NCBI GenBank assembly: GCA_963804645.1
Contig: CAWDRG010000005.1
Location: 160,001-224,000 of the forward strand
Source of the DNA: an uncultured Bacillota bacterium
GTDB taxonomy: Bacteria; Sysuimicrobiota; Sysuimicrobiia; Sysuimicrobiales; Segetimicrobiaceae
Direction of reading: 5' to 3'
Length of the DNA: 64,000 nt
Of this stretch, positions 1 through 64,000 are shown piece by piece. Position 1 is the stretch's first letter. The number at the start of each line of letters is the position of its first letter. A program made the position numbers and the translations under genes. A model generated the notes under the pieces. That model did no database searches. It saw only the letters and a list, made by a program, of their open reading frames with translations, and had not been told where the DNA came from.

Positions 1-2
1 AC

Positions 3-809
3 GCCTCGACCGACGAGACGCCGGAGGTGATCGAGCAGGCCCGCCGGCGGGCGCGGTGCACGATTCGCACGACGCGGATGCCCCACCGCGCCGGGGTGCC
101 GGCAACGAGAAACGCCGCGATCCAGCAGGCTGAGGGCGAGGTCATCGTCTTCGTCGACGACGACTCGCTCGCGCCCCCGCAGTTTCTCGCCGCGCACCTC
201 GCCGCACACACGGCCCATCCCGAGGGGATCGTCGGCCGCGGGCCGGTGATCGTCGTCCAGGACCTGGACCGGCCGTTCGACGCCCGCGGCAACGTCCTGG
301 ACATCTCGACCGCATACTTCGACACGGACAACGGCTCGGTGCGCCTGCGGGACCTGCTCGAGGCGGGCCTGTTCGACGAGGCGTTTTTCCCGTACGGGTG
401 GGAGGGTCTCGATCTCGGAATTCGGCTGCGGCGGCTCGGCCTCAAGCGCGTGTTCTGCAAGAGCGCCGCGCTCTACCATTACCGCCCGGAGATCTCCCCC
501 GGCGCCCTCGGAGGAATGCTGATCAAGGAAGAAGAACGGGCGCGCACCGCCAGGATCTTCTTCGCCAAGCATCCGACGCTCGAATCGCGATTTGCCGTGC
601 AATTGACCCCGCTCCACCTGCTGCTCAACACGCTCCAGCGCGGGTTCGGGCTCGTCACGGCCGCCAACGTCGAAGCGCTGGTCCAGCGGACGCAGCGTTG
701 GGGCATCCCGGGCGTCGGCCGCGTGCTGCTCTCGGGCGTGCTGAACGAGCGGTACCTCGCGCAGCTGAGAGCCGTGCCGGACCGCCCGGAACGCGCCCCG
801 AACGGGTGA
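3..809 (+). CDS. Glycosyltransferase family 2 (5' partial, runs off window)
   Basis: Frame open from window start (ASTDET..); RN..I, IVFVDDD and FDEAF..YGWEGLDLG motifs typical of GT2. Confidence 0.9.
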   Translation, partial: ASTDETPEVIEQARRRARCTIRTTRMPHRAGVPATRNAAIQQAEGEVIVFVDDDSLAPPQFLAAHLAAHTAHPEGIVGRGPVIVVQDLDRPFDARGNVLDISTAYFDTDNGSVRLRDLLEAGLFDEAFFPYGWEGLDLGIRLRRLGLKRVFCKSAALYHYRPEISPGALGGMLIKEEERARTARIFFAKHPTLESRFAVQLTPLHLLLNTLQRGFGLVTAANVEALVQRTQRWGIPGVGRVLLSGVLNERYLAQLRAVPDRPERAPNG

Positions 810-1816
810 CGCGCGTGGAGATCAGCGTCGTCATCCCGACGTTCAACAGCCGGGACGTCCTGCGCCGGACGATCGACGCGCTCGCCCGGCAGACGCTGCC
901 GCCGGGCGCCTATGAGGTCGTCGTCGCGGACGACGGCTCCACCGACGGGACCGCGGAGATGGTCGCCGACGCCGCGCGCGGCGCGATCGAGATCCGCTAC
1001 GTCGCCCAGCCCAACCGTGGGCGCTCCGCCGCGCGCAACTTGGGGGTACGCGCCGCCCGGGGACGCATCGTGCTGTTCATCGACGCCGACATTTGGGCGG
1101 CCCCATCGCTCCTCGAGGCGCATCTCGGACACTACGCTCCGGACGCGGGGCGGCTCGGCGTGCAGGGGCGCAGCCTCACGCACCCCGACGCCCGCGTGAC
1201 CCCGTTCATGCGGGCGCGCGAGATCACCCCCGACCTGTCCGTGCGCCGGCGGCACGACCTGTCGCCGGTGCACATCATCACGCGCAACTTTTCCGTGCTG
1301 CGCTCTGAGTTCGAGGCGGTCGGCGGGTTCGACGAAGGGTTCACCGGCTACGGGTGGGAGGATATCGAGCTCGCGATGCGGCTGCACGCACGGGGCGTGA
1401 CGTTCGACTACGATCCCGAGGCGCTCGGCTATCATTACCATGTCGAGACGCTCGAGGGCATCCGGCAGAAGCTGCGCCAAGCCGGGGCGGGGGCCGTCTA
1501 CTTCTGGCGCAAGTACAACCGGTCGCGTCAGCTCGGGTTCTTTCTCGAGATCGCTCCGGCCGCGCTGCCCATCAAATGGCTCGTGTTCCGGACCCCGCTC
1601 GCGATGCCCCTGTTTCGCTGGCTCCTGCCGCGCGCCGAGCGCCGCGAGTGGCTGCTACTGGCGAACGAATGCTATACCGAGTTGATCTGGGAAGCCTACT
1701 ACGAGGGCGTGTTCGAGGCGCGGCGGCAGCCGTGGCCCCCGCGCGAGGCCGCGGCGCCGGCGGCGCGCGTCGGCACGCCGGTCGCCCCGCGCGGCCCCGG
1801 TCCCCATGGAGATTAG
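806..1816 (+). CDS. Glycosyltransferase family 2
   Basis: GTGA overlap with upstream stop; ISVVIPTFN, DDGSTD, FIDAD, GGFDEGF.GYGWED. Confidence 0.92.
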   Translation: MTRVEISVVIPTFNSRDVLRRTIDALARQTLPPGAYEVVVADDGSTDGTAEMVADAARGAIEIRYVAQPNRGRSAARNLGVRAARGRIVLFIDADIWAAPSLLEAHLGHYAPDAGRLGVQGRSLTHPDARVTPFMRAREITPDLSVRRRHDLSPVHIITRNFSVLRSEFEAVGGFDEGFTGYGWEDIELAMRLHARGVTFDYDPEALGYHYHVETLEGIRQKLRQAGAGAVYFWRKYNRSRQLGFFLEIAPAALPIKWLVFRTPLAMPLFRWLLPRAERREWLLLANECYTELIWEAYYEGVFEARRQPWPPREAAAPAARVGTPVAPRGPGPHGD

Positions 1817-2786
1817 CGTCGTCGTCCTGGCCTACAACAACCGCGAGGTCCTGCGCACCGCGCTCGCGCGCCTGGCCGCGCAGGACTTTCCCCGCGACGC
1901 ATACGAGGTGATCGTCTCCGACGACGGGTCGACGGACGGCACGGCCGAGATGCTCCGCGCGCTCGAGTTTCCGGCAACGCTGCGGCACGTGGTCGGCCCC
2001 CACGCCGGCATCTCCGCGGTGCGCAACCGTGGGGCGCGGGCGGCGCGCGGCCGGGCGGTGCTGTTCATGGACTCCGACTTCTGGGCCGAGCCGGGGCTCA
2101 TCGCGGCGCACCACCGCCACTACCCGCCCGGCGCCGCGAAGGTCGCCGTGCAGGGCGCGACGCCGATTCACCGGGACAGCCTCACGACGCCGTTCATGCG
2201 GGTGAAAGAGGTGAGCCCGGACCTCACGGTCCGAAGCCGCCACCGGATGTCGCCGTACCACACGATCTTCCGCAATGCGTCGGTGCTCAAGACGGACCTA
2301 GAGGCGGCCGGGGGGTTCGACGAAGCGTTTCCCGGCTACGGCTACGAGGATCTGGACCTGGCGCTGCGGATGTCGGCGGCGGGCGTCGCGTTCGAGTACG
2401 AACCCGACGCGGTCGGCTTCCACTACCACGTGGAGGATCTCGTCGGCGTCCAGCGGAAGATGCACGACGCCGGGAGGTCCGCCTGGTATCTTTGGAACAA
2501 GCACGGGCGGGATCGCCAGCTCGGCCTCTTCCTCGAGATTCTTCCGTGGATGCTGCCGGTAAAGCGCCTCGTGTACGGCACGCCGCTGGTGATGCCGCTC
2601 CTGCGCGGGCTGGTCCCGATCGGCGAGCGCCGCGGCTGGCTGCTGCTCCTGAACGAATGCTACAAGAATCTGCTGCAGGAAGCGTACTACGGCGGGGTAT
2701 TCGAGGCCCAGCGGTCACCCGCCGCGAGGTCGCGCGAGCGCGCCCCCACCGCGCTGGGGGGAGGACCCGATCATGGCGGCACGTGA
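1806..2786 (+). CDS. Glycosyltransferase family 2 (paralog of upstream gene)
   Basis: ISVVVLAYN, DDGSTD, FMDSD, GGFDEAF.GYGYED; shares PDL.VR.RH and QLG.FLEI segments with 806-1816. Confidence 0.92.
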   Translation: MEISVVVLAYNNREVLRTALARLAAQDFPRDAYEVIVSDDGSTDGTAEMLRALEFPATLRHVVGPHAGISAVRNRGARAARGRAVLFMDSDFWAEPGLIAAHHRHYPPGAAKVAVQGATPIHRDSLTTPFMRVKEVSPDLTVRSRHRMSPYHTIFRNASVLKTDLEAAGGFDEAFPGYGYEDLDLALRMSAAGVAFEYEPDAVGFHYHVEDLVGVQRKMHDAGRSAWYLWNKHGRDRQLGLFLEILPWMLPVKRLVYGTPLVMPLLRGLVPIGERRGWLLLLNECYKNLLQEAYYGGVFEAQRSPAARSRERAPTALGGGPDHGGT

Positions 2787-3774
2787 CTCGACCGTAGAGA
2801 TCTCCGTCATCGTCCCCGTGTACAACGAGGCGGAGAGCCTGGACGCGATGTACGAAGAAGTCGCGACGGTCCTGGACCGGCTCGGCCGGCCCTGGGAGAT
2901 CGTCTGCGTCGACGACGGCAGCACCGACGACAGCTTCCGGGTGCTGGAGCGGCTCGTCGACCGGGATGCCCGCGTCGTCGCGGTGCAGCTGCGGCGCAAC
3001 TTCGGCCAGACCGCGGCGATCGCGGCCGGCGTGCACCAGGCGCGCGGCGAGATCATCGTGCCGATGGACGCGGATCTCCAGAACGACCCCGCGGACATCC
3101 CGCGGCTGCTCGCCAAGATCGACGAGGGCTACGACGTCGCGAGCGGGTGGCGGCGCGACCGCGCCGATCCGTTCCTGAGCCGGCGCCTCCCGTCGATCGT
3201 CGCGAACTACACGATCTCGGCCGTCCTCGGGCTCAAGCTCCACGATTACGGCTGCACGCTCAAGGCCTACCGGCGAGAGGTCCTGGACCACGTCCATCTC
3301 TACGGCGAGATGCACCGGCTGATCCCGGCGTATGCGGCGTCGATCGGGGCCCGGATCACCGAGGTGCCGATCAACCACCGGCCGCGGCGCTTCGGCCGAT
3401 CGAAGTACGGCATCGTCCGCACGCTGAAGGTCCTCCTCGACCTGATGACCGTCCGGTTCCTCAGCGGATACCTCACCAAGCCGATCTATGTCTTCGGCGG
3501 GGCCGGATTCGCGGTCGCCGGGGTCGGGATCGTCGTCACCGCGGTCGTCATCGTTCAGAAGCTCGCGTATGGCGTGTGGGTCCACCTGAACCCGCTCGCG
3601 TGGATTGCGGGCTTCTGCTTCCTCTCGGCGCTCCAGCTCATCCTGATGGGCCTCCTGGCCGAGTTGATCGTCCGAACCTACCACGAATCGCAGGCGAAGC
3701 CGATCTACGTGGTACGGCTCGTGTACCACCACGAGGATGCGGGCCGTGTGCGGGATCTCGGGGTTCACCGGTAG
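2773..3774 (+). CDS. Polyprenol-phosphate glycosyltransferase (ArnC/DPM1-like GT2, two C-terminal TMs)
   Basis: VPVYNE, DDGSTD, RNFGQTAA, MDADLQNDP, R..GRSKY, two hydrophobic helices. Confidence 0.92.
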   Translation: MAARDSTVEISVIVPVYNEAESLDAMYEEVATVLDRLGRPWEIVCVDDGSTDDSFRVLERLVDRDARVVAVQLRRNFGQTAAIAAGVHQARGEIIVPMDADLQNDPADIPRLLAKIDEGYDVASGWRRDRADPFLSRRLPSIVANYTISAVLGLKLHDYGCTLKAYRREVLDHVHLYGEMHRLIPAYAASIGARITEVPINHRPRRFGRSKYGIVRTLKVLLDLMTVRFLSGYLTKPIYVFGGAGFAVAGVGIVVTAVVIVQKLAYGVWVHLNPLAWIAGFCFLSALQLILMGLLAELIVRTYHESQAKPIYVVRLVYHHEDAGRVRDLGVHR

Positions 3775-5641
3775 CCTCCCCGGAATCGGGCGCGCGGAGG
3801 CGGTCATCCGCGCGATGTGCGACGCGATCCGCCACCGCGGCCCCGACGACGACGGGTACTACGTCGGCGAGGGCGCGGTCCTCGGCGCGCGCCGCCTGAG
3901 CATCATCGACGTCGCCGGCGGGCACCAGCCGATCGGCAATGAGGACGGGACGGCCTGGGTCGCCTTCAACGGCGAGATCTACAACTTCCTCGCGCTCCGC
4001 GACCGTCTGGAGCGGGCCGGCCACCGCTTCCGCACCCGGTCCGACACGGAAGTGCTCGTCCATCTGTACGAGGAGCGCGGCCCGGACCTGGTCTCGGAGC
4101 TCGACGGCATGTTCGCGTTCGCGATCTGGGACAGCCCGCGCCGCCGCCTCGTGCTCGCCCGGGACCGCATGGGCAAGAAGCCGCTCCACTACGCGCTCGT
4201 CGGCGGCGGCCTCGTGTTCGCGTCCGAGCTGAAGGCCCTGCTCCGCCATCCGGCGGTGCCGCGCGCGCTCTCGCTCCCGGCCCTCGCGCGCTATCTCGCG
4301 TTCGACTACGTGCCGGCGCCCCACACCATCTTCACGGGCCTCGCGAAACTCCCGCCCGGCCACGTGCTCGTCTACGAGGACGGCCGCGCGCGCCTCACCC
4401 AGTACTGGGACCTGCCGGCGCCCGACGACGACGGCGCCGACGTCGCCGAGGCGGCGGAGCGGCTCGCGCACCTGCTGGACCAGGCGACGCAGCGCCGCCT
4501 CATCAGCGACGTGCCGCTCGGCGCCTTCCTCAGCGGCGGGATCGACTCGTCGGCCGTCACGGCGCTGATGGCGAGGCACCTCTCGACGCCCGTCAAGACC
4601 TTCAGCATCGGCTTCGACGAGCCGTCGTTCGATGAGTCGCCGTACGCGCGCGAGGTGGCGGCGTGCCTCGGCACCGACCACCACGAGGAGATCCTGGCGC
4701 CGAGCGTCATGCTGGGCCTCGTGGAGCGGCTCGGGGAGATCCTCGACGAGCCGCTCGCGGACGCGTCGATCCTCCCGACCTTCCTGCTGTCCCAGTACAC
4801 GCGCCGCCACGTGACCGTGGCGCTCTCGGGCGACGGCGGCGACGAGCTGTTCGCGGGCTACCCCACCTACCAGGCGCACCAGGTCGCGCGGCGGCTCGAC
4901 TGGACGCCGCGCCCGGTGCTGTCCGGCGCGCGGGCGCTGGCGGCCCGTCTCCCCGTCTCCTACGGCGACCTCAGCCTGGATTTCAAGATCCGCCGGTTCC
5001 TCTCCGGGCTCGGCCGGCCCCTTCCGATGCGGCACACGGCGTGGATGGGCACGTTTGGGGTCGACGAGCTCCCCTCGCTGCTCCAGCCGGACGTGTGGCG
5101 CGCGATCGAGGCGGACGACGTCTTCGCGGAGGTGCGCGCCTACGCGACCGCGGCGGCGGACCGCGGGTGGCTCGGCACGTTGCTGTACCTCGACGCCAAA
5201 CTCTACCTCCAGGACGGCGTGCTGGTGAAGGTCGACCGCGCCAGCATGGCGTGCTCGCTCGAGGTGCGGTCCCCGTTCCTCGACACGGCCGTCGTCGAGT
5301 TCGCGAGCCGCTTGCCCGCCCGTCAGAAGCTGCGGGGCCTGACGACGAAGTTTCTGTTGAAGCGGAGCCTTCGAGGCGTCCTGCCGGAGCGGATTCTCAA
5401 CCGGCGCAAGAAGGGGTTCGGGATCCCGGTCGGGCTGTGGATCCGGGGGCCGTGGCGCGACCTCTTCCACGATATGCTGGCGCCCGACCGCCTGGCCCGC
5501 CAGGGACTGCTCAACCCCGACGCGGTCACGCGGCTGCTCGCGGAGCATCTCGGGGGCACGCACGACCACCGCAAGAAGCTGTGGAACCTCTTCGTCCTGC
5601 AGCTCTGGCACCGCGCGTACCTCGAGGCGCCCGCGGCGTAA
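3746..5641 (+). CDS. asnB: Asparagine synthase (glutamine-hydrolyzing)-type amidotransferase
   Basis: GTG-CGI Ntn start, HRGPD, RLSIID, FNGEIYN, LSGGIDSS, SGDGGDELFAGY, KKGFGIP; likely acts on a glycan given context. Confidence 0.93.
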   Translation: MCGISGFTGSLPGIGRAEAVIRAMCDAIRHRGPDDDGYYVGEGAVLGARRLSIIDVAGGHQPIGNEDGTAWVAFNGEIYNFLALRDRLERAGHRFRTRSDTEVLVHLYEERGPDLVSELDGMFAFAIWDSPRRRLVLARDRMGKKPLHYALVGGGLVFASELKALLRHPAVPRALSLPALARYLAFDYVPAPHTIFTGLAKLPPGHVLVYEDGRARLTQYWDLPAPDDDGADVAEAAERLAHLLDQATQRRLISDVPLGAFLSGGIDSSAVTALMARHLSTPVKTFSIGFDEPSFDESPYAREVAACLGTDHHEEILAPSVMLGLVERLGEILDEPLADASILPTFLLSQYTRRHVTVALSGDGGDELFAGYPTYQAHQVARRLDWTPRPVLSGARALAARLPVSYGDLSLDFKIRRFLSGLGRPLPMRHTAWMGTFGVDELPSLLQPDVWRAIEADDVFAEVRAYATAAADRGWLGTLLYLDAKLYLQDGVLVKVDRASMACSLEVRSPFLDTAVVEFASRLPARQKLRGLTTKFLLKRSLRGVLPERILNRRKKGFGIPVGLWIRGPWRDLFHDMLAPDRLARQGLLNPDAVTRLLAEHLGGTHDHRKKLWNLFVLQLWHRAYLEAPAA

Positions 5642-5663
5642 CCCGCCTCCGTGCGGTCGCGAT

Positions 5664-6647
5664 CTACGTCGTGCGGGCCGGGTCCCCGCCCGGGGCGATC
5701 GAGTCGCGCGACGCCCGGAACCATTCGACGAACTTCGCCACCCCGGCCGCGAGGTCGGTGGACGGCGCGTAGCCGAGATCCCGGCCCGCGAGCGTGACGT
5801 CGGCGTGCGTCACCGGGACGTCCCCCGGCTGGTCGGGCTGCCGCGAGATCACGGCCGGTTTGCCGACCGCGCGCTCAAGCAGGGCGATCAGATCGCGCAG
5901 CATGACGGTGTCGTGCGTCCCGAGGTTGTAGATCCGGAATCCCCCCGGGCGCTCGATCGCCCGCACGATCCCGTCGACGATATCATCGATGTACGTGAAA
6001 TCCCTGCGCGCGGTCCCGTCCCCGTACATCGGCACCGGCTGCCCCGCGTCGATCAGCCGCACGAAGCGATGGATCGCCATGTCCGGACGCTGCCGCGGCC
6101 CGTACACGGTAAAGAACCGGAGGCACGTGACCGGCGTCCCATAGAGATGTTCGTAGGCGCGGCAAAAGTACTCCCCTGCGAGCTTCGTGACCCCGTACGG
6201 CGACGCGGGGAGCAGCCGGCTCCGCTCCTCGTTGAACGGGACGTCGGGCGACACCCCGTAGACCGAGGACGACGACCCAAACACGAGGTGCGCGGTCCGG
6301 TGGCGGCGGCACGCCTCGAGCAGCGTGATCGTGCCCTGCACGTTGGTGTGCTCGTACGCGGCAGGGTCCGCGAGCGAGGGGCGCACGCCCGCCCGGGCCG
6401 CCAGGTGGACCACGGCATCCGCCCGGTCCGCCAGCAGCCGGTCCAGCAGCGCGCCGTCGCCGATATCGCCTTCCACCAGGCGGAAGCGCGGCGAGCGTAG
6501 CGCCGCGGCGAGGTTCTGACGCTTGATCCCGACGTCATAATACGCGTCGAAGTTGTCGAGGCACGTGATCTCGTGACCGAGCGCGAGCAGGCGCTCGCTC
6601 AATGACGATCCGATGAATCCAGCGCCGCCGGTAACGAGGATCTTCAT
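5664..6647 (-). CDS. NAD-dependent epimerase/dehydratase (UDP-glucuronate 4-epimerase-like)
   Basis: MKILVTGGAGFIGS, HLAARAGVRPS, YGVTK, RFFTVYGPRQRPDMA. Confidence 0.93.
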   Translation of the reverse strand: MKILVTGGAGFIGSSLSERLLALGHEITCLDNFDAYYDVGIKRQNLAAALRSPRFRLVEGDIGDGALLDRLLADRADAVVHLAARAGVRPSLADPAAYEHTNVQGTITLLEACRRHRTAHLVFGSSSSVYGVSPDVPFNEERSRLLPASPYGVTKLAGEYFCRAYEHLYGTPVTCLRFFTVYGPRQRPDMAIHRFVRLIDAGQPVPMYGDGTARRDFTYIDDIVDGIVRAIERPGGFRIYNLGTHDTVMLRDLIALLERAVGKPAVISRQPDQPGDVPVTHADVTLAGRDLGYAPSTDLAAGVAKFVEWFRASRDSIAPGGDPARTT

Positions 6648-6706
6648 CACCGAGCCATCTCCCGTGTCCGCCGTGTTCGGCACATCCACATTATCGCGCA
6701 TCCGAT

Positions 6707-8360
6707 CTACGGGGCGCACCGGGCCCCCGCCGCCTTGACGAGGACCAGCACACCCCCCCGCGCGTCGAAGCGGGAGAGGACCGCGGGCAGCGGGGCCCGA
6801 GCCAGCTCGTCTTGGCTGCCCACGACGAAGACCCGCCCGGGCGCGCACACCGCCGCGCGCAGGACGGCGGGATCGTCGATCCAGTCCACGTGATGGTCCG
6901 TGTAGTAGATGAGCGACGAGTAGATGTCGAACCGGTAGCCGATGATGCGGTCTCCGGGGCCGAGGGCGGCGCGAATCTCGAGCGCGAGCGGCTTCATCGG
7001 TTTCTCCGCCTCGACCACGGGCATCGCCCACGTCAGCACGCTCAGCCACGTCACGGCCATCGTCGCGCAGAGCGCCACCAGCGCCGCGAGCCGGCCGCCG
7101 GCTGCGGTAAGCGCGAGCACGACGGCGACGCCGATCGCAAGCACCGCGGCCGGGACCGCGAGCACGTGCCCGTACGTATGAAAGCGGTCCGGATAGAGAT
7201 GGGCGAGATACCCGCCGACCGCCCAGAACAGCGCGGCGAGCAGCACCACGAGCAGCCCGAGCGAGACCCAAAGCCCCCACCCGGCCCGCTTCGCGCCGAG
7301 CGCCGCATCCCACCACGCCGCGACGCCGACCGCCGCCAGCGGGTAGATCGGCAGCACATAGTTCGGCAGCTTCGTCCCCGCCGCGGAGTAGAAGACGAAG
7401 GTCAGGACGCACCACAGCGCGACGAACAGGCTGCCGTCGTCGCGCAGCCGGCCACCGTGGAAGATCGCCGCCGCCGGCCAGAACGCGGTCCACGGGAACG
7501 CCCCGATGGCCAGAATCGGCATGTAGTAGTACCAGGGACCGGCCTGGTCTTCGACCACGCCGAAGAACCGGCCCACGCCATAGTAGCCGAACACGGTCGA
7601 TGCGAACACGCCCTCCGTGCAGCCACGTCTCGAGCGCGTACCACGTCAGGCCGACGACCGCGTACAGCGCGATCCCGGCGAGCCAGGGGACTTCCCGCGC
7701 GCGGTGCCACGCTCCGCGGACGGTCACGAACACCGCCCCCACGAGCCCGGGGAGAATCAGCCCGATCGGCCCTTTGGTCAGGGTGGCGAGCCCGCAGTAC
7801 AGGAAGAACCAGAGATAGTCCGCCCGCCGGCCCGTCCGGTACGCGCGGAGAAACGCGTGCGCGGCCAGCAGCATCCACGCGAGCAGCACCGTATCAAACA
7901 CCGCGAGCCGCGACTGGATGAGGAAGTGAAACGTGACCGCCAGAATCGCCCCGGCGAGCAGCCCCACCCGCGCGCCGAACAGCGCGCGGCCGATCAGGAC
8001 CGTCGCGTAGACGGCCACCACGCTGAACACGCCCGACCAGAACCGGACCGTGAACTCGCCGAACCCCACGGCGCCCGCCGTGAGCGCGGTCAGCCAGATG
8101 TACAGCGGGGGGTGCACGTACCACGGCGAGCCGTTGACGTGGAGCGTGATCCAGTCGCCCCGCTCCAGGATCTCCCGGGCGACCTGCGCGTACTTCGTCT
8201 CATCCTGATCCCACAGCGAGCCCGCGCCGAGCCGGTAGAATGTCAGGACGGTGACCCCGGTGAGCAGCGCGGCGGTCCACAGCCGCTCGTGCACCAGGCC
8301 CGCCCGATCGGCGGCTCCCGGCGGGGTCGCCGCGCCGGGTCCGGACCGGCCGGCCGTCAC
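6707..8360 (-). pseudogene. ArnT/GT83-like membrane glycosyltransferase, frameshifted near 7610 (pseudogene or sequencing error)
   Basis: N half (DQDETKY, HPPLYIW, LTKGPIG) is in one frame and C half (GPWYYY, TKLPNYVLPIYP) in another; removing one G from GGAGGGC restores a single ORF. Confidence 0.8.
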
Positions 8361-9490
8361 GCGCTCAGTCTCTCGACGAGGTACTGCGCGATCGCGGAGG
8401 ACCCGCCCGGGCCGCCCTGACGCTCCCGGCCCACGCGGCCGCGACGCTCGCGCTCCGCCGGGTCGCGCAGCAGCCGCGACGCTGCGGCGGCCCCCTCTTC
8501 CGGCGTCGCGGCGACCACGAGCGCCTCCCCGAGCAGCCGCTGCTGCTCGTCGAGAAAACGCGCCGTCACCTGCGGGCCGCGGCCGGGAAACGCGACGACG
8601 GGCTTGCCGAGACCGGCCGCCTGCTCGTGCGCCGCACCCGCCATGCCCAGCACGACCGTCGCGCGCGCGAGCGCGTCGGCAAACCGGTCGTCCGTCACGC
8701 GCACCTGAAGCCCGAGGTAGTCGAAGTGGTCGCCGTCCGTCCACCGTCCGCCCGAGGACTCGACGGACTCGCGGAGGCGGTCGCGCGGCAGATTGGGCGA
8801 CCAGGCGACCAGCACGCCGGGCCGCTCCGCGGTGCCGGCGTCGGCGCCCGCCGCCGCGCGGAGCAGCAGAAACAGATTCTCGAACGCCGCCGGCTTGCTG
8901 CCGGGCAAGAGCGTCAGGACCGGCCGGTCCGGAGAGATTCCAAACGTCTCGCCGGTGGGGTGGAGCGTGTCCATCAGCGTAAACCCGCGGTACTCCGCGG
9001 GGATCCCCTGGCGGCGCAGCGCGGCGGCGGTCTCCTCGTCTCGCGTGAACACCCGCGAGGCGGCCCGGCGGATCATCCACAGTTCGATCGCCGAGTGGGG
9101 ACCGACGTACTCCGACCGCGGCAGCGCGAGGTAGACGACCGGTCCTCCCGCCGCGGCGGCCATCCAGAGGCAGTACACGTCTCCGGCGGCCACGACCAGG
9201 GCCGCGCGGCCGCGTTGGGACCGCAGCGTGCGGCGCTGGGCGCCCCAAAACCGCAGCCACCCGCGCCGCAGATCCGCCCACAGCGCGGCGGGGCCGACCC
9301 GGGCGCCGAATCCGCCGCTGGGAAACTCGCGGCGCGGCTCGAGGAGCACGGTCCCTGCGGGATAGGCGTGCCCGAGGCCGACGAGCGGGTAGGCCAGCAC
9401 CTCGACCTGGCCGGGGGGCAGCGCGCGAATGACCTGCGCCACCTCGACGTCCTCCCCGTAGCCGTTGCTGACGACGAGCAGCTGTTTCAC
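8357..9490 (-). CDS. Lipid-A-disaccharide synthase-related GT-B protein
   Basis: VSNGYGED, YPLVGLG, PSGGF, LLPGS, MAGAAHEQAAGLGKPVVAFPGRGPQ; GTGA overlaps on both sides. Confidence 0.8.
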   Translation of the reverse strand: MKQLLVVSNGYGEDVEVAQVIRALPPGQVEVLAYPLVGLGHAYPAGTVLLEPRREFPSGGFGARVGPAALWADLRRGWLRFWGAQRRTLRSQRGRAALVVAAGDVYCLWMAAAAGGPVVYLALPRSEYVGPHSAIELWMIRRAASRVFTRDEETAAALRRQGIPAEYRGFTLMDTLHPTGETFGISPDRPVLTLLPGSKPAAFENLFLLLRAAAGADAGTAERPGVLVAWSPNLPRDRLRESVESSGGRWTDGDHFDYLGLQVRVTDDRFADALARATVVLGMAGAAHEQAAGLGKPVVAFPGRGPQVTARFLDEQQRLLGEALVVAATPEEGAAAASRLLRDPAERERRGRVGRERQGGPGGSSAIAQYLVERLSA

Positions 9491-10761
9491 GCGAGCGCGG
9501 CGCGCCGGCCGGGGGCAACGCGCAGCCACGGCGCCATCTCCTCCAGCATGCGCTGGGCGACCCCGGGCGGGGTCGAGTAGAGGCCCCGCAGCGCGTCGCT
9601 CGTCTCGCGGAGACCGGCGGGGTCCGCCAGCAGGGCGAGCGCGCGGCGTGCCACCTCGGCGGGCACGACGTGGCCCACCATCTCGGGCACCACCTGGCGG
9701 CCGGCCTCACGGTTCGGCCAGGCGACCAGCTGGCCCCGGCGTGTGAACCGCCACGCCATCGCGGTCTTGATCGCGGTCCCGAGCCCCGGGACCCGGCTCA
9801 GCCACTCGCTCATCCCCTCGGAGCGGATTCTGCCGGGCCGATCGAGCGGCAGCACGACGAGCATCGGCACCCCGAGCACCGCGAGTTCCACGGTGTTCGT
9901 CCCCGGCAGCGTGAGCGCGAGATCGCACGCCGCCAGCGCACGCAGGCGCTCGTCCTGCACCACGTCGATCGCGAGGGCGTCCAGGCGGTCCCGATACGGC
10001 GCGAGCAGGCGCGCGAGCCCGTCCCGCGTGAGGAACGGCGAGGCGATCACCGAGAAGCGGATCTCCGGACGGGCGGCGCGCATGGCGGCCGCGGTCTCGA
10101 GCAGGAACGGCAGCATCCCCTGCACGATCCAACCACGGCTGCCCGGCAGGAGTGCCACGTGCACGCCGCCCCTCGGCGCGCGGGTGAGATCCCGAAACGA
10201 CGCGAGATGGTCCACGCGGAGGTCGCCGACCACGCGCAGCCGGTCCCGCGCGACGCGCGCGGACTCGAGCCGGTCCGCCAGCGCCTGTGACGGCACGAAG
10301 ATGCGCTCAAACCGGCGCGCGCGCTTCCGCACCAGCTCGGTCTCGACATACGCGGCCGCGGGGAACCCGAGGCGCCGCCCCAGTGTCGCCGTGTACCACA
10401 GGTCGCCGCCGAGGTGCAGCACGCAGCCGGGCCCCGCCACCGGGAGGCGCCGGAGGCCCGCCACGAGCGCCAGGCACGCGCGCGGCCCGAGCACCCGCGT
10501 AAACGGTCCGCGCCGGCGCGCGTACGCGACCTCCTGCCCGCTCGCGAACTGGCACGGCGGGAGGATCAGCGACACGGCGAGCGGTGTGTCGCGGGACGCG
10601 GCCCACGCCGCGGCGGCCTCGGCCATGGGTACGGCCCAATTCGAGACCTCCCCCGGTCCGCTGGACACCAGCACCAGTTCGGCGGGGACGGAGGGACGGT
10701 CGCGGCCGGGACCGGCGGGATACGGGTCCGGCGCGGCGGAGGAACCACGGGGCGCCATCAC
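9487..10761 (-). CDS. LpxB-like lipid-A-disaccharide synthase family protein
   Basis: SSGPGEV..W, PC.FASG.E, LGGDL, LLPGSR, LTLPGTNT.ELA..GVP, WPN..A...VVPE; resembles cyanobacterial/Negativicutes LpxB. Confidence 0.75.
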   Translation of the reverse strand: MMAPRGSSAAPDPYPAGPGRDRPSVPAELVLVSSGPGEVSNWAVPMAEAAAAWAASRDTPLAVSLILPPCQFASGQEVAYARRRGPFTRVLGPRACLALVAGLRRLPVAGPGCVLHLGGDLWYTATLGRRLGFPAAAYVETELVRKRARRFERIFVPSQALADRLESARVARDRLRVVGDLRVDHLASFRDLTRAPRGGVHVALLPGSRGWIVQGMLPFLLETAAAMRAARPEIRFSVIASPFLTRDGLARLLAPYRDRLDALAIDVVQDERLRALAACDLALTLPGTNTVELAVLGVPMLVVLPLDRPGRIRSEGMSEWLSRVPGLGTAIKTAMAWRFTRRGQLVAWPNREAGRQVVPEMVGHVVPAEVARRALALLADPAGLRETSDALRGLYSTPPGVAQRMLEEMAPWLRVAPGRRAALA

Positions 10762-10768
10762 GCTTGAA

Positions 10769-10774
10769 ATTATA
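10769..10774 (-). promoter_or_regulatory. Perfect -10 box (TATAAT), probable leaderless start of lpxB-like operon
   Basis: TATAAT 7 nt upstream of in-frame GTG-ATG; no Shine-Dalgarno. Confidence 0.6.
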
Positions 10775-10919
10775 CGCCACGCGTCGCGGCGCGGGCAAGG
10801 CGACGGCCGCGTCCGCGTGGGGCGCGGCTCGCGATGCGACGACGGGATGCACCCGCACGACGGGCCGCGCCCGATCGGCACGCCAGGAGTTCGCGCGCCC
10901 GGACCGAACTCTTAGGCGC

Positions 10920-11900
10920 GTGATCATTTCCCGCACTCCCTTGCGGATCAGCTTTGCCGGCGGCGGCTCGGATCTTCCCGCGTTCTACCGGCGCGAACCC
11001 GGCGCCGTCGTCGCCACGGCGATCAACAAGTACATCTACATCACCGTCAACAAGAAGTTTGACGACCGCGTCCGCGCGAGCTACTCGATCACCGAGATGG
11101 TCGACCGCGCCGACGACCTGCAGCACGAGCTGATCCGCGAGACGCTGCGCCTGGTCGGGATTAGCGGGGGGATCGAGATCACCTCGATCTCGGACATCCC
11201 CTCGGGCGGGACCGGCCTCGGCTCCAGCAGCGCCTACACGGTCGGGCTGCTGCACGCCCTGCACGCGTACACGGGCCGGCACGTCGGCGCGACGCGGCTG
11301 GCCGAGGAGGCGTGCGAGGTCGAGCTCGTGCGGTGCGCGAAGCCGATCGGCAAGCAGGATCAGTACATCGCGGCATACGGGGGGCTGCAGGACATCCGGT
11401 TCGACCCGGACGGCGTGTCCGTCGAGCCCGTGATCACGAGCCCCGAGTTCCGCACACGCCTGCAGGCGCATCTGCTGCTGCTCTACACGGGCCTCACCCG
11501 CAGCGCCGACGCGATCCTCCGAGCGCAGGGACTCGGCCTGAAAGAAGACACGTCGGTCCGCGCCGATACGGCGAAGATGCGCGATCTCGCCATCGACCTG
11601 CGCGCCGCCCTGCTCGAGCAGCGGCTCGACGCCGTCGGCGAGATCCTGCACGCCGGATGGACGCTGAAGCGCGGCCTCGCCCCCGGGATCACCTCCCCGG
11701 AGATCGACGCGTGGTATACGCGCGCGCGCAACGCCGGCGCGATCGGCGGCAAACTGCTGGGAGCGGGCGGAGGCGGGTTCTTGCTGCTGCTGGCGCCTCC
11801 GGAGCGCCACCCGGCGATCGCGCAGGCCCTGTCCCAGCTCCGGCCGATCTCGTTCCGGTTCGAGCCGCAGGGCAGCCGGATCATCTATGTCGAGGAGTAG
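10920..11900 (+). CDS. hddA: GHMP kinase, D-glycero-alpha-D-manno-heptose-7-phosphate kinase-like
   Basis: IISRTPLRISFAGGGSD, GTGLGSSS, GKQDQY, GKLLGAGGGGF. Confidence 0.85.
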   Translation: MIISRTPLRISFAGGGSDLPAFYRREPGAVVATAINKYIYITVNKKFDDRVRASYSITEMVDRADDLQHELIRETLRLVGISGGIEITSISDIPSGGTGLGSSSAYTVGLLHALHAYTGRHVGATRLAEEACEVELVRCAKPIGKQDQYIAAYGGLQDIRFDPDGVSVEPVITSPEFRTRLQAHLLLLYTGLTRSADAILRAQGLGLKEDTSVRADTAKMRDLAIDLRAALLEQRLDAVGEILHAGWTLKRGLAPGITSPEIDAWYTRARNAGAIGGKLLGAGGGGFLLLLAPPERHPAIAQALSQLRPISFRFEPQGSRIIYVEE

Positions 11901-11937
11901 ACGCATGACCGATATGTCGAGGAATAGACGCATGACC
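11886..11937 (+). repeat. Tandem duplication, two 25-bp copies with 27-bp period, at gene junction
   Basis: TATGTCGAGGAGTAGACGCATGACC (11886-11910) and TATGTCGAGGAATAGACGCATGACC (11913-11937), 1 mismatch. Confidence 0.9.
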
Positions 11938-12567
11938 AAAAGCAGCCCGGCGCGCCGGCGCACGCGCGCGTATCTCGCCCGGTTGCGGGCCTGCCTCGCG
12001 GCGGTCTCCGCCGACGAGATCGCGGCGGTCGCCGAGCGTCTGTGGGAGGTCGCGCGCGGGGGCGGGACGATCTTCGTGGCCGGAAACGGCGGCAGCGCCG
12101 CGACCGCGTCGCACCTGGCGCTGGACGTCGCCAAGAGCACGCTCGGACGCGCGCCGCGCCGCGGCGCACGCCGGATCCGCACCGCGACGCTGTCGGACCC
12201 CGCGACGCTGACCGCGTGGGCCAACGATCACGGGTACGAGGGCGTGTTCGCCGAGCAGATCACGGCGCTGGCCCGGCCCGAGGACGCGGTGCTGCTGCTT
12301 TCCGTCAGCGGCACCTCCCCGAACGTCGTCCGCGCCGCGCGCGCGGCGCGCGCCGCCGGCGCCCTCGTGATCGCGCTGATCGGCCGGCCCGGGCGCACGC
12401 TCCTCGAGCTGGCCGATCTCGCGGTCGTCGTCCCGAGCGACGAGTATGAGATCGTCGAGGACGTGCATCTGACGATCAATCACATCGTGACCGACTGCCT
12501 GCGGGCGGCGCTGCTCGCCGCGCCGGCGCGGCCCCGGGCGCGGCGGCGCAGCGTCCGGCGGGGCTAA
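11905..12567 (+). CDS. gmhA: SIS-domain phosphoheptose isomerase-like protein (alternative start 11932)
   Basis: GNGGSAA.ASH, TAWAND.GY..VF..Q, S.SG.SPNV, ED.H. Confidence 0.8.
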   Translation: MTDMSRNRRMTKSSPARRRTRAYLARLRACLAAVSADEIAAVAERLWEVARGGGTIFVAGNGGSAATASHLALDVAKSTLGRAPRRGARRIRTATLSDPATLTAWANDHGYEGVFAEQITALARPEDAVLLLSVSGTSPNVVRAARAARAAGALVIALIGRPGRTLLELADLAVVVPSDEYEIVEDVHLTINHIVTDCLRAALLAAPARPRARRRSVRRG

Positions 12568-12574
12568 GGCGGGC

Positions 12575-14299
12575 GTGTACATCCTCGGCATCAACGCGCA
12601 CCATGCCGGGGCGTCGGCCTGCCTGATCCGCGACGGCGAGCTGATCGCGGCCGCCGAGGAAGAGCGGTTTCTGCGGATCAAGTACTGGGCCGGATTTCCT
12701 CGGCGGGCCATCGAGTTCTGCCTCGCCGAGGCGGGCATCACCCCGTATGAGCTGGACCACGTCGGGATTTCGCGGAACCCCAACGCGAATCTGTTGAAGA
12801 AGGTCGTCTTCGCGCTGGCCCACCGTCCCAGCGCGTCGATGGTCCGCGCACGCCTCGCGAACGCGATGCAGGTGCGCAATCCCAAAGCGGCGCTGTGCGA
12901 GGCGTTCGAGCTGGATCCGACGCGGGTGCACGCGCGGTTCCACAACATCGAGCACCACCGGGCCCACATGGCCAGCGCGTTCTTCGTCTCCCCGTTCCCC
13001 GAGGCGGCGATCCTATCGGTCGACGGGATGGGCGACTTTGTCAGCACCATGTGGGGCGTCGGCCGCGACACCACGCTCGAGATCAGCGGCGAGATCAACT
13101 TCCCCCACTCCCTCGGGTTCGTCTACACCGCGGCGTCGCAGTGGCTCGGGTTCCCGAAGTACGGGGACGAGGGTAAAGTGATGGGCCTCGCGCCGTACGG
13201 GCGCCCCGAGTACCTCGACGCGTTCCGCAAGATCGTCCGCGTGCGGGCCGACGGCACGTTCGAGCTCGACCTCGACTACTTCGTCCACCACGCCGCGGGG
13301 GCGTCGATGACGTTCGACGAGGGCAGCCCCGAGATCGGCACGATGTACTCGGAGAAGTTCGTCGAGACGTTCGGGGAGGCGCGCGTGCCGGGCGCGCCGC
13401 TGACCGAGCAGCACCAGAACGTCGCCGCCTCGCTTCAGGCGATGCTCGAAGAGGCGGAGTTCGCGCTCGTCCGGCGGCTGCAGCGGGACACCGGGCAGTC
13501 CGCGCTGTGCATGGCGGGCGGCGTCGCGCTCAACAGCGCGTTCAACGGCAAGATCCTCCCGAGCACGCCGTTCACGGACATCTACATCCAGCCGGCCGCC
13601 AACGACGCCGGGACCGCGCTCGGCGTGTGCTACTACATCTACCACCACGTGCTCGGCCGCCCGCGGCGCTACGTGATGACCGCGGCCTACACCGGGCCGC
13701 GGTACCGCACCGACGAGATCGCGCAGGCGCTGGACCGCCGGGGACTCGCGTATCAACGACTCGACGGCGGCGCCCTCGCGCAGCGCGCCGCCCAGATCGT
13801 CGCCGGGGGCGACGTGCTCGGGTGGTTTCAGGGTCGGATGGAGTGGGGCCCCCGCGCGCTCGGGAACCGCAGCATCATCGCGGATCCCCGCCGCGCCGAC
13901 ATGAAAGACATTCTCAACGCGCGCATCAAGCACCGGGAGGCGTTCCGTCCGTTCGCGCCGTCGGTGCTGCTGGAGGCCGTCGGCGACTACTTCGACCAGA
14001 CGTATCCCGATCCGTTCATGGTGAAAGTCTACAACGTGCTCCCGGAGAAGCGCGCCGAGATTCCGGCCGTGACGCACGTCGACGGCACGGGACGGCTCCA
14101 AACCGTCGACCGTGACGCCAACCCCCGCTACTGGGCGCTGATCGCCGCGTTCCGAGACCTCACGGGGGTGCCGGTGGTGCTCAATACGTCGTTCAACGAC
14201 AACGAGCCGATCGTGTGCACGCCCGGCGATGCGATCGAGTGCTTCCTGCGGACGCGGATGGACGCGCTCGCCATCGACGACTTTCTCGTGCAGAAATAA
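12575..14299 (+). CDS. Carbamoyltransferase (NodU/CmcH family)
   Basis: AAEEERF.RIK, HH.AH, DGMG, EGKVMGLAPYG, GGVALN, EWGPRALGNRS, FRPFAP, THVDGTGRLQ, LNTSFN. Confidence 0.95.
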   Translation: MYILGINAHHAGASACLIRDGELIAAAEEERFLRIKYWAGFPRRAIEFCLAEAGITPYELDHVGISRNPNANLLKKVVFALAHRPSASMVRARLANAMQVRNPKAALCEAFELDPTRVHARFHNIEHHRAHMASAFFVSPFPEAAILSVDGMGDFVSTMWGVGRDTTLEISGEINFPHSLGFVYTAASQWLGFPKYGDEGKVMGLAPYGRPEYLDAFRKIVRVRADGTFELDLDYFVHHAAGASMTFDEGSPEIGTMYSEKFVETFGEARVPGAPLTEQHQNVAASLQAMLEEAEFALVRRLQRDTGQSALCMAGGVALNSAFNGKILPSTPFTDIYIQPAANDAGTALGVCYYIYHHVLGRPRRYVMTAAYTGPRYRTDEIAQALDRRGLAYQRLDGGALAQRAAQIVAGGDVLGWFQGRMEWGPRALGNRSIIADPRRADMKDILNARIKHREAFRPFAPSVLLEAVGDYFDQTYPDPFMVKVYNVLPEKRAEIPAVTHVDGTGRLQTVDRDANPRYWALIAAFRDLTGVPVVLNTSFNDNEPIVCTPGDAIECFLRTRMDALAIDDFLVQK

Positions 14300-14310
14300 T
14301 CACCGCCTCG

Positions 14311-15351
14311 GTGCCCGCCCTCCGCCTCGACCCGATCGGCCGATTCCCCGGACTTCGCGTCCTCGCCTGGGACGCCGGGATCCTGTATGCCGCGCGGGGC
14401 TATGCGGTCGTGCGCTGGGACCCGAGCCGCCTGACGTGGGAGCCGGTGGCCGCGTTCGACCCGGGCCTCGCGCGCCGGGCCGCCACCCTATCGCGGGTTG
14501 GGGACCGGCTGCTGCGGGGCGGCTGCCACGCCCTCACGCGCCTCGGCAACGACAGCTTCGCCGCGGTGTTTCCGAAGACGCTCGCGGTGCTGACGCCGCA
14601 GGACCGGCGGTTCCGGGGCACGTTTCGAATCCCGCGGGGCACCCGCCCGCTCGCCCTCGCGGCCGCCCTAGGCGGCTGGGCCTACTTCGGGGAGTATTTC
14701 GACAATCCCGACCGGGCGGCCGTACACGTGTACGGATCGCCCGACGGCGTCTCGTGGCACGTAGTGTACACGTTTCCGGCGGGGGCAGTCCGCCACGTGC
14801 ACAGCGTGACGTACGATCGGTACGCGCGGTGCCTCTGGGTCCTGACCGGCGACGACGGCGCCGAATGCCGCATCCTGCGCGCGAGCCTTGATTGGTCCGC
14901 CGTCGACGCCGTCGTGACCGGTGGGCAGCAGGCGCGCGCCGTCACCATCATCCCCCGCGAGGACGGGCTGTATTTCGCCACCGACACACCATTCGAGCAG
15001 AATTACGTCTACCGGCTGGACCGCGGGGGCCGCGTGACGCGGCTGGCGGCGATCGCCGCCTCGAGCTTCTGGAGCTGTCGGGTCAACCGTGCGCTCTTCG
15101 TGTCGACGGCGGTCGAGCCCAGCACCGTCAATACCGGCCGCGACGCGGTGCTCTACGGCAGTATCGACGGCACGGAATGGACCGCGCTCGTGCGCTGGGC
15201 ACGCGACGCCTGGCCCTCTCGCCTGTTTCAGTATGCGAATATCATCCTGCCCGCGGGCGACAACGACGGCGACGTGCTCGCGGCAAGCGGCCTCGCGGTG
15301 CGCCGCGAGGATCACGTCACGCATCTCTGGCGGGTGCGGACCGACGCGTAA
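14311..15351 (+). CDS. Hypothetical beta-propeller/BNR-like protein
   Basis: YFGEY..N, SPDGVSW, RHVH, S.DG..W repeats; follows carbamoyltransferase; start uncertain. Confidence 0.7.
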   Translation: MPALRLDPIGRFPGLRVLAWDAGILYAARGYAVVRWDPSRLTWEPVAAFDPGLARRAATLSRVGDRLLRGGCHALTRLGNDSFAAVFPKTLAVLTPQDRRFRGTFRIPRGTRPLALAAALGGWAYFGEYFDNPDRAAVHVYGSPDGVSWHVVYTFPAGAVRHVHSVTYDRYARCLWVLTGDDGAECRILRASLDWSAVDAVVTGGQQARAVTIIPREDGLYFATDTPFEQNYVYRLDRGGRVTRLAAIAASSFWSCRVNRALFVSTAVEPSTVNTGRDAVLYGSIDGTEWTALVRWARDAWPSRLFQYANIILPAGDNDGDVLAASGLAVRREDHVTHLWRVRTDA

Positions 15352-15636
15352 CTGTTACGCGTGCACCCAGCGGAGTTGGACGTGATGTGACTGGAAAGGC
15401 CGTCTCTTCCGCAGCACCAAGAAGAGTGGACCACCGCGGCCGGCGTACGCACGACGACTGCTCGCGACGCGTGAGCGGCGATCGCATGGAGCACGCCGTC
15501 CCCGGCACCGCGCTCTGAATCCCGGCCGTTCACCCATCGCGCGGACGCGACTATCTTCGCACCAAGTTCCAGCGCACGCCGCTCTCCGACGCGGACGACC
15601 GAGTACATAAGGACCACGCGCCTAGGCCTCCTGTCC

Positions 15637-15682
15637 GAGGTCCGAAGGTCCACTTGTTGCACACTCCCGTGTTGCGTACGCT
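15637..15682 (+). promoter_or_regulatory. Activator-site plus sigma70-type promoter, copy 1
   Basis: GAGGTCCGAAGGTCCAC, then TTGTTG-17 nt-TACGCT; same layout at 17247. Confidence 0.65.
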
Positions 15683-15846
15683 GTGCTCGTCGATTTGCGC
15701 ACGATGAAAATCGCCGAGGACAGGAGCAGCCAGTGACGACGCAGGCACCGCACGACGAGCAACTCGAAAGTTCGCAGGCAGACGAGAGGACTGGCACCGT
15801 ACACACTGACGCCCGCGGCATGGCTTCGTTCAGGGAGGGGACGCTG

Positions 15847-16023
15847 ATGCGCCGGGCGGGTCTCGCGTCCGTGATGATGATCGCGGTCTTCGCCGTGACG
15901 CTGTTCGGCGATCCCTCGTGGGGCCACCGCGCCGACGCCTTGTACTACGTGCCCGCACCGGGACCGTGTGCGCACGGGTGCGTGGTGCATCGCATCCAGC
16001 GCACGGGATTTGAGATTCCGTGA
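15847..16023 (+). CDS. Small exported/membrane peptide, 58 aa (alternative start 15733)
   Basis: GGGAGGGG RBS; MRRAG plus hydrophobic stretch plus ADA; C-terminal CAHGC. Confidence 0.5.
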   Translation: MRRAGLASVMMIAVFAVTLFGDPSWGHRADALYYVPAPGPCAHGCVVHRIQRTGFEIP

Positions 16024-16087
16024 CGCCCGAGCTCGGGCGATCATCGGGCATTCATCATAAACGTGATAGACGGCGGGCGGGCCCCCG

Positions 16088-16978
16088 CTACCCGACGGGT
16101 ATCGGAACCAGCCAGAACGGCTGTGACCACGCCGCGGCCTGCGACGCGCCAGTACACTCAACCCGGACAAACCCCTCGTCCCCGGCCGGCGCGTACGCCG
16201 CGTCCGGGCCCGCCGCCTCGTAGCGCGTGACGTCCGCGGCGTCGAGGAAGCGGATCCGCCGCGCGTCGGTGGCACACGTCACGGCGCCGTCCCGCACCGC
16301 GAACTCCGCCACCGGCCCCGTCGACGCGTACAGCGCGAGGCCGCGGAGCGCACCGAGGAACGCGTCCGGCTCGAGCGACGCGGACTTGACCATCACCCAG
16401 CCCGTATCGAAATCCGCTGCTCGGTGCAGGTCGTCCGCGGCTGCGGCGCCCACCGGTGCTGCGGGGCCGCGGTGCCGCAGCACGGCCGTCCACCGCCGCA
16501 CGTCCTCGACGGTGCGGCTGTGGTGGTTGCTGATCTCGATGAGGTGGTACCCGCGCAGCCGCATCATCTCGGCGGCCGACCACCCCCCCGTCCACAGGTT
16601 GCCGGTCCACGACGGGTGGTGCAGCGACACGACGCCGCCGGCCCGGACCGTCGCGTCGATGCACGCTTGGGCCCCTCGCGCCCCGAGCGCGCCGGGGGCC
16701 CCGAGGCGCCCCATGTGCGGGCCGAGCGGTCTGAACGGGCGGGGAATCGTCGTCTCGACGCCGGGCAGCGCGAGAAACGTCCCGTCGTTGAGGTCGGCAC
16801 ATTCGGTCACGCGGTTGTGATCCGTGAAGACGACGACCGCGTACCCCTTGGCGCGGTAGCGCTCGAGAAGCGCCCGGGGCGCCCACTGCCCGTCGGACCG
16901 CGTCGTGTGACAGTGCAGTTGGGCCTTGCGATGGCTGCCGGCGACCGCGTACGGGTCGGTGATCCGAAACGGCGTCAC
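16088..16978 (-). CDS. PHP-domain metallohydrolase (CehA/McbA-like)
   Basis: LHCHTTRSDG, FTDHN, GVE, HP.W, DDLH. Confidence 0.85.
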   Translation of the reverse strand: MTPFRITDPYAVAGSHRKAQLHCHTTRSDGQWAPRALLERYRAKGYAVVVFTDHNRVTECADLNDGTFLALPGVETTIPRPFRPLGPHMGRLGAPGALGARGAQACIDATVRAGGVVSLHHPSWTGNLWTGGWSAAEMMRLRGYHLIEISNHHSRTVEDVRRWTAVLRHRGPAAPVGAAAADDLHRAADFDTGWVMVKSASLEPDAFLGALRGLALYASTGPVAEFAVRDGAVTCATDARRIRFLDAADVTRYEAAGPDAAYAPAGDEGFVRVECTGASQAAAWSQPFWLVPIPVG

Positions 16979-17246
16979 CCGAGAAGGATTCGGGGGGCAC
17001 CCGCACCTCCCTGTCCGGGAACGCCGCCTCCGGCCACATTCGAGCCCGGGAGACCGAGCCGCCGGCATCGCCCGCCGACGCCCCCCTCCGCCGCCCGGTG
17101 CCAGCGCGCCAGCGCCCACGCACGGAGGGCCGCGGACGCGTCCGAACGCCCCGCTCCGGCCCGGTCGGGGCTGCTCCCGGCTCCCGACCCCAGACCCTCT
17201 CGAACGGTCTAGGCCTAATGGACGGTGGGCATGAGCAGAGTAGGGT

Positions 17247-17292
17247 GAGGTCCGAAGGTCCACTTGTCGCGGACCCACAGGTTGCGTACGCT
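17247..17292 (+). promoter_or_regulatory. Activator-site plus sigma70-type promoter, copy 2
   Basis: GAGGTCCGAAGGTCCAC, then TTGTCG-17 nt-TACGCT; upstream of pilin gene. Confidence 0.65.
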
Positions 17293-17337
17293 CGATCCAG
17301 AGACCGACATACACTGCCGCCGCGGGGGAGACGCGCC

Positions 17338-17898
17338 GTGCTGACGCAGACACGACACACCGTACATCCCAGAACATCGGAGACCGGCCACGTGTTGCTG
17401 GAGGTCGTTGTCGCGATCCTCATCATGGGGATCATGGCGACCACGATGATGCCGGCGCTGGCGGGCTATGAGTCGAACAGCGTCCTGCGTACGTCGGCCG
17501 CGGACGCGATCTACCAGTTTCGTCGGGCCGAGATGATGGCGCTGACCGAAGGGCAGACGATCCAGGTGCTCTTTGAGCCGACCGACGCGTATCAGGGCGC
17601 CGGGTGGACGGGGCCGGGGTGGGAGATCTGCCCGGGCATCTGCGGCAATGCGGGCGTCCCGGTGCTGATAAAGACGGTGCTGCCGCCGTCCATCAACGTG
17701 ACCGCCGCATGCTATCGCCAGCGCTTCTATGCGGCGGGCTACGTGAACTGGTGCGGCTCGGAACCCGCGGTCATCAACATCGTGTGCATGGATAACCAAG
17801 CGACGCCGACGCCGACCGCGATCGAGATCAGACTGACGCTGGCGACCGGCGAGATGCAGGTCCGTCCGATGAAGGGGAGCTGTAACGGCCTCTCGTAA
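17338..17898 (+). CDS. Type IV pilin/pseudopilin-like protein (FimT/GspH-like)
   Basis: GGGGAG RBS; class III leader SETG|HVLLEVVVAILIMGIMA with Glu5; R..A...G...V.F helix-strand; 6 Cys. Confidence 0.8.
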   Translation: MLTQTRHTVHPRTSETGHVLLEVVVAILIMGIMATTMMPALAGYESNSVLRTSAADAIYQFRRAEMMALTEGQTIQVLFEPTDAYQGAGWTGPGWEICPGICGNAGVPVLIKTVLPPSINVTAACYRQRFYAAGYVNWCGSEPAVINIVCMDNQATPTPTAIEIRLTLATGEMQVRPMKGSCNGLS

Positions 17899-18018
17899 CC
17901 AGGACGGCCCCGGCCGGTTCGCGGTCGTCCGTCACCGTCTGAACGGGTACGCTCGCATCTCACCGCGGCATCGTCCCCCCTGGGGGCGATGTCGCGTCGT
18001 TTGCCGCAGCCGGCGCCG

Positions 18019-19746
18019 TCACCCCGGATTGCGCACGATCAGCACCGGCGGATCAACCAGATCGAACGTGTCCGGGGGCCAGGTGGCGACGTCGTCGTAG
18101 CTCGGCAGGTAGGACGGCGACGGCGCCCGGAACACGACGTCCTGCGTGCGCAGCACGCTCCGCGCGTCGACGACGGCGAACGTGACGTGCCGCGCGCGAT
18201 ACCACGCCCCATCGTCGCCGCGCGCCGCGTAGACCACCGTGACCGGCAGTCGGTTGAGATCGGGGACAAACCAGCGGAGCTCCGCCTCGAACGCGACGGT
18301 GGACCCCGGCGGCGCGTGCTCCCGCAGCCAATCCACCGCGAGCGAGCGGGTGTCCCGGTCGCCCGCGAGCGCCCGCGCGAGCCCGATCGAATCCCGCATC
18401 GGCCCAACCAGGAGCAGCAGCACCCCGGCCGCGGCGAGCGCCCACATCGCGATCGCGGGGATCGCGGGCCGCACCATCCCGAGACGCCGCCAGAGCCACA
18501 CGGCGCCGACCGCCGCCGACAGCGCCATGAACGGAAGCACGGGCATGATGTAGCGCAGCGGCAGGAAGCGCTGACCGGTCGTGTACACAAAGTACACCAG
18601 GGGAAAGCTCAGGAGATAGCACTGCTCCTTCGGCTTCCAGAGCAGTCCCACGACCGCCCCGAAGACCGCCGCGATGGTCGGGGCCAGCCCGATCGCCACG
18701 TGCGGGATCACGTACCACTCCTGACCCTGAGCGGGGTGGACGAGATAGCCGAGGTACAGAGGCAGGCCGACGCGCCACATCGCGAGCGTGGGAAACCCGC
18801 CGTACACCGCGGCGTTCTGGCCCATCCGCTGGAGAAAGTAGCCCACCTGCGCGAGCGCGTACGGAGTGCCGATCGCGAAGCCCAGGAGCGTGAACAGCAG
18901 CAGCCGCACCGCGCGGCGGTCGATCACCCCGTCGCGGTCAGGATTGTACAGGTGCGCCAGGAACAGCGGCACCGCGAGCCAGAACGCGTTGGGCTTCGTC
19001 GAGATGGCCAGCCCGGCCAGCAGGCCGGCCCGCGAATAGGCTCGGCGGTCACCGCGCCGCCAGATGTTGACGCCGGCGAGGATCGCGAGCATCACAAAGA
19101 ACAGCATCGGCACGTCCACGCGCACGGTATCGGCATAGTAGATCGTCCCCGGCGTCACCGCCAACATCGCCGCCGCGAGCAGCCCCACCGCGGGCTCAAA
19201 CAGGACGGTCCCGATGCGGTACACGACAAACAGGGTGGCGGCCCCAAAGCACGCCGTGAGCACGCGCCCCCAGAGATAGAACGACGGCGCGCTGATGTAC
19301 CACCAGTAGCGGGCGTAGGCGGCGTGCGGGTGAAACAACTGCAGCGCCCACGGCGACGGGAGCGTGCCGCGAAGATGGAGATACCAGTACCGAGCATAGA
19401 CCACCGGGAGCAACGCGTAGTAGTAGACGCTCGGATAGGCGAACGTGGACGGATTGATGTCGCCGCGCTGGAGCATGCCGATCACCCACGTCAGCACCAG
19501 CGGCTCGTCCCACTCGTGGATATAGGGGAGCCCCCGCCCCACTCCCCACAGGCGGATCGCCAGCCCGCCGGCGAGGATGAGGCCGAGGACGGCGGCGGCC
19601 GCGAGCGACCAGCCCCGCGCGCCGCGCGTCGCCTCGGTGTGACCTCCTGCGTCCTGTCTCAACCGCACCGTGTCCGTCGTCGTGATGGTGGTGTGCAGGG
19701 ATTCGAGCCCGTCGGGCGGGCGCCCTGGGACGTCGGGGAGCCGCAT
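18019..19746 (-). CDS. Phospholipid-carrier-dependent glycosyltransferase (GT39/ArnT-like)
   Basis: Multi-TM; R.WG...GLPY.H.WDE, NP..F.YP, GLA.STK; true start may be near 19668. Confidence 0.85.
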   Translation of the reverse strand: MRLPDVPGRPPDGLESLHTTITTTDTVRLRQDAGGHTEATRGARGWSLAAAAVLGLILAGGLAIRLWGVGRGLPYIHEWDEPLVLTWVIGMLQRGDINPSTFAYPSVYYYALLPVVYARYWYLHLRGTLPSPWALQLFHPHAAYARYWWYISAPSFYLWGRVLTACFGAATLFVVYRIGTVLFEPAVGLLAAAMLAVTPGTIYYADTVRVDVPMLFFVMLAILAGVNIWRRGDRRAYSRAGLLAGLAISTKPNAFWLAVPLFLAHLYNPDRDGVIDRRAVRLLLFTLLGFAIGTPYALAQVGYFLQRMGQNAAVYGGFPTLAMWRVGLPLYLGYLVHPAQGQEWYVIPHVAIGLAPTIAAVFGAVVGLLWKPKEQCYLLSFPLVYFVYTTGQRFLPLRYIMPVLPFMALSAAVGAVWLWRRLGMVRPAIPAIAMWALAAAGVLLLLVGPMRDSIGLARALAGDRDTRSLAVDWLREHAPPGSTVAFEAELRWFVPDLNRLPVTVVYAARGDDGAWYRARHVTFAVVDARSVLRTQDVVFRAPSPSYLPSYDDVATWPPDTFDLVDPPVLIVRNPG

Positions 19747-19754
19747 GGTACAAT
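19746..19754 (+). promoter_or_regulatory. Extended -10 promoter (TG-G-TACAAT), leaderless moaD-moaE
   Basis: 6 nt between TACAAT and GTG start; no RBS. Confidence 0.55.
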
Positions 19755-19760
19755 CGCCTG

Positions 19761-20465
19761 GTGAAGATCACGGTTCGATTGTTCGCCTCGTACCGGGAAG
19801 CGGTCGGACACTCGGTCGTCGAGGTCCCGCTCGATCACGATGCCGACGGCCCGGCGATCTGGGCCGCGCTCGTCGCGCGCTACCCCCGGCTGGCTTCCCT
19901 CCCGGCTCCCTCCGGATACGCCGTGAACGACGAGTACACCCAGGCGCCCGGGCCGTTCCGGGAGTCGGACGAGGTCGCGCTGATCCCGCCGGTGAGCGGA
20001 GGAGAGGGACGCGTGCCGGCGACGCAAGCCCCCGTGGTCATGCTCACCGACGCCCCGATCTCCGTGGACGCGCTGCTCGGGGCGGTAGCGGACCCAAGCG
20101 CCGGAGCGGTCGTGCTGTTCCTCGGCGTCGTCCGCGACAACGCGCGCGGGCGGCGCGTCCAGCACCTGACCTACGAAGCCTACGACGTCCTCGCGCGCCG
20201 TGAGTTGGAGCGCATCGCGCACGAGGCCGCCGCGCGGTGGCCGATCACGCGCGTCGCGATCACGCACCGCACCGGACGGCTCGGCATCGGAGAGGCCAGC
20301 GTCGCGATCGCCGTCTCGGCCCCGCACCGTGACGCCGCGTTCGAGGCGGGGCGGTTCTGCATCGACTCGCTCAAGCTGACCGTGCCGATCTGGAAGAAAG
20401 AAATTTGGGACGGCGGAGCCGAGTGGATCGGCGCGGAGCCGCGCGCACGGGAGGGTCGCCAGTAA
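19761..20465 (+). CDS. moaX: Fused molybdopterin synthase MoaD-MoaE (MoaX-type)
   Basis: MoaD domain (VRLFA.YRE ... VALIPPVSGG) reads directly into MoaE (GAVVLFLGVVR, HR.G.L.IGE, PHR, VPIWKKE). Confidence 0.92.
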   Translation: MKITVRLFASYREAVGHSVVEVPLDHDADGPAIWAALVARYPRLASLPAPSGYAVNDEYTQAPGPFRESDEVALIPPVSGGEGRVPATQAPVVMLTDAPISVDALLGAVADPSAGAVVLFLGVVRDNARGRRVQHLTYEAYDVLARRELERIAHEAAARWPITRVAITHRTGRLGIGEASVAIAVSAPHRDAAFEAGRFCIDSLKLTVPIWKKEIWDGGAEWIGAEPRAREGRQ

Positions 20466-20753
20466 GACCCCTCCCTGGTCATGGCCACAGGGGTGAGGCA
20501 TTCGCTGGCCCGTTAGCCGGTGACACAATCATTGGCCTACGACACGTCGCGTGGGTAATGTCCTAACCATTAGCGCACTGCCGCTCGCGATGCTCGCTAT
20601 ACCGACGAGGAAGGACGGTCTGTTCGGTCCTCTTCCTACGTCCTCCGAGTCGCCTACGGCGACGTCCCACGAAAAACATCCCGGCGTACCATCACGTGTA
20701 AGACGATGGCGGACGTTCCACCCGCATCGCGGTTGGCAACCCGCGGGTGCTCT

Positions 20754-23700
20754 TCAGCCGCCGGTCGGCGCGTCGACCGCCCGCTCCAGGGCCAAGCGAT
20801 TGACCGCGGCGGCCTCGGTCGCGATGAACCGCTCCACGTCGCCGATCTCGGCATCGACGCGCGCCATGATCTCTTTCGAGACGGCCGCCGCCTGCTTCGT
20901 CGGCGCGGTATCGGAGAGAGACACGGTGTTGATCAGGTCCGTGAGGGTATCGTTGAGACCCGCGGGATTGCGCAGCACGTCGCGCTCCGACTCTCGATGA
21001 ACGTCCACCAGCACGGCTTCTGCCGCCGACAGCCGCTCCACCACGGCCGTGACCCGCTCGACAAAATCGCGTGCGCCGGTGTCCGATCCCGCGCCCAGCA
21101 CCGCAAATCGACGCTTCACCCGACGGATCTGATTGACCGTCGCATTGACCTTGCCGAGCGATGCCGTCAAGTCCCGCAACAGTTCGAACTGCTCGTGGTA
21201 CGCCTCCGGGGTCGTCGAGAGGCGCGGATCCTTGACGACCGAGAACTCGGCGGCCATCGTCTCCGAACCTAGCGTCATCTCCACACGGTATCGGCTCGGC
21301 ACGACCGTGGGTCCGCTCGGTCGGTCGGCCGGCTCCGACAGCGGCTTGTTGCGCGGCGGCGCAAGGCTGATATCGAGCGTCTCGGGCCCCGGATACTTGA
21401 GATCCCACACGAACCGATTGAGCCCGGCGCGCACCGACGGCCGCTTCGCGGCCGGCAGCGCCGTGTCGTCGCTGCGGAAGCTCGCGACCGCGGCTCCCGA
21501 GGCGTCACGGAACGTAAGCGAAACCGGGCCGGACACGCCGTCGTCGAGCCAGTAGTAGACGATCGCACCGTTCGGCGGATTCTCTCCGACATCGAGATAT
21601 TCGCGCCCGGTCGTCCCGTCCGGCCGGCGGAAGGTTCGGATGCCGCCGCCTATTCCGGAGGCAACCGCGAACGCGACGCCGCTCGGCCGGAGATTTCGCA
21701 GGGCGCCGAAATGCAGCTTGGTGCGCACCGTCGTGCGCGGCTCAAAGAGGCGAGACCCCCCTTGGCCGTCGGCGAGGCTTCTGAGCGGCGTGAGATCGTC
21801 CACGATCCAGAAGGAGCGGCCGTGGGTTGCGGCCACCAGATCCGCGCCCTTGATCTTCAGATCGTAGACCGGCACGACCGGCAGGCCCCCGCCCATGCGC
21901 GTCCAGCTGCGCCCGTCATTCAGGCTAAAATACACGCCGCTCTCGGTGCCGACGAACAACAGTCCCTTGCGCACCGGGTCCGCACGCACGACGCGGGTGA
22001 TCTCGGTCTTCGGGAAATCGCCGTTGATCAATTCGAAACGCCGCCCGCCGTCGGTGCTGCGGAACAGGTACGGACGGTAATCTGCGAGTTTGTAGCGCGT
22101 CGCCGCGAGATAGACCGTGTCTGGGTCGTGCGGCGAGATCTCGACACACCCCACATATGCGAGCTCCGGCATGTCCGGCGGCGTGACGTTCTGCCAGCTC
22201 TTGCCACCGTCTCGCGTCACATGCACGAGCCCGTCATCGGTCGACGCCCAGAGCTCGTCCGGCCGGTGCGGCGATGGGGCGACCGACGCGCATGTCGCAT
22301 GCACCTCCGCCCCGGCGCTTTCATGCGTGATGTCGCCGCCGGAATGCCCCTGACGGCTCTTCTCGTTGAGGCTCAAGTCCGGTGAAATTTCCTCCCAGCT
22401 CATGCCCTCGTTGCGGCTGCGAAACACGTGGTTCCCGCCCGCGTAGAGGACGCCGCTGTCGTGCGGAGAGAAGACGATCGGGAACGTCCAGGCGAAGCGG
22501 TATCGCATGTCCTTGGGTGCGATGCCGGTTGATTCCTCGGGCCAGACATTGACCAGCTGGATCTGCCCGGTACGGTGATCGTACCGCTGCAGCGCTCCGG
22601 CGCCGCCGGGACTCGAGCCAATCGCGCCGCAAAACACCACGCCCGGGTCCTCGGGTTTGACGGCGATAAAGCCGCTTTCTCCGGTGCCTGGGTAGGTGCA
22701 GTCGCCGAGGGTGATCGCGCCCCAGGCAGCCGCGCTCGGCACCGAGATCGAGGTGTTGTCCTGCTGCGTGCCGTAGACTCGGTACGGATACTGGTTGTCG
22801 ATGTCGATACGATAGAACTGCGCCGTCGGCTGATTGTAGATCGACGACCACGTCTCGCCGCCGTTGACGCTGACGCAGGCGCCGCCGTCGTTTCCCTCGA
22901 CCATCCGGTTCGGATCGGCAGGATCGATCCAGAGATCATGGTTGTCGCCGTGCGGCGTCGGGATCTCGGTGAAGCCGCTCCCGCCGTCGGTCGATTTCCA
23001 AAGCGCGAGATTGGCGACGTAGACCGTCTCGCCGTGGCAGGGGTCGGCGAAGACATGCGTGTAGTACCAGGGCCGATGCATGAGGTCGCGATTGGACGAG
23101 ACGAGCGCCCAGCTCTCGCCGTAATCCTCCGATCGGTACAGTCCCGTCTTCTCGGCTTCCGTCTCGACGAGCGCCCAGACGCGGCCCGCGCGGGCCGGCG
23201 ACACCGCAACGCCGATCTTGCCGAGGGCGCCCGCCGGCAGACCCGGATACCGTGAGATCTCCGTCCAGCTGTCGCCGCCATCCGTCGAGCGAAACAAGCC
23301 GCTTCCTGGCCCTCCGCTCGACAGGTTCCAGAAGTTCCGGCGCGTCTGCCAGAAGGCCGCAAACAGGATGCGGGGATTGTTCGGGTCCATCGACAGATCA
23401 ACGGCGCCCGAGTCGGCGTCTCGATAGAGCACCTTGCTCCAGGTCTTTCCGCCGTCCGCTGATCGGAATACCCCGCGTTCCTCGTTCGCGCCGAACGCAT
23501 CGCCGAGCGCGGCGACATAGACGAGATCGGGATCTTGTGGATGGATGCGGATGCGCCCTATAAACCGGGTCTCGCGGAGACCGAGGTGGCTCCAGGTGCG
23601 GCCGGCATCGGTCGACTTGTACACCCCGTCGCCATAGGAGACATCGAGCCGGATCGCGGTTTCCCCGGTGCCGGCATAAATCACGTTGGGATCCGACGGC

Positions 23701-23933
23701 GCGACGGCGAGCGCGCCAATCGCGGCCGAGCCGAGATAGCCGTCGCTCACGCAGCGCCAGTACGTGCCGCTGTCGGTCGTCTTCCAGACACCGCCGGCGC
23801 AGGCGCCGAAATAGAACACGTTGCGGTCTTCGGGATCACCCGCGACGGCGACAACGCGGCCGCCGCGCGGCGGCCCGATGCAGCGCCATTTGAGGGCGTC
23901 GAGTTTCACCGTCGAACCGGAGAGCTCTGCCAT
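20754..23933 (-). CDS. Vps10/BNR-repeat beta-propeller glycosyl hydrolase-like protein
   Basis: WR.IGP.RGGR, many S.DGG.TW Asp-boxes, ATHGRSFW, NPP.GA...Y; no evident signal peptide. Confidence 0.9.
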   Translation of the reverse strand: MAELSGSTVKLDALKWRCIGPPRGGRVVAVAGDPEDRNVFYFGACAGGVWKTTDSGTYWRCVSDGYLGSAAIGALAVAPSDPNVIYAGTGETAIRLDVSYGDGVYKSTDAGRTWSHLGLRETRFIGRIRIHPQDPDLVYVAALGDAFGANEERGVFRSADGGKTWSKVLYRDADSGAVDLSMDPNNPRILFAAFWQTRRNFWNLSSGGPGSGLFRSTDGGDSWTEISRYPGLPAGALGKIGVAVSPARAGRVWALVETEAEKTGLYRSEDYGESWALVSSNRDLMHRPWYYTHVFADPCHGETVYVANLALWKSTDGGSGFTEIPTPHGDNHDLWIDPADPNRMVEGNDGGACVSVNGGETWSSIYNQPTAQFYRIDIDNQYPYRVYGTQQDNTSISVPSAAAWGAITLGDCTYPGTGESGFIAVKPEDPGVVFCGAIGSSPGGAGALQRYDHRTGQIQLVNVWPEESTGIAPKDMRYRFAWTFPIVFSPHDSGVLYAGGNHVFRSRNEGMSWEEISPDLSLNEKSRQGHSGGDITHESAGAEVHATCASVAPSPHRPDELWASTDDGLVHVTRDGGKSWQNVTPPDMPELAYVGCVEISPHDPDTVYLAATRYKLADYRPYLFRSTDGGRRFELINGDFPKTEITRVVRADPVRKGLLFVGTESGVYFSLNDGRSWTRMGGGLPVVPVYDLKIKGADLVAATHGRSFWIVDDLTPLRSLADGQGGSRLFEPRTTVRTKLHFGALRNLRPSGVAFAVASGIGGGIRTFRRPDGTTGREYLDVGENPPNGAIVYYWLDDGVSGPVSLTFRDASGAAVASFRSDDTALPAAKRPSVRAGLNRFVWDLKYPGPETLDISLAPPRNKPLSEPADRPSGPTVVPSRYRVEMTLGSETMAAEFSVVKDPRLSTTPEAYHEQFELLRDLTASLGKVNATVNQIRRVKRRFAVLGAGSDTGARDFVERVTAVVERLSAAEAVLVDVHRESERDVLRNPAGLNDTLTDLINTVSLSDTAPTKQAAAVSKEIMARVDAEIGDVERFIATEAAAVNRLALERAVDAPTGG

Positions 23934-24016
23934 GTCGCTTGTCCCCCAGCCACTCTAACAGCGGCTTGCCGCCTCTGCCACGGGGCTTGGCCCGGTTAAG
24001 GCGCGGAGCCGATGGA

Positions 24017-24271
24017 CTACGTGGACCGCTGGATTGCGGCGGCCGGTGCCCGGTTCCATTCGGCGCGGGCCGCCGACAGGAGCGCAACCGTCACGACGAA
24101 CAGCCCGCAGACGATCAGCCACTCGACGGCGCCGCTGTGCTGATCCGGATCCCAACCGACGGTGTTCTCTATCCAGTCCCGCCAAAAGATCGTGGCGAGG
24201 AACGAGAGCCCGGTTAGAGCGCCCATGCCCGTCTCGACCCAGAAGCGGAACGGCAAGCTCCTGTTCATCAT
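24017..24271 (-). CDS. Small two-TM hypothetical protein
   Basis: GGGGAGG RBS; two hydrophobic helices flanking WRDWIE..GWDPD.HSG.VEW. Confidence 0.75.
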   Translation of the reverse strand: MMNRSLPFRFWVETGMGALTGLSFLATIFWRDWIENTVGWDPDQHSGAVEWLIVCGLFVVTVALLSAARAEWNRAPAAAIQRST

Positions 24272-24607
24272 AACCTCCCCGTCATGCGGTGATGTCGCGC
24301 GAGACATACTACACGCTGCATCCGCTCGACGCGCGACTTGCGTCTGCCGAGGAAAAGGTTCAGGGGCGGGTGAACCCGCTCCTGCCTCCGGCGGACCACC
24401 TCGAACGAACCGAGGCTTCCGGTGATATCTGTGTCGCTGCCGCCCGCGTTCCCGCTGTCTCGCGGGTCACCAATGTCGCGGTGCGAGTTCTCTGGGGACC
24501 GGTCCGGCGAAGGCCGACGCCGCAAGGGTGAACTGGCGCGCCGACGAGCGCGTATGCTACACTAAGCAGACGTCAGTGTGCGAGTCTGCCGCGGAGCGTT
24601 ACATCCG

Positions 24608-25285
24608 ATGACCCAACTGGAACGTTCTACCCGCACTACCGCTGTGCTGGCCGCCCTCGTGCTGCTCGCCAGCCTGCTCGCCGGGCCGCTCGTCCGGGCC
24701 GGCGCGGCGCCTGCCGGATCCTCATGGAAGGCGCTGATCCCGCCGCTCAAGGCCCAGATCACGGCCCACCCGGATCCCGAACTCGAGTTCAGGCTGGCCA
24801 TGGTCTATGCGCACGAGGGCATGCTGATCGACGGCTGGCACATCCTCAAGCAGATCGATCAGGCGATCGGCGGACAGAGCCATCATCAGGAGCTGGAGCA
24901 GCGGATCACCGCGGACGCCTCGGCGGCGATTCAGCGCGATCCGCACGATCTGGTCGATCGATACGAGCTGGCGTTTGCCACGTGGGTCGGCGGCAACACC
25001 ACGACGCCGTTTCAGCAGTTTCTCGAGATCACGCGGCAGGACCCGATGAACGCGATGAACCACGGGTATCTCGGATACATCTACTCGACGCACAACGATG
25101 CGAAGAACACGATCGCGCAGTGGGAAGAGAGCGTGCGGCTGGACCCGAGCAACAGCGTGCTCCACTACATGCTCGGCTCCGCGTATTACCGGACGGGCCG
25201 GACGCGCGATGCGGCGATCCAGTTCAACCTCGCCTACCGCGACCGCACCCTCTACAACTACATCACGCGCGGCGAAGAACCGTAG
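24608..25285 (+). CDS. Exported TPR-repeat protein
   Basis: Signal peptide; TPR-like H..LG..Y ... A..LDP helices; extended -10 TGCTACACT at 24555-24563. Confidence 0.85.
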   Translation: MTQLERSTRTTAVLAALVLLASLLAGPLVRAGAAPAGSSWKALIPPLKAQITAHPDPELEFRLAMVYAHEGMLIDGWHILKQIDQAIGGQSHHQELEQRITADASAAIQRDPHDLVDRYELAFATWVGGNTTTPFQQFLEITRQDPMNAMNHGYLGYIYSTHNDAKNTIAQWEESVRLDPSNSVLHYMLGSAYYRTGRTRDAAIQFNLAYRDRTLYNYITRGEEP

Positions 25286-25368
25286 AACCCCGCGCGGGAT
25301 CCGAGCAGCGGGCACACGAAGAGCGCGGCTGAGCTGACCGGTTCAGATCCGAGCCCGGCGCTGGCTCT

Positions 25369-26208
25369 CTACGGATGGGCGACCGACGCCACCGCGTCCG
25401 CCTGGACCCACGGCAGCGAGGATGACGCCGTCCCGAGCCCCGGCGGGGGCCCATCGTAGAACGACCCGCTGACGCGGACCGCGTCTCCCACGGCAAGCGC
25501 CGAACGACCCCACACCAGCACCGCCACCGCGGCGTCCCCGTCGCGGAGCGTCAGCGCGGTGTATGCCGTTCCGTCAGCCGTCGTGGCCGCGTGGACCGCG
25601 GCGACGACCCCGGTGACCGTGACCACCTGCCGGTCGAATCGATCGGGGGACAGCGCGAGATCACGAATCGTGTTGTGCGGCACCGTCGCATTCGTCACCA
25701 CCGGTGCCGCAGGCGGCGCCGGCGGCGCCACACCGCCGTACCCGTCCGGAGTTGGCGTCACCGACGTGGAGAGCGAACCGTATCCGTACCCGTACCCGAC
25801 CGAGTACCCGTACCCGGGCGCGTACCCGTACCCGGGCGCGTACGGATACACCGGATACGGCGGAAGCTGCCCGGGCGTCTGCTGACAGATGACGACCGGC
25901 TGCGCCGCCGTCCCCCGGGCGGGAATCGCGCTCCCGACCAGCTGCGCGTTCGGAAACGCGATCGCGTCCAAGATCGTCGGCGTGGGCCCAGTCTGAGCGC
26001 GGCTGGTCGTCGTCACTGTGACGACCTGCGGGTGTTGGTTGACGACCGTCACCGTCGCGGGCGGCGGCACCACCACCGCGGTGCACGGCGTCCCGGGGAC
26101 GGTGGTCGTCGTGGTGGTCACGGTCTGCGTCCAGCCCGCGGTCGCGAACAGCCCCGCGGCCAGCGTGGCCGCCACCATCATTCCCGCCGTCTTCGTCCGG
26201 CTGCGCAT
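25369..26208 (-). CDS. Exported protein with T/P/Y/G-rich linker and C-terminal OB-fold-like domain
   Basis: Signal peptide, YAPGYG repeats, P..F....VTV.G.V ... GD.V.V.G OB pattern; GGAGG RBS. Confidence 0.7.
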   Translation of the reverse strand: MRSRTKTAGMMVAATLAAGLFATAGWTQTVTTTTTTVPGTPCTAVVVPPPATVTVVNQHPQVVTVTTTSRAQTGPTPTILDAIAFPNAQLVGSAIPARGTAAQPVVICQQTPGQLPPYPVYPYAPGYGYAPGYGYSVGYGYGYGSLSTSVTPTPDGYGGVAPPAPPAAPVVTNATVPHNTIRDLALSPDRFDRQVVTVTGVVAAVHAATTADGTAYTALTLRDGDAAVAVLVWGRSALAVGDAVRVSGSFYDGPPPGLGTASSSLPWVQADAVASVAHP

Positions 26209-26239
26209 CGCGAGCCACCTCCGTCCCACCTTCAGTGTA

Positions 26240-26650
26240 TCACACACCTCGCCGCGCGCGTGCGCGCGCGGCTCGCATGAACCGGATCGCGCCGCGCACC
26301 ACTACGGCACCCACCCCACCCGCGATCGCGGCGGGCATCCACACGGTGCCCTGGAACAGAAGAAACAGACCCGCCTCGCCGAATGGATGGGCGCCCTGCA
26401 GCACCCCGATCACGCTGTCGACGCCGATCCGCGCCCACACGGCCGCCACCGCCGCAAGGAGCGCCAGCACCGGGTGCTGCCGGACGGCTCCCGCCGCGGC
26501 CGCGCCGCACAGGAATGGCGACACCGAGGGCAGCGACGCCGCGGCCGGGACCACCGCGATAACGAGAGGGCTGGACCCGAGCAGGTCCAGCCCCTCGAAC
26601 ACGATCACCCCCGCGGCGACCGCGGCGCCCCAGCGTGCCGCCGCGTGCAA
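26240..26650 (-). CDS. Hypothetical membrane protein
   Basis: Four hydrophobic segments; abuts aldolase stop. Confidence 0.6.
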   Translation of the reverse strand: MHAAARWGAAVAAGVIVFEGLDLLGSSPLVIAVVPAAASLPSVSPFLCGAAAAGAVRQHPVLALLAAVAAVWARIGVDSVIGVLQGAHPFGEAGLFLLFQGTVWMPAAIAGGVGAVVVRGAIRFMRAARARARRGV

Positions 26651-27559
26651 CTAGGCGGTCTCCAGCATGATCCGCTTGAGCTCGGCGGTGATGCGCAGCG
26701 CGTCGGGCATCGCCCGCTGCCACATGTTGCGGCCGAAGATCAACCCGACGGCGCCGGCCTCCATGCACTCGCGGGCCTTCTGCAGCAGGTCCTGATCCCC
26801 CATCTTGCTGCCCCCGCTGAACAGCACGAGCGTCCGGCCGGCGCTGCGCACCACGCGCTCGACGGCCTCGCGGTGCCCGAGCTGGAGGGTATTGTAGGGC
26901 TTCGGCGACGCCGCCTGCGTCTTCTCGTCGAACTCGGGCACGTTCAGCTTCACGATGTCGGCGCCCATCTCGCAGGCGACCCGCGCCGCGTAATCCACGG
27001 CGTACAGACTGTCGCGCCCGCCCTTTTTGTCGATCGCCTCGCCGCGCGGATACGCCCACACGATAAGCGGCATCCCGCAAGCGTCGCACGCCCGCCGGAC
27101 CTCGCTCAACTGCCGCATGTCGTCGGTCTGACGCGGCGAACCGACGTACAGCGTGTACCCCACCGCGTCCGCCCCGAGCCGCACGCCGTCCTCGACGAAG
27201 CCCGTGAGGCCGCTGAACGCCTGGGCGTCCGACGGGATGTTCGTCTTGCCGTTCAGCTTCAGAATGAGCGGCACTTGGCCCGCGTACGGACGCATGTGCT
27301 TCTCGGCGATCCCGTAGTGAAACGCGACGGCCGAGTACCCGCCGTCGACGCACAGCTTCAGCTGAAACTCGGGATCCGCGCTGTCCGGGTTGGCGAAGAA
27401 ATCCACGGGACCGTGCTCCAGCCCCTGGTCGATCGGGAGGATCAGCGCGACTCCGTGCCCGGGCCCGTGCTCGTACAGGATCCGGTGCAGCCGGGTCTTC
27501 TTACCGATCGGCAGGTCCATCTCGTCGAGCGTCGGGCGCCTCACGCGCTGGACTACCAT
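26651..27559 (-). CDS. fbaB: Class I fructose-bisphosphate aldolase (DhnA/FbaB family)
   Basis: LPIDQGLEHGP, LKLNGK, WAYPRG, GADIVK, FSGG, IFGRN; GGAGG RBS. Confidence 0.9.
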   Translation of the reverse strand: MVVQRVRRPTLDEMDLPIGKKTRLHRILYEHGPGHGVALILPIDQGLEHGPVDFFANPDSADPEFQLKLCVDGGYSAVAFHYGIAEKHMRPYAGQVPLILKLNGKTNIPSDAQAFSGLTGFVEDGVRLGADAVGYTLYVGSPRQTDDMRQLSEVRRACDACGMPLIVWAYPRGEAIDKKGGRDSLYAVDYAARVACEMGADIVKLNVPEFDEKTQAASPKPYNTLQLGHREAVERVVRSAGRTLVLFSGGSKMGDQDLLQKARECMEAGAVGLIFGRNMWQRAMPDALRITAELKRIMLETA

Positions 27560-27609
27560 CGTCTCCACCTCCTGGGCATCATCCCGGGGCGCCGGCCGCG
27601 GCGCCCGGG

Positions 27610-28476
27610 TCAGGGATTCGTGGCGTCGCCGAGATTGTTGAAGTGCACCTTGGTCGTCCCGACCGCGATCATGCGGCGCGTCGCGTAGTAGATCGTCACC
27701 CGATCGGCCCACAGCGTCCCTTGGCTGCGGACCATCACCACACGGCCCGTGAGCACCGCCACGGCGGTGGTGAAGTCCACCGTCGCGTTGTCACTCGTCA
27801 CCGTGGCCCCGTACACGTCCGCGCGGACGGGCCCGTGGACGGTGGCCCGGTTGTCCTTGCGGAACAGTTCGATCCAATCCCCCTGCATCCGGCCCGCCTT
27901 GTTCGCGATCACCGGCTGTCCGGTGATCACCCCGTACTCGTCACGCTGGTTGTAGACAAGCCGACCGCCGTTGATGATGAGGTCGGGCGCGGAAAACGCC
28001 GTCACGTGCCCGTCCGCGACCAGCCGGCCAGCCGGCCGGTCGGCTTGGATCGAGTCCGCGGAAAGCGCATACTGCGGCGTCTGCACGCCGGCGCCGCCGA
28101 CGAGGGTCACGCGGGTCACCTCGTTCTCGGCGCTCAGGTCGAGCGTCACATGGTCCGCGGCCGCCTGCCCCTCCGGGCCGACGATCGTGACGTGCCCCGA
28201 GAGCTCCGCCGTGCGGGCCCCGCGGGTGAGACGGAGCGAGTCCGACGTGGCGACGTCGGCGCCGTACGTCACGCGGACGTGCCCGGTGGCGACGAGCGAC
28301 GAGCCGGTGTTGTCGACCGTCACCTCGTCCGCCGTCAGGTGCAGCGGGTACGCCAGCGGGGCAGGCGCGCCTCCGGTGGCCGCCGCGAGGCCCGACGGTG
28401 CCGCGGCGCCCACCGCGAGGCCGGACGCCAAGAGCGTCGCGACGGTCCACCGCACGACGCGGCGGAGGCCCGTCAC
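27610..28476 (-). CDS. LptA/OstA-family beta-jellyroll exported protein
   Basis: Signal peptide; repeated L.AD....A.GHV.V OstA units. Confidence 0.8.
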   Translation of the reverse strand: MTGLRRVVRWTVATLLASGLAVGAAAPSGLAAATGGAPAPLAYPLHLTADEVTVDNTGSSLVATGHVRVTYGADVATSDSLRLTRGARTAELSGHVTIVGPEGQAAADHVTLDLSAENEVTRVTLVGGAGVQTPQYALSADSIQADRPAGRLVADGHVTAFSAPDLIINGGRLVYNQRDEYGVITGQPVIANKAGRMQGDWIELFRKDNRATVHGPVRADVYGATVTSDNATVDFTTAVAVLTGRVVMVRSQGTLWADRVTIYYATRRMIAVGTTKVHFNNLGDATNP

Positions 28477-29000
28477 GGCACCGCCGCCTCCGGCGCCGAC
28501 CGCCGGCACGCCTCGCAGTACCCGTGAAACTCGAGCCGGTGGCTCACCACCGAGAACGCGCCGTCAGTCAGCGTATTCTGCTCGCGCTCGAGGATGCGCC
28601 CAACGTCTCCCCGGGGCAAATCCACGACCGCGCCGCAGCGGAGACAGGTCCCGTGATAATGAGGCTCGGGATTCGCGCAGAACACGCTTCGACCGTCTCC
28701 GTAGGTGAGCCGTCGCACGATGCCGAGCCGTCCGAGCAGATCTAAACTGCGGTACGTGGTCGCGAGATTCACCGTCGGACACAGGGTTCTCGCTCTTCGG
28801 CAGATCTCCTCGGCCGGCACGTTCGCGCGCCCGGCCCCGACCAGCGACTCAAGGATCGCGCGGCGCTGCGGCGTCGCGCGGTACCCCTGCCGCTCCATCG
28901 TCCGCAGATGATCGGCGGCGGTGCTCGGCGCACGCCGCGGTCCGGTGCGCCGCCGGCGCTCCCGGTGGATGGGCGTCGCGCGGGCCGCCCGGATGGTCAT
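28473..29000 (-). CDS. Fur-family transcriptional regulator
   Basis: R.TPQRRAIL, ATTYRSL, HYH..C..CG, GYC..C; start uncertain. Confidence 0.9.
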   Translation of the reverse strand: MTIRAARATPIHRERRRRTGPRRAPSTAADHLRTMERQGYRATPQRRAILESLVGAGRANVPAEEICRRARTLCPTVNLATTYRSLDLLGRLGIVRRLTYGDGRSVFCANPEPHYHGTCLRCGAVVDLPRGDVGRILEREQNTLTDGAFSVVSHRLEFHGYCEACRRSAPEAAVP

Positions 29001-29123
29001 GCCGTCTCCGTGTTTCGGCACTCCCGTCTCACCCCTGTTGACGGTGGGGGCACGCACCCCACCACCGCGTCCGGCCGTGTGTGGCCCACGCTCGATCCGA
29101 CCGGGCTCCGACGGCCGTGGCGC

Positions 29124-29975
29124 TCACGACCGTTCGCGGGGCCCGCGCGCCTTGTCCACGGGTGCCTCTCCGGCCGGCGCGACCGCGGGCGGCTGCCCGC
29201 CGTGCTGCTCTTCCCACATCGCGTCCAGACGTCGATACTTCTCCGGAAACTCTCCGGTGTACCGCAGCCACGCCGGGATCGGATAGCGCACGCCGCCCCG
29301 CTGCGTCCCGGCGAGACCCTCGACCAATTCGTCCGCCATCGTCCACGGGATGGTGAACGCCATCTCGTGGTCCTCGGTCTGGCCGTAGATCCGGTCACCG
29401 TAACACGGGAGAATGACCTGCGGCATCCCGGACTGCATCGTCTCGATCACCGCGTCCGCGCAGTCGAGGCGCGCGGAGAACCCGCTCTGGAGCCGTCCGC
29501 CGCGGCGGTAGAGCGCCGCGGCGACGAGGCGCATCACTTGGGCCGAGTTGCCGTACACCAACACCACGTGGGGCTCGAACTTGGCCCGTCCGAGCGGCCC
29601 GATCAGGATCCGCTCGTACTCGCCGAACCCGAACTTCGGCACGTCGGCCTCCGTGCGCACGGCCGCCTCCGGGGTCGCCACGTACATCCCGCAGGCCAGG
29701 TTCCCCTCCGCGTAGTACGGCAGCACCGGCTCGAAGCCAAATGCCGTCTTGGCAAGCGGGCAGCTCAGATCGTCCCGCCCCACCCCCACGGTCCAGCCGT
29801 AGCGCCGCGCGATCGAAAACGTTTGGCAGATCGCCACGCGGATGCCGAGGTCTCGGCTCGGAATCCGGGCGTTCTCAGGCAGCGGCTCGCCGGCGCGCAC
29901 CATTCGGATTCCGACCGGGAAGGTCTGGGGCCGGACGTGCGTTTCGATCTCGGTGTTCAGCGTGGCCGGGTCCAT
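29124..29975 (-). CDS. DUF169 domain protein
   Basis: TFPVG, CQ....ARRYGW, SC......G, P.VV..Y....Q.MRL, PC.GDR.....ED.E. Confidence 0.8.
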   Translation of the reverse strand: MDPATLNTEIETHVRPQTFPVGIRMVRAGEPLPENARIPSRDLGIRVAICQTFSIARRYGWTVGVGRDDLSCPLAKTAFGFEPVLPYYAEGNLACGMYVATPEAAVRTEADVPKFGFGEYERILIGPLGRAKFEPHVVLVYGNSAQVMRLVAAALYRRGGRLQSGFSARLDCADAVIETMQSGMPQVILPCYGDRIYGQTEDHEMAFTIPWTMADELVEGLAGTQRGGVRYPIPAWLRYTGEFPEKYRRLDAMWEEQHGGQPPAVAPAGEAPVDKARGPRERS

Positions 29976-29988
29976 GATCTGCGGCTCC

Positions 29989-31068
29989 TTATCCCTTCAG
30001 CAGCGTGTCCGCAATGGCATAGAAGATCCGCGAGGATGCGGCGTCGGGGGCCGTGATGACGACCGGCACGCCGCGATCGCTGCCCTCCCGGATCTCTTGG
30101 TCGAGCGGGATCTGTCCGAGCAGCGGCGCATCGACCTGCTTGGCCAGCTGCTCGCCGCCGCCGCGGCCGAAGATGTAGATGGGGTCCGCCCCGGGTGACG
30201 GCACGAAATACGACATGTTCTCGATGACGCCGATCACCGGCATGTTCACTTTCTCCGCCATCTTCCCCGACCGGAAGGCGACGTTCGTCGCCGTCGACTG
30301 CGGGGTCGTCACGATCAGCATCTCCGCCCGCGGCAGCGTCTGGGCGATCGTCAGCGACACATCCCCGGTCCCCGGCGGCAGATCGATCAGCAGGTCGTCG
30401 ACGTCCCCCCAGTGTACTTCGGTCAGAAACGTCGTCAGGGCTTTGTGCAGCATCGGGCCCCGCCAGATGACGGCCTCGCCCTCGTCCACCATGAACCCGA
30501 TGGACATCAGCCGGACCCCGTGCCGTTCGATCGGAATGATCATCTGATCGATGATCGTGGGCCGCCCCGCGGACACCCCCATCATCTTGGGGACGCTGAA
30601 TCCGTACACGTCCGCATCGACCACGCCGACCGTCCGGCCGCGCCGCGCGAGCGCCGCCGCGAGGTTCACGGTCACGGTGGACTTCCCGACGCCCCCCTTG
30701 CCGCTCGCGATCGCCAGAATCCGCGTCTTCGAGGTCGGCGCCAGGAGCGGCGATTGCTGCTTCGGACCCGGGCGCAGCTGCCCCATGAGCGCCTGCCGCT
30801 GCTCCTGCGACATGACGCCGAGCTGCACGTCGACGCGCTCCACCCCCGGCAGCGTCTGCACTTTGGTCCGAATCGAGTCAATGATCGTCTCCCGCATCGG
30901 GCAGCCGCTGATCGTGAGCAGCGCCTCGACTTTGACGTCGCCGCCGCGGATCGCAACCTCCTTGACCATGTTGAGCTCGACGATGCTGCGGTGGAGTTCT
31001 GGATCCATGACATCGCGCAGGGCTTCCATGACCTGCTCTTTCGTGACGATGACTTGGCGGGCAGCCAT
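29989..31068 (-). CDS. mrp: Mrp/NBP35 (ApbC) Fe-S cluster carrier ATPase
   Basis: V.DPEL N-domain, ASGKGGVGKST, WRGPM, DLPPGTGD, IENMS; GAGGAGG RBS. Confidence 0.93.
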   Translation of the reverse strand: MAARQVIVTKEQVMEALRDVMDPELHRSIVELNMVKEVAIRGGDVKVEALLTISGCPMRETIIDSIRTKVQTLPGVERVDVQLGVMSQEQRQALMGQLRPGPKQQSPLLAPTSKTRILAIASGKGGVGKSTVTVNLAAALARRGRTVGVVDADVYGFSVPKMMGVSAGRPTIIDQMIIPIERHGVRLMSIGFMVDEGEAVIWRGPMLHKALTTFLTEVHWGDVDDLLIDLPPGTGDVSLTIAQTLPRAEMLIVTTPQSTATNVAFRSGKMAEKVNMPVIGVIENMSYFVPSPGADPIYIFGRGGGEQLAKQVDAPLLGQIPLDQEIREGSDRGVPVVITAPDAASSRIFYAIADTLLKG

Positions 31069-31176
31069 ACGATCCTCCTCGGGACACATGCGCAGGTTAC
31101 GCGGCTGCCGATTCCTCTGCGGGGTTCGCCGACGCGACGGACGGCGGATGAGAGTTATTCTCAGCTGCGTGATTTC

Positions 31177-31205
31177 AGCCTAGCATTGAGGTCAAACCCC
31201 GTCAA
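31177..31205 (-). promoter_or_regulatory. Sigma70-type promoter of mrp operon
   Basis: TTGACG-17 nt-TAGGCT on minus strand. Confidence 0.7.
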
Positions 31206-31212
31206 GGATACG

Positions 31213-32598
31213 AATCGCGCCACCTAAACTGTTACCGGGGATTGGATCGTCGCGCCAAAATAGGTGTTACCCAGCGACGCCCCTATCTTTCGACCCAGGA
31301 GACCCCGGTGACCCCCAAGGCCAAGCGCGAATACCTCGACGCGATCCGAGCTCGGTATGCCGCCGCGTCCCGCGCGGTGAAGTCGCAACTCCTGACCGAA
31401 GCCTGCGCCACCCTCGGCTATCACCGCAAGGCCGCCATTCGGGCGTTCGCCCGACCACCCCGCACCACCCCGCCGTGCCACCGGTCGGGACGCCCCTCGC
31501 CCTACGGGCCGCGGACCGTGACGCTGCTCATGCACATCTGGGAGGCGGCCGGGTATCCGTGGTCGGTGCGGCTCAAGGCCCTGCTGCCGCTGTGGCTCCC
31601 CTGGGCAAAGCGCCGGTTCACCATCTCGCCGACGGTGGAACGCGCGCTCCGCACCATCAGTCCCCGCACCATCGATCGCCGGCTGGGCCAGAAGAAACGC
31701 CACCTCAACCGCCGCCTCTACGGACGCACCAAACCCGGCACGCTCCTCAAGCATCACATCCCGGTCCGGACCGAACACTGGGCCGTCACCGAGCCCGGCT
31801 TCACGGAGATCGACCTGGTCTCGCACTCCGGCACGTCCGCCGCTGGCGAATTCCTCTACTCGCTCAATCTCACGGACATTCACACGGGCTGGATGGAAAC
31901 CCGTGCCGTGCTTGGCAAAGGTCAGCAAGCCGTCCGGGCGGCCATCGACGACATTCGCCCCGCCTTGCCCTTCGCCCTCCGCGGCATCGACTCCGACAAC
32001 GGCTCGGAGTTCATCAACGAGCATCTCTTCCAATATTGCGCGGCCCGCGATATTCAGTTCACTCGCGGCCGGCCCTACAAGAAAGACGACAACGCCCACA
32101 TCGAGCAGAAGAACTGGACCCACGTCCGCAAACTCCTCGGCTGGGACCGCTATGCGTCCCCGACGGCGCTCGCCGCCATCAACGCCCTCTACCGCCAGGA
32201 CCTGCGCTTGATGATGAATCTCTTCCAACCCTCCGTGAAACTGCAACGCACCAAACGCACGGGCTCGCGCCGGCGCCGGTTCTATGACGCCCCCCAAACG
32301 CCGCTCGACCGGCTGCTGACGTCCCAGGGTGCCACCACCGCACAGCTCAAGACGCTCCGCCGCCTCCGTGCCCGCCTCGACCCGTTCGCCCTCTCGGAAA
32401 GTATCGAGCGGCAGCTCCGCCACATCTACACTCTGATCCACCGCGGCCCCATTACTCCCACTCGTCACCCGCTTCCGCATCAGCGGTTCGAGATCCATCG
32501 CCGCCCGCCGCTCCCGCGCGTCGCCGCCGGACGCCGGTAACAGCAATATTGGCGTGACGATACCCCCCTTCGGTAACACTTACTTATGGCTTGACAGG
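31213..32598 (+). mobile_element. Insertion sequence, ISNCY-like (rve DDE), apparently intact
   Basis: Two ~23-bp repeats ending TGTTACC at left (31214, 31249) and two inverted at right (32536-32558, 32572-32595); GGATACG on both flanks (31206, 32599) as candidate target duplication; exact ends uncertain. Confidence 0.8.
31308..32540 (+). CDS. Transposase, integrase-core (DDE) domain
   Basis: AGGAG RBS; EIDLV, IDSDNGSEF, RPYKKDDNAHIEQKN, YDAPQTP. Confidence 0.93.
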   Translation: MTPKAKREYLDAIRARYAAASRAVKSQLLTEACATLGYHRKAAIRAFARPPRTTPPCHRSGRPSPYGPRTVTLLMHIWEAAGYPWSVRLKALLPLWLPWAKRRFTISPTVERALRTISPRTIDRRLGQKKRHLNRRLYGRTKPGTLLKHHIPVRTEHWAVTEPGFTEIDLVSHSGTSAAGEFLYSLNLTDIHTGWMETRAVLGKGQQAVRAAIDDIRPALPFALRGIDSDNGSEFINEHLFQYCAARDIQFTRGRPYKKDDNAHIEQKNWTHVRKLLGWDRYASPTALAAINALYRQDLRLMMNLFQPSVKLQRTKRTGSRRRRFYDAPQTPLDRLLTSQGATTAQLKTLRRLRARLDPFALSESIERQLRHIYTLIHRGPITPTRHPLPHQRFEIHRRPPLPRVAAGRR

Positions 32599-32778
32599 GG
32601 ATACGTGTTGCCTCAGTTGCCTCAACAGTCCTGGTCACCGAACGGGGGGGTGTTGGGTGGGTCGAGGAGTGGCGCGGTGGCCTTGCGGCTCCGTTTCCAC
32701 CCCCCGCCTCATCGAACCGGACATGCAGGTTGCCCGCATCCGGCTCCCCTGTCCACTTCGCACCAAGGGTTATGAGAC

Positions 32779-35700
32779 CTATCGCGCTGGGAGCGCTTTC
32801 GGGAGCCTGTACACATATCGGACGCCATAGTCGTCATACAGTCCGAGCGTGCCATAGATCCACTCCCTACTCCACCTCTTCCAGCCGAAGCCTGGTCGTT
32901 TTGCCGCCCTCGCCAAGTGGCGTCGCACTTTCTTCTCGACCCAAAACCGCAGATGTGTAAACTGCCGACTGGTGTTCCCGATGCGAAGTAGAGTAAGGAG
33001 TTGGCGCGCCGCGTAGCTCCGCCGTTAGGGGGTACAGCCTGTCCACCTCCATCGGTGGCTTGCAGCCTCCAGCCCTCGTCCCGGGCGACACACGTTTCCA
33101 ACCCCTCCTCATCGATCCGAGCATGACCTTTCCGGTCACTCGGCTCACCGACGTCCTTCACCGACGGTTTTCGCCCCGCTCGAACCGAACGCTTCCGACC
33201 AAGCGGAGCAACCCGACGCGGTTGCCGGACATGATGATGTACTTCATGCCGCGCCCGCGTCCATTCCGCCCGTGTCGTTTGGAGAGCAGCAACGCCATTC
33301 GTTCGACCGTATACCGGTCCAACTTGGCGAAGCAGCGCGTCGAGTTGCCGTACCGATAGTACTCGCGCCACCCCCCGAGAAAACGATTGAGGTCGCCCAC
33401 AACCGTGTGCGTGGGGACGTGGCGACGATTGCGCCCGGTGAGTTCCCGGATCCGAGAACGGCACCGGAGCACGGCTTTGGCACTCGGCCAGCACGCCGGA
33501 TAGCGAAAGCTCGGTCTACGCCGTGAGGGCACCATCTGATGATGGAAACCCAGAAAGTCATATCCCGCGCTCCCGCTTGCGACTCCAACGATCTGCGTCT
33601 TGGAGCCGGACAATGTCAGCCCCAGCTCTTCCAGGGTTGTTGCCAAAACCGCCTTCGCGGCTTCAGCCTTCTCCCGAGTTGAGCAGCAGATGCAAAGATC
33701 GTCACAGTAGCGAACGAGCACTCCCAACGGCTGGTGCTCCGTCATCCAAGCTCGGTCCAAATGATGTAGGACCACGTTAGCCAGGACTGGCGAGAGCGGC
33801 CCACCTTGTGGAGAGCCCTCCGTCGGGGTCGTCAGCGTACCGCTGTCGAGTATCCCGGCGGACAAGATGCACCGAATGAGCTCCACGACCTTCCGGTCGC
33901 TGATCCGCTCCCGGAGACACTCCAAGATGCGGCCATGCGCGAGTCGATCGAAGCAGCTCTCGATGTCGGCATCCACCACCCATGTCCTTCCTGCCCGAAT
34001 CGCCTCCCGCATTGCTTGCAATGCTTGGTGGGCGTCTCGCCGGGGCCGAAACCCGTACGAGCAGGGCAGAAAGTCCGCCTCGAAGATCGGTTCGATGACG
34101 ATCTTCAGCGCTTGCTGGACCACCCGGTCCCGCACATTCGCGATCCCGAGCGGCCGGAGCTTGTCCGGCTTGCCTGGTTTGGGAATCCAGACGCGCCGCA
34201 GCGGCTGCGGACGGTACGTCCCGTCGCGCAGGCTGGCCTCTAGGTCGTCAAGGAACACCTCTACACCGGCCGCCTCAATATCCGCGATGGTAATGGCATC
34301 GATTCCCGGTGCTCCCTGGTTAGCGCGCACCTCCAACCACGCGCGCCCGAGAACGTCCCTGCGATGGACCCGGTCATACAGCGCGTGGAAACGTCGATTC
34401 GGCGACTGCTTGGCCGCCCGGTACAGTTTGTGTTGAAGGGCTCGAACTTTATCGAGGGTGTTGTTGGGCCTCTCGGCCATGCACCAGTTCCTCCCTCTCC
34501 CACAAACGTGGACGAAGCAGGGGCCCTTCGCTCGGGCGGGTTATGTTGTCCCGCCGGTCGTCGCTAATATGGCCCCATCCGACGCCCTCCCGGCTCAGTG
34601 CGACTTCCCGTTTGGCGGTTATACGCACTGGCTGCTCCCGGATCGCAGACCCGGGGCCGGGGAGGGCCTCTCCAGTTCCCGTCACCACCGTCCGAACGTT
34701 CCGCGCCCCTTACGGCGGGGGGTTCTTCGGCGCTGCATTTCCAGGCTCTCCACGCCTTCCGTGGCCTTCGCCCTGGTATTCCGGGCTCGGCTCCCCCTTG
34801 GTCCCTTTCGGGCTGGTCTAACGCCGCGGCAGACTTCACGTCATGCTGCGGACCGCTCGGTTGCTACCTCCGTGAGGCTTCTGACGCTGGGCTTCGGCGT
34901 CAAGCGTTTCCCCCTGACGCCGCCAGCCTGCTACCAGGCTCCCTGGCGATTACCTGGACGGGACTTTCACCCGCTGGCGGTGACGAGCTTACGGGCTACG
35001 CGCTCAATCCTCCCGACACCACCTCCTTCCATCGCGCGTGCCCTCTGGACACGCAATAATTGAGCCATCCGGCGAGGATTGGATTGACCTCGCTGATGAC
35101 TTGCTGCACCGGCTGGGAGCGGTGTTGCCGAAAGACCTCTCGGAGCCGCTGCCGTACTTCAGTGCATTTGTGGCGCGTTGGTACTTGATGTGGGCGCCAC
35201 GCACCTCGATGACTCCGCACCCGGCGAAAGTCGAACCCGAGAAATGTAAACGCTTCCCTCCGCTCAAGATCCACCACGCGGCTCTTCTGCTCATTGACCT
35301 GGATACCGAGCTTCGCGATTTCCTCCCGAATCCGCCGGTTGATCGCCCGCGGTAGCCAATCGTGCCGTTGGTGCGCATCCACCAGGACCACCAGATCGTC
35401 AGCCCACCGCGCGTACGTCACGTTCGGGACCGTTCCCCGCCGTGTAGTTTGCCGCGCCTTCTCCAACATCTCATCGACTGGAGTCAGATAGATATTGGAG
35501 AGCAAGGGTGAGAGAGGGCCGCCTTGTGGAAGCCCTTGACGGCCCGTGGCCTGAAGAACCAGCTTCAGCAAATGCAGGATCGCGGGATCACTGACCCGCT
35601 TCGCGACCTGTGCCAGCAGTATGTGGTGCTGGACGTGGTCAAAATACGCGTGCAGGTCGAGATCGATCACCCGCGTATGGCGAAGTAGGATAGCCTCTGC

Positions 35701-36147
35701 AACGTGGGCCACGGCTTGATGCGCCGTACGTTTCGGGCGATACCCGTACGAACCGGGCTGAAAATCTGCCTCGAAGATCGGCTCGAGAATAAGTTTCAGC
35801 GCTCCTTGTACGACCCGATCCCGGATCGCGGGAATTTGGAGCACTCGCTCCCCGCCGCCCCGCTTGGGAATCGCGTGTTTGCGTGTTGCCAATGGGCGGT
35901 AGCCTCCGGAGACCAGTTCGTCCTGTAGGCGCGCCAGAAACGTCTCCACGCCGGCGGTCTCGATCGCTTCAAATGTGACGCCGTCGATGCCCGGCGCCCC
36001 ATCATTCGCCTTGGCCGCCATGTACGCTGCCTGGAGTGTCTCCAGTTTGCAGACGTGGACGTAGAGGCCCCAGAAGCGCCAAGCCTTGTCGGACTTCGCC
36101 TTGGCGTACAGCCTTCGTCTCAGGTCCTGCACCGTGATGGACGCCAT
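32779..36147 (-). CDS. ltrA: Group II intron RT/maturase A, join(36147..35055, 32987..32779), 433 aa after removal of inner intron
   Basis: GAPGIDG, IP.IRDRVVQ, SYGYRP, PQGGPLSPLL, YARWADD; spliced junction reads GWLNY-F-RIGNTSRQF; no endonuclease domain. Confidence 0.9.
32988..35054 (-). mobile_element. Group II intron B (inner member of twintron)
   Basis: 5' GCGTG at 35054; domain V GAGCCGAGTGACCGGAAAGGTCATGCTCGGATC at 33146-33114; 3' end TACTCTAC at 32988. Confidence 0.9.
33158..34480 (-). CDS. ltrA: Group II intron RT/maturase B
   Basis: RFHALYD, RPLGI, SYGFRP, PQGGPLSP, VRYCDD, FLGF, GW.EYYRYGNS; no endonuclease domain. Confidence 0.95.
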   Translation of the reverse strand: MAERPNNTLDKVRALQHKLYRAAKQSPNRRFHALYDRVHRRDVLGRAWLEVRANQGAPGIDAITIADIEAAGVEVFLDDLEASLRDGTYRPQPLRRVWIPKPGKPDKLRPLGIANVRDRVVQQALKIVIEPIFEADFLPCSYGFRPRRDAHQALQAMREAIRAGRTWVVDADIESCFDRLAHGRILECLRERISDRKVVELIRCILSAGILDSGTLTTPTEGSPQGGPLSPVLANVVLHHLDRAWMTEHQPLGVLVRYCDDLCICCSTREKAEAAKAVLATTLEELGLTLSGSKTQIVGVASGSAGYDFLGFHHQMVPSRRRPSFRYPACWPSAKAVLRCRSRIRELTGRNRRHVPTHTVVGDLNRFLGGWREYYRYGNSTRCFAKLDRYTVERMALLLSKRHGRNGRGRGMKYIIMSGNRVGLLRLVGSVRFERGENRR

Positions 36148-36820
36148 TGTCAGATCGTCCGTGCCTCCCCTCGAACTCGGGCCTGTGGACAGCAGGGCTC
36201 CTTTGCTCTCGCGGCATTACCCGCGTTCATCGCTCGTACGAGCCCCTCCGACTTCCTCTCACCGTCGGCGCGTTTCCCGGGTGTTGCCCGGTTATCGCGC
36301 CTACCCAGCTTCCGATGCTTTCCCATCGAGGTGAGGAGGATCTCTCCAGTTGCTGAACGCGTCCTGGTCACCATGCCGTCGCTAACCACCCCGCCGGACT
36401 GACGACAGCTTCTCTGCCAGATATGCTGTCCTCACATTGCCTTCGCCCTTTGAGGGAAGGCTCGGCGCTCCGGAGTCTTCATTCTCGAGGCCACCTCGCG
36501 TTCGCTTGCGCTACGGCCTGGTGACTCGCTCACCCTTCCACGAAGGGTTTTGTCGGCAGGCTTTAGGTAAGTCGGTCTCTCTCCTTCCCGCTGCCCAAGC
36601 TACGAGGGGTCTGGCTCTTCCCTCGACGGAACTGTCTCCCGCTGAACGCGTCCGCGTTCGTCTGGACGCACCCTCAAAATGGGTGTCACCGAGCGTCGGT
36701 GCGGTGCGCCCTTGCCGCGCGTGCGGCGTGGTCCCGGGAACGCGGGGAAGGGACAGAGGTGTTCGTCACTCCGGTCGCGGAAGTTCGAGGTCACGTCTGA
36801 TCCCTGGCGAGGCCGAGACC

Positions 36821-37468
36821 ATGGACCGACCATCGAGCAGTGTGGAACAGCGGCTGGACGAATTGGAACGCACGATCGCGGTCGCGCACGAACGCATCCG
36901 CGTCCTCGAGGCGCGGCAGCGACGGACCGCCCGCTGGTGGTCGCTCGCCCTCGGCGTGGTAATCACGGTCGCGATCAGTTGGAGTGTGAGCGCGCCGGCG
37001 CGCGGGGCCGGCGCCCCCGGATCAACTTCGGCGACGCTGTATACACCGGTCACCGTCGAGGATCGACAAACGCACCAGGTCATTATGACGATCGATAACT
37101 CCGCCCTCGTCATGCGGGATCACCTCAACAACAAGACGGTGGAAATCGGGACGACCACGGCCGGCGTCGGGGCAGTCGCGGTCTACAACGGAAGCCGTAA
37201 GAATCAATCGTTGCTCGTCGATCTGCTCTCGAGCACTCAGAACGGCGGGATGCTGAGCATCGTCAACGCCGGTGGACGTGAGGTCGCAAATCTGCAGGCC
37301 GGATCGGGCGGAGACGGCAGTTTCGAACTGCGCCGGGGCAACGGCAACCGGCTCGTCACCACGGGCGTGACCGCCACGGGGCAAGGGTACGTCTCCACCT
37401 GGACCCACGGAAACACCACGGGAATCCTCATAGGCGAACCGAGCGTGATCGTCGGACCGAAGCCGTAA
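36821..37468 (+). CDS. Hypothetical membrane-anchored protein (coiled coil, TM, Gly-rich beta domain)
   Basis: EQRLDELER heptads, hydrophobic helix, repeated G.L.....G strands. Confidence 0.7.
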   Translation: MDRPSSSVEQRLDELERTIAVAHERIRVLEARQRRTARWWSLALGVVITVAISWSVSAPARGAGAPGSTSATLYTPVTVEDRQTHQVIMTIDNSALVMRDHLNNKTVEIGTTTAGVGAVAVYNGSRKNQSLLVDLLSSTQNGGMLSIVNAGGREVANLQAGSGGDGSFELRRGNGNRLVTTGVTATGQGYVSTWTHGNTTGILIGEPSVIVGPKP

Positions 37469-37629
37469 CGCCATGCGAGCACAGTGCCTACGACGGATGC
37501 ACGCGACGACACAGCGCCGGTCATCATTATCGCCGAATTGCGCAGCCCTGACGGCGCGCACTCGCCACGTATTTCTCGCTGCGAGACGATAACTAGGATT
37601 CCTCGGATGACGCTGCGTCGAGACCTGCC

Positions 37630-38412
37630 TCACATCACGGCAAGAATGCCGCGAATGAGCAGGCGGAACTGCTGGCCGCTGCGCGTCGCAACGGCGAGTA
37701 CTTCCTCCGCGCTCGCGTGATGGTCACGATCAGGGATCGCCATGTCGGTAACAATTGAAAGACCGAGGATCTTGCTGCCCAGGTGGCGCAGCGCGATCAC
37801 TTCTGGCACGACGGACATTCCAATTGCATCTGCCCCTAAGCTTCGCAACATGCGTAACTCCGAGCGACTGGCGAACGCGGGTCCGGCAAACCACGCATAC
37901 ACTCCGTCACGCAAGGTCATGTCGAGAGATCGAGCTACTCGCGCGGCGACTTCTCGGAGGACCGGATCGTAGGGGTCGAACATCACGGGAAATCGAGACC
38001 CCATGCGCTCGTCATTGGACCCGGTAAGAGGATCGGCTCCAGCCATATTGATGTAATCCTGATGCAGCATGACGTCCCCAGCACTGTAGTTTGGATTCAG
38101 TCCGCCAGCCGCCGAGGTCACCACAAACGTCTTGGCGCCCAAGTAAAAGCCTACCCGTACCGGGAACACCACCTGTTGCGCACCATAGCCCTCGTACAGG
38201 TGAGCCCGCCCCTTGTAGGCCACCACATTCTTACCCTTGAGTCTCCCCAAGATGAGCGTGCCCTCGTGCCCCGGAGCTGTCGAACGGGGAAAGTGAGGTA
38301 ACTCGGCATAAGGAATGCTCGAGCTTATCTCAATCTCGTCTCCCAGCGGCCCCAACCCCCCGGGCACGACAGGAGCGGCGTCCTGCGAGGAACCTGAGCG
38401 CTCCGCGGCCAA
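37630..38412 (-). pseudogene. Purine nucleoside phosphorylase (trimeric family), probably 5'-truncated
   Basis: IPY.ELPHFP.ST.PGH.G, GR.HLYEGY, GADAIGMS.VPE; lacks the N-terminal helix and the LGSG motif is degraded; lower GC. Confidence 0.75.
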
Positions 38413-38423
38413 TCGGTCTCTTC

Positions 38424-39560
38424 ATGCGGATTGTGGTCAACGCGGTGGCCGCGCGCATGGGCGGCGCGACCACCCACCTGCCGAATTTCCTGCAGACCGC
38501 CGGACGCCGCTATCCCGGCGACCTGTTCATCGCGTGCGTGAACCGCTCGTGGCAGGCGCCGGCCCTCCCCGGAAACGTTCACCTCGTGCGCACCGACGAT
38601 CTGCGCGGCCGGCTCGCCCACGCCGCGTGGGATCAGTGGGGCATCAGCCGCGTGGCCGCGCGCGAGCGCGCGGATGTCCTCGTCTCGCTCTTGAACTTCG
38701 GCCCCGCACGCCCCCGGATCCCGCACGTCGTCTTCGAACGAAACCCGGTGTACTTCTGCGAGTACTATCTGCGCGGCCTCCGCGGCCGCCGGGCGCTCGA
38801 GATCAAGGCGACCCGGGCCCTCGCCCACGCGGTAATGCGCGGCGCACGAAGCGTGGTCACGCCGTCGGCCGCGATGCGGGACATGATCCGGGCCTTCTAC
38901 CCGGACCTCCCCCAGGAACGGTTCCGGGTCGTGCCGCACGGCTTCGGGCTCGACGCGTTCCGCACGAAGGCGCCCCTCCCCGAGCGTGCGGCCGATGCGA
39001 TTGCGGGCTCCAAGGGCGTCAAGCTGCTGTACGTCTCCCACGCCGCGTCCTATAAGGGAGTCGAGATCCTTCTCGAGACGGCGCGGGCACTGCGGTATCT
39101 CGGCGTGCCCAGCACAACGTGGCTGACCGTGGCGAAGGAAGACTGGCCCGAGGGGTTTCAGAGGTACGAAGCGTTCATTGCCGAGCACCGACTCGAGGAT
39201 CAGGTCCGCCTGCTCGGGCGGATTCCGCACGGAGCCGTGCACCGGCTGTATGAGGCGGCGGATCTGTTCGTTCACCCGTCGCTGTGCGAATCGTTTTCAT
39301 TTCCACTCGTCGAGGCGATGGCAAGCGGTCTTCCGGTCATCGCCGCGGACCGGCCGCTGAATCGCGAGATGTGCGGGGACGCCGCGTCGTTCTATCCGCC
39401 CGAAGACGCCCTCGCCCTCGCCTCCGAAATCACCCGGCTCCGCGATGACCCGGGACGCCGGGCGCGCATGGTCGCGGAGGGGCATATCTTGGCGCAGCGG
39501 TTCTCATGGGACACGCACGTGGATCAGGTGATGGCCGTGGTCGCGGACGCCGTGGCGTAG
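38424..39560 (+). CDS. Glycosyltransferase family 4
   Basis: GG...L, TPS, YK.VE.L, PSLCESFSFPLVEAMASG.PV. Confidence 0.92.
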   Translation: MRIVVNAVAARMGGATTHLPNFLQTAGRRYPGDLFIACVNRSWQAPALPGNVHLVRTDDLRGRLAHAAWDQWGISRVAARERADVLVSLLNFGPARPRIPHVVFERNPVYFCEYYLRGLRGRRALEIKATRALAHAVMRGARSVVTPSAAMRDMIRAFYPDLPQERFRVVPHGFGLDAFRTKAPLPERAADAIAGSKGVKLLYVSHAASYKGVEILLETARALRYLGVPSTTWLTVAKEDWPEGFQRYEAFIAEHRLEDQVRLLGRIPHGAVHRLYEAADLFVHPSLCESFSFPLVEAMASGLPVIAADRPLNREMCGDAASFYPPEDALALASEITRLRDDPGRRARMVAEGHILAQRFSWDTHVDQVMAVVADAVA

Positions 39561-39578
39561 CCGCCGCCGACGGCTCGG

Positions 39579-40325
39579 TCAGAGGCTCCCCGCCGCACCG
39601 CCGCCAGCCGTGGCAGGGCCTTTGCCGCCGCCAGAGCGGCGTCGGCGGCGCCGCCGCTTCCGACGGGCACCCGCCGCCCCGTCCGCGGCCGGCGTCTCGG
39701 GAGCGGCCGGGCTCGGCGGCGCCGGGCGGACCGGGGCACGCGCCGCGGCAGACGGTCGCGGGGCGCTCGGCGACCTGGGTGGTGCCGCCGGCCTGGAACG
39801 CGCCGGCGCCGCACCCGGCTCCCCCGGCGGCGTCCGCGGCTTCGCCGGCTTCGGGAGGGCTTCATCACCCTCATCCGAATCAGCGAACACCGGGAGCACC
39901 GTGCTCAAGACCTCATCGGCCTGCCGCACCGGGCGCCGGCTCGGCGTCTTCCGCTCCGACGCCAGTTTGACACGATCCAACATCCGCTCGAGGAACTGGA
40001 TCAGAAACTGACGGGCCGCGGCATCGGTGATCATCGGAATGCCCGGGTCCACGTCGAGCTGGTAGACCAGCTCGGTCCCATCCTCGGTGGTCGCGAGCGT
40101 GCAGCGGCCGGAGAACGCGCGGAGGGTGCCGCGGACCTGGGTGAACTCGAGCGACGTCGGCGGGCGCAGCAGCACGCGCTGGACGGACTCGCACGGCAGC
40201 CCCACGAAGTAGCCCTGCAGGGTCACGACGTACGCCGCGCCGCGCTTCTCCCCGACGTCCGCGATCATCCACAGAGGGGTGCCGTACCGGACGCGCTGAT
40301 CGGGCTGCGCCAGGTGCTCGAACAC
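39579..40325 (-). CDS. SRPBCC-family protein with Pro/Arg-rich tail (N-terminus probably extends upstream)
   Basis: F.QV.G.L..FSG.......DGT...Y.L pattern; low-complexity basic C-tail. Confidence 0.7.
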   Translation of the reverse strand: MFEHLAQPDQRVRYGTPLWMIADVGEKRGAAYVVTLQGYFVGLPCESVQRVLLRPPTSLEFTQVRGTLRAFSGRCTLATTEDGTELVYQLDVDPGIPMITDAAARQFLIQFLERMLDRVKLASERKTPSRRPVRQADEVLSTVLPVFADSDEGDEALPKPAKPRTPPGEPGAAPARSRPAAPPRSPSAPRPSAAARAPVRPAPPSPAAPETPAADGAAGARRKRRRRRRRSGGGKGPATAGGGAAGSL

Positions 40326-40390
40326 GTGCTCCGCCGACGCGCGGATCAGGCGCCGCGCCTGCAGGACGAGCGTGGGCGGCGAGAACGCGG

Positions 40391-41368
40391 CTACGAGGCG
40401 AGCTCCTTCCGCACGATCCGCGTTCCCTCGACCATCGATTTGAGCTTCGCCATGGTTTCCTCGGTCGTCCGCGTCTTCAGGCCGCAGTCCGGCGAGACGT
40501 AGATTTGTGGAAGCGGGATGACCTTGAGGGTCCGCCGGATCCCGTCGGCCACCTCCTCGGGTGACTCGGCGCGGTGGCTGTGCGCGTCAAGCACGCCGAG
40601 GCCGATGTCCTTGGTGAACGGGGGAGACTTGAACGTCTCGAGGAGCGCATAGTCGTCGTTTTTCAGCGCCAGGTCGATCTGGTTGACGGCGAGCCGCAGC
40701 ATCGCGGGATAGATGCGCGGGACCTCGCCGTAGCAGACGTGCGTCACCGTGTACGCCCGAAGGCCGCGCGTCACGATTTCCATGGCCTCCACGGCCAGAT
40801 CGAAGTCCTCGTCCGGACGGGTGTGAATCGCCGGCTCGTCGATCTGAATGTACGTGGCCCCGGCCCGCTCCAGATCCACCGCCTCGTCGTGAATGGCGCG
40901 GGCGAGCTCCAACACCAGCTCGCGCCGCGTCGGGTAGTACTCGTTGAACGACCACTCGGCGATCGTGTACGGCCCGGTGAGCATGCCCTTGACCGGCCGG
41001 GAGGTCAGCCCCTGCGCGAACTTGTACCAATCGACGGTCAGGGGCGCGCGCCGGCCGACGGGCGCGACGACCGCCGGCTTCGGATAATAGCGGTTGCCGT
41101 AGGAGCGGACCATCCCCGCGATCTGAAACCCGTCCATCTGATCGGCGAAGAACGCTACCATGTCGCCGCGGTACATCTCCCCGTCGACCAGGATGTCGAG
41201 GTCGAGTTCCTCCTGCTTCCGGATCCAGTCCTCGGTCGCCGCGCGCTCCAGCCGGTGCAGCTCGGCCGGATCCATCTGCTTGCGCGCCACCTTCCGGCGC
41301 GCGTCCAGCAGATGCGGCGGCTTCGGAAAGCTCCCCACGGTGGTCGTGGCCAGGATCGGCGAAGTCAT
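40391..41368 (-). CDS. metE: Cobalamin-independent methionine synthase, catalytic (C-terminal-type) subunit
   Basis: TTVGSFPKP, DGE..R.DMV.FF, VKGMLTGPYT, QIDEPA, THVCYG, SPDCGLKTR. Confidence 0.9.
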   Translation of the reverse strand: MTSPILATTTVGSFPKPPHLLDARRKVARKQMDPAELHRLERAATEDWIRKQEELDLDILVDGEMYRGDMVAFFADQMDGFQIAGMVRSYGNRYYPKPAVVAPVGRRAPLTVDWYKFAQGLTSRPVKGMLTGPYTIAEWSFNEYYPTRRELVLELARAIHDEAVDLERAGATYIQIDEPAIHTRPDEDFDLAVEAMEIVTRGLRAYTVTHVCYGEVPRIYPAMLRLAVNQIDLALKNDDYALLETFKSPPFTKDIGLGVLDAHSHRAESPEEVADGIRRTLKVIPLPQIYVSPDCGLKTRTTEETMAKLKSMVEGTRIVRKELAS

Positions 41369-42342
41369 GCTGCGCCCTCCTTCGCCCGGCGGACTCCGGC
41401 CGCGAGCGTCTCAAGTTTCTTGCGCGCCACGCGGCGGGGCAGAAACTCCAGCCCCGCGCTCGGGCTGACGTGCAGCTTGGACGGGGTCACGAAGTCGGCC
41501 GCGCGGCGGCACGCCGCCGCGACCTCCTCGGGCGTCTCCATGCGCGTGTTGCGCGCATCAAGCACCCCGAGCCCCAACTCTTTCGTGAACGGCGCCCGGC
41601 GGAGAATCTCCCAGTTCCGCTGCTGCCCCGCGACGAAATCCAGCCCGAGCACGTCCACGGGCAGGTCGAGGACCGCCGGATACAGACCGTCGATGTGTCC
41701 GAAGTAGAGGTACAGCGCCCGGCGGGCCCGCACGCCGTCCCACAGCGCTTCGGTCGCCCGCTGAAACAGCGGCCACTGGTCGCGCCGCACCAGCAGCCCC
41801 GGCTCGTCGACCTGAATGATCGACGCGCCCGCCTCCGCGAGCGCCCGCAGTTCCTGATTGAGGGCGCGGGCGAGCGCCATGACGAACCGGTCCAGGTTCC
41901 GATAGTGGTCGTCGCGGCTCATCACCGCGAGCGTGAAGGGACCGGTCACCACCGGCTTCACCGGGCGCGCGCTGTGCGCGGCGGCAAACGCGTAGTCCTG
42001 GACCGAGATCGGCGCCTGCCACGTCACCTCGCCGGTCGCGACGGGCTGGCGGTAGTAGACGTTGGTATCGAAGTAGCGCTGCAGGCCGTTGATGGTAAAC
42101 CCCGTGAGGCCGCGCGCGAAGTAGGTGAATCCATCCTCCCAGCGGATCTGCCCGTCCGTGACGACCTCGATGCCGAGTTCGGCCTGCTCGCGCAGGACCT
42201 CGTCGGTCACCTCTTCCTCGACCCGTCGAAGGTCCGCCGCGGAGATCTCTCCGCGCTGCAGCTTCTCGACGCTCGACCGCCAGCGGCCTGGCGCCGGCGG
42301 ATCCGGGATCTTCGGGTAACTGCCAACCACCGTCGTCTGCAC
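41365..42342 (-). CDS. MetE N-terminal-type (non-catalytic, folate-binding) subunit
   Basis: GSYPKI, TDGQIRW.D, RYFDTNVYYRQP, GVLDARNT, PSAGLEFLP; no Zn ligands. Confidence 0.85.
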   Translation of the reverse strand: MQTTVVGSYPKIPDPPAPGRWRSSVEKLQRGEISAADLRRVEEEVTDEVLREQAELGIEVVTDGQIRWEDGFTYFARGLTGFTINGLQRYFDTNVYYRQPVATGEVTWQAPISVQDYAFAAAHSARPVKPVVTGPFTLAVMSRDDHYRNLDRFVMALARALNQELRALAEAGASIIQVDEPGLLVRRDQWPLFQRATEALWDGVRARRALYLYFGHIDGLYPAVLDLPVDVLGLDFVAGQQRNWEILRRAPFTKELGLGVLDARNTRMETPEEVAAACRRAADFVTPSKLHVSPSAGLEFLPRRVARKKLETLAAGVRRAKEGAA

Positions 42343-42361
42343 GTCCTACACCTCCGCGATC

Positions 42362-43501
42362 TTATCCTAGCAGTTCGCGCGCGAGAATCAGGCGCTGGAT
42401 CTCGGACGTCCCCTCGCCGATCTCGCACAACTTCACGTCCCGGTAGATGCGCTCCACCGGGTAGTCCTTAATGAACCCGTAGCCCCCGTGAATCTGCACG
42501 GCGTGCGACGCGGCGCGCGACGCCGCCTCGGACGCGTACAGCTTGGCCATCGACGCTTCCCGGCGGTAGGGCAGCCCGCGCGAGGCGAGCGACGCCGCCT
42601 CCATGACCAGCAGCTCCGAGGCGTCCAGCTCGACGGCCATGTCGGCGAGCTTCCATTGGGTCGCCTGAAACTCCGCGATCGGCCGGCCGAACGCGCGCCG
42701 CTCGCGCGCGTACGCCACCGAGGCGTCGAGCGCCGCCCTGCCGAGGCCGAGGGCGAGGGCGCCGATCCCGATCCGGCCGCCCTCGAGCACGCGCATCGCG
42801 TCCCGGAACCCATCGCCCGGCGCGCCGAGCATCTGGGCGTCGTCGACCGCGCAGTCTTCGAACACCACCTCCGCCGTGTCGCTCGAGCGCATGCCGAGCT
42901 TGTCCTCGTGCTTGCCGACCCGGAGCCCCGGCGTCCCCGCGTCGACCGCGAACGCCGAGATGCCGCGGTGGCCGGCGGCCGGGTCGGTCCGTGCCATGAC
43001 CACGTACACGCCGGCGATGCTGCCCTGCGTCACGAACACCTTCGTCCCCGAGAGCACCCAGCCGCCGCCCCGGCGCTCCGCCCGGGTCGCGAGCGCTCCG
43101 GCATCGCTGCCCGAGGCCGGCTCGGTGAGGCACCACGCGCCGAGCATCTCCCCGGACGCCAGGCGGGGCAGGTACCTGCGCTTCTGGGCGTCGTTGCCCG
43201 CCCGCGCGATGTGCCCGGTACCCAGCGAGTTGTGCGCCGCCACGCTGAGCGCGATGCCCCCGTCACCCCACGCCAGCGCCTCGACCGCCAGGGCCGCGCT
43301 GACCGCGTCCACGCCGGCCCCGCCGTATTCGGAGGGCACCGTCATCCCCCACAAGCCCAGCGCCGCGATCTTCGGCACGAGGTCTCGGGGAAACACCCCG
43401 TCCGCGTCCCATCGACGGGCGTGCGGGCGAAGCTCGCTCGCCGCGAACTCCCGGACCGTCTGATGGATCAGACGCTGATCGTCAGTGTACTCGAATCGCA
43501 C
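42362..43501 (-). CDS. Acyl-CoA dehydrogenase
   Basis: [41 protein letters not shown]. Confidence 0.95.
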
Positions 43502-43552
43502 GGCTGGCTCCAGATCGAGATGACGCCGACGCGCCGCCTTCTGAGCGCAAGG

Positions 43553-43593
43553 AAAGAACCCCTCATGCGCTTCTCATGAGAGGCTCAGGGTTC
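43553..43593 (-). terminator. Probable intrinsic terminator after iscA-nfu
   Basis: CCTCTCATG-7 nt-CATGAGGGG stem followed by TTCTTT on minus strand. Confidence 0.55.
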
Positions 43594-43617
43594 CTCTCGA
43601 ACCGGTGACCGGATCGG

Positions 43618-43884
43618 TTAGAACGGGACCGCTTCGACTGCCTTCACCTCAGGGACCTGCTCCTTCAGCATGCGCTCCACGCCCGACTGCAGCGTCATCA
43701 TCGAGTACATGCATCCGACGCAGGACCCGGCGAGGCGGATCTGCACCACGCCGTCCACGATCCCGACGAGCTCAATGTCGCCGCCGTCGGCCTGCACGTG
43801 CGGGCGGATCGTATCGAGCACTCCCTGGACCCGGTCGTGCAAGTCGGCCGTGTCCGGCACCGCCTGTCCCACCATCTGCTCCAT
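43618..43884 (-). CDS. NifU/Nfu-domain Fe-S carrier
   Basis: [24 protein letters not shown]. Confidence 0.92.
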
Positions 43885-43899
43885 CGGGGTTCCTCCCGC

Positions 43900-44277
43900 C
43901 TAGGCGTGCGCCTCGGCTTCCTCTCCGCACGCCTGCGCTTCGCCGGCGTCATCCGCCGTCTTGAACGAGTGTCCGCAGCCGCACGTCGCCACCGCGTTGG
44001 GGTTCCGAATCGCGAATCCGCTCGCGGTCACCGACGACACGTAGTCGATCTCGGCGCCGTCGAGCAGGCGCGAGCTCATCTTATCCACGAGCACGCGGAC
44101 GCCGCCCCGCTCGATCACCTGGTCGTCGGCCTCGGGCCCCGCGTCGAACGTCATGCCGTAGGAGAATCCGTCGCAGCCGCCCTTGGTGATGAACACGCGC
44201 AGGCACTGATTCGGCTCGTCCTGTTCGGAGAGAAGCTCCTTCAACTTGGTGACAGCCTGGTCGGTAACGGTGAGCAT
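43900..44277 (-). CDS. iscA: A-type Fe-S carrier (IscA/HesB/ErpA family)
   Basis: GGC.GFSY, NPNA..TCGCG.SF. Confidence 0.93.
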   Translation of the reverse strand: MLTVTDQAVTKLKELLSEQDEPNQCLRVFITKGGCDGFSYGMTFDAGPEADDQVIERGGVRVLVDKMSSRLLDGAEIDYVSSVTASGFAIRNPNAVATCGCGHSFKTADDAGEAQACGEEAEAHA

Positions 44278-44332
44278 CCCGTGCCTACCTCCCTTGCGCT
44301 GACGCAGCGGCCGCTGAGCGCCCCGCGAAGCG

Positions 44333-44380
44333 ATAGTAACTAATTAACTAAATATTACGCGGCGCCCGTGGGTTTGTCAA
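44333..44380 (-). promoter_or_regulatory. Sigma70 promoter of iscA-nfu with AT-rich candidate operator
   Basis: TTGACA-17 nt-TAATAT followed by TTAGTTAATTAGTTACTAT in a GC-rich background. Confidence 0.7.
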
Positions 44381-44602
44381 ACGCGGGCCGGGTGGGAAAT
44401 ACCATCGCGGCCGCCATCGTCCCACCAAGCACGGGAGCGTGTCTTGGGGGGCCGGACCGCCGCCGGGGGGGCCGGTGCGATGGAAACTCACGGCGCGCCG
44501 GGATCGAAGGAAGAGATGTAAGGCAGTCGACGGCGCACGTCGCTGCGCGACGCTCGACGCAGCAGACCGCGGGCCGCACAAGCACGATGGGAGGCCGGTC
44601 AC

Positions 44603-45049
44603 ATGCGTACGCTCGCACCGGTGAAGGTCATCACCACGACGTTGACCGTCGCCACGAACGCGCGGACGGAGATCCGTGATCTCACCGACGCGGTCGCCGC
44701 ACTTCCCGGCGTCGACGAGATCGCGTGCGGGTCGGTCCTGCTCCAGAGCCTGCACACGACCACCGCCCTGATCATCAACGAGCACCAGGACGCGCTCCTC
44801 CACGACATCGCGGCGCTGCTGCGCACGCTCGTGCCCGAAGGCGGGACGTACCGGCACAACGACCCGGCCTACTCCGACTGCAACCGCGCGAACGCGACGA
44901 GCCATCTTGGGGCGGTCCTCCTCGGGCAGACGCTGCAGGTCCCGATCGAGCAGGGGCGCCTCGTCTTGGGGACGTGGCAGCGCCTGCTGCTTTGTGAACT
45001 CGACGGGCCGCAGACCCGCCGCGTCTACGCACAGGTCATGGGGGTCTAG
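44603..45049 (+). CDS. yjbQ: YjbQ/UPF0047 family protein
   Basis: HTT....INE, YRHN, NA.SHL, LGTWQ....ELDGP..R. Confidence 0.9.
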   Translation: MRTLAPVKVITTTLTVATNARTEIRDLTDAVAALPGVDEIACGSVLLQSLHTTTALIINEHQDALLHDIAALLRTLVPEGGTYRHNDPAYSDCNRANATSHLGAVLLGQTLQVPIEQGRLVLGTWQRLLLCELDGPQTRRVYAQVMGV

Positions 45050-45143
45050 GCGGACGCAGCGCGCGCGGCGTGATGACCACGCCGCGCACGTTCGTGCAGA
45101 CGATGGGACCCGCACCACCGCGCCGCCGGACGGCGCGGCGGCC

Positions 45144-46316
45144 TCATTCGGTCGGCAGCTGCGCGTTCGTCCAGGCGAGGATACCGCCCTTCAGGTTGAC
45201 CGCCTTCCCGTAGCCGGCGCTCCGGAGCAGCGCCACGATCTTGCCGCTCCGCCCGCCCGACCGGCAGTAGATGATGGCCGGGGTCTCGGAATCGATTTCA
45301 CGCAGGCGCGCGGGCACGTCGCCCACCGGGATCAGCAGGCAGCCCGGAATGTGCGCTTCCTCGTGCTCCCACGGCTCGCGCACATCGATGAGCTGGACGC
45401 CACCGCGCGCGAGCATGGCCTGGGCCTCAGCCGGGGACAGCTCGGGGATCGGTCCCGCCATCGCGGCCGTGCGGTCGTGTGCGGGCATCCCGCAGAACTG
45501 CTCGTAGTCGATCAGCGCGTGGATCGTCGGATGGTCACCGCAGATCGGGCACTCCGGGTTGCGGTTCCAGCGCACCACGCGCGTCTCGCCCTCGAGCGCG
45601 TCGAAGATCAGCAGCTTGTTGGCGAGGGTGTCCCCCACGCCGAGCAGGATCTTCAGCACGTCCAGCGCCTGCCGCGCCCCGGCGAATCCGCACAGCGCCC
45701 CGAGGATGCCCCCCTCCGCGCAGCTCGGCACGGCGCCCGGCGGCGGCGGCGTCGGGAACAGGCACCGGTAGCATCCGCGGCCCGGCAGGAACGTCGTGGC
45801 CTGCGCCTCCCACTTCAAGATGCTGGCGTCGACGAGCGGCTTTCCGAGCAGCACGCAGGCGTCGTTGATCAGGTACCGCGTCGGGAAGTTGTCGCTGCCG
45901 TTGACGACCACGTCATAGTCCCGCACGATCTCGAGCGCGTTCTCGCTCGTGAGCACGGTCTGGTACGGCACGACCGTGACCTCGGGGTTCACGCCGGCGA
46001 GCGTGCGCCGCGCGGACTCGGTCTTCGGCTGCCCGATCGCGTCGGTCGGGTGCAGGATCTGGCGGTGCAGGTTCGAGAGATCGACCCGATCGCCGTCGAC
46101 GATCCCAAGGGTGCCGACGCCGGCCGCGGCCAGGTACAGCGCCACAGGAGATCCGAGCCCGCCGGCGCCAATCGCCAGCACCTTCGAGCGCAGCAGCCGC
46201 GCCTGGCCCTCGATCCCGACCTCTTCGAGAATGACCTGGCGCGCGTACCGCTCCATCTGCGGCCCGCTCAGCACTTGGGGGGTGGTGCGCGTCTGTGGTG
46301 TCCCGGTGGTCGCCAT
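45144..46316 (-). CDS. moeB: Molybdopterin-synthase adenylyltransferase with rhodanese domain (MoeB/MoeZ)
   Basis: RYARQ, GAGGLGSP, SNLHRQ, DNFPTRY, CYRCLFP.PPP, rhodanese CRSGGRS. Confidence 0.93.
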   Translation of the reverse strand: MATTGTPQTRTTPQVLSGPQMERYARQVILEEVGIEGQARLLRSKVLAIGAGGLGSPVALYLAAAGVGTLGIVDGDRVDLSNLHRQILHPTDAIGQPKTESARRTLAGVNPEVTVVPYQTVLTSENALEIVRDYDVVVNGSDNFPTRYLINDACVLLGKPLVDASILKWEAQATTFLPGRGCYRCLFPTPPPPGAVPSCAEGGILGALCGFAGARQALDVLKILLGVGDTLANKLLIFDALEGETRVVRWNRNPECPICGDHPTIHALIDYEQFCGMPAHDRTAAMAGPIPELSPAEAQAMLARGGVQLIDVREPWEHEEAHIPGCLLIPVGDVPARLREIDSETPAIIYCRSGGRSGKIVALLRSAGYGKAVNLKGGILAWTNAQLPTE

Positions 46317-46518
46317 CGCTGTGCCTCCATCGTCGCGGCCGTGCGACCGCAGCATCACGTCCGTGCCACGCCGTGTCGTGGACCGTGTCAGGACAACCCC
46401 TACAATAAAACGTGCCGTCCATCCCGTCAAGAAATCCGGCACCATCTCGTGACAACGACGGCCCCCGGGCGTCGCTTCCCGGGCGCAGGGGCGCCGCGCT
46501 GGGTCCGGCGCCCGCCCC

Positions 46519-46567
46519 TTGACATAGCGTAACCATTCGGTTACGCTATTAGTAACCGTATGGTTAC
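46519..46567 (+). promoter_or_regulatory. Promoter with two palindromic ArsR-type operators
   Basis: TTGACA-17 nt-TACGCT overlapped by ATAGCGTAACC-N4-GGTTACGCTAT; second GTAACC-N4-GGTTAC covers the start codon. Confidence 0.85.
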
Positions 46568-46886
46568 ACAACGACCGCAGCAGAACGCCGTGTTCCGGGC
46601 GATCGCCGATCCGACGCGCCGGAAGATCCTCAGCCTGCTCCGAGGTCAGCGCCTCACCGTCGGTGAGATCGCGGGACACTTTCATACGAGCCGCCCGGCG
46701 ATTTCGAAACATCTGCGCATGCTGCGGACGGCCGGATTGGTCACCACGCGCCAGCGAGGGACGGCGCACCTCTGCGCACTGCGCGCCGCGCCGCTGCGCG
46801 GGATCGCCCAATGGCTTCATGACTATGAAACATTGTGGGACGAGAGCCTGCGTCGCCTCAAGACACACATCGAGGAGAACCCATGA
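46560..46886 (+). CDS. ArsR/SmtB-family regulator
   Basis: VFRAIADPTRRKIL, SRPAISKHL..L..AGLV. Confidence 0.93.
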   Translation: MVTQRPQQNAVFRAIADPTRRKILSLLRGQRLTVGEIAGHFHTSRPAISKHLRMLRTAGLVTTRQRGTAHLCALRAAPLRGIAQWLHDYETLWDESLRRLKTHIEENP

Positions 46887-47326
46887 ATCCGACCGGCGGA
46901 ACTGAAACGATCGTCAAGGAAATCACGATCAAGGCGCCTGCGGAGCGCATCTTTCAGGCGTTGGCCGATCCGGACCAGCGCCTGAAGTGGTGGGGGGGCG
47001 ACTACTTCAAGGGGACGCACATGGAGTCGGACCTGCGTCTCGGCGGCAAGTGGATGATGCGCGGCACCGCGACGGGTGACAAACCGTTCGCGGTCAGCGG
47101 CGAGTACCGGGTGATTGAACGCCCGAACGTGCTCGCCTTCACGTGGGTGGCGAGCTGGCCGCCCGGCGACGCGGAGACGCTGGTCCGCTTCGATCTGGAA
47201 GAGACTGCCGGCGTCACGCGGGTGCGCGTCACCCACTCGGGTCTCGCCGCCGAGGGCGCGCGCGCCCATCGCGGCTGGCCCGACATCCTGGCCTGGCTCC
47301 AGGCATACGTCGAGCGCGCGGCGTAG
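46883..47326 (+). CDS. SRPBCC/AHSA1-like domain protein
   Basis: I.AP.ERIF.AL.DP....WW, DLR.GG, L.FTW, GW...L; ATGA overlap. Confidence 0.9.
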   Translation: MNPTGGTETIVKEITIKAPAERIFQALADPDQRLKWWGGDYFKGTHMESDLRLGGKWMMRGTATGDKPFAVSGEYRVIERPNVLAFTWVASWPPGDAETLVRFDLEETAGVTRVRVTHSGLAAEGARAHRGWPDILAWLQAYVERAA

Positions 47327-47438
47327 GCGCCGCGCGGCCACACGGGTGCGCGGCCGGACACGGGACAGACTTCGGAGCGCGGCGAGGGTCACGGCGGGCG
47401 GGAGGGCCGCGCGTGGGCCCTCCCGCCCGCCGTCGCGA

Positions 47439-48305
47439 TTAGGTCGTGCCCGCGGCGACCGCCTGCTCGTCCGCATGATAGCTGCTGCGCACGAGCGGGC
47501 CCGACTCGACGTGGCGGAATCCCATCGCGAGCCCTTCGGCTTTCAGCGCCGCGAACTCGGACGGATGGTAGTAGCGGGCGATCGGCGCGTAGTCCTTCCC
47601 GGGGCTCAGGTACTGCCCGACCGTGAGAATGTCGCACGACACCTCGCGGAGATCGCGCATCGTCTGCAGCACCTCGTCCGGCGTCTCGCCCAGCCCGACC
47701 ATCATCCCGCTCTTGGTCAGGCCCCGCCGCGCCCACGCCTTGGCGCGCGCGAGCAGTTCGAGTGACCGGCGGTAGTTCCCGCCGCGCCGGACGTCCCGGA
47801 ACAGCCGCGGCACCGTCTCGATGTTGTGATTCATGATGTCCGGCTCCGCGTCCAGCACGGTCCGAAGCGCGTCGGGGTCGCCCTTGAAGTCGGGGGTCAG
47901 CACCTCGACCGAACACCGCGGACTGCGCTCCCGGATCAACCGGATCGTCTGCGCGAACATCCCGGCGCCGCCGTCGCGGAGGTCATCGCGGTCGACCGAG
48001 GTGACCACCACGTGCCTGAGCCCCATCTGCGCGACGACGTCCGCCACCCGCTCGGGCTCGCGCGTGTCCAGCTCCGTCGGGAGCCCGTGGGCGATCGCGC
48101 AGTAGGCGCAGTGCCGGGTGCACACGTTCCCGAGGATCAGAAACGTCGCGGTCTTCCGCTCCCAGCAGTCGCCGATGTTCGGGCAGCGTGCCTCCTCGCA
48201 GACCGTGTGCAGCGCCTGGCTCCGCATGACGCCGACCAACTCGCTGAAGTTGGGACCGTTCGGCAACTTGACCTTGAGCCACTCGGGCCGCCGTGCCACG
48301 CTCAT
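47439..48305 (-). CDS. lipA: Lipoyl synthase
   Basis: CEEARCPNIGDC, CTRHCAYC, RSSYHA. Confidence 0.96.
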   Translation of the reverse strand: MSVARRPEWLKVKLPNGPNFSELVGVMRSQALHTVCEEARCPNIGDCWERKTATFLILGNVCTRHCAYCAIAHGLPTELDTREPERVADVVAQMGLRHVVVTSVDRDDLRDGGAGMFAQTIRLIRERSPRCSVEVLTPDFKGDPDALRTVLDAEPDIMNHNIETVPRLFRDVRRGGNYRRSLELLARAKAWARRGLTKSGMMVGLGETPDEVLQTMRDLREVSCDILTVGQYLSPGKDYAPIARYYHPSEFAALKAEGLAMGFRHVESGPLVRSSYHADEQAVAAGTT

Positions 48306-48375
48306 TGTGCACCGCCTTCGGAATTCCGGAGATCGATCGAACCGCGCGGGCCCGGTCCCGCAGCGCGGCTGCGCG

Positions 48376-49659
48376 TTAGAACTCGGGCGAGTCTCCGGCC
48401 GGCTTGAACTCTTCGAGCTGGCGCCGAATCAGCCCGAGAAACTCGAGCGCCAGCGCGCCGTCGAAGACCCGATGATCAAAACTCAACCCGATGTGCATCA
48501 CGTCGCGGATCGCGATTCCCTCCCCCACGACGACCGGCCGGCGCACGACCGCGTCCGTGGAGAGAATCGCCGCCTGCGGATAGTTGATGAGGGGAATCGA
48601 CGTGATCGAGCCGTACACCCCGGCGTTGGTCAGCGTAAACGTACCGCCGGCGATGTCGTCCGGCGCAAGCTTGCCCTGGCGCGCGCGCGAGGCCAGCGCG
48701 TCGATCTCGCGCGCGATCCCGACCACACTCCGCCGATCCGCGTCTTTAATCACCGGCACGATCAGCCCGTCGGGCACGGCGACGCCTACGCCGATGTGGA
48801 TCGCGTGCTTAATCAAGATTCCCTCCGGGGTAAACGTCGAGTTCACGAGCGGGTGCGCCCGCAGCGCCCGTGTCGCCGCCCGCACCACGAACGCCGTGAG
48901 CGTCACGTTCACGCCGTCGCGCGCCCGCCACGCGCTCTTGTGCGCCTCCCGGTGGCGCACGAGCGCGGTCATGTCGACTTCGACGGCGCCGTAGGCGTGG
49001 GGAATCTCGCGCGCGCTTCGGGCCATGCGGTCCGCGATCGCGCGCCGGAGCACCGACAGCGGCAGCACCCGATCGGCTCCCTCGGGGGCCGCGGGACGCG
49101 CCTCCGGCGTCGCGAACGGTCCCCCGGCCAGCCCGGGCTCGCCCGGCGCGGCCGCGGTCCCGCGCGACGCGCGCGCGTCGAGGTACCGAAGCACGTCATC
49201 CTTCGTGACGCGCCCTCCGGTGCCGGTCCCCTCGATCGTCTCCAACTCCTCGGCCCGCAGATGATGCTCCTCCGCCAGCCGGCGGACCAACGGCGAGAGA
49301 CGCCCCCCGGCACGGCGCCCGCCCTCGTCGGCCGGTGCGCCGCGCCCGTTGCCGGGCGCCATGGCCGGTGCACCGGGGCCGGACGCGGCCCGCGCCGGCG
49401 CGGCGGCACTCGCGGCGGCGCCGGCTTCCTCGATGAGCGCGATCGGGGTCCCCGCCGCCACCGTCTTGCCCTCGCCGACCAAGATCGCGCCGAGGGTGCC
49501 GGCGTACGGCGACGGCATCTCCACGTTGACCTTGTCGGTGATGACCTCGACGAGCGCCTCGTACTTGTCGACCCGCTCGCCCGGCTGCTTGAGCCACTTG
49601 CCGATCGTCCCCTCGTGCACGCTTTCGCCGAGCTGGGGCATCTTGATCTCGGTGGGCAT
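48376..49659 (-). CDS. 2-oxoacid dehydrogenase E2 (dihydrolipoamide acyltransferase)
   Basis: Lipoyl TDKV, E3-binding GTG.GGRVTK.D, DHRVFDG. Confidence 0.95.
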   Translation of the reverse strand: MPTEIKMPQLGESVHEGTIGKWLKQPGERVDKYEALVEVITDKVNVEMPSPYAGTLGAILVGEGKTVAAGTPIALIEEAGAAASAAAPARAASGPGAPAMAPGNGRGAPADEGGRRAGGRLSPLVRRLAEEHHLRAEELETIEGTGTGGRVTKDDVLRYLDARASRGTAAAPGEPGLAGGPFATPEARPAAPEGADRVLPLSVLRRAIADRMARSAREIPHAYGAVEVDMTALVRHREAHKSAWRARDGVNVTLTAFVVRAATRALRAHPLVNSTFTPEGILIKHAIHIGVGVAVPDGLIVPVIKDADRRSVVGIAREIDALASRARQGKLAPDDIAGGTFTLTNAGVYGSITSIPLINYPQAAILSTDAVVRRPVVVGEGIAIRDVMHIGLSFDHRVFDGALALEFLGLIRRQLEEFKPAGDSPEF

Positions 49660-49686
49660 TCGAGATTCCTCCGGACGCGGCGGCGG

Positions 49687-50670
49687 CTAGTAGTTGATGA
49701 CCGCGCGCGCGGCCGTCGCGATCGTCTCTGGGTTCGGCATGAACCATTCCTCGTACGCGTGGGCGAACGGCACGCCCGGGACGTCGGGGCCGCAGCACCG
49801 GGTCGGCGGCGCGTCGAGGTGGGCGAATCCCTCCTCGGCGATCGTGGCGATGATCTCGGCGCCGAACCCGGCGAACCGATTATCCTCGTGCACGACGAGC
49901 GCGCGGCTGGTCCGCGCGACCGACTCGAGGATGGTCTGCTTGTCGAGCGGCCGGAGCGTGCGCAGATCCACGACCTCGGCCTCGATCCCGTCACGGCTCA
50001 GCAGCTCGGCCGCCGCCAGCGCCTCGTGGGTCATCAAGCCGTACGCGAAGATGCTGAGATCCCGGCCGGGCCGGCGCACCGCGGCCGGGCCGATCGGGAC
50101 GATCGCGTCGCCGTCGGGGATCTCGCCGCGGACGAGCCGGTACAGTTTCTTGTGCTCGAGATACATCACCGGGTCCTGGTCGCGGATCGCGGCCTTGAGC
50201 AGCCCTTTCGCGTCCGCCGGGGTGTACGGCGCAACCACCTTGAGCCCCGGGATATGCGCGTAGAATGCCTCGATCGACTGGGAATGATACAGGGCCCCGT
50301 GCACGCCGCCGCCCCACGGCACCCGAATCGTCATCTGACAGCCGTAATCGTTGTTCGAACGGTAGCGGACGCGCGCGACCTCGCTCAGGATCTGATTGAA
50401 CGCGGGATGGATGAAATCGGCGAACTGGATCTCGGGCACGGGCACGAGGCCGTTCGCCGCCATTCCGAAGGAGACCCCGATGATCATCGACTCCGCGATC
50501 GGCGTGTCGATCACCCGGTCGCCGCCGAACGCGGCGAAGAGACCGTCGGTCACCCCAAACACCCCGCCCTTCCGGCCGACGTCCTCGCCGAGCACGATCA
50601 CGCGCTCGTCGCGCGTCATCTCCTCCTGCAGGGCGTCGTGGATGGCCTCGAGATAGCGCCGTTCCGCCAT
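49687..50670 (-). CDS. 2-oxoacid dehydrogenase E1 beta (branched-chain type)
   Basis: GEDVG.KGGVF, DTPIAE, EIQFADF, GALYHSQS. Confidence 0.95.
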   Translation of the reverse strand: MAERRYLEAIHDALQEEMTRDERVIVLGEDVGRKGGVFGVTDGLFAAFGGDRVIDTPIAESMIIGVSFGMAANGLVPVPEIQFADFIHPAFNQILSEVARVRYRSNNDYGCQMTIRVPWGGGVHGALYHSQSIEAFYAHIPGLKVVAPYTPADAKGLLKAAIRDQDPVMYLEHKKLYRLVRGEIPDGDAIVPIGPAAVRRPGRDLSIFAYGLMTHEALAAAELLSRDGIEAEVVDLRTLRPLDKQTILESVARTSRALVVHEDNRFAGFGAEIIATIAEEGFAHLDAPPTRCCGPDVPGVPFAHAYEEWFMPNPETIATAARAVINY

Positions 50671-50672
50671 GG

Positions 50673-51728
50673 TCAGCGCGGCCGCCCGTCCGGACTATCC
50701 GCCTCGTAATACACGTAGCGCGCGGCGGTCGCGGGGTCGGGCGCCGGGGCCGTCTCCGCCACTTCGGTGCCGAGGTCCACCTCGCGCCGCACCCGGTTCG
50801 CGATCTCCCGCTCCGTAGCGTCCGTCAGCACGCCCCAGGCGCGCAGCTCTTCCGTGAACACGGGGATCGGATCGTGCTGCTTCGCGGCCGCGATCTCGTC
50901 CGCGGGCCGGTACTTGTCCTGCTGATCGTCGCTGCTGTGCCCCGTGAGGCGGGGCACCTTGATCTCGAGCAGCGTCGGCCCATCGCCGCGCCGCGCGCGG
51001 GCTACGGCCTCGCGGGCCGCGGCGTACACGTCCAGAATGTGGCGGCCGTCGACCGTCACGCCGGGAATCCCGTAGCCGGCCGCGTGCGCCGAGACGTCCG
51101 GGAGCGCCATCTGCGCCGACACCGGGACCGAAATGGCGTACCCGTTGTTCTCGACGACGAACACGACCGCGAGTTTGTGCACCGCGGCGAAGTTCAGCGC
51201 CTCGTGGAAGTCGCCCTCGCTCGTGGACCCCTCCCCGGCCTCGGTGAGGCACACCTCGCCGGTCCGCCGCAGCTTGGCCGCGAACGCCACCCCGTCCGCG
51301 TGCAGGAACTGCGTCATCAGCGGACTGCTGGTGGAGAGGATCTTGTGCCGCGAGTGACCGTAGTGGCCCGGCATCTGCCGGCCGCCGCTCGAGGGGTCGG
51401 TCGCCTTGCTCAGCTGGATCAAAAAGATCTCGGCGGGGGGCATGCCCTTGACCAGCACCGACCCCACCGAACGGTAGTATGGGATCAGCCAGTCCTTCTC
51501 GCGGTCGAGCGCGAACACCGCGCCGACCTGCGCGCATTCGTGCCCCTGCCCGGAGATCACAAACGCCGCCTTTCCCGACCGCTGCAGCGCCCACATCCGC
51601 TCGTCGACGGCCCGGGCGAGGCGCACGTAATAGTACATGTCGAGGAGGTCCGCGTCCGTGACCCCCCCGGCCCGCGGCGAGCGCTCCCCCTCGCGGGTCT
51701 TCACCGCCCTGATCTCCCGTGCGCTCAT
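50673..51728 (-). CDS. 2-oxoacid dehydrogenase E1 alpha (branched-chain type)
   Basis: GRQMPGH, GEGSTSEGDFHE..N, ENN.YAIS, HSSDD. Confidence 0.95.
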   Translation of the reverse strand: MSAREIRAVKTREGERSPRAGGVTDADLLDMYYYVRLARAVDERMWALQRSGKAAFVISGQGHECAQVGAVFALDREKDWLIPYYRSVGSVLVKGMPPAEIFLIQLSKATDPSSGGRQMPGHYGHSRHKILSTSSPLMTQFLHADGVAFAAKLRRTGEVCLTEAGEGSTSEGDFHEALNFAAVHKLAVVFVVENNGYAISVPVSAQMALPDVSAHAAGYGIPGVTVDGRHILDVYAAAREAVARARRGDGPTLLEIKVPRLTGHSSDDQQDKYRPADEIAAAKQHDPIPVFTEELRAWGVLTDATEREIANRVRREVDLGTEVAETAPAPDPATAARYVYYEADSPDGRPR

Positions 51729-51829
51729 GTGGCCTCTCCTCCGTGGGATGTGCGTCCTGCCGTCATGAGCTGTATTCCCTCAGTTTTCGCGCTCCACGCG
51801 GGCCCTCCTCCCCCAAAAGCCGCCCCGGC

Positions 51830-53227
51830 TCAGCCGTGGATGGCGCGGCCCAGGGCGCCGAGCGCGGCTTCCGCCATCGCCTCCGACAGGGTCGGGTGCG
51901 CGTGCACCGATTGGCCGATCTCCACGACGGTGGCCTCCAGGGCCCGACCGAGCACCCCTTCCGGCAGCAGCTCGGTCACCTGGGGCCCGACCAGGTGCAC
52001 CCCGAGGATCTCGCCCAACTCGCGATCGGCCACGATCTTCACGAGGCCCTCCCGCTGCCCGAGGATCATGGCGCGCGCGTTCGCGGTGAACGGAAACCGC
52101 CCCACCGACACCTCGCGCCCCGCCTCGCGCGCCTGCTTCTCGGTGAGGCCCACGCTCGCCACCTGCGGGATCGAGTAGGTGGCGCGCGGCATCAGCAGCG
52201 GATCAACCGTACGGGGGTGCTGCCCCGCGATCGCCTCCACCGCGGCCTCGGCCTCGGCGGACCCGACGTGGGCGAGCAGGAGCCCGCCGATCACATCGCC
52301 CGCCGCGTAGACCGTGGGCGCGGAGGTCTGCATCTGCGCGTTCACGACAATCCCGCCGCGCCCCACCTGCACGCCGGCCGCGTCGAGCCCGAGGCCGTCC
52401 GTGAGCGGCACGCGGCCGACCGCGACCAGCGCGTACTCCGCGCGGAGCGATTCCTCGGTGCCGTCCCCGACCCGGACGGTGACCGTCACGCCGTCGGCGG
52501 CCGCCGCCGCGCCCGTCACGGCGGTACCCGTCCGCACCGTCACGCCCCGCCGCTCGAGCGCCTTGGCCACGACCGCGGCCACCTCTTCGTCCTCGAGCGG
52601 GAGGATCGAGGGCAGGAACTCGATCAGCGTCACCTCCGCGCCGAACGCCGCGAACACGCTGGCAAACTCCGTGCCCACCGCTCCCGCGCCCAGGATCGCG
52701 ATCGACTTGGGCACCGTCGGGAGCGCGAGCGCACCGGTGCTGTCGAGGATCCGGCCGTTGTCGATCGTCACGCCCGGCAGGCTGCGCGGCCGCGAGCCGG
52801 TCGCGATGAGAATGTGCTTGGTCTCAAGATCGACCTCGGAGCCGTCGGTCGCGGACACGTGCACGCGCGTCGGCCCCGCGAGGCGGCCCGTGCCGTGGAA
52901 CATGGCGATGTGGTGCTTCCGCATCAGGTACTCGACGCCGCGGAAGTTGGTCGTGACGACGCGGTCTTTGCGCTTGTGCACCAGCGGGTAGTCCAGCCGC
53001 ACGCCGTCCGTGACGATCCCCATCTCGCTGGACGCCCGCATCTCCTCGAGCAGCTCCGCGGTGTGCAGCAGGACCTTGGTCGGAATACAGCCCACGTGCA
53101 GGCACGTGCCGCCCACCTTCTCACGCTCGACGAGCGCGGTGCTCAGACCGAGCTGCGACGCGCGGATCGCGCCGACGTATCCCGCGGGGCCGCCGCCGAT
53201 GATCACGAGATCGAATGCGTTGTCCAC
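51830..53227 (-). CDS. lpdA: Dihydrolipoyl dehydrogenase
   Basis: GGGPAGY, GGTCLHVGCIP, HAHPTLSE. Confidence 0.96.
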   Translation of the reverse strand: MDNAFDLVIIGGGPAGYVGAIRASQLGLSTALVEREKVGGTCLHVGCIPTKVLLHTAELLEEMRASSEMGIVTDGVRLDYPLVHKRKDRVVTTNFRGVEYLMRKHHIAMFHGTGRLAGPTRVHVSATDGSEVDLETKHILIATGSRPRSLPGVTIDNGRILDSTGALALPTVPKSIAILGAGAVGTEFASVFAAFGAEVTLIEFLPSILPLEDEEVAAVVAKALERRGVTVRTGTAVTGAAAAADGVTVTVRVGDGTEESLRAEYALVAVGRVPLTDGLGLDAAGVQVGRGGIVVNAQMQTSAPTVYAAGDVIGGLLLAHVGSAEAEAAVEAIAGQHPRTVDPLLMPRATYSIPQVASVGLTEKQAREAGREVSVGRFPFTANARAMILGQREGLVKIVADRELGEILGVHLVGPQVTELLPEGVLGRALEATVVEIGQSVHAHPTLSEAMAEAALGALGRAIHG

Positions 53228-53323
53228 AGGTCCCCCCTTTGATCAGCAAAACGCCGCGGATCGTCGTCTCGTTCCCGGCGCCGCGGCCCCGTCAGGGCCG
53301 GCGTCGGGACGCCCGCGGCCGCC

Positions 53324-53743
53324 TCACGGCTCGTCGAGCCGAAGATCCGCGATCGGGCGCCGGCCGCCGTAGCCCTCGTTCACTCCGTGCCAAAATGCGA
53401 TCGCGGGTTCGTCGAGATGCCAGCAGAGAAAGACCGTCGCCCCGTCGCGCGCCCGATGCGCAAAATCCACGAGACCGCGGTCCACGTCGCGCAGAATACA
53501 GCCCGTCGCCTCGATCTCCTGCGCGACGGCGACCAGACGCGTCGTCACGCGGTCGAGCGTCTGCTGCTCGTCCCCGAGCCGGGCGAGCACCGGCGCCCCG
53601 TGCTCCAGTTTCTGCCACAACAGATCGAGTTCGGTCTTCTTGAGAACCGCCTCGTCCCGCAGTCGGCGCAGCCCACCGAGCATGTCGCGCAGCCGGGGCA
53701 GCAGCGCCGAGGCTTCCGCCAGGTCGAAGTAGCGCAGGGCCAC
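53324..53743 (-). CDS. DUF2203 domain protein
   Basis: F.L.EA..LLP, G...RD...GLVDF, LCW...E..I..WH....GY.GRRP. Confidence 0.85.
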   Translation of the reverse strand: MALRYFDLAEASALLPRLRDMLGGLRRLRDEAVLKKTELDLLWQKLEHGAPVLARLGDEQQTLDRVTTRLVAVAQEIEATGCILRDVDRGLVDFAHRARDGATVFLCWHLDEPAIAFWHGVNEGYGGRRPIADLRLDEP

Positions 53744-53750
53744 GGCGCGC

Positions 53751-54374
53751 CTACCTGCGGCGGCGTCGGGTGCGTCGTACCGGGCGTCCGCTGGCGTCCC
53801 GGCGCGGCGGGCGCGGCCCGGCCCGGAACGGGCCCCGCTCGCGATCCCGCGCCCGAGCGCCCCGCGGGCTGTCGAGTCGGTCGAGGAAGAGAATCCCGTC
53901 GAGATGATCGATCTCGTGCTGCAGGATGCGGGACAGAAATCCGGTCGCCCGCACCCGCACCTGCCGGCCGGTGACGCTTCGCGCGTCCACCTCCACCCCG
54001 AACGCACGGCGCACGTCTGCGACGACCCCCGGCATGCTCAGGCATCCCTCCGGACCCAGCTGGCTGCCCCAGCGCCGGCGCATGCGGGGATTGACGAGCG
54101 CCAGCAGGTCCGTCCCCGTCCCCGCGATGAGCACGCGGGCCGGCACCCCAATCTGCGGCGCCGCGATCCCCACGCCCCGCGCGCGGCGCATCGTCACGAT
54201 GAGATCGGCGATCAGCTCCCGCACCTCGCGGCTGACGGCACGCACCGGACGGCTGCGCGTAAAGAGCACCGACGCGTCCGCGGAGCCGATGGTCACGATG
54301 CGGCGGTTGCGCCCGCGTATCCTGCGCGGGTGCGGTTGGGAGGCACGACGCCTTACCGGGCGTTGCGAAGCCAC
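53751..54374 (-). CDS. def: Peptide deformylase (start uncertain, 54374 or 54296)
   Basis: GVGIAAPQIG, EGCLS, QHEIDHLDG. Confidence 0.92.
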   Translation of the reverse strand: MASQRPVRRRASQPHPRRIRGRNRRIVTIGSADASVLFTRSRPVRAVSREVRELIADLIVTMRRARGVGIAAPQIGVPARVLIAGTGTDLLALVNPRMRRRWGSQLGPEGCLSMPGVVADVRRAFGVEVDARSVTGRQVRVRATGFLSRILQHEIDHLDGILFLDRLDSPRGARARDRERGPFRAGPRPPRRDASGRPVRRTRRRRR

Positions 54375-54484
54375 GCCGATAGTGTTGGGTGGCGCAGCAC
54401 CAAATCCCTTGCCGCGGTGCCCGCGGCCGGCCGAATTCGCGTGCGTGTTCGACGGGATGCGCCCGGCCCCCAGCGGCGGCCGGC

Positions 54485-55882
54485 CTATCCGCCGGGCGGT
54501 CGTCGAACGCGGCTCCTCGGGAGTGCCGCGCAGATATCCCCGTGCCCCAAAATGGACAGCGCCCGACACACATTCACGCGCCCGAGACGCCGACCTGGAA
54601 CCTGAATCGGATCGGCGCCGTCACGGAGCGCGGCGATGGCTTCCGAGGGGTTGGAACGACCCTCCGCCTCGATGAGCAGTGCAAGCACGCCGCTGGTCAC
54701 CGCGGCTGCGTAGGACGTGCCGCTGACGAACGCGTAGCGGCCGTCGGGAACCGTCGTCAGGATATCCACTCCCGGCGCCAGCAGCGACACATACGATCCG
54801 AGATTTGAGTGCCCGTCCAGCATGTCTTGGTTATTGGTGGCGGCGACCGCGACGACACCGGGCAACGCGGCGGGGTACTCGGGAGGGCCGTGGGGCCCGT
54901 TGTTCCCCGCCGCTGCCACCACGATCACCTGGTGCACCAGGATCGCCTCAAGCACGATCCGGTCGACCACGGTGTTCGGCGGTCCGCCGAAACTGAGATT
55001 GAGAATCTGCACGCCGCGACTCACGGCCAGGTCGACTCCCTGGGCGACGCGGTCGGCCGGGCACTCCGCTTGGAGGGACCCAGGTGATTCGGCCGCACAG
55101 GCCTGAATCGACACGAGCGTCGCCGCCGGCGCAATGCCTAGCACGCCGCCGTCGATCCCGCGCGCCGCGACAATCCCAGCGATGGCGGTGCCGTGCGCGT
55201 CGGACCTCATCTCAGGACGGCCTGCAATCAAGGTCTCGCTGGCCGCCACGGCGCCGCGGAGATCGGGATGAGACGTATCGATTCCCGTATCCACAATGCC
55301 GATCAACACGTCGCGTCCCCGGAGGACCGCGTGGGCCCGCTGGACGCCGGTCAGGGGCAGCGCGTATTCCTGAGAGACGAGCGGCTCTGCGAGTGTTTCA
55401 AACGTTTCCACCGCGTCGACATCAGACTCGACGACGCCAGGCTCCTGCCTTAGGTCGACGCCGATGCTCTCCGCGGACCGCTGATCGGGTACGCCGAACA
55501 CCACCATCGTCGCGCCGATAGACAACAGGACAGCCTCAGACTGCACGCGCAGCCCGTGCCGGCCCGCGAGAACCCGAGCCAGCGCATCCGCGTCGGCGGG
55601 GTCACGAGGCGCCAGAAGGGTGACGATCTGTTGTGGTACGGCGCGCCCCGACGGGTACGTCGCCGGGGCGAAGACGGCCCGGTCCCCGCCGACGCCCCCA
55701 AGGCCGGACTGGTCGCGCGGAACTCGCCGCGCCCCATCCCACGGCGGCACGAGCGCCGCGGTGCCCTGGCTCTCGTGCCCGCGATCCGCTGTCGCGGCGC
55801 GCGCGAAGCTGTCCCCGAGCGCCGGGCCGGCGGCAGTGATCAGCATCAACCCCAGCGCGCCGGCCAGCGCGGCGGGTTTCAT
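54485..55882 (-). CDS. Secreted S8 (subtilase) serine peptidase
   Basis: Signal peptide, prodomain, catalytic DTG / HGT / GTS and AAGN oxyanion motif. Confidence 0.93.
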   Translation of the reverse strand: MKPAALAGALGLMLITAAGPALGDSFARAATADRGHESQGTAALVPPWDGARRVPRDQSGLGGVGGDRAVFAPATYPSGRAVPQQIVTLLAPRDPADADALARVLAGRHGLRVQSEAVLLSIGATMVVFGVPDQRSAESIGVDLRQEPGVVESDVDAVETFETLAEPLVSQEYALPLTGVQRAHAVLRGRDVLIGIVDTGIDTSHPDLRGAVAASETLIAGRPEMRSDAHGTAIAGIVAARGIDGGVLGIAPAATLVSIQACAAESPGSLQAECPADRVAQGVDLAVSRGVQILNLSFGGPPNTVVDRIVLEAILVHQVIVVAAAGNNGPHGPPEYPAALPGVVAVAATNNQDMLDGHSNLGSYVSLLAPGVDILTTVPDGRYAFVSGTSYAAAVTSGVLALLIEAEGRSNPSEAIAALRDGADPIQVPGRRLGRVNVCRALSILGHGDICAALPRSRVRRPPGG

Positions 55883-56508
55883 CTCCGCACCTGAATGACC
55901 TGGGCGAACTGAATCAGCGTAGACGCCCGCAGCCGCTGCAGTGCGCTGTCCGCGGTGGCCGCAGGGTGTCCCGGTCCGATCGGCACCAACACGCTACTCA
56001 CGCCCAGCGAGCTGGGACCGCTCGTGATCGTCGCGCCGAGCGGTCCGAGCAGACCTTGGATTTGGGACATCGTGACCTGGGGGCCGAAGACAACCTGGAT
56101 CTCGGCACCGGGGCCGGTTCGGTCGGACGTCTCCGAAAGAGTGGTGAATGAACCACGCTCGCCGAGAGACGCGACCAGCACCAGGATAAGAACCGTCTGG
56201 GCGACCAACACGATCCGCACGGGTCTCGGCAGCGGCATGAACCAGCCCAGGGAGGCATCGGCGATGCGTCGCCAGCCTCCCGGACGTATCCGCTGAAGTG
56301 TCCGAGCGTACAGGTCGGCGGGGGGCAGCGGTGGCTGGTCTTCGAGCGCGCGCATCAAATTGCGGGTCGCCGCCACGTCCTGACGACACGCCGCGCAGAC
56401 CGCGAGATGCTCTTCGACGGCCCGGCGCTCCTCCTGGCTGAGTGTGCCGTTGATGTACCAGGGGATCAGTTCTGCCCGCTCCGGCGCCACGCATGTCTCA
56501 GGATTCAT
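55879..56508 (-). CDS. Zinc-binding anti-sigma factor (zf-HC2) with TM and external domain
   Basis: LIPWY.NG.L...E...VE.HL..C..C, single TM, ~85-aa C-domain. Confidence 0.9.
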   Translation of the reverse strand: MNPETCVAPERAELIPWYINGTLSQEERRAVEEHLAVCAACRQDVAATRNLMRALEDQPPLPPADLYARTLQRIRPGGWRRIADASLGWFMPLPRPVRIVLVAQTVLILVLVASLGERGSFTTLSETSDRTGPGAEIQVVFGPQVTMSQIQGLLGPLGATITSGPSSLGVSSVLVPIGPGHPAATADSALQRLRASTLIQFAQVIQVRR

Positions 56509-57022
56509 CCGCCACCCCTGCCGCCTCAAGGAGCGTGTGCAGCTTCTTCCGGGCATAGAACATGCGTGTCTTGACCGTGTTCACGGGAATTCGCAGGATC
56601 TGCGCGATGTCCGGGTAGGCGAAGCCGTGATAGAACGTCAGCTCGACCACGTCGCGCTGCCCCGCAGGAAGGGTCTCCACCGCACGGCGAATCCGGTCGG
56701 CCACGTCCGCGCGCTCGGCCGCGTTCGCCGGGTCGCCGTTCGCCGACAGCAATTCCCCTTCCTCAAGCGACGCGTGGGGTCGCTGCCGCCGCCGCGCTCC
56801 GGCGAGACGATGGTGTGCGATGCCGAAGATCCACGTCGACGCGCGTGACTCGCCCCGGAACCCCCGCGCCCCTCGCCAAACCGCTGCCATGGTTTCGCAG
56901 ACGAGGTCTTCGGCCAAGGGCGCATCGTGAGTGGCGCGCAGGAAGTATGCGTACAGCGGTCGCTCGAATCGCCGGAACAGGCGCTCAAATGCCGCATGGT
57001 CGCCCGCCGCGGTGCGGCCCAC
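56498..57022 (-). CDS. ECF sigma factor
   Basis: GD..AF..L, AEDL, F.G.S..STWIFGIA, Y..IA.IL.IPVNTVKTRM. Confidence 0.92.
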   Translation of the reverse strand: MGRTAAGDHAAFERLFRRFERPLYAYFLRATHDAPLAEDLVCETMAAVWRGARGFRGESRASTWIFGIAHHRLAGARRRQRPHASLEEGELLSANGDPANAAERADVADRIRRAVETLPAGQRDVVELTFYHGFAYPDIAQILRIPVNTVKTRMFYARKKLHTLLEAAGVADES

Positions 57023-57356
57023 GAGGATGTCCAGCGTCGCATTCTCTTCGGTGGGCAGGGCGACACGACCGTTGAGGGACTTAACGTCTGAGACTTCGCC
57101 GGAGTCTCCCGATGGCCCTGTGGAACGTCCGCACGTGGTCGGCCGCGGGCGTTCCCCAGTCCCTGTCTCGCCCGGGACCGCCGACCCCCCTCTGGATCTG
57201 CGCGGCAGTCGTCGGTCGTGTGCGTACGTGTGTCGTCCCGACCCGAGACCATGGGACCCCGACGATCACCCGTGACCGGGGACACCGGTCCCGCCCAGCG
57301 GAGCGCCCGCGTGCGAATGGGGCGCCCGATCACCGGCCCGCGCGTGCCCGGAGCCA

Positions 57357-58001
57357 TCAGGAATCACTCCCGCCGCTCTCCGCCTCCAACGCCGCGCACA
57401 AACGCAGCACGGCATGCAACACCCAGATCCGCACGGCCTCGAGGGGCGCGCCGGTCCGCGCCGCGATCTCCCGTTGCGTCAGTTCCCCGTAGTACGCGAG
57501 CACGAACACGGTCCGCTGTTCAAACGGGAGGGCTTCGACCACGTGCTTGACGAGATCGTCTGGTACCGCCCCCATCGCGTAGGCCACAATGCCGGCATCG
57601 TGCGTCACCGGCCCCGCCGCGGTCCCTTCGGGGTCGCTCCGGCGGCGGGCCGCGGATAAGCTTCTCTCGAGGGCGAGCGATAAGATCCAGTGATCTGGGT
57701 CTCCCCGCTCAGGGTCTAACGCCAGGGGGGCCCGCCAAATCACCAGGAACGTCTCCCGGGCAACCTGCTGTGCGGCCGCGCGATCCTGAAGAATCCCATA
57801 GGCCAGCGTCGACACCGCGCGGCCGTAACGGTCGCACAGCGCCCGCAACGCGTCCACGTCCGACTGCGCAACGCGCTTGAGCAGCGTCCCGTTATCAACC
57901 GCGGGTGCGTCCCCGCCTGCCACTCCCAATGGTACCTCCGCGTTGATCCCCGAGGGTTTCGTACCGTCGAGTATGTGTCGATCCACGCGCGATCGGTTCA
58001 T
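57357..58001 (-). CDS. Divergent ECF sigma factor (SigK-like), no adjacent anti-sigma
   Basis: D..AL..L.DRY, F..IWR....DP.RG....W, LAYY..LTQ.EIA...G.PL; several conserved residues altered. Confidence 0.75.
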   Translation of the reverse strand: MNRSRVDRHILDGTKPSGINAEVPLGVAGGDAPAVDNGTLLKRVAQSDVDALRALCDRYGRAVSTLAYGILQDRAAAQQVARETFLVIWRAPLALDPERGDPDHWILSLALERSLSAARRRSDPEGTAAGPVTHDAGIVAYAMGAVPDDLVKHVVEALPFEQRTVFVLAYYGELTQREIAARTGAPLEAVRIWVLHAVLRLCAALEAESGGSDS

Positions 58002-58247
58002 GGCACCGGAGGGTATCCCGACCACGGTCTCGGCGCTCCAGCGATGAACCGATCATGGGTCCCGCGACACATACGTTCCTGACGGGGCCCAGCGGGACCG
58101 ATGATCCGACGCGGCGATGGAACGCGTGGCCGCGTCGGTGCCGCTTCGAAGCTGAAGGAGACGGGCACCCGGTCGACATCACTGCGCCTCTGCACAGCGG
58201 CTCGTGGGCTGGGCGGTGGGGCACGAAGGCAAGGAACGGAGTGACAC

Positions 58248-58547
58248 GTGAGACACGAACGCGCGCATCCCCTTGCCGGGAAGACGGTCCGGCTGCGTCT
58301 GCGCCAAGAAGACGTGCACCTCAACACGGGAGATCGCTACCGTCTTGAGGATTGGTGGGACCGGGTCTCTGCCGGCTCGTGGATGGACTGCATGCCCTGT
58401 TGGGCGGCGGCCGCCTACGCCCTGAGAGTACATGCCGCGGACCTGCCGGTCGATGACGAGGTCGTGTACGGACAGGTCGGCGGTGTGAGCCACCTCGTGC
58501 ATGTCAGCGAGCTGGGACCGATATTGCCAGACGATGACGTCGAGTGA
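58248..58547 (+). CDS. Small conserved hypothetical protein, phage-like
   Basis: HPLAGKTV, EDWWDRV..GSWM, LP.DDEVVYG, HLVH.SE; I recall this pattern from phage hypothetical proteins (unverified). Confidence 0.7.
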   Translation: MRHERAHPLAGKTVRLRLRQEDVHLNTGDRYRLEDWWDRVSAGSWMDCMPCWAAAAYALRVHAADLPVDDEVVYGQVGGVSHLVHVSELGPILPDDDVE

Positions 58548-58633
58548 TGGGCGTGAGCGGGGGAATCCGTTTGGAATGATGACGGTGGTGGTGGCGACCG
58601 GCTCGGTGGGCTTCGTGACCCGCCCGCCGGATG

Positions 58634-58671
58634 CGTTGAGAGCGGCCGGCCCCTCCCGTCCGCTCTCAACG
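58634..58671. terminator. 12-bp hairpin between convergent genes
   Basis: CGTTGAGAGCGG ... CCGCTCTCAACG. Confidence 0.55.
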
Positions 58672-58692
58672 ACACCGACTCGCGAACGCTGG

Positions 58693-60261
58693 CTAAAACT
58701 TCACGTGCACCGTATGGTAGCCCTGGCCGCCGTCCGGCAGGGTCGGTTCGGGCTGCGAGGGCTGCAGGCTGCCCTTCCCGTCCGTCGCGCGGACCTGGAG
58801 CGCGTAGTCGCCCGGCTTGGGCGGCTGCCACTCGAGCGACCAGAACTGCCACGTGTTCTCCCCGAGCGCCGGCTTGACCGCGGCCTCGATCCACGTCTTC
58901 CCGTTGTCGGGGCTGACCTCGACCTTCGAAATGCCGCGGTTTCCGGCGTACGCCCACCCGCCGAGCGCGAGCATCGTGCCGTCCTTGGTCTCGACCTTGA
59001 ACGCGCTGTTGGTCTTCACAAACGCCGTCTTGCTCCACCCCTGCTGCGCCCAGTACCCGACGTAGTCGTGGTTCGCGACCTCGATGCTGGTCAGCCACTT
59101 CGGCTGCTTCATCCCGTACCGGTTGAGGATCAGGACGCGCACGGGCGCCCCATGCTTCTGCGGAATGGGGTCGCCGTTCATCTGGTAGGCGAGCAGCGTC
59201 GAGGGGTCCATGGCGATGTCGATCGGAATCGACTCGGAGAAGCTGTCCACGGCGCGCCAGATGATCGTGGTCGCGCCGGGCTTCACCTCGGCGAGATCCA
59301 GGATGTCCTTCACGCGCACGCCGGTCCACTTCGCGTTCCCGATCAGATCGCCCCCGACCTCATTGCTGATGCACTCGAACGTCTGATAGCGCTCGACCGC
59401 GGGCCCGGCCTTCTTGAAGTCGTCGAGCGACAGCTTCAACGGCTTGTTCACCAATCCGGTCACTTCCAGCATCCACTTGTTGACGTCGACCGTCGGATCG
59501 AAGAAGTTCTTCGACACCTGGTAGAAGTCGCCGGCCGGCGTCACCTCGGGCGGCATGCCCTTCAGCAGCTGGAACGCCTGCGCGGCGGCGCGGACGACTG
59601 CCGCGCCGGTGTCGGCGGCCCACGCGAGCGCCGTGCCCGCCGCGGCCCCGAGCACGACCAGCGCGGAGCGGCGCAGGAGGTCCCGTCGCCCGACGGCGCT
59701 CCCCGGAGTCCCGGACCCGCTCGGCGGCAACGCGCCGCCGCCCGAGCGTGCCCCGCCGGCGGCCTCGACCGCCGCACCGGGGCGCCCGTAGAGCAGCGCG
59801 AGCACCAGCCCGTACGCGAGGCTGGCGAGCCCCATCGGCAGCGCGGGCGAGGTCACGACGGTGGTCAGCGGGACCCCAAGGATCCCGCCTTCGATGAAGG
59901 GCAGGAACAGGAACGTCAGCACCACCCACGTGACCACGGCCGCGGCCAGGCCGAGCACCACGCGCGGCCGCTGGCTCCCCCGGACGAGCCACGCGTAGAG
60001 CATCCCGCCGATGCCGAGCCCGATCACACTGGTCAGCACGGACATCGCGAGGCCGATGGGCTTCGCGTCGTGCTGGAACGTCGCCAGGATCTGCGCGAAC
60101 ACCTGGTAGGGCAGCAGCCGAATCATGCGCTCCGCGAGCGCCTCCTGCGCCGTCGGCATGCCCGTCTGGAAGCGGTACGCGAACAGCACGATCGTGACCG
60201 CCACGCCCCCGGCCACCCCGGCCCAGAATCCCCGTGCCCACCGGACCGTTCCCTGTGCCAT
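58693..60261 (-). CDS. Membrane-anchored molybdopterin oxidoreductase (sulfite oxidase family)
   Basis: N-terminal TMs, internal RRDLL Tat-like motif, FY.VSKN, CISN.VGG.LIGNA.W.G, HG.PVR, YGMK..KW, Ig-like C-domain. Confidence 0.9.
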   Translation of the reverse strand: MAQGTVRWARGFWAGVAGGVAVTIVLFAYRFQTGMPTAQEALAERMIRLLPYQVFAQILATFQHDAKPIGLAMSVLTSVIGLGIGGMLYAWLVRGSQRPRVVLGLAAAVVTWVVLTFLFLPFIEGGILGVPLTTVVTSPALPMGLASLAYGLVLALLYGRPGAAVEAAGGARSGGGALPPSGSGTPGSAVGRRDLLRRSALVVLGAAAGTALAWAADTGAAVVRAAAQAFQLLKGMPPEVTPAGDFYQVSKNFFDPTVDVNKWMLEVTGLVNKPLKLSLDDFKKAGPAVERYQTFECISNEVGGDLIGNAKWTGVRVKDILDLAEVKPGATTIIWRAVDSFSESIPIDIAMDPSTLLAYQMNGDPIPQKHGAPVRVLILNRYGMKQPKWLTSIEVANHDYVGYWAQQGWSKTAFVKTNSAFKVETKDGTMLALGGWAYAGNRGISKVEVSPDNGKTWIEAAVKPALGENTWQFWSLEWQPPKPGDYALQVRATDGKGSLQPSQPEPTLPDGGQGYHTVHVKF

Positions 60262-60386
60262 AGCCCTCTCACCCCGCCTCAATGCGGCGGCGCGCCGTCT
60301 CGGCGGCCCCGCGCGCATGCTCAGTGTCGGCCCCAGCGTATTCGAATTGTGTAATGATGTGGTAACGATGATCTGCCGCGCGTCGG

Positions 60387-61052
60387 CTACCGGCGCGGTC
60401 CCCGTCCGTCTCCACCGTCTTGGGTGGCCGCGATCTCACGCTGCCGCTGCACGGCCACGTCGACGAGCCACTGCGGGTCCTCGTAGACATAGTCCTTCCG
60501 CAGCGGGTGGCCCTTCCAATCCTCGCTCATGAGAATGCGCCGCAGATCCGGGTGCCCGTCGAACGTCAGGCCGAACAGGTCGTAGGCTTCCCGCTCGTGC
60601 CAGTCGGCGCCGACCCACACCTCGACGACCGATGGCACGTGGGCGTCGTCCTTGGGCACCGCCACTTTGAGCGTCACCCCGTGATGCCGTGCGACGGAGC
60701 TGAGGGCGTACACGATCTCGAACCGGTCCGGCCAGTCCACCGCCGAGACGAACTCGAGCGCGGCCATGTCGAACTCGGGGTTGTCGCGGAGCCACCGGCA
60801 GACGTCGCGCAGCTCCTCACGCGCCACCTGAAAGGTCGGTACCTGGTAGCGGTACGCGGGCGCATCCTCGCGGCGCAGCGGGCGCGGCGCCGGCTTGCCC
60901 TCGGCCTTCGCCGCGTCGGCCGCCACCTTCCACTCCTGCTCCTTGCCCGCCCAGGCGGCGTCCGCCTGCGCGTCCGCCGCCCGCTGCTCCGCGACCAGAT
61001 CCCGGACACGCGGGAACCGCTCGAGGAACTGCGCGATCCGCTCCGGGATCAC
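60387..61052 (-). CDS. nuoC: NADH-quinone oxidoreductase subunit C
   Basis: SAVDW, FE.VY.L.S, ADWHEREAYDLFG..F.GHPDLRRIL, GHPLRKDY. Confidence 0.92.
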   Translation of the reverse strand: MIPERIAQFLERFPRVRDLVAEQRAADAQADAAWAGKEQEWKVAADAAKAEGKPAPRPLRREDAPAYRYQVPTFQVAREELRDVCRWLRDNPEFDMAALEFVSAVDWPDRFEIVYALSSVARHHGVTLKVAVPKDDAHVPSVVEVWVGADWHEREAYDLFGLTFDGHPDLRRILMSEDWKGHPLRKDYVYEDPQWLVDVAVQRQREIAATQDGGDGRGPRR

Positions 61053-61522
61053 GAGCGGCGCCGTCCGACGATCCCGGTCGCGATCGGTTCCTTGGGAGCC
61101 GCCCGGTTCAGGTCCTCGTGCGAGTACAGGAGGCGCGCGCGGTTGTACGTCGACGTCTCGTACTGCGGCACGAACACGATCGCCTCGGTCGGGCACACCT
61201 CCACGCAGAGACCGCAGAAACAGCATTTGTCGATCTCGATGTCGAACCGGCTCAGCTGCCGCTCCTTGCCCTTGCCTTCCGCCTCGATGTGGATGCACCG
61301 GTCGGGACAGATGCGCTCGCACTGGAAGCAGATGATGCAGCGGTCTTTCCCGGTCTCGGGGTCGATCGGCAGCGACAGCAGCCCGTGGAACCGGTTGGAG
61401 GTCCCGAGCTTTTCAAGCGGATACCGCACGGTGATCTTTGGGCGGAACATCGTCCGAAAGGTCAGGCTCAGCCCCGTCGTCAGCGCGGTGGCTCCTCGAA
61501 ACACCCGCTCAGCAACCCCCAT
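61049..61522 (-). CDS. nuoI: NADH-quinone oxidoreductase subunit I
   Basis: TV.YP, RFHG, two CxxCxxCxxxCP ferredoxin motifs. Confidence 0.92.
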   Translation of the reverse strand: MGVAERVFRGATALTTGLSLTFRTMFRPKITVRYPLEKLGTSNRFHGLLSLPIDPETGKDRCIICFQCERICPDRCIHIEAEGKGKERQLSRFDIEIDKCCFCGLCVEVCPTEAIVFVPQYETSTYNRARLLYSHEDLNRAAPKEPIATGIVGRRRS

Positions 61523-61540
61523 CGCGCGCCTCCATCCCGA

Positions 61541-62644
61541 TCACCGATCCACGTCGGACAGCACGATATCCGTGCTGCCGAGGATCGCGATGACGTCGGC
61601 CACTTTCCACCCCTTCATCATCTCCGTGAGCGCGTACAGATTGCTGAACGACGGCGCCCGGATCTTCACCCGGTAGGGCGTCTCCCCGCCGTCGCTGACC
61701 ACGTACATGCCGAGCGTGCCCCGCGGGGATTCCGTGCGGACGTACACTTCGCCGCGCGGCGGCTTCATCGTCGTCGGCACGCGGGTGCGGAACTCCCCAT
61801 CCGGTAGATCATGCAGCGCCTGGCGCACGATGCGGATCGACTGCCGCATCTCCTCCATCCGCACCAAGTACCGGGCGTAGCAGTCGCCCTCGGTGCGCAC
61901 CGGCACGTCGAAGTCCACGCGGTCGTACACCTCGTAGGGGGCCGCCTTCCGGACGTCGTAGGCGATGCCGCTGGCGCGGGCGACCGGCCCGGAGGCGCCC
62001 ATCGCGATGGCGTCCCGGCGGCTGATCACGCCCACGCCCCGGCTGCGCGCTTCGAAGATCGGGTTCTGGGTCAGCAGCGCATGATACTCGTCGACGTGGG
62101 GCACGAAGTAATCCAGGAAGCCGCCGCAGGCCCCGGTCCATCCCTCCGGCAGATCCGTCACCACGCCGCCGATCCGGAAGTACACGTGGTGCAGCCGGCC
62201 GCCGGTCACCTGCTCGAACAGGTCGAGAATTCGCTCGCGCTCCCGGAAGCACCACAGGAACACGGTGGTCGCGCCCAGATCGAGGCCCCACGTGCCGAGC
62301 CAGACGAGATGGCTCGCGAGCCGGTTGAGTTCCTGGAGGATCACCCGGATGTACCGCCCGCGCGCCGGCACCTCCACCTGGGCCAGCTGCTCCACCGCCA
62401 GGCAGTACGCGGCCTCGTTGTTCAGCGCGGCGAGGTAGTCCATGCCGCGGTCGGTCAGCGCCACGTTCTGGACGTACGTGCGATGCTCCATCATCTTCTC
62501 GACCGAGGAATGGAGGTAGCCGATGTCGGGCCGGACGTCGCGGATGTTCTCCCCGTCGAGGGTCACGACGAGACGCAGCACGCCGTGCGTGCTGGGGTGC
62601 TGCGGCCCCATATTGAGCATCAGCTCTTCGGTCCGAAGCGCCAC
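61541..62644 (-). CDS. nuoD: NADH-quinone oxidoreductase subunit D
   Basis: NMGPQHPSTHGVLRL, GYLH, ESPRG, DIVL.DVDR. Confidence 0.95.
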   Translation of the reverse strand: MALRTEELMLNMGPQHPSTHGVLRLVVTLDGENIRDVRPDIGYLHSSVEKMMEHRTYVQNVALTDRGMDYLAALNNEAAYCLAVEQLAQVEVPARGRYIRVILQELNRLASHLVWLGTWGLDLGATTVFLWCFRERERILDLFEQVTGGRLHHVYFRIGGVVTDLPEGWTGACGGFLDYFVPHVDEYHALLTQNPIFEARSRGVGVISRRDAIAMGASGPVARASGIAYDVRKAAPYEVYDRVDFDVPVRTEGDCYARYLVRMEEMRQSIRIVRQALHDLPDGEFRTRVPTTMKPPRGEVYVRTESPRGTLGMYVVSDGGETPYRVKIRAPSFSNLYALTEMMKGWKVADVIAILGSTDIVLSDVDR

Positions 62645-62704
62645 CGCGTGACCTCCCTGCCTCCGACCTTGCCGATCGACCGCCGCGCGGGGCGCGGCGC
62701 GGCC

Positions 62705-63310
62705 CTACCGCGGACCGGCCTGCGACTCGAGCGCGGCGAACGCCTGCCGGCGCAGAAACGGCTCGACCTTGATGCGCTCCTGGAGCTTCAGGATGCCCTC
62801 GATCAGCGCCTCGGGCCGCGGGGGGCACCCCGGCACGTACACGTCCACCGGGACGACCTGGTCGATGCCCTTCAGGATCGAGTAGTTGTCGTAGAAGAAC
62901 GGCCCGCCGCACGTCGCGCACGAACCCATCGAGATCACGTAGCGCGGTTCCGGCATCTGCTCCCAGAGCCGGCGGACGATCGGCGCCATCTTGATCGAGC
63001 AGCGGCCGGCGACGATCATCAGGTCGGCCTGGCGCGGGGTCGCGCGGGGGATGACGCCCATGCGGTCGAGATCGAAGCGGCTCGCGAACGCCGCCATCAT
63101 CTCGATGGCGCAGCACGCGAGCCCAAACGTCAACGGCCACAGCGACGACGCGCGCCCCCAGTTGAGGGCGCCTTCGATGGTCGTCAACACCAACCCGCCC
63201 CCAGGCACGCTGTCCAGGATCTCCACGGCCTGCGCCATCGGGGCGATCCTGCTGCGGACGGGCGGGGACCCGGGGACACCCGGCACGAGCGGCACGTCGG
63301 TCGACATCAC
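62705..63310 (-). CDS. nuoB: NADH-quinone oxidoreductase subunit B
   Basis: [29 protein letters not shown]. Confidence 0.95.
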
Positions 63311-63382
63311 GCCTCCTGCACCACGAAGTCCACGATCACCCTAGCATCAGGACAGCGCACCTGCAATCGCGCTCCGGTGCGG

Positions 63383-63814
63383 CTACGACGCGGGGGGCAC
63401 CTCCTCAAGCGCCATCTCGAACGTGATCCAGGGCAGCGTCGCGCATTTCACCCGCACCGGAAACTTGCGGACGCCCTGCAGCGCCTCGAGGTCGCCGAGC
63501 CCCTCCGGCGGAATGGGGTCGCCGTGCATCATCGCCTTAAAGGCGGCGATCAACCGCGCCGCGTCTTCGACGCGCTGCCCCTTCAGCTGCTCGGTCATCA
63601 TCGAGGCGGAGGCCTGGCTGATCGAGCAGCCCTTGCCGTCGAACCGGACATCTTCCACGATCCCGTTGCGCACCCGCAGCGACACGCGGATCTCGTCCCC
63701 GCAGAGCGGGTTCGTGCCCTCGCGGGTGACGTCCGCGGGATTCGCCACGCCCTTGTTGCGGGGGTGGCTATAGTGGTCGAGGATGACCTCGCGGTACAGA
63801 TCGTCAAGCGACAC
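63383..63814 (-). CDS. sufU: SUF system NifU-like protein SufU
   Basis: LYREVILDH, NPLCGD, GCSISQAS, RVKCA.L.W. Confidence 0.94.
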   Translation of the reverse strand: MSLDDLYREVILDHYSHPRNKGVANPADVTREGTNPLCGDEIRVSLRVRNGIVEDVRFDGKGCSISQASASMMTEQLKGQRVEDAARLIAAFKAMMHGDPIPPEGLGDLEALQGVRKFPVRVKCATLPWITFEMALEEVPPAS

Positions 63815-64000
63815 GGAACAGCTCCCTCACCCGGCCCAGCGCGCCGATCAGCGCGTCGATCTCCTCGGGAATGGTGTACACGTAGAAGCTCGCGCGGGCG
63901 GACGCGCCGATGCCGAGCTTGCGGTGCAGCGGCTTTGTGCAGTGATGTCCCGCGCGCACGCAGATCCCTTCCCCGTCGAGCACCTGCGCGATGTCGTGCG
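63804..64000 (-). CDS. sufS: Cysteine desulfurase SufS (3' end only)
   Basis: HDIAQVLD..GICVRAGHHCTKP, RASFY.Y; overlaps sufU start. Confidence 0.92.
   Translation of the reverse strand, partial: HDIAQVLDGEGICVRAGHHCTKPLHRKLGIGASARASFYVYTIPEEIDALIGALGRVRELFRVA

Follow-up and report, generated by a model that had tools for sequence, protein, structure and literature searches.

The window analysed here, a 64,000-nt stretch of DNA, contains three mobile elements nested in one another on the minus strand: a group II intron (B) lies inside a second group II intron (A), which in turn lies in the right end of an IS481-like element, and occupied as well as empty alleles were found at both levels (Table 1). 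Both introns have domains V/VI with a bulged A, an RT/maturase ORF and EBS/IBS pairing. Together they form a twintron, since a complete intron is contained in another, and taking it out leaves the outer intron exactly restored. The analysis confirms the twintron, as well as each of the four borders proposed in the preliminary description.

Table 1. Features of the nested elements and their flanks, in window coordinates.
Feature	Position	Strand	Basis
5′ exon of A: remnant of IS481-like (rve) right end; last 7 nt are IBS1	36672..36726	-	96% over 57 nt
Outer intron A, 5′ part (domains I-III and start of IV)	35055..36671	-	starts GTGCG; Rfam RF02003 at 36644-36506
EBS1 of A (predicted)	36449..36455	-	alignment of 10 A-type introns
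A RT/maturase gene, exon 1: codons 1-364 plus one base; WADD at RT5	35055..36147	-	RVT_1 and GIIM 3-38/80
Inner intron B, complete, 2067 nt	32988..35054	-	borders common to other copies; Rfam matches
EBS2 of B (predicted): CCA pairs with Trp codon at -13..-11	34813..34817	-	alignment and pairing table
EBS1 loop of B (predicted): first 4 nt pair with Tyr codon plus one base	34774..34780	-	covariation
EBS3 of B (predicted): A, pairs with +1 T	34710..34710	-	U opposite +1 A in relative L096
B RT/maturase gene, 440 aa, YCDD	33158..34480	-	RVT_1 and GIIM; TIGR04416 378 bits
Domains V and VI of B, bulged A at -7, ends AC	32988..33148	-	Rfam RF00029; fold z -2.7
A RT/maturase gene, exon 2: rest of domain X and C-terminus, to TAG	32779..32987	-	homolog identity
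Domains V and VI of A, bulged A at -7, atypical CC end	32656..32752	-	Rfam RF00029; fold z -3.1; empty sites
3′ exon of A: rest of IS end with outer repeat	32604..32655	-	82-88% over ~40 nt to empty IS ends
Separate neighbouring rve-type IS transposase, 432 aa; right end abuts 3′ exon of A	31242..32540	+	Pfam rve

Two RT ORFs and two separate domain V/VI units on the minus strand had been proposed, and both were recovered. A search with Rfam models finds two D1-D4 units (36644-36506, 101.6 bits; 34976-34841, 106.1 bits; gathering threshold 49) and two domain V/VI units, of which that of A (32748-32652, 41.6 bits) lies above the gathering threshold of 40 and that of B (33148-32988, 38.6 bits) slightly below it. 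The ORFs are placed between domains I-III and domain V, and both score above the TIGR04416 cut-off (326 bits for A).

The borders of B are common to the copies at C15:386252-388318 and C15:457082-459152 and in the same-genus genome G004, and a stand-alone B copy with different flanks fixes them independently. The start of A is identical in a second A copy, where the flanks diverge. For the 3′ border of A, matches to its 5′ flank motif were collected from empty sites in related genomes: 20 of 21 continue as GAGG|CA, none as GAGG|CC, and the remaining match is unrelated. This fixes the border at 32656, and A ends in CC instead of the AY of the group II consensus GUGYG ... AY (as given in the accessible text of PMC4028801). 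The same matches rule out an end one base shorter (ending AC) and an end at 32652 as in the Rfam match. A starts with GUGCG, B starts with GCGUG and ends in AC, and the variant ends of both introns recur in relatives.

The possibility that the assembler joined two repeated introns is negligible. B is indeed a multi-copy repeat, which in one locus (L095) joins unrelated flanks by recombination or misassembly, and the A/B border is bridged by none of the contigs listed from four runs (two RNA and two DNA, out of 24 runs listed). However, there are two diverged copies with their own flanks, the same junction occurs in the genome of another species, the frame is restored exactly, and guide and target pair.

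B lies inside the RT gene of A, as had been claimed, and its exact removal restores a frame of 433 aa: joined by coordinates, 35055 and 32987 yield 433 codons followed by TAG, with zero internal stops. In the 5′ exon of A the Pfam GIIM match ends at profile position 38 of 80, whereas it reaches 77-78 in both uninterrupted homologs scanned. Among uninterrupted A homologs with a match extending to the junction, 22 of 22 read across it with GW.NY-F and have a single codon between the two exon matches. The second exon has 50-69% identity with the corresponding end of uninterrupted homologs and 46% with that of the named g2 intron B.th.I3. It is missed by the ORF track, as had been noted, and likewise by the public protein collection, where only a 383-aa read-through product of A is found. 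In addition to these B-free homologs, a B-free allele of A is present in DNA, as a 512-nt DNA contig from run X5 skips 2285 nt and has 218 nt in between, which is exactly A minus the 2067 nt of B.

Both A frames in this assembly are open, and the dN/dS ratios between copies (A, dN 0.030 and dS 0.18, ~0.16; B, dN 0.016 and dS 0.16, ~0.10) indicate that the ORFs of both introns evolved under purifying selection. The nearest named intron to A is B.th.I3 of pBMB67 (group g2; 49% aa identity over 363 aa), with 37-38% to one g1 and one g3 reference. At RT5, A has WADD where three close relatives in the tree have FADD. The tree, sampled without a g2 reference or classes D, E and g4, did not resolve the classes.

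B thus splits the maturase domain of A, and comparison with the homologs supports that only exact splicing would restore it. Since both A copies carry B, a full-length A protein can only be made from RNA that has lost B by splicing. The claim that A depends on prior splicing of B consequently holds for the full-length protein, which on this evidence would require B splicing; B may or may not have to leave first on the same molecule. As B sits in the ORF loop (domain IV), outside the catalytic core, splicing of A with B retained is conceivable, and protein from a sister transcript could in principle carry it out. No spliced junction (35055/32987 or 36672/32655) was seen in two low-cover RNA runs available as contigs (23 and 8 contigs). 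One RNA contig ends exactly at 35054, which is explained by branching flanks and was discounted.

A is inserted in the inner repeat of the IS481-like end, 41 nt inside that end. The empty end in G004 (L185) is the reference for the 5′ exon match, and 20 empty ends were found in 12 related genomes. Like introns with RmInt2-type homing into IS ends, A occupies one position (2/2 copies), has empty sites and matches them with EBS1, which varies with each intron's own 5′ exon across the 10 A-type introns. IBS1/EBS1 pairing is 7/7 at this copy (scores recorded were 7/7 and 6/7); no clear EBS2 pairing was found for A. That A homes into IS ends had been overlooked in the preliminary description. The neighbouring transposase matches Pfam rve below the cut-off (E 2.7e-6) and has related copies on five other contigs. 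With the NCBIfam IS481 model it reaches 44.5 bits against a cut-off of 224, and the host IS is therefore called an IS481-like rve element only. A 26-nt likeness of the 3′ flank of A to domain I of A was considered as a remnant of a third intron and turned out to be the IS outer repeat. No effect on host genes is evident.

Both introns had been described as looking intact. B is complete; for A the description needs qualification, with its CC end, WADD motif and poor EBS2 pairing, and with the upstream transposase lost from this copy; a scan for sigma-70-type promoters found 0 against 0.9 expected and is uninformative. Along with the broken A that hosts B in G004 (5′-truncated, with single-base insertions) and the RNA contigs without a spliced junction, these features might suggest that A is dead or barely active, a safe landing site for B, and that the restored frame merely records the insertion. 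We consider this quite unlikely. The CC end is present in both copies, which lie in different IS ends, so A would have moved after gaining it, and the B relatives L096 and L097 likewise end in CC. The open frames and dN/dS of A also argue against decay.

The guides of B are predicted to recognise, by base pairing, the codons for Trp and Tyr in the domain X motif W-x-x-Y-F/Y, and they change along with these codons. Pairing covers 4 of 7 nt in EBS1, 3 of 5 in EBS2 (placed by analogy) and EBS3, and all covary with the target: EBS1/target is AAUA/TATT here and AGUA/TACT in G004 and L096, while EBS3/target is A/T here and U/A in L096. L096, with 75% aa identity, is inserted at the same motif of a different intron ORF, and the 3′ flank of L095 is domain X of a third intron. 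The preliminary description had overlooked the repeated invasion of this motif by B. In this genome a pattern search located the motif in two other intron ORFs, both empty and both mismatched to the B guides (C20 at -2, the ORF of B itself at -2 and +1), and in none of four other RT types. Of the empty GGN-TGG-N6-TATT-Y sites in the genome, 10/10 carry C at +1. Three of seven distinct 5′ flanks among close B relatives (B3, L097 and an X9 contig) are not intron genes, so B is not a strict specialist, and more distant relatives (~50% aa) have other targets.

The B protein contains RVT_1 and GIIM only; no endonuclease domain was found in it. Its nearest named intron is Rh.sp.I1 of pRHL1 (unclassified; 51% aa identity), and membership of group g1 was ruled out by 36% identity to Rh.js.I1. 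An automatic 5′-end finder called 7 ends among 80 metagenome loci and missed two known ends, hence no frequency of domain X nesting can be derived from it. Two pattern scans of viral contigs gave no match.

Elsewhere in the genome there is another A+B copy, which has diverged, and one B that stands alone. The second copy is 94-96% identical to the first, lies in a different IS end and shares its 5′ flank over only ~20 nt. Both A copies of the assembly carry B, with no free A, and the dS values between copies overlap (A1/A2 0.18, 0.14-0.23; B1/B2 0.16, 0.12-0.21), which fits joint movement equally well as separate homing. Accordingly, one reading is that the twintron moves as a 4-kb composite, A being spliced with B inside by protein from a sister transcript, after a single ancestral insertion of B. 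To us this seems rather improbable. Group II proteins usually act in cis, the 5′ RNA of the copies differs by 1% in B against 6% in A, and B3 and L095 are each a mosaic of the B1 and B2 sequences (runs test P 0.003), which makes B divergence unusable as a clock. Moreover, B occupies the same site of a far more diverged A in G004. The dS of the host A in that comparison (0.52, 0.38-0.68) exceeds that of B (0.19, 0.14-0.24), so B homed at least twice; this divergence establishes an independent entry in G004, and the B-free allele exists as well. Retromobility of such a composite is nevertheless named as a possibility by Mohr et al. in the accessible part of PMC2882425.

We regard it as likely that the three elements were nested by site-specific homing, that splicing of B restores the A frame and that A spreads B-free. 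A, g2-like and devoid of an endonuclease, would retrohome into the inner repeat of the IS481-like right end, 41 nt inward from the conserved CAACA at the tip, via the 7-bp EBS1 pairing. The guides of the B lineage would read the W-x-x-Y-F/Y codons (EBS2 for TGG, EBS1 for TAY-T, EBS3 for the next base), allowing B to home into the genes of A-type and other introns, and occasionally into DNA that resembles the target. After transcription, B would be spliced by its own protein, restoring the A frame, and the full-length A protein could then splice A. The released A RNA without B would let A spread B-free, to be re-invaded by B, with priming probably at replication forks; B may have entered the two copies of this genome separately. 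Within this explanation the anatomy, the borders, the guide/target covariation, the separate entry of B in G004 and the B-free A allele are established at the level of sequence, and the same logic has been published for T. elongatus, according to the accessible part of PMC2882425.

The closest parallels, as described in the accessible portions of the papers cited, are the YADD-homing introns M.a.I5 (Methanosarcina acetivorans), UA.I3, P.l.I2 and B.th.I3 (B. thuringiensis israelensis) (PMC2504315). Like B, they have no endonuclease, insert recurrently in the RT genes of other introns to give twintrons, and show conservation limited to the IBS motifs; M.a.I5, UA.I3 and P.l.I2 are reported to share 58-67% nucleotide identity. 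Their target is the YADD active site, whereas B sits after residue 364 of A, in the W-x-x-Y-F/Y motif of domain X ~110 codons further on. By this analogy B would work like the YADD-homing introns, its target setting it apart from them as a non-member. TeI3 of T. elongatus occupies, as here, one site in several diverged outer introns (TeI4), which was read as independent homing with outer protein possible after inner splicing (PMC2882425). TeI3 is ORF-less, identical between copies and placed between two start codons, so that protein is possible without splicing; in contrast, B encodes an enzyme of its own and divides domain X into two. Trichodesmium T.e.I7/T.e.I8 (PMC4649490) also combines two ORF-bearing introns, with sequential splicing by RT-PCR, but differs in placement: its inner intron is close to the 5′ terminus of the surrounding intron's RNA and the whole twintron lies in a host gene, whereas B is within the outer ORF and A within an IS end. 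RmInt2, which occupies the ISRm17 inverted repeats in Sinorhizobium meliloti GR4 (PMC4615759), resembles A as an endonuclease-less intron homing into IS ends; it belongs to another intron group with another IS, and A is found only in the right end (2/2 copies), in the inner repeat. B.th.I3 (g2) and Rh.sp.I1 (PMC3552965) have other targets than A and B, and A has WADD against the FADD of g2.

Published precedents exist both for twintrons that arise when an intron homes into an RT gene (at YADD) and for introns that home into IS ends (RmInt2), and the principle is not new. No case of domain X homing was found in the papers searched (subscription papers and the Zimmerly database lay outside the search), and the codons of domain X add a landing strategy beside YADD and the start-codon site. 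A broader reading, in which B is a cross-class parasite of maturase genes whose guide tracks whichever synonymous Tyr codon the host uses and passes over its own gene, and in which A+B also moves as a 4-kb unit, is a doubtful one. If it were true, the locus would document composite twintron retrohoming in nature, together with an intron whose supply of enzyme a second intron controls. The pair of copies lends itself to a test of whether twintrons travel whole or in two steps. Two pipelines miss or exclude twintrons by their own statements, in the accessible text of PMC8919778 and PMC4028801, and gene callers yield the truncated 383-aa product, so such cases are probably undercounted.

On the minus strand, Rfam models matched two group II domain I and two domain V/VI units in nested order, and the ORFs of the outer intron A and the inner intron B both scored above the cut-off of the group II RT/maturase model TIGR04416. 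When 35055 was joined to 32987 by coordinates, a frame of 433 codons and a stop resulted. The twintron proposed in the preliminary description is real and was accurately described. Read without splicing, the A frame gives a 383-aa product, the version in the public protein collection. Exon 1 of A breaks off the Pfam maturase domain at position 38 of 80; the domain was complete in both uninterrupted A homologs scanned. A homolog loci were drawn from the 101 genomes searched and a GTDB-wide scan, and all 22 uninterrupted homologs reaching the junction (L054 stops short and was left out) have GW.NY-F there, with exactly one codon separating both exon matches.

A second full twintron in this genome carries B at the identical base, and its two frames are open; an assembly artefact is next to inconceivable. 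Since both A copies of the genome (2/2) are split, the dependence of A on B at the protein level is firm. Because B lies in the ORF loop, a fixed splicing order on each RNA molecule would not follow from its placement. No splice junction was found in two RNA runs with thin contig cover, which would also fit an A that is now inactive, a reading we consider quite improbable.

Coordinates of the introns and related features (window positions, the window being C5:160001–224000, or contig of this genome unless another is named)
Feature	Location	Remark
Intron A	36671–32656	minus strand
Intron B	35054–32988	minus strand, within the A RT/maturase gene
Second twintron	C15:384636–388650	A 94%, B 95.6% identical
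Stand-alone B (B3, L002)	C15:457082–459152	97.6% identical
CC end of A	32656–32660	
Duplication in IS end	32604–32620	9 nt, outer repeat
Truncated host intron (L059)	G004:C18	
Free A homolog (L060)	G014:C148	positions 1–80 and 3′ flank
Other group II RT types and B-like 5′ fragments	C5:303–312 kb, C2, C10, C11, C15:191 kb, C20, C9:703 kb, C22	

In the same-genus genome G004, B (93.5%) occupies the same base, here in an A homolog of only 84% identity that is 5′-truncated and carries single-base insertions. Synonymous distance between the two genomes is much lower for B (0.19, 0.14–0.24) than for the hosts (0.52, 0.38–0.68), so B entered the G004 homolog independently. At L059 the host intron lacks its 5′ half, and the DNA upstream resembles, by eye, the end of a recombinase gene.

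Within this genome, synonymous distances between the two copies match (A 0.18, B 0.16), a pattern that would fit joint movement and two homing events alike. Movement of A and B as a composite nevertheless seems unlikely, given the separate entry in G004 and a B-free A allele in DNA run X5, where a 512-nt contig has 218 nt in place of 2285 nt (mismatches in 2/165 and 16/125 aligned bases). The B copies recombine, since their 5′ RNA differs by 1% compared with 6% for A, and a runs test (P 0.003) marks B3 and locus L095 as mosaics. B3 combines the B copies of the two twintrons; L095 fuses the 5′ flank of B3 with a third intron's 3′ part, through recombination or misassembly.

The ends of B are fixed by B3, whose flanks are unrelated. 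Its guide sequences were placed by alignment of seven B-type 5′ regions. EBS1 reads AAUA opposite TATT in this genome and AGUA opposite TACT in G004 and L096; EBS2 (CCA) faces TGG at −13 to −11 at five of the six tabulated sites and, read by eye, in a contig of run X9; EBS3 is A opposite T, or U opposite A in L096. In the domain X motif W-x-x-Y-F/Y, these paired bases encode Trp and Tyr. This motif is present in four of seven distinct B 5′ flanks (both copies here, G004, and L096 within the ORF of another intron); the flanks of B3, L097 and the X9 contig lack it. The 3′ flank of L095 is domain X of a third intron. Mismatches to the guides occur in B's own gene (−2 and +1) and in an intron gene on C20 that is empty (−2), and C occupies +1 in 10/10 empty GGN-TGG-N6-TATT-Y sites. 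As the guide pairing is short, protein recognition would have to add to site specificity.

The B lineage is large: counted by protein sequence alone, at least 100 clusters match with E 1e-150 or better, the majority of them at ≥70% identity. Relatives near 50% identity occupy other sites. L097, a 75% relative, splits an ORF with a HIH motif that we take to be relaxase-like. Relatives on Streptomyces plasmids (L200, L201, L202; ∼51% aa) share one common flank motif and may have another IS-end target, because an annotated IS1380 transposase follows in L201.

The 3′ end of A is seemingly one base shorter than the CCCTAC of its homologs. Across 94 genomes of the order, a pattern search for its site yielded 23 places, 2 occupied and 21 others in 13 genomes; 20 of the latter are IS ends continuing GAGG|CA and one is unrelated. 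A therefore ends at 32656 in CC, as first placed, and departs from the group II 3′ consensus AY (PMC4028801). The bulged A at −7 is kept in both domain VI folds. CC also ends two B relatives (L096 and L097), so that CC instead of AY occurs in both lineages.

EBS1 of A pairs with the flanks of the two copies at 7/7 and 6/7 positions, and among A-type introns this loop varies together with the flank. A targets an rve transposase element, in the inner repeat of its right end, at a point 41 nt inward from the tip's conserved CAACA; the transposase falls far under the IS481 cut-off. An intact transposase on the same strand stands ∼100 nt upstream of the second twintron and could supply its transcription. 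The window copy retains only ∼57 nt of IS upstream, and no sigma-70-like promoter was found. Because both IS ends share only ∼20 nt upstream, A most likely had its CC end before it moved by homing. In the window, the duplication in the IS end is followed, with no gap, by a second rve-type IS, right end first.

Among the more distant A relatives, 14 were examined, and ten of these lie within domain V of another intron. Such g2-like introns with 7/7 EBS1 pairing are found in Alphaproteobacteria MAGs (L039–L049, including L048, and L053) and, in the same arrangement, on a Bradyrhizobium plasmid (L205). The closest free A homolog (L060, 76% nt) apparently sits in a different repeated end, presumably of IS type, 2 nt from its tip and with matching EBS1; its ORF is frameshifted near residue 250.

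We consider it probable that these elements run through a cycle, in which B would be removed from RNA by its own protein, reopening the frame of A; the A protein would then splice A, B-free A would home into IS ends, and B would invade A again. No endonuclease domain was found in the A or B protein, so priming at replication forks would be expected (PMC4424553).

Bacterial twintrons (PMC4424553; PMC4649490), independent homing into diverged outer introns in T. elongatus (PMC2882425) and homing of RmInt2 into IS ends (PMC4615759) are already known. B works like M.a.I5, UA.I3 and P.l.I2, which home into YADD, a conserved motif in RT genes of other introns (PMC2504315), but its domain X target differs from theirs. 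No case of domain X homing was found in the literature searched, which covered journals outside subscription. Among the references compared, A comes closest to group g2 (49% to B.th.I3) and B to the unclassified Rh.sp.I1 (51%). Group II RTs of no fewer than four additional types also occur in the genome, as do two more B-related 5′ fragments.
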